Assembly (NCBI GenBank): GCA_000388065.2
Contig: KB932204.1
Length of the DNA stretch: 31,058 bases
Direction: 5' to 3' (one strand)
DNA from: Fonticula alba ATCC 38817
Taxonomy: Eukaryota > Protista > Nucleariida
Part shown: positions 1 through 31,058 of the stretch, in pieces
How positions within the stretch are numbered: the stretch's first letter is position 1
Layout: the number at the start of each line of letters is the position of its first letter
Translations under genes and position numbers: made by a program
The notes under the pieces: model-generated
Database searches by the model: none
What the model was told of the DNA's origin: nothing
The model's input: the letters and a program-made list of their open reading frames with translations, nothing else

Positions 1-57
1 GAAAGGGGAGGGGGGGAGGGAAAAAAAACTGTGAAGCAGGGCAGGCGGGAGATGTAC

Positions 58-395
58 CTTGCCATTCATGCCATAAATGATGGTCAGGGTGAGGCCGTTG
101 AAGACATCGAGCATGACCGACACAAAGAGCGACTGGAAGACGGGCAAGCCGAAGGCCGAGAAGAGCAGGGGGCAGATCATGTTCCTGTGATGGGGCAGGA
201 GCGGGGAGAAGAGGGCAGCCGGCAGGGGACCGGCGCGAAGTCAGCCTGAGGCCTGAAAGGGGGAGGGGGAGAGCGCCGACCGGAGAGCCGCGCGAATGGC
301 ACGTACCAGGCCGTGAAGGACATCGTCGAGGCGGCGAAGCCCATCAGGAGGGACGACGGCACCAGGATGGCGCCGATTGTCGCGAGGCTGGGCAT
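58..395 (-). CDS. TauE/SafE (sulfite exporter, DUF81)-like membrane protein, 5' portion only; the gene continues beyond the left edge
   Basis: Exons 395-307 and 184-58; donors GTACGT and GTACAT; Trp codon split TG|G. Spliced product: MPSLATIGAILVPSSLLMGFAASTMSFTAWNMICPLLFSAFGLPVFQSLFVSVMLDVFNGLTLTIIYGMNGK. The hydrophobic helices and the G-x-A...P-L-L...FG-L-P...S...Y pattern resemble the first TauE repeat. The family call is by motif recall only. Confidence 0.55.
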
Positions 396-885
396 GGCTG
401 GCAAGCGGACAAGGGAGGACGAGGGAGGGGGGAGGGAAAATTCACAAGAACAGACACACAGGCACACACACACACGCGCGTGTCAAGCTGGGGCGTTTGG
501 CTGACCTGGGGCGCGGGAGTCAGACCAGGGGCAGATGGGAGGATAAATGGGCGGGCGGGCGGGCGAGCGGGCAGAGGGGAGGAAGGGCGAGCGTGGAAAC
601 GGGCAGGGCGGGGGGGGGGGGGGCGGACAACCTAAGGAAAAGTGAGGAGGGAGGAGGGGAGATGGCAAGCCGTGGGGAGGATGCCGGTCAGTAGGGGCGC
701 GGCGTCTGCGTGCGCCGTGGCGGAAAATGCACGCCCAAGAACCGACCGCAGGCCGTGTGCGCGTGCGCGTGCGCATGTTTACACTTTGGCGCGGGGTGTT
801 TGCCCCCGGGCAGGGGCGCGGCAGGGGGCTGATCTCCGGCCGTTCCCCCGGCCGCCTCGCCCCGCCCAGCTGGCTGGCCGAGTGG

Positions 886-893
886 CCAATCGG
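886..893 (+). promoter_or_regulatory. CCAAT box (NF-Y/HAP-like, GGCCAATCGG) in the divergent intergenic region between genes 1 and 2
   Basis: Matches the RRCCAATSR consensus about 490 nt upstream of the gene 1 ATG. The same 8-mer also occurs in an intron (8962-8969), so chance occurrence is possible. Confidence 0.3.
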
Positions 894-1476
894 CCCGCCG
901 GGGTCTGCGCGCGGCTGGGCTGCTGGAATGCGGTATGAAACAGCTCGGCCGGGGGTGCCGCCGACGGGCAGAGGGCCGGGGCCCGGAGGAGAGCCAGCCG
1001 GTGTGCGGCGGCCGCGCGGACCGTCGCACCGTTCTTTGCTTGTGGTCCGGCGTCCGGGACGTCCCGCTCGGCCCCCCCCCCCCCCCCCGGGCGCGTGTTC
1101 GCCTGTCCTACAAAGCTGATGGTGCCGCCAGAATGACCGGGGCCGAGTTCGCACGCACGCACGCGCGCGCGCGCGACCCGGGGGAGAATATCTGCCGCCG
1201 GGACGGGATCTTTTTTCCCCGCCCCCCCCCCCGCGTCCGGTTGCCCGGATGTGTGGGGTGCACTGGGCCGGGGCGGGGGTGCGCGCGTGCCCCGCCGGCA
1301 CCCGCCCCCATATGGCGGAGGCCCACCGCTCCCGCGCGGCAATCATCGACCTCCGTGCCCCCGGCAGCCCGCCGCACCGACCCGGCAAGTGCCCATCCAG
1401 CTGCATCTCCCCGCCCCCGGCTCTGCCGGCCGGGGGCAATCGGCCGTGCGTGTGCGCGCGTCCGGGTGGGGGGGGG

Positions 1477-1621
1477 NNNNNNNNNNNNNNNNNNNNNNNN
1501 NNNNNNNNNNNNNNNNNNNNNNNNNNNNNNNNNNNNNNNNNNNNNNNNNNNNNNNNNNNNNNNNNNNNNNNNNNNNNNNNNNNNNNNNNNNNNNNNNNNN
1601 NNNNNNNNNNNNNNNNNNNNN
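1477..1621. other. Assembly gap (145 N) next to a poly-G tract
   Basis: N run seen directly, preceded by a G run. Confidence 0.99.
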
Positions 1622-2416
1622 CCGGTTCCAGCAGGCTCGAAGAAGCACGCTCATGTCGGCCACGGCCGAGGGGGGAGGGTGGCAGGCTGCCATGGTGCGT
1701 GGGCGCGTCCGTGTGGGCCAGGTACCGCCCCTGGGCGGTCGGGGTAGGGCGAGATGTGTCCATGAGGTGGGTGCCGGCGCGCGGCGGCGGCCCCCTTGCC
1801 AGGGCGCCGGGGCTGGGGGAGGGGCGGATTTTCACGCGCTCGCGGCCGGCTCAGGGCGACGGGTGTTTATTTTCAATTCCCCCGGTGTCCTGGCAGGACC
1901 GCGGGCCGGAAGGGGCGAGGGTGTGTGCACAGGGGCGGGGGGGGGGATGTCGGCTGCCATACGCCTGTCCTGCTTCATGGGCTGATCCGCCTCCCCTGGC
2001 GCCGGAAGCCGGCTACAGGCCGGGGCTCCGCCCGCGCCGGCGCGAGCTCGGGCACCGGCCGCCCCGCCTCCCCCCCCCCCCCCCCCCCCCCCTCCTCCTG
2101 GGGTGTTGGGGAATTCGCAGCAGCGCTAGTCACTCCGGGCGGAAGTCATGAACCCGGATCGGCCAGGACCGCAGCGGGGAGGCCGAAGCATCCCGCACAC
2201 GGGGGGCGATCCCCGTCGGAGACTGAAAAAAACCCCGGGCCACAGGCACACCGGCCCCCGGCAGGGCATTCACCTCCCGACCTGCCCCTGCCCCTGTCTC
2301 TCCCTCTCGCCTCTTTTGGACTCTGCTTGTCTCCCTCGCGTGCTGCCTCCCGGCTTTGCCTTGCTGCTTGCTTTCTCTCCGCCGCCGAGTCGACCCCCTC
2401 GCGCTTGCTTGATCCC

Positions 2417-4321
2417 ATGCCCTCGCCGGAGCCGCCCATCAACGTGGCCGTGCTGCAGTCCTCGTACGGAGCCTCGGACTCCGTGTTCAAGGATTGGGAC
2501 ACGTATGACTGCACGCCGCGGCACTACTTCGACGCCCTGCCGGTCGGGCACCCGGCGCACGGGCGCTACCGCTTCACCAATGTCTGGCTGGACAAGAGCA
2601 CCTCGGTCATCCGGACGCTGGAGCTGCTCAATGGCGTGAGCGCTTCGGGGGCCGAGGCGCCCGGGCCGGCCGGCCCCGGTGCCTGCCCCCTCGCGCCGGG
2701 GGACCAGCCTACCGCACCCAACACCGCCACCAGCCCCTCATCCAGTGCCAGTGCACAGACGTCAGCCGCCACGGCATCCGTCACCGGGCCCTTCGACTTC
2801 TATGTCAATCTCACGGACGGCGCGTGGGACGAGGACCGGGCCGGGGTGGAGGTGTGCGAGGCGCTGCAGCGCTTCCGCGCCCCCTACACCGGCGCCGACC
2901 CGCGCTTCTTCTCCATGACCAAGGAGGCGCAGAAACTCCGGCTGAATGAGGCCGGCCTGGTGACGGCGCCCTATGTCTTTTGCTACACGGAGGCCGACCT
3001 GCAGGCGGCCGACCGGGGCCTGGACTATCCGCTGATCTTGAAGCACTACAACAGCGGCGGGTCCATCGGCATGACGGTCGACTCGCGGGTGGAAACCCGC
3101 GACCAACTTCTGGCCGAGGGCCGCCGCTTCCTGCGGGAGTTCGGCGGCGTGCTGGTGGAGGAGTTCATCGCCGGGCGGGAGTTCACGGTGCTCGTGAGCG
3201 AGGGCGGGTGCTCGGGACTCGGGTGCCAGGGCGCCGACGGCGATCCGGCGGTCTTCTGCGGGGCGGTGGCCTGCCCCGGCGAGGCGGCCTCCAGGTGTCA
3301 GTGCGATCAGGACACCCGGTCCGGCTGCACGCCCGGCACGTCGGCCAGTGCGGCGGCCATGCTCGACGAGCCGGCAGCCTGCCGGTGCGGCCGCGACCGG
3401 GACCCCCTGCCACATGCGTACCAGCCGGTGGAGTGCTCCTTCGCGCCGGATGTCACCTTCAAGTACTTCGACATCAAGTGGATCGCCTACGAGGGCATGG
3501 AGTGGACCCCGGTGGTGGAGGAGCCCCTGGCCGGGCGCCTGCGCGAGCAGGCGGTCCGCGCTTTCCGAGCCCTCGGCGGAACCGGCTATGGTCGTGTGGA
3601 TGTGCGTCTTTGCCAGCGCACCGGGGACCTGGTTTTCCTGGAGATCAACCAAAATTGCGGGCTCTTCTATGAGCGGGCCCTTTGGGGCTCGGCCGATTAC
3701 ATCCTGCACTTTGACAGCCCGGAGCATGGGGTGGCGCGGTTCTTCGAGCGCATCCGCCGGGCGGCCTTCCGCCGGGCCCGGCGCTCGATTGCCACCTTCC
3801 ATGTGCGGACCTGCCCGGCGCCGGTCGGCGGCCCGGTCACCCGGCGCAAGCCGGTCGGCTGCTTTGCCTCGGTTGCCCTGCGCCCGGGGGACTGCGTGGC
3901 CTACAATGAGGCTTGTCCGATGGTGGTGTCCAGCCCCGGAGGGTCGGGTCTGTTGCAGGCCGACGCCTCGCCGCCGTTGCTGATCCCGGAGCCGGTGCTG
4001 TCCGGCGACCGGGCCATCGCCCTGCGCGGGGCCCCCACTCCCGGGGCCCAGGTCACCTTCTCCTTCTGGCCCGGGGTCAATGGCCCGGCCCCGGTGGGTG
4101 CTGGGCCCCAGGAGAACCACCAGGCCAATCCGCAGGTGTTCCGGTCGCCCGCCGGTGCCGGAGCCCCGGCCAACGCCCGCTTCGGCCAGCCCGCCAAGCA
4201 TGATGGCACGCTCAGGGATCCCTTCAGCGTCTTCGCCCTGCGGGACATCCTCCCGGGCGAGGAGATTGTCCTGGATTATGATAGCTTCCTGGGCCTGTCG
4301 CCTGGCGGCAACCAGTGCTGA
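2417..4321 (+). CDS. D-Ala-D-Ala-ligase-like ATP-grasp protein with a C-terminal SET-like domain (634 aa, single exon)
   Basis: Uninterrupted ORF from ATG 2417 (MPSPEPPINVAVLQSSY). ATP-grasp motifs: YPLILKH, SIGM, LVEEFIAGREFTVLV, GYGRVDVR, FLEINQNCG. SET-like motifs: GCFASVALRPGDCV, ENHQANP...NARF, FALRDILPGEEIVLDY. Confidence 0.85.
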   Translation: MPSPEPPINVAVLQSSYGASDSVFKDWDTYDCTPRHYFDALPVGHPAHGRYRFTNVWLDKSTSVIRTLELLNGVSASGAEAPGPAGPGACPLAPGDQPTAPNTATSPSSSASAQTSAATASVTGPFDFYVNLTDGAWDEDRAGVEVCEALQRFRAPYTGADPRFFSMTKEAQKLRLNEAGLVTAPYVFCYTEADLQAADRGLDYPLILKHYNSGGSIGMTVDSRVETRDQLLAEGRRFLREFGGVLVEEFIAGREFTVLVSEGGCSGLGCQGADGDPAVFCGAVACPGEAASRCQCDQDTRSGCTPGTSASAAAMLDEPAACRCGRDRDPLPHAYQPVECSFAPDVTFKYFDIKWIAYEGMEWTPVVEEPLAGRLREQAVRAFRALGGTGYGRVDVRLCQRTGDLVFLEINQNCGLFYERALWGSADYILHFDSPEHGVARFFERIRRAAFRRARRSIATFHVRTCPAPVGGPVTRRKPVGCFASVALRPGDCVAYNEACPMVVSSPGGSGLLQADASPPLLIPEPVLSGDRAIALRGAPTPGAQVTFSFWPGVNGPAPVGAGPQENHQANPQVFRSPAGAGAPANARFGQPAKHDGTLRDPFSVFALRDILPGEEIVLDYDSFLGLSPGGNQC

Positions 4322-4751
4322 TGTCCATGGCGCCTGGCGGCGGGCCCGGGGTCGTCCAGCGAGGGACTAGCCCGGCGGGGGGGGGGGAGGTGATGAATCG
4401 CCACGGCCTGCGGGGCCGACTCGCGCACGCCGCACCCGGCACCCGGCCAGGCGTGCCCCCCCCCCCCCTGTCGGGGACGCCTTTTGTCCCTCTGGCGGGC
4501 GCGGTCGATGGCCGTCCACGTGACATTAGAAATCGCCGCGCCCCGCGCCAGCATGCGGAGGGACATGCTCCCCTGCCGCCACCGCACCCGGAGGGGGCGG
4601 AGGCGCGCGGATCCGCGCGACACGGCCAATGTTCGAGTGTGCCCCATCGCGTCTGGCGTATGGGACCGCCCCCCCCTCCCCCCCGGTCTGGGTCTTGCCC
4701 TCTGATTTGCCATCTGTCTTTGAATATACACGTAGAGGTCCTTCCCCCCCC

Positions 4752-4884
4752 NNNNNNNNNNNNNNNNNNNNNNNNNNNNNNNNNNNNNNNNNNNNNNNNN
4801 NNNNNNNNNNNNNNNNNNNNNNNNNNNNNNNNNNNNNNNNNNNNNNNNNNNNNNNNNNNNNNNNNNNNNNNNNNNNNNNNNNNN
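4752..4884. other. Assembly gap (133 N) flanked by poly-C
   Basis: N run seen directly. Confidence 0.99.
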
Positions 4885-5034
4885 CCCCGGCCAGGTTGTC
4901 TGGCCGATCGCCACGCCAGCGGGGGTTTATTGGCCGCCCCGGGGCGGTCCCCTTCGGAATCCCAGCAATGTGGCTTCCTCGTCCCCCCTTCCCCTTGACA
5001 TATCCTCGCACCTTTCGCCTGCCCTCTCACCGCG

Positions 5035-6305
5035 ATGACCGACACGGTGGTCTTCCTCCGGCACCCGGACGAGTCCCAGGGGTATTTGGCCGCGCTGGGC
5101 GCCGGGCCGCTGGCCGTTGCCGAGCACCGGTGCATCCCACTTCTGCGGTACCGGTACTTGGATGAGGCCATTGACCGGGTGTGTTCCCTAGTTTGCCCGG
5201 GGCTCCCCTTCGCCCGGGCGTGCGCCTCCTCCCCCCTCCCCCCCCCCCCCTGCTTGCCTGTGGCTGTGTGCTGACACTCTCCCCTTGCTGCAGCTCTCCG
5301 AGTCCATTCTTTCCTTGGCGGGCAAGGGCCCGGGGCCCTCGGCCATCATTTTGACATCCATCCATAGCGTGACAGCCGTGAAGCAGGCTTTGGATCGGCT
5401 GCGGGCCCGTCTGTCCCCGGAAGAGATGACCAGCCTCCTGGGCCGGGTGGCTCGGCTGCCGATCTTTGCGGTCGGCCCGGCCACCGGGGCCGCCGCGCGC
5501 CGGGACCTCCAGGACCCGCTGCCCGGGGGAGCCCTGCCACCACTGCAAGTCCTCGGCGAGGACTCCACCACCGGCGGGCAGCTGGCCCGCGTGGTTATTT
5601 CGTATGTCGAGCAGCTGGCCGATGCGCCGGGGGAATGGACCGGTACGCTTCCCCTGCTCCCTGCTGCCGATGGCGCCGCATTCTGCATCCTGCGCCTTTC
5701 CCACTCACCCGGCCCTTCTTTCCCTGTGTCTCCCTGCGCGCCTCGCGTTGCCTGTGTCCCCCCCTGCCTCTTTCGGTTGTATTTCTGCTGCTCTCTGCTC
5801 CCCCTCCGCCGCCCCCTCCCCCCCCCCTCCCGGTCTTCTACGGCTCCTCTCGTCCTTTGCCACGCGCGCAGCTCTTTTCCCCTGCTCATCCATCCGCCGC
5901 GAGGAGTTGGCCACCAAGCTGGCACGGCTCCCGGTCACCGGCTCCAGGGGGCAGCAGGTTGTCATTTCCCTGACGGAGGTCCGGTCCTATGAGACCACCT
6001 TCGATGAGCAGGGCGGCCAGGCCCTGGGCCAGCTCCTGCATGAGCGTCTCGCATCGGGCCCCGGTGGCCGCCTGTGGCTGGTGTTTTTCAGCCCCTCAGG
6101 TGTGCTCTTCGCCGACCCAATCATCCGGCCATTTGCCTCGGCCAATGACCCGGGCCAGGCCCTGCAATTGGGCTCCATCGGTAGCACCACCACGCGGGAG
6201 CTCCGAGAGCGTGGCTTCCGGGTTTCCTCAACGGCCACCAGCCCGACGCCAGCCGGCGTGGCCGCCGCCCTGGGGCAAACATTCGCCGACCTGGGAAGCC
6301 AATAA
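5035..6305 (+). CDS. HEM4: Uroporphyrinogen-III synthase (HemD/HEM4/UROS family), 3 exons, about 308 aa
   Basis: Exons 5035-5178, 5294-5642 and 5872-6305 join in frame (927 nt). Family motifs: IPLLRYRY, AIILTS..SV.A, IFAVGPATG, LFPCSSIRREEL, EVRSYET, LVFFSPSGV, SIGSTT..EL...GF, ATSPTPAGV. Confidence 0.8.
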
Positions 6306-6653
6306 GAGACGCACCTGTGCCGGCGTCTCGCTGCCCGCAACCACACCCCATGTCGAAAGTGTAGGGGGGAGGGGGCATCCCAGGAGCAGGCGGCAGGAAA
6401 AGAAAAGGAAGGCGAAGAGAAGAAGGCAGAATGCATTCACGTCGATAAGACTGGGGGGGGGGGGGGGGGTGTCGGTGTGTATTCATCTCCTCCCTCCACC
6501 TCCATGTCGCCATGACGGGTGAGTGCGGAGGGAAGGGGAAGGAGGAAGGGGCGCAAGTGTGTGCGCGCCGGTTGCTACTCTGCAATGGCTCGCCTATAAC
6601 TGGACCAGGGGACAGGGGCTGCACACTCCTACCAATACACACATGCACGAGCA

Positions 6654-7299
6654 TCATAGCGTCGGTGTGGTCACCGCAGCCAGGGAGATCGAGTCGGTCT
6701 CGGTCCGGAGGCTGAGGACGTTCTGCTCAAACTCAGCGACCAGTGACTCGGACACGCCCATTGAGGGGGCCAGCCGCTTCACGTCAGGAAGGTATTTTTG
6801 AACAATCTGATGGAGGACCGAGCATTCGCGCGGAATATCGATGCTCTTGGCGGCCTGGCAAGCGGGCGGATGAAAAGTCCGTCAGTGGCCAGGACATGGC
6901 AAGCAGCAGGCGCGCATGTACGCGCGCGGGGCTAATATGGCAAGAGAGGGCACGGAAGTCAGGCGTGTACCTTGTCGTTGTTGCTGACCAGCGACATGGC
7001 CGACAACGAAAAGGCCAGGGATGAGGTGTTGCTCACGCTCTTCTTGGACTTCTGCTTAAGCAGCGGCGGGGGGGCAGACGCCGCGGGGGGCCCGCTGGCG
7101 GCGACATCCGTCGATGTAGCAGTCTGGGAGCTCCGGGTTAGCATTCGGGGCGGCAGCGGCGGGAGGGGGGGGCCCGGCTCCCGGCCCTCTATGCCGGCCT
7201 GCCCAGGTGGATGGGGGGAAAAACAAATACCCCCTATGATGCCAACGGGCGAAGGTTGCCGCGGGGGTGGGGCTGAACATGTGTGTGTGTTCGGGCCCC

Positions 7300-7364
<65 letters not shown>

Positions 7365-7949
7365 CGGAGACCAGCAACACACGGGTCATCACGGCTGGAA
7401 GGGGCCCAAAAAAAACAACAACAAATGGCCAAACATCAGGCAACATTGATGGCAGACGCACCGAGATCGTGAGCAGGAAGGTGCGCATCTCGCTCATACG
7501 CGGGATGATGATGTCCTGGTTGAGGTCCTGCATGTGAGGCTCCTTGGCCCCGAACTCCACGAGGTTGGCCAAGTTCTGCACGGTCTTGGCAATGAGGGTG
7601 AATGCCCGGGCGGCCTGCTTGTTGGTCATGGACGGGCAATCCGACAGGAAGCCAAAGAGGTGCGGGCTCAGGATGGATGCCACGACCAAGCGCAGGAAGA
7701 AGAACCCGGCCACCGCGGTCAGCCCGGCGGTCGAGGCCTCGGAAGGGAACTTCTCGGCGCAAGTGGTGCGGATGTGCTGCAGGACCCGGCGGAGGGACCT
7801 ACATTTGAGAGAGAGAGAGAGAGGCAGGAGAAACAGGAACGGGGGAGGGGGGCGGACCCCATGGCATTGTTGTCAGAAAGGGGATAGGGAGCGCGGGTCC
7901 AAAGAAGCCCCGGGACAGCATCTGGAGAGGGAGGGAAGGAGAAAAGACA

Positions 7950-7999
<50 letters not shown>

Positions 8000-8000
8000 A

Positions 8001-8033
<33 letters not shown>

Positions 8034-10513
8034 AAGAAGAAGGAAGGAGCAAAAGGAGCGGCTGTGATATACGCACATGGGCACCTCAGACACGCTCTGG
8101 AACAGGGCATCTAGGATCTCGTCGGTGAACTTGACCAGGCGCTTCTTGTGCTTCTTGATGTCCTGGCCCTTCTCCAGACGCAGTGGGTCGATTTCGCAGG
8201 ACTTCTTGTAGGCGGCAATCTTCATGATCGTCGGGCCAAAAGTCCGGTGCAGGTATTCCAGTGCCACCAGCTTTTGGAAGACATCGACCGCCTTGGACGC
8301 CAGGGAGTTGCCGCGGAAAATGGTTGAAGAGGAGACTGAGGGGTGGAGGCACGGAAGAAAGAGCGGGAGAAAGGAGGAACAAGATACGATAGCTGACGGT
8401 CAGTCCATCCACTTCGGGAAATCTTGCCCCCGGCCTCGGCGGGGAACGGCAAAAGGGAGGCGCATGTGGCGGACGCACGGGTGGCATCGATCTCGCGCTG
8501 GCAAATAGCCTGGAGGAAGGCAAAGGCGTCATCCTCGGACAGGGCAGAGGTGATTTTCATCAGGGACCAGGCGGCAACCTCGCGCTCCTTCCCCAGAGAC
8601 TGGTTCAACAGTGAGGGGATGGCGTAGTTGTCGCGCTGCAAGAGCTCCAAGAAGGTGTCATACTTCTCGCGCCCGAGGATGATCTCCTCCTGTGAAGCAA
8701 AAAGGGGGTGTGGGGGGGGAGAGCAGGAGGGGGGGAAGCGTTGGGGTAGGTGTGTGTGTGTGTGTGTATGTGTGTGTAAGAAAATGGAAAGGGCGAGATG
8801 GGAAACAAAAGGAGGGCAGAGCAGACCATGCACGTACAAGGAACTTGTAGCGGAAGCGCACGGAGCCAGTTTGGGGGGTTTCCGCATCCGCCACTGCGTG
8901 CAAGATCGCGGAAGGGAGAGGGGAGGGGGGGGGGGGGATGCACATGTCAGTACAAAGTTGACCAATCGGGAAGGTGAACGCGGGGGGGAAGGAGGAGGGG
9001 GGCACCAACACGCACGAAGGCCCTTCTTGAGAGACTGGCAAAGGAAACGCTCATAATCCAGCGCAAAGGTGGCGGGCTTGTCGCCGGTCTGCTTGCTCTC
9101 GGATGTGTCCCGAATTTCGGCTGTTTGGGGGGGGGGGGGGGGGCAGGGGTTGGACATGTCAGTCCCAGGCTCGAAGGAGAGGAGGGTGGTCGGGGCAGGT
9201 CGTTCGCCAGACCGGCCATGGCCCTGGCCACCAGCATGCAAAGAAGTAAAAGAGGCTTGAGGGGGGCATGTACCGGGCTTCGGCTCGAGCCAGATCTTGT
9301 GTCGCCCGCTGAGCTGGCCCCCGGGGCTGAGGTACTTATAAAGGGGCAGGGCAGCGTGGCCCATGAAGTCGTCATCGGTAAAGCGATCCCAGTCCCAGAC
9401 AGACACATGGATGACGGCCGTGGACAGATCTTCGATGGACTCGCTGCAGCCATGGTGCAGGGACGTGGGCAGGGGAGAAAGCCGCCAATGGGGGAGTGTC
9501 AGAGCATCGCAGGGGGTGTGGGAGTTCTCGTGGAGAAGCGAGCCACAGGGGATGGTGCCCATGAAGGGCGGCGAGGGAAAGGCCCAAGGGGGGCAAAGAC
9601 AACGCACAAGCGGAAAGTCTCATTGAACTGGGGGTTGAGGGTCTTGCGGATGGTCTTGGTGCGGAAGGTTTGCACCGGGGCCCCGGCGCTCGCGGCGGCA
9701 TCCCCGGCGGCGGTGGTGTAATTCCCCCGGAGCAGGGTCATAACCACATACGGGTCGCTGAGGCCATTGACATCGCGGCTGACCAGATTCACGCCGCGGC
9801 TGATGGTCAGGAAGACGGAGTTGTTGGTCGAGGCGATCTCGAACTCCAGGAAGCCGGACACCGTCCCCTCGGTGGAGGCCGGGTGAATGGGCACCCAGCA
9901 GTCCAGCAGCTCGTTCTTCTGCTGATCCAGGGCTGGCAGGGCCGATGCCAGGGGGAAGGGATTGGCCAGATGGAAGGGATAGCTCATGTGCCCCCCGGTG
10001 GCGATGTTGCCGGAGGCAGTGCTCAGGACCGGCAGCGAGACCTTCCCAAGGACGCGGTTCGAGCCATACGGGAGATCCTCCCAGATAACAAGCTCGGCCG
10101 AGGTGATTCGGCCGACATCCTGCTCGGTGCTGCGTGTGCGTGTGCGTGATAGAGGGGGAGNNNNNNNNNNGGGGGGGGAGGGAGGGAGCCCGTATGTGAG
10201 TACGGACGTGCGTGCGGGTGCGCCGGTGCGCCGGGCACAGGCGATGGGGGCACCCACTCACAGAGGCGACGTACATGTGCAGGACGTCGGTCCAAAGGCT
10301 GTTCCGAACGGTGGTGGAGGCCGTGGTGTGGACAAGTTGCGAGTTGACCTTGACGCCGCAGAAGATGGCGCCCTCATCGGGAACCGGCTGGCCGGCTGCG
10401 GCGCTGGCGCCGCCCTCACGCCGAAGGTCCTTCGCCTCGACGACCTCAAGGACCAGCGAAGTCTCGACGCGCGGCCCGGCGCCGAGCTCGGTAGTCGCCT
10501 GCGCAGCGGACAT
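6654..10513 (-). CDS. Ras GTPase-activating protein with two N-terminal C2 domains (C2-C2-RasGAP), 10 exons, about 750 aa
   Basis: Exons 10513-10275 (or 10262), 10129 (or 10119)-9608, 9443-9274, 9120-9016, 8893-8838, 8689-8479, 8335-8077, 7798-7462, 7123-6971 and 6854-6654 join in frame. C2 motifs: VLEVVEAKDL, SRDVNGLSDPYV, KTLNPQFNETF, VWDWDRFTDDDFMG. RasGAP motifs: TIFRGNSLASK (arginine finger), SCEIDP, GFFFLRL, AKTVQNLAN, FGAKEPHM. Confidence 0.9.
7302..7364. repeat. Poly-G homopolymer of about 63 nt (poly-C on the RasGAP pre-mRNA), in intron 8
   Basis: Seen directly; lies between RasGAP exon boundaries 7462 and 7123. Confidence 0.95.
7951..8036. repeat. (GA)n microsatellite in a RasGAP intron
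   Basis: Interrupted AG dinucleotide tract inside intron 8076-7799. Confidence 0.95.
10161..10170. other. Assembly gap (10 N) in RasGAP intron 1, beside poly-G
   Basis: N run seen directly. Confidence 0.99.
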
Positions 10514-10754
10514 CTCTGCGATGTTTGGTGCGAGTATGAAGAGGGAAGAGGGTGTCCGGAGGAGGCAAGAGAGGGAAAGAGGGAGGGGGCGGGGGTGGGA
10601 CGGAGATACGTGGGGCAGAGCGCGAAGGGGCTGTGGCGGTTAAAGGGGTGGGGGGGGGATGCACGCGCTGAAGAGGCTTCGTGACAGCATTGATCCTCAA
10701 AACGGGGGACGCAGGGCGACAAGCTGGCCGCCTTCCCTAGCGTGCGCGTGTGCG

Positions 10755-10795
<41 letters not shown>

Positions 10796-12016
10796 TGGAG
10801 AGATCGCGCCTTGCCACCGCCAGAACGCGCTCGCCCGGCTGTGTAGGTGACACTGAATTGGAGTGTGTGCGGCTGGATGAGGGAACGCCCGGCCGGCAGG
10901 GGGGGGGGGGGTGTTTGTGTCGATGCGACCGGCAACACGTATAAAGGTGTGCATAGGCGCCTGCCTGCCTGTCTGCCCGCGTCCGTCGCGGGATATGTGC
11001 GCATGTGACGGGGCTGGAACTCAGCGGAGGTCGGCCCGGCCGGCCGCGGGTCTATTCCACTGACACTCCATTCCCGTGCATACCACACGGATGCCCCCCC
11101 CCCCCCCCCGACAAAGCAACGACCTGGGGCCCAGGAGGGGCGGGTGCGGAGAAACACAGGCGAATCGCGCACGGGCGCCCCTGCGTGGACCACATCACCA
11201 GGGGCCGGAGCTCCGAGGGACGGGAAGGGGGAGGGGGCTGGGGGAGGGCCAAAGGCCCTGGGCGGCCGTGGGGCCGAGATCGACCCCCTCCCGGGTTTGG
11301 GGGGAGGAGGCCCAGAGCAACGGCCGTAGGGCCCCTGGGCCGGGAGGACCGCCCGGCCGGGCACGCGTTCGGCTCTCGGAGAGAGCGCGAAATCGCCCCC
11401 TGAGATCTCGCCAGCCGACCGAACCAACGGGGCCGACTTGGGGGGGGGGGGGGCGGCGGGGTGACCCGCACCAGGCCACCAGCAGGCGAAAAAAACAATA
11501 CTTGCCCCGGGTCCCCTGCGACCTGGTCCAGCCGGCTCTGGCCCGGCCGGGCCCGTCGTTGGTCCACGCTTCCTTGGCGCCGGAAGAGGAATTGATCGGC
11601 GGAATGGCACGGGCGAGCAGCCTCGCGACTACCAACGGTCCCCCGGGCCTGCCAGGGCTCCACATCCAACCCAGCGGGGGAGCAAGGGGGCGGGACCGCG
11701 CCCGTGCTGTCTGCTTGCCCCCCTCCCCCACCCCCCCCCCTCGTGCGCACGAGTCGGATGACGCTCGCGCCCATCCCGGCCGCATTAGCCGCGCGCGAAG
11801 GGTCAACAGGTGTTTGGGCGTATGAGTGAGAGGGAGCACCGCCGGGGCGTGCGAGTGCACACCGCCGACCGCCGGCTCGGGCTACACCGGAGCGCCGTGC
11901 CCCGCTTTCCGGCGCACGCACGGCTGGCGGGTGTCCTCCAGTGGGTTGCTCCGCGGCATGGGCAGGCCCCCGTAGGCCCGACCGGCGCGGGGGTCCTAGA
12001 CCCGCCGGCGCGTCGA

Positions 12017-12024
12017 CCAATCGG
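12017..12024 (+). promoter_or_regulatory. CCAAT box (GACCAATCGG) upstream of the RasGAP transcription unit
   Basis: NF-Y-like consensus in the intergenic region. A likely 5'UTR donor (GTGCGG, minus strand, 11471) suggests the RasGAP start site lies near 11.5-11.9 kb. Confidence 0.3.
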
Positions 12025-12182
12025 GCAAGCAGACAAAGGGGCAGGCAACGGTCGGGCAGGCAGCCAGTCGACCGTGGATTCTTTGAGGGGAATATTCCGA
12101 CGCGATGCGAAGAACATAATGGCATTGTCCATTTGGGAATGCACCAACTGGGAATGTGCTCCCTAGCCCTCCGTCCGGCAGG

Positions 12183-12233
12183 CCGGTGCATTCCTTGCGC
12201 GATGGTGACACCGGACGCGCAAGGAAGCGCCGG
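12183..12233. other. Inverted repeat / strong stem-loop: perfect 11-bp core plus a 7-bp outer stem
   Basis: TTCCTTGCGCG (12191-12201) is the exact reverse complement of CGCGCAAGGAA (12216-12226). CCGGTGC/GCGCCGG extends the stem with one bulge and one G-U pair. Confidence 0.6.
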
Positions 12234-12509
12234 GTGCTCCATGTATGTCTGTGTGTGGGGCGTGTGTGGGGCGTGTATTTGACGCACACATGTGCGTCGG
12301 CATATGAGAGGCCGGAGAAGACGGCGGGAGGATGTGGGGCGGAAGAAAAGACCCCGCGTCTGGACCCCTGCCGCCGCGGGTCGCCGCCGGATGCGTGCAC
12401 GGGCGGGCCCGCGCGGCCCCCGCCCCCCGGCCCTTTCAGCGGTTCGGGGGGGGGGGGGAAGGGGGACGGAACGAGAGGGGGAGAGACAGGGGGAGGAGAG
12501 GGACCTGCC

Positions 12510-15507
12510 TCATGAAAACTGGTTGCCGGAGATCTCGAAGTAGATGTCCCGGAAGAGCATGCGCAGCTCCAGCAGCCGGAGGGTCGGCGCATCGGGAGCC
12601 GGTCGGGGTGCCGAGGTCGGGAACATCACCGCCACGGCCGCGGCCGCGGCCGGACCCATCGGAGGAGGAGGCTCGGCGGCCGCATGCGTCTGCGCAAAGT
12701 GCGACCGCTGGGTGGTGGCCGGGGCCGGGCCGAGACGGGCCCCGGCCGGTGCGGCAACCACGGCCGCTTGCGGCGCGGCAAACCCACGGCGGGTCACCAC
12801 CACCGTCGGGGAGGCAGGCAGGACAGGGCCCACGGCGGCGCTCCCCGCCCCAGCAGGATCACTGTCAAATAGAAGCCGGCCGCCGGCCAGGCCGCCGCCG
12901 CCGCCGCCTGCCCTCCCCGGGTCGAAGGAAGACACCTCGTCCGGGAGGGGCCCCGGCATCAGACTCAGCAGTTCACCCTCACGGAGGGCCGTCCCATCTC
13001 CCGCATCATCCGACAGACTGCCTGCCTGGCCATCTCCGGACGCCAGCGGGGGGAAGGGCCGGCCGGCCTTCTTCGCACGGTGCCCGGTGGCGGGCGACTC
13101 CAGCGGTAGTTCCAAATAGGGCCGCCGGTGGGGCGGCGGCGGAGACAGCGCCGCCGGACCGAAAGGACCGGCCACCGCGGCCGCCGCCGCTCCCAGCGAT
13201 CCCACCGACGAGGAGAACTCCTGAGACGAGGTGGACCCGGTGTCGCCCCCTTCTCCTCCGCCGCCGAGGGAGGGCGTCTCCGGCAGGGAGACCGAGGAGG
13301 AGGATGACGAGGAGAGCGTGCGCGATCGGCTGGACCGCAGCGAGCCTGGCCCGGGCCAGGCCAGGTCCGCCTCCGAGGAGGTGGGGGCCTGCCGGTGGAA
13401 GCTTGTCCCAGCGGGCAGGGGCGGACCCCCCCCGGAGGCTGGCTCAGTCGCCAACAGGGTGCACTTGAGGCTGCCGGCCGGGGCGCTGGCGTCCGGGGCC
13501 CCGGGGCCGGCAGACGGCGTCGGGATGGCCTTCGACTCGGTGGCCTCGGGACCTGGGGCGTCTGACTCGGCCTGCCCGGCCTGATGAGCGATCGCGATGT
13601 CCGTCAGGAAAGCCAGCACATAGAAGCAAAAGGCAAAGATATCTTCGCCCTTCTGGATGCGCGTCGGCAGCTGGTGCCCAAAGAGCAGCCAGTCATAGGC
13701 CACCGTGAAATAGAGGAATTCCACGGCCGAGAGGCTGGCGTGCGCTTCGCCAGCGGCCCACAGGAGGATGCGGATGAGCGAGATGAAGAGCGGAGTCCGG
13801 TCCCAGCCTGTGCCAGACGAGCCGACGGAGGAGCACATTAGGAATGACACGGGCTCGAAGGCCTGCCGGGAGGGCCGGGCCAGGGTGCGATGGAGCGAGG
13901 GCGACACAAGCAAGGGACAGGTGCAGAGAGCATCTGTGGGGGCGGGGGTCGGTGTGACGCACCGGAGATGCAGTGGACGAGGATGCCATTGGAGCGCGAG
14001 TCCACCGAGCCGTCCTTCATTCCGACACTCGATCCGGGGGGCGTAGCCCGGTGGTGCTGGGTCGGACCCGGCTCTCCACTGGTGAGGGCGCCGAAAATCA
14101 ACTCCAGATAGTTTCGTGTCAGGTGGATGAGATCCCAAGACTGGTACTGCGACCAGAAGGCGCTCGGGGTCGGGTGGCCGGCGGGTACGATGGCACTGAG
14201 CGGCGCAGGGATCGACAGCGGTGCGTTGACAAACCACAGATCCCAATCATAGTAGAGCTGTCGGGCGCAGTAGCCGCGGTCACGGAAGTCCTTGAAAAAC
14301 TCGCAACCTACCAATGCCGGGGCACCGGGCGGAAGGGAGGGGAGGGGGAGGGTTGGTTGGTTGGTTGGTTGGTTAATTGATTGTATGCATGTTTGCATGT
14401 TTGTATCTATGTATGTATGTATGTGCGCGTGCACGTGTGGCCGTGGGCACTTTCCTCTCCAGTTCCGTGTACTGGAGAGGAAAGGGGCAAGGGGGAACCA
14501 CGCGTACCGGGGTATGGAATGCCGACAATTTCGAAGCCCGCACGGGAGTACCTCCCGGCCGAGTCGGCCTTCTCGCTCGNNNNNNNNNNGGGGGGGGGGA
14601 GCAAAAGGAGGCCCCAATGGACCGGAGGGTGGGGGTGGAAAGCACCACGAACACGCACTTAACCTTGCGGAACTCCACCATCAGGTCAAAGATGAACCGC
14701 ACCCCGAGATTGGACAGGAGACTGATGTCCGTGGCCCGGAGAAGACTGATCGTGCTCACGGCCGGCGGCTTGCCCGGAGGGGAGCCAGCCATGGCGGCCG
14801 CGGCCGCAGCGGCGGTGGCCGCCGCCAGCGCATCATCCCCGGACCCGCCGTCCAGCGGGAAGGCCAAGGGCGATGGCGAGGCCAGGAGCATGCACGGCGG
14901 CTCCGGGGCCGCGGCCACCGCAGTCACCGGACCCTCGGGGCTCGGAGCATGGCTGGAAAAGTGTGCCCGAGCCTGGTACGGCCGGTCAGGCAGCTGCGAG
15001 GAGGTGACCCACGATGCCGACCGCCCGCTGCCCGAGTGCGACAACCGGTTGGGAAGGGCGGCCAGTGCCGGCCCCGACGGCCCGGCCAGTACATCCGCCA
15101 GGGACCCGCCCCGGACATGGTGCGAGGGTGGCCCGGCCAGCGGGCTCCTGGGTGCATGCGCGGCCGCCTCGGCCGGCCAGCCGGGCGAGGGGGAGCGGGG
15201 AGGGCTGGCCGTAGCCCGGACGCCCCCCGGAGGGGGCGAAGTCTGGCCAGAGCCGGGCCTGGCCAAGAGCAGGGGGGTAGGGGAGGCGCAGACAGAAAAG
15301 CATGTGAGCCACATCCGGGGCCAAGGAAAGAGAGGACAGGCAGAGGCAACCGAGGAGGAAGGGGGGAGGGGGGATGCTTACGCGCTTGGCGGGGGTGATG
15401 GCCCGGGAAACTGAGTGGTCGGCGAGTAGGACCGGAAGATCAGGCCCTTGGCTTGGTCACTGGCTCGATGGAGGTACACCTGTACCCCACGCGTGCAGGG
15501 GGGGGGT

Positions 15508-15548
<41 letters not shown>

Positions 15549-16779
15549 CGTGTCGATGGAGGGCGTTAGCAGGACAAAGGGGAAGGAGGCAGAAGGGCAG
15601 TCCGCAGGGAGATGGCAAGCCGACAGCCAGGCGCGCACCTCCGACTCCAAGGACAGTGTGGATGACCGGCAGATGTTTTGCCCCCGCCATTGGAGTACCG
15701 GGACGACGAAGCGCGTGCGCGCTCGCGCCAGTCGACTCTGGCGGAAGGCTACATGGTAATCCCGCGGCGAGATCAACGGCACGGCCGGGTGGCCGGGGAA
15801 GGTGACAAGGAACTGCTGACGCAGAAGGGCAACCTGTTCGTCGGGCAACAGATCAGTCGTTTGCCCGGGGCCAAGTTCAGCTGGGCCACAGGGGTTTCCG
15901 GGACCGGCGCCAGCGCCAGCGGGCCCGGATCGGGCAGGCCCAGGGTCGCGCGCAGGTCCCCCGGCTCCCGGGCGATCGTCGGACCGGCCGGCGCGCTCGC
16001 GAATCGGCGACGGGGCAGCCAAACTTTGCAGCGGTTCGGACAGATGGTCAAAAGCCCCCACGGCAGAGGGTGTCCGGATGGACAGCGGCAGCGTCGGCGA
16101 CATGGCCGGCGGCGAGAGGGGGCTCCATCCGCTTGGGCGGGAGGCGTGATGCTCGACTACGCAGGGTAAGGAAAGGGGACCAGGCGGGCGGGCGGGCGGG
16201 CGGGCGGGCGGGCGGAGAACCCGCGCAAAGTGACGCACGATCGGCCGGCTCGCCGGGAGGTGACAAGGTCCCGGAGGCCAAGCCTCTGGGGGAGTTTGGC
16301 TCGGTCCCCTGCAGGCCCGAGGAATAGGGAATGAACAATTGAGGTGGGTATGTGGAACAGAGGGCCTGGTGGTTGTTCCAGGACACTGGCGGGGGGGGGC
16401 CCCCGGGACCAGGCCCAGCACCAGGAGCCGAGACGCCAGGCCCGCTTGGCCCTCCGGAACTCCCCATCAGCGGGTCTTGCGTGGTGGGATCATTCCAAGA
16501 GGCGGTATTCGGCACGACCGCCACATCGTAGTCCCGGCGGAAGAGAGCTTCGCAGATGGCCGAGATCCGCAGCATCTGAGAAGGTGGGAGATCCAGCAAA
16601 AAAGGGCGAGGGGGGGATTAGAGAAGCCAGAAAGACGGCAAGCGAGCATGGCAGCCGGAGGGGCTCGTGGAGGGGTGGATGCGCACCTGCTGCGAATACT
16701 TGCGGTCGTGCGGGTCATGGGTCGAGTAAAAAAAGAGCAGCAGCTGCCGGACCGACTCGGCGGTCACATTCTCATCCAT
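12510..16779 (-). CDS. MTMR14: Myotubularin-related protein 14 (Jumpy)-like phosphoinositide phosphatase, 8 exons, about 1130 aa
   Basis: Exons 16779-16687, 16575-16221, 16156-15639, 15479-15382, 15258-14659, (gap)14579-14508, 14307-13963 and 13807-12510. MTMR14 signatures: LFRRDY, CSTYPPQLFIP, RARTRFVVPV...NICRSSTL, DLMVEFRKVK..SSEK, IPYPGCEFF, WDLIHLTRNYL, catalytic LVHCISGWDRTPLFISL, LYFTVAYDWLLFGH, KGEDIF.FCF. Confidence 0.92.
14580..14589. other. Assembly gap (10 N) covering an MTMR14 splice acceptor and exon start
   Basis: Coding sequence (SSEKADS) resumes right at the gap edge with no visible AG acceptor. Confidence 0.9.
15508..15543. repeat. (GCG)12 trinucleotide repeat in MTMR14 intron 3
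   Basis: Seen directly inside intron 15638-15480, so the poly-Ala ORFs over it are spurious. Confidence 0.9.
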
Positions 16780-18389
16780 TGTGAGACCCAGTGGAGATGA
16801 TGGCGGTGGGCATGGCCCGAGCACAGAAGGGGAGGAGAGGGAGCCAGAGAGGCAGGCAGGCAGGCAGGCAGGGAAGGGAGGCGGGCGGGTGGGGGCGGGG
16901 GGAGGTAGGAAGGAGACAGGGCCTGCCCCGACCCCGGACACATGGAGCCTTGTCCGCTAGGCAAAATACTTGCGGGGTCCCCCTGCGTCATCGTGTCCTC
17001 TCCTCGCCCCGCCCAGGGGTCCAGGGAGGCGTGGTAGATCGCGCACCGGGGCCCCGCGCAGCCGTGACATCGGGGGCCGCGGCCGGCCGCCGGTCGGGGG
17101 AAGGGGGGCCAGGGGCGCGCGCGCGCACGGATCTGACGCAGAAATGGGACTGAACCGGGGGGGGAGGGGGGGGGGGGGACAGCAGGGTCCGCGCCGCGGT
17201 GCAGGTATCTCGCCGGGGGCAGAGACCCCGACCGTCGCGGCGGTCCGGCGGCGGGTCGGCCTATCTCTGGAGCCGTATTTGCGCGTGCGAGGGCGAGTCC
17301 TGCGGTCGGTTGCGGAGCAGGGGGGATCGGCGCACGGCGGCCGGTCCGCTGGCGCTCGTCCGGACGAAAAAGCGGCCGGCCCTCGCGTGATCATGTAACG
17401 ACATTCATGACCATCATCCAGTGGCACCTGTAGGGAGCCTGCTTGTCGCCCACCGGGGCTCGGGACCCGCCCATCCTGCAGGCCACTGAGAGCAGCACAC
17501 GCCCGACTTCCGCCCAAGGCCCCCCACACCGCCCCCGAGGCCTTCCCCCCCCCCCCCCCCGCCTCGCCCTGATTGCCTGCGGCCGACTCTCCTCACCCCG
17601 AGAGGCGGGGGACAGACGGGACCGGATGAGGTGTGGAAGCGTATCGCGGCGGCGGACGGCGAACGGCGGACGGCACCATCCATGGACATCGCCCACCGTT
17701 GCCATGTATGGGCCTCAAAAAAAAAACAAAGCAGCGACGGGCGCGGTGAGAGGAGGGGGGAGGAAGGAGCAGCATTACCATGCCCCCACTGACGACAGGG
17801 GAAATGCTTTACGATTATGTGTAGTAAAATATGGACGGGAGGATGTGGGGAAAGGGGAGAGAGCAGAAACTCCAGGCGCGCGGCCACACACGCCGACGCA
17901 GGCTCCGCCAAGTGGAAGGCAGAGGCAGAGGGGGCGCACATGAGCGCATTTAAGGGGGGGGGGGGAGGGGGACAGGTCGAGTCGATAATATGAGTGATGG
18001 GGCGCGCGCGCGTGTGTGCGCGGGAGGAGGCAAGCGACATGGAGAGGGGGCGCGGAGCATGCGCCGACCGCCAGAGGCCCATGCGTGCATGCACATCTGG
18101 ACCCTCATCGCCCCGGGCGCGGTGCGGCGCGGCGGGGGGAGGGGCTACCATCGCGGCAGCTGCATTGCGCCCCCGCCCCAGAGGCCGCCCGTCGCGTTCT
18201 TGCCTCGCATGCGTGCGCGCGCGCCGAAACACGACACACCGCCGGGTGAGAAGGGGAGGGGAGGGACGCGCGGGTGTGCCGGCGCACGCGCGGGCGCGTG
18301 GAGGCGCGGCCCACCACACATACAGACACACTCACGCTCACGCTCACGCTCATGCTCACATCCACACGACAAGGCGTCGGACAGGCCAT

Positions 18390-19550
18390 TTAGAGGGCCG
18401 AGGCACCGGTAATGATGTCCACCAGCTCGGTGGTAATGGCGGCCTGGCGAGAGCGGTTGTAGACGATGGTCAGCTTGCCGATGAGCTCGCCGGCGTTCTT
18501 GGTGGCGTTATCCATGGCAGACATCTTGGCGGAGGTCTCGGAGGCGTAGCCGTCGATCATGGCGCAGAAGATGGCGTTGGTCAGGTTGAACTCGTAGAGC
18601 GACTGCATGGCGTCATCCTCGACCTCGTAGGCGTTGATCTTGGCGGACTGGGCAAGCTCCTGGGGAGTGTGGATCGGGAAGAAGCCGGTCTCGTAGGCGA
18701 TGGCCGACTGGAAGCGGTTGTACACGAGCTTGATGGACTTGTACTCGTTCGGGAGCTTGAGGATCTCGGAGGCGATGAGCGAAGCCTCGTAGAAGGTAGG
18801 GGGCTTGGAGCCGAGGTGGTTGAAGGAGAGGGTCATGTTGGAGGGGGCGAAGCGGGTGAGCTGGGCGCGGGCCTTGTCACCGAGGACGACGACGTCGGCG
18901 TTGGCGGGGTTCTCCTCGGCCTTGAGCTGGTCGCGGACGAAGCGAGAGACGTAAGAGTGGCAACCACCGCACAGACCCTGCATGAGTGCGATGGTGGGGG
19001 GGGGGAGAGGAGCGGCGGCGGATAGAGTCGATGTCAGTGTGTGTGTGTGGTCGAGAGAGGCAGGAGGGAGGGAGAAAGGGGGGGAGGAGGGAAGGGGCGC
19101 GCACCTTGTCAGAGGAGACAGCGATGTAGAGGGTCTTGCCCTCGCCACCCTGAGCGGTCTGGGTCTCGGCGTTCTTGTAGAAGGCTGTACGTGTGGCATG
19201 CCACGGGGGGGGGGAGGCACGAAGGAGGGCAAGGTGTCAGTCACGGGCAACCGGCGGGAGGGGGGAGGAATCATCCAACGACGCGAAAGAAGGGGCGAGG
19301 GGAAGTACGCACAGAGCAGAGAAGCACCGTGCTTGCGGGCGGTGACCATCTCACGCTGGGCGCGGCTCAGCTTGGTGGAGGCAATCATCTGCATGGACTT
19401 GGTGATCTTGGAGATGTTGGTGGTGGCGTTGATACGCAGCTTGACTGGAAGGTTGAGGAGGAGGGGAGGGAGAAAACAACACATGGTCAGTGCCGGGGTA
19501 GGGGAGACGAGCGACGACACGAGGGTTGGCTGGCGCGCGCGCGCGCGTGC

Positions 19551-19597
<47 letters not shown>

Positions 19598-20280
19598 GGG
19601 GAGAAGGAACAGGGAGGGAGGACAGCACGCACGGTCCTTGAGGGTGGCCATCTCACGCTTGACAACGGTGGCAACAGCGGAGTTGGTGGTGACGCTACGG
19701 CAGATGAAAATGCGGGAGGGCGTGGAGACGGGCAGCAGTGGATGTCAGTGGGCAGAGGGCAAGCCGGGAAGTCAGTGCCGGGAGGGGGGGTGGGGAGGGA
19801 GGGAGGGGCCACCGTCATGGGCGACCCCCAGGGCGACGCTGGGACGGCGCGCGCGCGCGCGCGCGCGTGCGCCGAGTGCGCTTACGGGCACGCCCGGTGC
19901 CTCGTCTAGCGCCACCCGCGCGCCTGCCGGTGCGGAGGAGCGAGGCCCTTCCCGCGGGAGGAAGGGCGTGCGAGACGCCCGGTGACACAGCAGCGACGAC
20001 GGATGTGCGCGCGGAGACCGAGCGACCGGGTGGACGCTGGGCACAAGAATGCCCCGGCAGACGACCACACCAGGGGTCGGGAGGAGGGAGGCGGCAGGCA
20101 GGGCAGAGCATGAAAGGAGGGGCGAGGGGAGGAGGCAATCTCGGCCGGGGAGAGGCTGGACTGAAGGAAAGGAGGAGGAGGAGGAGGAAGAAGAAAAACA
20201 GCAGGCGGGGGAGGGGCGCACCCGTTGGACAGACCGGAGACGGTCATACGACGAGCGGAGTTGGCGAAAGTGGGGAACAT
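18390..20280 (-). CDS. ATP3: Mitochondrial F1 ATP synthase gamma subunit precursor, 5 exons, 306 aa
   Basis: Exons 20280-20222, 19694-19633, 19444-19313, 19184-19105 and 18977-18390 (921 nt). The presequence MFPTFANSARR... is followed by ATLKDLKLRINATTNISKITKSMQMIASTKL, SSDKGLCG, and SAKMSAMDNATKNAGELIGKLTIVYNRSRQAAITTELVDIITGASAL. Codon bias is that of a highly expressed gene. Confidence 0.97.
19552..19591. repeat. (GA)n microsatellite in ATP synthase gamma intron 2
   Basis: Seen directly, next to a (GC)n tract. Confidence 0.9.
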
Positions 20281-21902
20281 GGTGACGAGAGAGGGAGGGG
20301 GGAGGGGAGGCAACTAGCTGACTGTCTCAGGGGAGGGGACAACTAATTTGCTTTCTCTGGTGGCCTCCCTCGGGGGGACCACCGGGGCCCGGAGGCGGCA
20401 TTTCAGATTCGCCGCGGGGGGTCTCCGCCTCTCGCCCTCCCCGGCTCGGCCCCCCAGCTGGGCACCGGGCACGAGGAAAGAAAGAGCGAGAGACACAGAG
20501 AGAGAGAGAGAGGGAGAGAGAATCATGGGTACAAGGCCAGGGGACTTGAAAGGCGTCCCCGCCCAGCACCCTCAGGCGCGGCTCCCCTTCCACTACCCCC
20601 CCCCCCTCCCCTCCGGTGGTTGGAGAAACGACGCGTCCTCCTCTGGCAGGGAGCGCCTGGCGAGGGGACGGGAATATGCTCGCGCGGGCCCACGGCCAGC
20701 CCGCACCAAGGCCGGGGGGACGCCGGCCCCAGGTGGGGTGGGACCTGGTTTAATGCCCCCGGCCCCGGGCCCGGGGACTCCCCTCCCGTATCCCCCCTCC
20801 AGCCGGCCATCTCCGTGGGTGGGGATGGGGAGGGGGGGGGGGGGGGCAGAGCCAAGCAGCTCTTGTCGCGCTAGACCCCCCCTGCCCCGCGCCCGCTGGT
20901 AGGGAACTCCTCCGGCATGTCCCCTCGCCCCGGCCGGCGCGTGCCCCAGGGTCGACACACCAGCGAAAGTGGTCCCCCTCGCCCGACACACACAGACACA
21001 CACACACACACGCACACACGCGCACCGGACCAGCTGCCGCTGGTACACCTCGCCTCTGGCCAGCGCCCTCTCTTGTGGCGGACCGGTGCCCATTGAGTAG
21101 CCCAACCCACGCAAATGTGCCCGCTTGACCGAGTCACTTCCCGAAGCTCACAGTCCCGGACCGAGGCAACAGTCAGACAGTAACGCCGCTGCCGGCAGCG
21201 CCGGCGACACCGGGTGCCCTCGGGGCGGCGTGGTGTCCCAGTGCCGAAGAGCCACAAAGAAGAGAAGCACACACGTCTGAGCGTGTGCCGGCCCCCGCCC
21301 TCCCCCCCCCCGCCCCGCTGGCTCCTCGCCAGTTGGAACGAGGAGCGGCCGCCGCTGGTTCCGCCTTTCGAACAGCCAGACGGCGCATGTGGAATAACCT
21401 ACATGCACGCCTCGCCTCATGCCTGGGTCCAACCCTTCCAGATCCCAATCAACCAGAAGCTACGCCCATATCCTAACCCTGGAATTGGACATGTGTCAGT
21501 GGCGTGATGCATGGCAGAGTCACGCGGTGGCCCGGCCGCCCATGCGCCTCTTCGCGATCCTGAGACCCGCCAGCAAGATGAACCGGTGCTGGCTCTCGCC
21601 CTCGTTGCCACCGCCGCCGCCGCTGCCGCCGCCCGTGTCCGGCCGCAGTGGACACATTGATCTGGCGGGCATGTGTTGCGGTTCGCGGCGCTCGGCGCCG
21701 TCGGGGCCTGACATTCCCTTCCCCCTTCCCCCCCCCCCTCCTCCTCCTCCCTCTTCACTTTCCTCGTCACCCTCTTCCCCATCTCTGCCCCTGCCTTCCG
21801 CCCTCGCTGTCACCCCGCCCGTATTCTTTGCCAGACAAAACAGACGATCGCCGCGTACTCCCCCTCGCTGGTTCCTTTTCTTTCTCCTTCCCCGGTCGTG
21901 CC

Positions 21903-22219
21903 ATGCAGACGTCCGCCTTCTTGGTGAACACCCTGGCCGGGAGGGTTACGCCCCCGACCGGGGCTTCCTTCGTCGTTCAGCGGATGCTGTCTCCGGCATC
22001 GCTGAGCCGGCGCTCGGACAGCCAGCCGGCGGTCTTCCATGCGCACCACATCACCAAAATCGATGAGTCCCAGGGTGCGTAGCAGGTATCCTCGCGCGTG
22101 CACCGTGCCTCACATTGGGCATCTGTGCGAGGGAAGAAGGCATGATGATCCGGAAAATGCCCGCAGGCCAGCCGCGGACATATGCATGCCATGGACCTGA
22201 TACTCGCATTTACACACTT

Positions 22220-22256
<37 letters not shown>

Positions 22257-25200
22257 CGCACACATGAACATGCACTTACATACGGACGCGTGCACACCAC
22301 ACCCATGCCGGCGAATCAGATGCCCCAATCAGCAAGTACCTGGAGAATGCCCCCCCGATCCAGCATCTGTCCCTCAGCGCCCCCTGTGCGTGTGCCGCTC
22401 GGTCCTTGCTGGCCGCTGTGCATCTCGACTTGCCACCTCCCCCTTTTCCGGCCCCCTTTCCCGACTAACCACATCATGCATTTGGGGCCGATCAGTCCCC
22501 CAGACCCTGGGCGATGAAGGGTCACACCTGTATGAGGCCCTGCTCAAGCACGCCTCGACACTGGAGTCGCTGAGTCTCCAGAATTTCCACCTCGACCCGG
22601 TGCACCTCTCGGACCTGCTGGCGCGCCTGTCCCTGCGGAGGCTGCACCTGTCTGGTGCGCCATGTCCTCCGCTCATCGGCTGTCCCCCCCCCCCCCCGCA
22701 CATGGCCCTTGACCGTACCTCCCGCCGGTGTGCTGACATTCCTCGTGGGCTGCCTTTGATGTCCTTCTCCCCCTGGGAAGACTCCATCACCTTCGACGAT
22801 GAGGCCATGAAGCTGCTCGTGCCGGCCCTCGGCAAGTCCGCCTCTCTGTCCTTCCTGCGGTTGAAATGTACGCCCCCATGGTGATTGGCTTGCATGTTGC
22901 TTGGCCTGGCTTTGCTGCTAATACCCACCATGTAGCCCTGCTTTTGACCGAAAACTCGGCGGACTCCGTGGCAGAGCTCCTGGCGCAAAAGCCCCTGATT
23001 GCCGCCGATCTGTCGGGTGCGTTCTGCCTCTTCCCCTTTGCTTCGGCGAGCTTCGCCCTCCCCTTGTCCGGGCTGCCTTCGGCTTGCCAACTCCGGGCCC
23101 CTGACCCTGCGACATCGGCCATGTAGCTTTGAGCTTCGACAATGCGGCCCCTCTGGCTGGCATCGGACACTCGCTGGCCCAGGACACCTCCTCCCTCCGG
23201 GCGCTGCTGCTGAAGGGCTCCTCACTCGATACCGACATCACCAGCTCCATCTTGACCGGGGTTGCGCGCAACCAGCGCCTGGTCCACCTGGACCTCTCGG
23301 GTATGACGCTTCTCTGCTTGCATGCTCGCCGGCCACCTGCATCGGCATCCTCCCATTGCTGACTCTTGCTCCTCCCATTGCAACCCCCCCTCCCCCTCCC
23401 CGTGCACCTGCGCCCGGGCCATGTGCAGACAACAAGTACACCTCGGCCACCCTGCCGGCGGTTTTGGAGGTGGTCAAGCAGAATAACACCATCCAGTCGC
23501 TGGATATGCGCTGTGCGTAGGGCTCCGCTGCGCATACACACCGCCACTGCGGTCGCCTTTGCTCGCCACTTACACACACACACACACACACACACACGCA
23601 CGCACTCACACACTCACACCCTCCTCCTTGGGCCGCGCACGGGCCGAACACAGCCCCCTCGTGGCTTTTTGAGCTTAATCACTCCAACCTCATCATGGAA
23701 GCCGTTGGCGCAAATGAGGGCTCGCAGCTCTCCTCCTTCCTGCAGAACACCCACCCCGGGCTGGAGTTCCGTACGCCGATTCGACCGCCGGACCTTTTGC
23801 ACCCTGTGTGGGTCTCTCCCCGCGTCGCCTGCTTTCTGACACGGCCATACTCCCGCTCCTCGCGCACTTGCCCATCGCCCTTTCTTTTTTTTCCCCCACC
23901 GCATGCCATACCCACACACGTGTGACCAGATAACCTCCACCAAAACCGCATGAGCATGCAGGAGCAGATCCTTGAAGGCTCGAACCTGAATGCCATGAAC
24001 ATGTCCGTGGCACCGTCCAACATGGCCAGCATCCTGCGGACTATTCGGCAGATTGACGTGCCGACCCGGTCGCGAAACATCCTCTCTGACAACCCGGTAT
24101 CCGAGGACTATTGGTACATGCGGGCCGTGACTCCGGAAGATGTGGAGTATCTGGAGCATGCGGTGGCCACCGCCAACGAGAATGTCACCCGGAGCCGGCA
24201 CATCTTTGACACCGAGGCGCCCTCCGCGCAAGATGCCTCGCGTTGTGCGTAAATCCCTTCCCCTTGTGGGGTGCCTTTCTTTTTTTCTTCTTTTTCCCCC
24301 TGCCCTCCTCTCTTCCTCTCGAGCCCCCCTTTCGGCCTCGAGGGATGCTGGCGATGGCCCTTTCCCGTGCTGCTTTGCCCGCTTGCCTCGCTGTCCATGA
24401 CCGGCCGGCCCGGTCGGGGTGATGCCAGGCCGCTTCTATTCCTGCTGACCCCGGCCCTTTGTCCCTCTCCCCGGCAACTGGCAATTGCAGCCATCAATTT
24501 GAAGATTCGCCAGGCCGATCTTGCGGCGGACACTGCCGCCGCGGATCTGGCCCTACGCAGTGCCATCCTCCGCCGGCAGAATGTCGCCTTCCCGGAGAAT
24601 CTCTTTGCCTTCAACGCGCACCGAGGCCTGTTCATGGCACAGGGGGTGGCCAAGGCCCGGGGGTTCGAGACGCTGACCACCTCCGAGTACTTTGCCTTCC
24701 TGTCGAGCATCGAGTCGGACCTCTTCCCGAAGATCCTGCCCCAGCGGCTGGCCGCCTTCACTCCGAAGCTCCTGTGGAATTCGACGGTCTACAATCTGTA
24801 CCGGCACTCGTCGCGCATGCCGCTGCATCATGCCCTGTATTTGGGCATGCGGGTGGTGCACTTTGCCCAGCCGGAGCTTCCCCTCCCGCTGGCCGAGTCC
24901 TTTGTCAATTGGGACCAGCAAACCGCGCGCAAGTGGGTTGCAAGTGTGGTCGGCAGTGACTTTGCCACCTCCCTCGAGGGGGGCCTCCAGCTGCTGACCT
25001 TCGCCATGAGCCAGGATCGGAATATCTTGCAGCAGGAACCCACCACCCTGTCTATGAATCACCGGCCGCCGATCTTCTCCAAGAAGGCCCTGGCCGAGTT
25101 CGAGAAGAAGGTCAAGTTCGAAACCAATCGCCTGGCCGAGATCGACACCCCCGGCGGGCAGATGACCATTTGCACCTGGCGCCGGCTGAACACGCACGGC

Positions 25201-25473
25201 GTGTCGGCCCTGGTGCATCTGGGCCGTGATGGGGCCCGGAATGCGCTGAACATGTCGCGCCCCGAGCGTCTGGACCTCCAGCGCCGGGAGAAGGCCCTCG
25301 TGGGAGCTGTCCGTGCCCTGATCGCGTCCGAGTGCACCAGCGGCGTGCTGCCCATGTGGGTGGCTGCCTTCCCGCTTTTCCACCCGCTGGCATATGTGGC
25401 CCAGCATGTGAGTCAGACGGGCACGGTTCCGGCGACGGAGCAGCGCGGCGTCGCCAAGTGGGGCGACGAGTAG
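21903..25473 (+). CDS. RNI-like leucine-rich-repeat protein with an unrecognised C-terminal region (at least 745 aa; 5' end uncertain)
   Basis: Exons 21903/21909-22074, 22320-22385, 22496-22654, 22781-22867, 22936-23016, 23127-23300, 23429-23512, 23654-23770, 23930-24244 and 24491-25473 join in frame. LRR units: IQHLSLS, LESLSLQ, LRRLHLS, LSFLRLK, LIAADLS, LRALLLK, LVHLDLS, IQSLDMR. An upstream exon near 21334-21491 is possible. Confidence 0.75.
22221..22264. repeat. (CA)n microsatellite in an LRR gene intron
   Basis: Seen directly; a similar tract lies at about 23571-23618. Confidence 0.9.
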
Positions 25474-25838
25474 GGTGGATTCTTTCTTTTTTTTTTGGCC
25501 ATGTGTATACACGCTCGTTGCATATGTCCGTGTGTCCCTCTCAGCGCACGTACCCGGTGCCCACCTCTGGACTCGCCCATGTGTCCCCTACATGTGCAGC
25601 TCTGTGTATCTATTGTCGATGCCCTGCATGTGTGAGTGTGTTTGTGTGTAGGCCGGCCTCCGCGCATGTGCCCCCCCCCCTCTCCCTGATCGCCCGCCAG
25701 GCTGCGGGGGCGCTCGGCGTCTCTTGTCCTCCTTTCCCGTCCATGTATGCGTGGCTAGCCTCGTCTCGCCCCCCCCCCCCCCCCCCTCCGCCCCCGGCCT
25801 CCGAAATAAGACTACCCCTCAATGCATGCCTCGTCTCG

Positions 25839-25875
<37 letters not shown>

Positions 25876-27667
25876 CGCACACGCACACACGCACACCGAA
25901 TGATGCCTAAGCGACTGCAGAGGGAAATTGGCGTGAACACGGCGCATGGAGGCCCCAGGGGAATGTTCGGTCATGGCCGCGACCCCTCCCGTCCATTAGA
26001 GTAGGGGCCCCCCCCTGCTGTGCCTGCCTCTCTTCCTCTTCTTCTCTCGCTCCCTCTCCTTTTCCCTCTCTCTCTCTCTCTCCCCTACTTAGAATGCACA
26101 AAAAGACAGAATAGCCCTGGCCTTCTCTGCTGTCCCCGGTCGAGGGGGGGCCGTTCCACTGAGGGTGGACATTTTGGCGGCAGCCGGCGGATCAGGGCCC
26201 TTCCGTTGGGGGATTGACCAGTGGACCGATCCGATGGCATCTGCCCGTGGGAACATCTGTACCCGCCTGGGGAACAAACACACAATCCTCCCGAAGGAGC
26301 GGCAGCCCAGGGGGCGGCGGGCGCATGCGCTCCCACCTCATCAGGGCCAGCCCAAGGGTCTGCCCAGAGCGGCGCCGCATCCGGTAAGTACAGAAATGAG
26401 AGAACCGAGCCCCCCCCCCTCCTCCCGAGGGCGGAAGAAGCCCCGGCGACCGCCCTCAGAGGGGCGGGGGGAGTGGTTGCCGGGCAGGGATATGCTCGGC
26501 AATTCAGGGGCACAGGCCCCGCGGTCGGCCGGCCAGTCATATTTGCCCGAAGGGGGGGGGGGGGGGCGACGTCCGCACGGCCAGCGCTCCAGAGAAGCCC
26601 CGGGCATGTGGCCTGTGCCGGGCGGGCGGGCGGGCGGGCGGGCGGGCGCGGGGCCAAGAAGGCCGATCGATCGGCCGGCGGACGCCGGGCCACGGGGTAA
26701 ACACATCAGATTCCAAATTCTTGGTGCGCCGTGTTCTCCCGAGCACGCTGGGGCGGGGCGGGGGGGCAGGAGGACCGACCGACCGGAGGGGGCCGACGTG
26801 CAAGGACCGGATGGCTGATGTCACATCGGCCCGCACCCATGCGCGCCCTGAGGCCTGGCGCAGGGGCACCGGGCGGGGGGGGGGGGGGGGGGGGGGTGCG
26901 ACGGGGCAATACAGGGCCGAAGTCGGACGCGCGAAGAAGCCCCCCTGGGGCACTCTCGGGGAACATTACAGCCCCGGGGGCTTGAAGTCTGACCGGAACC
27001 GGCACCAGCCGTTGGGAGGTCATACCCCCCCTGCCCCCGCCCCACCTGCCCCTGCCATTCTGGCCTGGGGGGGGGGGGGGGCGACGAGACCCAAGGGGTA
27101 AGGACCCCCCCCCGGCCGTCTCGCGACTGAGCGGCGCCAGAGAGGGAGAGAGAGAGAGAGAGAGCCGTTGGAGGCAACACCGCTCGCGGGTCGCGCGCAT
27201 CCCCTCTCGGGACCAGGGCTGTGTGGCGATCGCCCGGGCCCGCCCCTTCCCCTGGAGCATGGGGGCCTGTCTCCGTGCAGGAGCATTCGCGAGCCGGGCT
27301 GTAGCGAGACTGGTGGATCCGCTCCACAGGGGGGCGGGGAGGGGGGAGATCGTCCCTGCGTCCGCCCCCCCCCCCCTTTCACCGCCGCCACAGGCGGGTC
27401 GAGGCAGATCGTTCGCCCCTGCTTGTGCCGCCTCGCTCGCCCCCTCCGGGGGTGTGGAGGGGTTCTCTTCGGACACCTTGGCCCCCGCGCGGCTGCCTGG
27501 CCAGCCCCGGTAGCCATCTCCTGCCGTGTGCTACCCCATCACCCTCCCCCCCCCCTTCCCTTTGCCTGCTGCCTGTCCCCTCCCCGCCCCCCCCCTCTGC
27601 CCTGCCGCATTTCCGTCCTGCCTGGCTCTGTCCTTGACCGTCCGCCATTTGCGGACCTTGAATCACC

Positions 27668-28625
27668 ATGTCCAAAGGCGCTCCCGGACCCCAGGCGTAT
27701 GAGATGGCCGTTCTCAAGGCCCCACCGTCGACTCAGGCCCACCCGGCAGATCGCCCGGACTTGGGTTTCACCTTCGCCACAATTGAGGTGCGCATCTAGG
27801 CCATCACCGCTGCCTCGCCCGTGTCCCCCTCCTTCAAATGCGGCCTTGCTAACTCGGCACCCTCCTGTCGGGGCTGGCCGCCCCCCTGGCCACCCCCCAG
27901 TCGCTTCTCCGGTGCTTTGCCCTTTTGGACCTCGACGGCGACGGGCTGATCCAGCTGCTTGAGTTGCGGATTCTCTTCCGGGCATTCAAGGTACGGGTGG
28001 CCCTCCCGGCTCGGCAGCCCCCCCCCCCCCCTGCCCGTTAATGACACGGTCACTAACCACCTTCTGTGTTCCTCTGGCAGACTGGCTATGATGAGAACTT
28101 CACGCGTAGCGTGCTCAGCATGTTTGATTTCGATCGCAGCGGCAGCATCGAGCATGAGGACTTCCTTTCGGTGCGCCGCTGTTGCTGTCGACTGCTGCAT
28201 CCCCCCTCGAGGCAGATCGCCCTGACACACGTCCCTCTCTCTCTCTCTCTCTTTCTCTCTCCTCCCAGCGGATGGCCCTTCTTCAGCACCGCGATCCGGT
28301 CATCTTCTCGAAGCTCCTGGCCAAGGTGAACTCGGATGCGGATAACACCGAACTCACTCGGTATACTCTTGGCTGCATGGTCAAGGTCCGGCCTGCTTGT
28401 CTTTCTGCCCCCCTCCGTTGTCCCTTTGATGCTCCTGCTCCCCCTCGCGTCTGTCTTTTGACCCTTTGCCCTTGCCTCCGTGGCCGTTTCCCGCCTCTCT
28501 CCCGCAGCTGGTTACCATCAATCAACTACGCCGGAGGTCCTCCCTCTACGTTCGGGATACACCACAGTGCGTACAATGTCGCCCTTTGGCCAGATATGTG
28601 TGGCGCCCGCCCCACACCGACCCAT

Positions 28626-28676
<51 letters not shown>

Positions 28677-30459
28677 CATATATATGGATTGGCTGACTGA
28701 AAGTCCTGACGCATGGGCAGGTCCACCGGCTCTGGAATCCAGTATCACACCATTAGGGCTGCCAAGCGTGCTGTTGGCCTGGAGGATGTGCGTGCTCCAT
28801 GCGCCTGTTGCCGTCGTCGGCGCCGGTGCTGTCCATGCGCATAGCTGAGAGTACATCTTCCATTTGACACCCTCGACTCACCACCCTCCCCATCCTCGTT
28901 GTACACACATACACACACGCTCTGGGCTGTTGGTGGGCGCCCGCAGAGCAAGACCGCCATGCCCACACATGTGCAGAAGCAACTGGTCGACGAGCGGAAG
29001 CGCACGAACCAGCGTATCCCCTGGTTTTTGTATTTGATCACCGTGGTCCAGGTGGCCATGGTGATCACTTCGCTCTTCATGAACAAGGGCATCCAGCCGA
29101 TCGGAGAGAACTTGATGATCGGTCCAAGCAACCAGATTCTCCTTCACCTGGGGGCCAAGTTTGGCCCCTGCATGCGGCCGGAGCCCTGGGTGGTGGCGGA
29201 GTTCCCCGACACCTTCCCCTGTCCCCCGGAGTATCAGGGGACATACCAGCCGAAGCGTGCGCTCTGCGTGGACCCTTTCCATCCTCTGCCCCGTACTTTT
29301 TTTGGCCCCCACTTCTTTCGACTGACACATACCCATGCGCGCACCCGCACCCGCGCACGCGCACGCACCCGCGCACGCGCACGCACCCGCACCCGCACAC
29401 ACACACACACACACACGCCTGTCCATGTGCGCCAGTTCCCGGAGGCGAGTGCACGTACTACATGGTCCTCGAGGAGAAGTGCGGCATGGGCGGATTCGGC
29501 ATGATGGACAGCATCCCACTCCAGGCGTGGCGCTTTATCACCCCGATGTTCTTGCATACCGGAGCCATTCACCTTATCATCAACATGATTTTCACCTCCT
29601 GGCGCGGGTTAGACATCGAGAAGAAGATCGGCTCCTTCCGGTTTATGATCATCTTTTGTTTGAGTGGCATCTTCGGCATTGCCTTCAGTGCGGCCATGAC
29701 ACCGAATCAGAGTACGTGAGCCCCCATGCTCAGGCCCATGTGTGCCGCGAAGTTCCCTCTCCCCTTCTCCCCTACTCTCTTTATCCCCTGCCCGTCCACT
29801 GATAATGCCCTCCCCCCCCCCCTTCATAGTTGCATGTGGATCATCCGCCTCCCTCTTCTCTTTGCTGGCCATTCTGAAGATCGATCTTTTCCTCAACTGG
29901 CGCGTGGTGCAAAACCCCTGGCGCCACTTGTTCACCCTGGTCGTACGTGGCATGCCCTGTCCATTCATTTGACCGCACATCCTCGCGCCAAGCGATTTGA
30001 GGGCCAAAAGGGGGGGGGCAAGAAGCATGCTCGCCAACTCCTGCCCACAGAAGATGGCAAGAGTACGGGCACGGAAGGGGTGAGCTCGAATGGAAACTGA
30101 CCCCCCCCCCCCCCACACACACACACACACAACGACACCCATCTATTTGACCTCAGGCTGTGGCGGTCATTCTCCTGGGCATCGGGCTTCTGCCATTTGT
30201 AGACAACTTCATGCAGATTGGTGGATACATCGCGGGGATCCTGTCGGCGGTGATCCTGGTGCCGCACATCAAGATTTCGGCGGCCGGGCGACGCTGGCGC
30301 GTGTTTGCCATCATCTGCGCCCTGCTCATCCTGGCTGGCATCTTCTTCGGGGTGTTCTACACCTTCTACGATGGCCAGGAGACCAACTACTGCTGGTGGT
30401 GCGAGGCACTCAACTGCATGCCTCAGGGAACGCCCTGGTGCGCAGGTGTCAGCTCCTGA
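27668..30459 (+). CDS. EF-hand-pair plus iRhom-like rhomboid membrane protein, predicted catalytically inactive; 10 exons, about 514 aa
   Basis: Exons 27668-27787, 27901-27990, 28081-28170, 28269-28385, 28508-28566, 28721-28787, 28947-29256, 29436-29711, 29830-29942 and 30157-30459 join in frame (1545 nt). EF loops: DLDGDGLIQLLE and DFDRSGSIEHED. Rhomboid motifs: NLMIGPS..LLHLGAKFGPCMR, QAWRFITPMFLHTGAIHLIINM, IEKKIG, GLLPFVDNF, C-terminal CWWCEALNCMP...WC. Confidence 0.85.
28627..28684. repeat. Compound (CA)n(TA)n microsatellite in rhomboid intron 5
   Basis: Seen directly inside intron 28567-28720; the only long AT-rich repeat in the window. Confidence 0.95.
29338..29416. repeat. (GCACSC)n hexamer repeat grading into (CA)n, in rhomboid intron 7
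   Basis: GCACCC/GCACGC units followed by ACAC, inside intron 29257-29435. Confidence 0.85.
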
Positions 30460-31058
30460 TGGGGGGGGGGGGGGGGGGGGCGACGCCTGTGTGAGCGTGC
30501 ATCGTGCACCCCTCGCCCCGTGGTATCTCTCCTCTGCCTCCACCGTTGTCGCTGCGTGTCCCCTCCCTGCCTGTGTTCGTGCGCCCGGCCGAGCCGCGGA
30601 GTAGCAGGGAGATGGGGTCGGAAAAAGACAAAAGACCAGGAAAAGAAATACACTGCCCTTGAGATGCAAGTGAAAAAGCGGGGATGCCCTCGGTGTGAGG
30701 GGGGAGGCAGAGAGGGGGCGGGAGAAAGGGAATGTCGCAAACGCCGATTGCCCGGCAACTGCTACTGCGGTTAGTGATGCTCGCTTCAATTAAGCCCGGT
30801 GAAGGCAGGTCCGCCCGCTTTGGCGGGTGGTCGCTTTATGAAATAATATTACCTCCCTTTGCTCGATCCTCTTTGAACGGTGTTTTGAATGATAGTGGGA
30901 TGTTTTAAGTGCGTTGGGGCATGGATCGCGCACCTGGGAAGGTGCGGGGTCCCTGGGAGGGTGCGGGGTCTGGACAGATGCAAGGCCCAGCAGCTGCCCT
31001 GCTCGGTCTCTCTCACTCCCGCCCTCGCTGTCTTTTTCCAACCAGAGTGCCCCCCCCC

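What the first reader, a model, noticed from the sequence alone, without database searches (positions are those of the whole stretch)
27668..30459. EF-hand-fused rhomboid pseudoprotease: a candidate Ca2+-sensing iRhom in a unicellular eukaryote
Seen: the EF-hand ORF fragments and the rhomboid ORF fragments splice into one in-frame 514-aa protein using GT-AG sites typical of this window. The two EF loops look canonical (DLDGDGLIQLLE, DFDRSGSIEHED) and precede TM1, the cytosolic end in rhomboids. The TM6 catalytic position reads DNFMQIGG (CAG at 30214-30216) and the TM4 motif reads CGSSA (29835-29849). Established: active rhomboids need a Ser-His dyad (GxSG and DNxAHxGG). Animal iRhoms are inactive through GPx and keep the His. 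EF-hands are known on animal RHBDL1/3-type rhomboids, which belong to a different clade. The NxMIGP...GAKF.PCM loop with four Cys and the C-terminal CxxC...C...WC are iRhom/fungal-type features. Inference: this is an independently inactivated (His to Gln) pseudoprotease that couples cytosolic Ca2+ to trafficking or ERAD of membrane clients, an architecture I do not recognise as described.
Basis: partly seen in the sequence, partly recalled or inferred. Interest (0 to 1): 0.85.

Follow-up and report, generated by a model that had tools for sequence, protein, structure and literature searches.

The report
EF-hand rhomboid lacking its catalytic histidine
This is a real, expressed Fonticula alba gene for a membrane protein of the rhomboid protease family that carries two calcium-binding EF-hands. 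The histidine its protease chemistry needs is replaced by glutamine, so it is probably an inactive, calcium-regulated "pseudoprotease" — a modest new twist on two known themes.

Summary
A 10-exon GT-AG model (27668-30459, +) gives a 514-aa protein identical to the public Fonticula alba protein H696_02863. cDNA-derived contigs from two RNA samples remove all nine introns in one 1649-nt transcript. Pfam finds an EF-hand pair (aa 40-102) and a rhomboid domain (aa 314-449).

Gln434 (CAG 30214-30216) sits where 93 of 100 relatives have the TM6 catalytic His. Ser382 is kept. CAG is also present in contigs from three independent DNA samples, including a soil and a sediment metagenome. These differ from the reference at other sites, so CAG is not an assembly error or a laboratory-strain mutation.

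Only three close sequences form the clade. The two environmental relatives (about 50% identity) keep His but have GPSG, the iRhom-type proline shown experimentally to disable rhomboids. All three therefore have active-site lesions.

The N-terminal EF-hand is not a new fusion. The moderately supported sister group has it together with intact dyads, and Rho-4 and RHBDL1/3 are known precedents. The loop and tail cysteine motifs are family-wide, not iRhom-specific.

Best reading: a lineage-specific EF-hand rhomboid pseudoprotease. Loss of activity and Ca2+ regulation are inferred, not shown. The scan noted a possible second such gene elsewhere in this genome.

The parts
27668..30459 (+). Complete coding region of the gene: 10 exons, 9 GT-AG introns of 90-214 nt, 514 aa. 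It is F. alba H696_02863.
   Evidence: Splice model. It is identical to P0001, which is named. All junctions lie in one cDNA-derived contig.
27566..27667 (+). 5' UTR, at least 102 nt, as covered by the transcript contig.
   Evidence: record 1 begins at 27566.
27928..27963 (+). EF-hand 1 Ca2+-binding loop, D50-E61 (DLDGDGLIQLLE), in exon 2.
   Evidence: Pfam EF-hand hits. The PROSITE-type pattern matches. The loop aligns to calmodulin loop 1.
28126..28161 (+). EF-hand 2 loop, D86-D97 (DFDRSGSIEHED), in exon 3. Position 12 is Asp rather than Glu.
28269..28787 (+). Exons 4-6 encode the linker, aa 101-180. It is predicted helical at low confidence and has no family match.
   Evidence: One search finds no Pfam family. 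One search gives pLDDT 44-75.
29025..29087 (+). TM1 (aa 207-227).
   Evidence: AlphaFold2 helix H207-227 with pLDDT above 90.
29088..29524 (+). Luminal L1 loop (aa 228-314, interrupted by intron 7). It holds IGPSNQILLHLGAKFGPCM and Cys256, Cys273, Cys290 and Cys300.
   Evidence: These columns are at least 90% conserved in 63 relatives. They align to iRhom1/2 on either side of the iRhom homology domain.
29528..29584 (+). WR motif (W316, R317) and TM2 H325, H330 and N334, all conserved.
   Evidence: Column counts: R 100/100, H325 100/100, H330 96/100, N334 97/100.
29835..29849 (+). TM4 catalytic motif CGSSA. G380-S381-S382-A383 is the GxSx motif, with the serine retained and Gly to Ala at position +1.
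   Evidence: Column counts: Ser in 97/100, and Gly in 83/100 at +1. S382 aligns to the Ala of iRhom GPAG.
30214..30216 (+). CAG encodes Gln434 at the TM6 catalytic histidine position (DNFMQIGG).
   Evidence: His occupies 93/100 of this column. Gln434 aligns to the His of iRhom1 DNFAHISG. The sister sequences have CAC. CAG is present in cDNA-derived contigs and in three independent DNA samples.
30391..30441 (+). Luminal C-terminal Cys-rich tail after TM7 (C493, C496, C501, C509).
   Evidence: Conserved columns. The tail aligns to the iRhom2 tail.
30460..30669 (+). 3' UTR, at least 210 nt. It begins with a 22-nt poly-G run that breaks the transcript assemblies.
   Evidence: records 2 and 4, and the loose ends at 30460-30481.

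Best explanation
The locus encodes a seven-TM (6+1) rhomboid-family membrane protein of the plant-RBL / fungal AN10929-type / iRhom-like secretory-pathway group. Its cytosolic N-terminus carries a calmodulin-like pair of EF-hands. The architecture was most likely inherited from an EF-hand-bearing active rhomboid. In the lineage leading to Fonticula the active site was remodelled. All three known clade members have Met instead of a small residue before the TM6 His, and Ser instead of the second Gly of GxSGxxxG. The two environmental relatives have the iRhom-type GPSG, and F. alba changed the catalytic His to Gln through a single CAC to CAG change. Gln cannot act as the general base of the Ser-His dyad, so the F. 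alba protein is most likely proteolytically dead. The rest of the fold is intact, including the disulfide cysteines, WR, the TM2 His/Asn and the TM6 GxxxG. The gene is correctly spliced and expressed, and the Gln allele occurs in independent samples. This points to a retained non-catalytic function. By analogy with iRhoms and Derlins, that function would be binding transmembrane clients. By analogy with Drosophila Rhomboid-4, Ca2+ binding to the EF-hands would modulate access to the client site. Shown here: the gene structure, a single transcript, the domain content, the substitution and its recurrence in independent samples, and the lesions in the relatives. Inferred: loss of activity, Ca2+ binding and the client-handling role.
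For: - Gene and transcript.
- Domains. The calmodulin N-lobe alignment has E 1.5e-11.
- His column: His in 93/100 and Ser in 97/100. The active-protease motifs GxSx and A/G-H are stated in PMC12615303.
- F. alba departs from only 4 of 49 columns that are at least 85% conserved: Y358F, G383A, G387S and H434Q. Three of the four lie in the catalytic TM4 and TM6 motifs.
- The relatives P0003/L001 and L002 have GPSG plus DNFMH.
- A Pro before the Ser abolishes Rhomboid-1 and AarA activity and strongly reduces RHBDL2 activity (PMC3149277).
- The clade has 100/100 support. It is sister, at 79/91, to EF-hand-bearing rhomboids with intact dyads. EF1 aligns at their N-termini.
- CAG is present with no differing letters in samples X30, X33 and X34, which differ from the reference at other sites. 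Of the four exonic SNPs, three are synonymous.
- Ca2+ activation of Rho-4 through its EF-hands is cited in PMC12615303 and PMC13597478.
Against: - No biochemical data exist for this protein.
- Ser382 and the oxyanion-hole residues are retained, as would be expected if some chemistry persisted.
- The His to Gln change is a single transversion. F. alba's end branch is about twice as long as its sisters' (0.83 against 0.36-0.43), which also fits recent relaxation of constraint rather than a new function.
- The polymorphism sample is tiny (4 exonic SNPs) and does not significantly show purifying selection.
- The N-termini of the two relatives are missing, so it is unknown whether they have EF-hands.
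- The AlphaFold2 model of the EF-hand region is of low confidence (pLDDT 37-55).
Confidence: 0.62

Rival explanations
1. It is still an active, Ca2+-regulated intramembrane protease. Catalysis would proceed with Ser382 and a non-canonical base, or with residual activity despite Gln434.
For: Ser382, TM2 H330/N334, WR and the TM6 GxxxG are all conserved. UniRef's automatic name is 'rhomboid protease'. The nearest EF-hand relatives are apparently active.
Against: The TM6 His is the only general base of the rhomboid dyad (motif A/G-H, PMC12615303) and occupies 93/100 of this column. Gln cannot abstract a proton. No other His lies in the TM4-TM6 active-site segment: H452 lies past the predicted end of TM6 (helix 431-448), 18 residues beyond position 434. 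The sister sequences carry GPSG, which is experimentally disabling.
Confidence: 0.08
2. It is a recently disabled protease with no new function. The gene is still transcribed but is drifting, an early-stage relic rather than a functional pseudoenzyme.
For: One nucleotide change suffices (CAC in the sisters, CAG here). F. alba's branch is about twice as long as its sisters'. Its rhomboid Pfam score (96.9 bits) is lower than that of its relatives (110-137 bits).
Against: The ORF is intact across 10 exons and is correctly spliced in cDNA-derived contigs at word depth of about 100-137. 45 of 49 family-conserved columns are kept, including all eight structural Cys. Both EF loops are canonical, more so than in the active relatives. 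The Gln allele occurs in several natural genotypes, where 3 of 4 exonic SNPs are synonymous and there are 6 SNPs and 2 indels in introns. Active-site remodelling (Met433, Ser387) is shared with relatives at about 50% identity, so it is old.
Confidence: 0.22
3. Gln434 is an artefact, either an assembly or sequencing error or a mutation fixed only in the cultured reference strain.
For: Only one genome assembly exists, and the RNA runs are from the same organism label and year.
Against: cDNA-derived contigs from two samples show CAG. DNA contigs from X30 (2025), X33 (soil metagenome, 2022) and X34 (sediment metagenome, 2025) cover 30143-30421 with no differing letters, yet differ from the reference at up to 9 other sites in the gene.
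Confidence: 0.02

Closest known systems
Drosophila Rhomboid-4 and mammalian RHBDL1/RHBDL3 (EF-hand-bearing active rhomboid proteases)
   Same: They have cytosolic N-terminal EF-hands in front of a 6+1 TM rhomboid core. For Rho-4, Ca2+ activation through the EF-hands has been reported (PMC12615303, PMC13597478). ESM Atlas clusters with EF-hand plus Rhomboid in arthropods and chordates are the nearest by sequence features.
   Different: Those proteins keep the Ser-His dyad and this one has Gln at the His position. Structure-based identity to Rho-1 and RHBDL2 is only 15-16%, against 21-26% to iRhoms, A. nidulans Rbd2 and plant RBLs. The core therefore belongs to another branch. No tree including the animal sequences was made.
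Unnamed EF-hand rhomboids P0046, P0010, P0006 and P0070 (from environmental and unannotated assemblies)
   Same: They have an N-terminal EF-hand at the same place, the same L1 loop and C-tail motifs, and about 30% identity. They are the sister group in the tree, with 79/91 support.
   Different: They have GASS/GSSG plus DNYxH, so the dyad is intact. Their second EF loop is degenerate in most members, whereas F. alba has two canonical loops.
Metazoan iRhoms (RHBDF1/2)
   Same: They are the best solved-structure matches (E 4e-36 by sequence; Foldseek E 1e-14). They share the ENxxIGPS...LGAKFxPCM and C-tail Cys motifs and the 7-TM core, and are predicted pseudoproteases. The two nearest relatives of the F. 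alba protein carry the iRhom-hallmark Pro before the Ser position.
   Different: F. alba has no iRhom N-terminal domain (PF12595 not found). It has no iRhom homology domain: about 26 aa lie where iRhom1 has about 143. It reads GSSA, not GPx. The lesion is in the His, which iRhom1 keeps (DNFAHISG). The shared motifs are also at least 90% conserved in active fungal-type rhomboids.
Sporadic inactive rhomboid homologues inside active clades, such as Arabidopsis 'Inactive RHOMBOID-like protein 8' and C. elegans 'Inactive rhomboid-related protein 2'
   Same: These are independent, lineage-restricted losses of dyad residues within the secretase-type family. Both appear among the Swiss-Prot structural neighbours. 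About 4-5 of the 100 nearest cluster representatives also lack His or Ser: P0061, P0100, P0102 and P0147.
   Different: None of those seen here combines the loss with a recognisable EF-hand pair.

Membership tests
Rhomboid superfamily (Pfam PF01694 fold) | Rhomboid domain above the curated threshold | tested here: met
   96.9 bits against a cut-off of 22.6, aa 314-449.
Rhomboid superfamily (Pfam PF01694 fold) | L1 WR motif, TM2 HxxxxHxxxN and TM6 GxxxG | tested here: met
   W316, R317, H325, H330, N334, G437 and G441 all match the family columns.
Rhomboid superfamily (Pfam PF01694 fold) | Multi-TM rhomboid core fold | tested here: met
   The AlphaFold2 core has pLDDT above 90 and seven TM helices. 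Foldseek matches iRhom1/2 and GlpG.
Active rhomboid protease (MEROPS S54) | Catalytic Ser in the TM4 GxSx motif | tested here: met
   G380-S-S382-A. Ser occupies 97/100 of this column.
Active rhomboid protease (MEROPS S54) | Catalytic His in TM6 (A/G-H motif) | tested here: not met
   The protein reads M433-Q434. His occupies 93/100 of this column. The motif is defined in PMC12615303. CAG was confirmed in RNA and in independent DNA.
Active rhomboid protease (MEROPS S54) | Proteolytic activity | not testable with these tools
   This needs a cleavage assay or an activity-based probe.
iRhom (RHBDF) | Invariant Pro before the serine position (GPx) | tested here: not met
   F. alba reads GSSA. The relatives P0003 and L002 read GPSG.
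iRhom (RHBDF) | Large iRhom homology domain between TM1 and TM2 | tested here: not met
   The L1 loop is about 88 aa. About 26 aa lie where iRhom1 has about 143.
iRhom (RHBDF) | Long N-terminal iRhom1-2_N domain (PF12595) | tested here: not met
   Not among the Pfam hits. The N-terminus is an EF-hand pair.
EF-hand rhomboids of the animal RHBDL1/3 and Rho-4 type | N-terminal cytosolic EF-hands in front of the rhomboid core | tested here: met
   EF-hand_7 at aa 40-102 and Rhomboid at aa 314-449.
EF-hand rhomboids of the animal RHBDL1/3 and Rho-4 type | Phylogenetic membership of the animal RHBDL/Rho clade | tested here: inconclusive
   No animal sequences were in the tree. The Swiss-Prot fold search gives 15-16% identity to Rho-1 and RHBDL2, against 21-26% to iRhom, fungal and plant members.
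Canonical Ca2+-binding EF-hand pair | EF-hand pair above the Pfam threshold with canonical loop ligands | tested here: met
   EF-hand_7 at 35.9 bits against a cut-off of 30. Both loops match the PROSITE-type pattern and align to calmodulin loops 1 and 2. Position 12 of loop 2 is Asp.
Canonical Ca2+-binding EF-hand pair | Measured Ca2+ binding | not testable with these tools
   This needs ITC, 45Ca overlay or DSF on the N-terminal domain.

The most novel reading that the evidence does not exclude
A small clade around Fonticula has turned an EF-hand-regulated rhomboid protease into a Ca2+-gated pseudoprotease, convergently with metazoan iRhoms. Its members show different stages or routes of active-site loss: the iRhom-type GPS proline in two uncultured relatives, and His to Gln in F. 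alba. The client-binding fold and the Ca2+ sensor are preserved. This would be a simple protist model for how regulated proteases become regulated pseudoenzymes.
Probability: 0.4. Interest if true: 0.55.

Novelty: new variant of a known kind. Interest (0 to 1): 0.36.

Why it matters
Rhomboid pseudoproteases such as iRhoms and Derlins are important regulators of membrane-protein trafficking and degradation. How they arise from active proteases is known mainly from animals. An EF-hand-bearing rhomboid that has lost only its catalytic His, with relatives carrying the iRhom-type proline, would be an independent natural experiment. It occurs in a lineage on the fungal side of the opisthokonts. It also flags the automatic database name 'rhomboid protease' as probably wrong. 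The significance is limited. Both ingredients (EF-hand rhomboids, and sporadic inactive rhomboid homologues) are already known, and nothing functional has been shown for this protein.

Tried and rejected
- The first brute-force splice enumeration gave thousands of stop-free combinations and was uninformative. It was replaced by a frame-guided model, later confirmed by the cDNA-derived contigs.
- RNA runs X12 and X6 (organism B) matched only the poly-G and poly-C tracts and say nothing about the gene.
- The word-indexed homologue search found only one close relative, both with the full protein and with the region 230-514. No animal RHBDL or iRhom sequences were obtained as usable ids, so no tree including them was built.
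- The cluster look-up gave no names for the EF-hand relatives or for P0003, so their taxa remain unknown.
- The juxtamembrane DPxVRxQL motif was considered as a marker linking F. alba to the EF-hand group. It was rejected because it is family-wide.
- The Rfam hits in intron 5 (mir-1277 and others) are far below their gathering scores and lie on an (AT)n microsatellite, so they were rejected.
- The literature search for Fonticula plus rhomboid found nothing specific.
- The dyad geometry of the AlphaFold2 model could not be inspected because no coordinates are returned.
- iRhom membership was considered and rejected (see the membership test).
Full report
**Observation.**
Reading 27400-31058 and the six-frame ORF list shows EF-hand-like and rhomboid-like ORF fragments on the + strand. 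A frame-guided model with ten exons and nine GT-AG introns of 90-214 nt gives a 1545-nt CDS and a 514-aa protein. The exons are 27668-27787, 27901-27990, 28081-28170, 28269-28385, 28508-28566, 28721-28787, 28947-29256, 29436-29711, 29830-29942 and 30157-30459.

An exhaustive HMMER search with the exon-8 peptide returned a 514-aa protein, P0001, that is identical to the model. Its sources name it 'hypothetical protein H696_02863 [Fonticula alba]', and UniRef calls it 'rhomboid protease'.

Logan contigs of two RNA samples (X1, X2; 2012) each hold one 1649-nt contig covering 27566-30461. All nine introns are removed exactly as modelled, and no letters differ.

**Domains.**
On the full protein, Pfam gives EF-hand_7 (aa 40-102, 35.9 bits, cut-off 30) and Rhomboid (aa 314-449, 96.9 bits, cut-off 22.6). 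Residues 39-104 align colinearly with the calmodulin N-lobe at E 1.5e-11, and both loops lie on calmodulin loops 1 and 2. Both loops also match the PROSITE EF-hand pattern.

An AlphaFold2 model built on 63 relatives has pLDDT above 90 across seven TM helices. The EF-hand region is poorly modelled. Foldseek matches the model to iRhom1/2 structures and then to GlpG.

**Catalytic residues.**
In an alignment of about 100 nearest cluster representatives, the column of S382 is Ser in 97 and the column of Q434 is His in 93. R317, H325, H330, N334 and the TM6 glycines are conserved, and F. alba has them.

The HMMER alignment to iRhom1 puts S382 on the Ala of GPAG and Q434 on the His of DNFAHISG. F. 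alba departs from only 4 of 49 columns that are at least 85% conserved: Y358F, G383A, G387S and H434Q. Three of these four lie in the TM4 and TM6 catalytic motifs. The scaffold is kept and the active site is not.

**Is the Gln real?**
The cDNA-derived contigs carry CAG. DNA contigs from independent samples are more than 99% identical to the window. These are X29 and X30 (2025, a different organism label), X33 (soil metagenome, 2022) and X34 (sediment metagenome, 2025).

They differ from the window at ten SNPs and two intronic indels, so they are other genotypes. X30, X33 and X34 cover 30143-30421 with no differing letters. Six SNPs are intronic. Three are synonymous (T133, R147, Q191) and one is S310G in the variable part of the L1 loop.

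This rules out an assembly error or a culture-only mutation. It is weakly compatible with purifying selection, but the numbers are too small to be significant.

**Relatives.**
- Only two close relatives were found, both at about 50-53% identity to F. alba and 72% to each other. One is P0003 on a 1108-nt Logan contig (L001). It is genomic and has an intron at the same place as F. alba intron 6. The other is metagenome contig L002.
- Both are cut off at TM1 or just before it, so whether they have EF-hands is unknown.
- Both read TGPSGALFS in TM4 and DNFMHVGG in TM6, with His codon CAC.
- Zettl et al. 2011 showed that a Pro before the catalytic Ser abolishes Rhomboid-1 and AarA activity and strongly reduces RHBDL2 activity (PMC3149277).
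- All three sequences share Met before the His/Gln position, where the other listed relatives have a smaller residue (mostly Ala or Ser), and Ser at the second Gly of GxSGxxxG. The whole small clade therefore has active-site lesions, of different kinds in different members.

**Phylogeny and architecture.**
- In a careful ML tree of 53 rows, the three sequences form a clade with 100/100 support.
- With moderate support (79/91), this clade is sister to a group containing P0006, P0010, P0046, P0070, P0063, P0057 and P0008.
- Four of these have an N-terminal EF-hand by Pfam. P0046 is above threshold and the others are below it. Their EF1 aligns with F. alba EF1, and they have intact dyads.
- The EF-hand-rhomboid architecture is therefore most simply ancestral here, not a new fusion.
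- F. alba's end branch (0.83) is about twice that of its sisters.
- Named members of the wider family are fungal (Neocallimastix, Piromyces, Cryptococcus, the A. nidulans AN10929 type), amoebozoan, Anaeramoeba and plant RBL proteins.
- In Swiss-Prot, the structural neighbours are iRhoms (21% identity), A. nidulans Rbd2 (24%) and Arabidopsis RBL1-8 (21-26%). Rho-1 and RHBDL2 are much weaker at 15-16%.
- The L1 IGPS...GAxFxPCM motif, the four loop Cys and the C-terminal CxWC...C...WC are at least 90% conserved across these mostly active proteins. They are family features, not pseudoprotease marks.

**Known precedents.**
EF-hands on Rho-4, with reported Ca2+ activation, and on RHBDL1/3 are in the literature. 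ESM Atlas clusters with EF-hand plus Rhomboid are common in arthropods and chordates. Independent inactive homologues are also known, for example Arabidopsis 'Inactive RBL8' and C. elegans 'Inactive rhomboid-related protein 2'. About 4-5% of the nearest representatives here lack His or Ser. No paper on a Fonticula rhomboid was found.

**Conclusion.**
The most likely reading (about 0.6) is a lineage-specific EF-hand rhomboid pseudoprotease. Its scaffold and Ca2+ sensor are retained for a non-catalytic, client-handling role, by analogy with iRhoms and Derlins and with Rho-4 regulation.

The rivals are a recently disabled protease with no new function (about 0.2), residual activity (about 0.08) and an artefact (about 0.02). 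It is not an iRhom: there is no GPx in F. alba, no iRhom homology domain and no iRhom N-terminal domain.

Novelty is moderate. It combines two known themes, and both inactivity and Ca2+ binding remain untested. The scan holds an unchecked note (s1-066822) of a possible second EF-hand rhomboid-like gene elsewhere in this genome.

Noticed in passing
window 30460-30481: A 22-nt poly-G run starts directly after the stop codon and breaks the transcript assemblies. Long poly-C runs sit in introns 2 and 8 (about 28010-28022 and 29804-29815) and show length differences between samples.
   Followed up: partly
window 28611-28695 and 29340-29416: Intron 5 holds (CA)n and (AT)21 microsatellites, which give spurious sub-threshold miRNA hits in Rfam. 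Intron 7 holds a CGCACC-type repeat array.
   Followed up: yes
P0147 (Chromosphaera perkinsii, EukProt EP01135_P006336): A 797-aa rhomboid-like protein from an ichthyosporean reads GPNA at TM4 and DNFST at TM6. Pro is present and both Ser and His are lost. It is another independent pseudoprotease with an iRhom-like GP, on a very long branch.
   Followed up: partly
P0002 (Nowakowskiella sp. JEL0078, KAJ1565782.1): This 815-aa chytrid protein has two tandem rhomboid domains, both with intact GASG and His. It is either a real duplication fusion or two merged gene models.
   Followed up: no
runs X29-X35 laid on window 27500-30700: DNA more than 99% identical to F. alba occurs at low depth in a soil metagenome (2022), in a sediment metagenome (2025) and in 2025 runs filed under another organism label. 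It carries about 0.3% SNPs, so natural F. alba genotypes are present in public data and could support population analyses.
   Followed up: partly
another piece of the same genome (scan note s1-066822): A first-stage note reports a possible second EF-hand-bearing iRhom/rhomboid-like gene in this genome.
   Followed up: no
window 26700-27700 and 29965-30789 (- strand): Many long overlapping ORFs lie on both strands, for example 274 aa on the - strand antisense to the last exon. They are what GC-rich DNA (66% GC) produces mechanically, and no evidence suggests they are genes.
   Followed up: no
window 30933-30970: A 19-nt unit (CCTGGGAAGGTGCGGGGTC) is tandemly duplicated downstream of the 3' UTR.
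   Followed up: no
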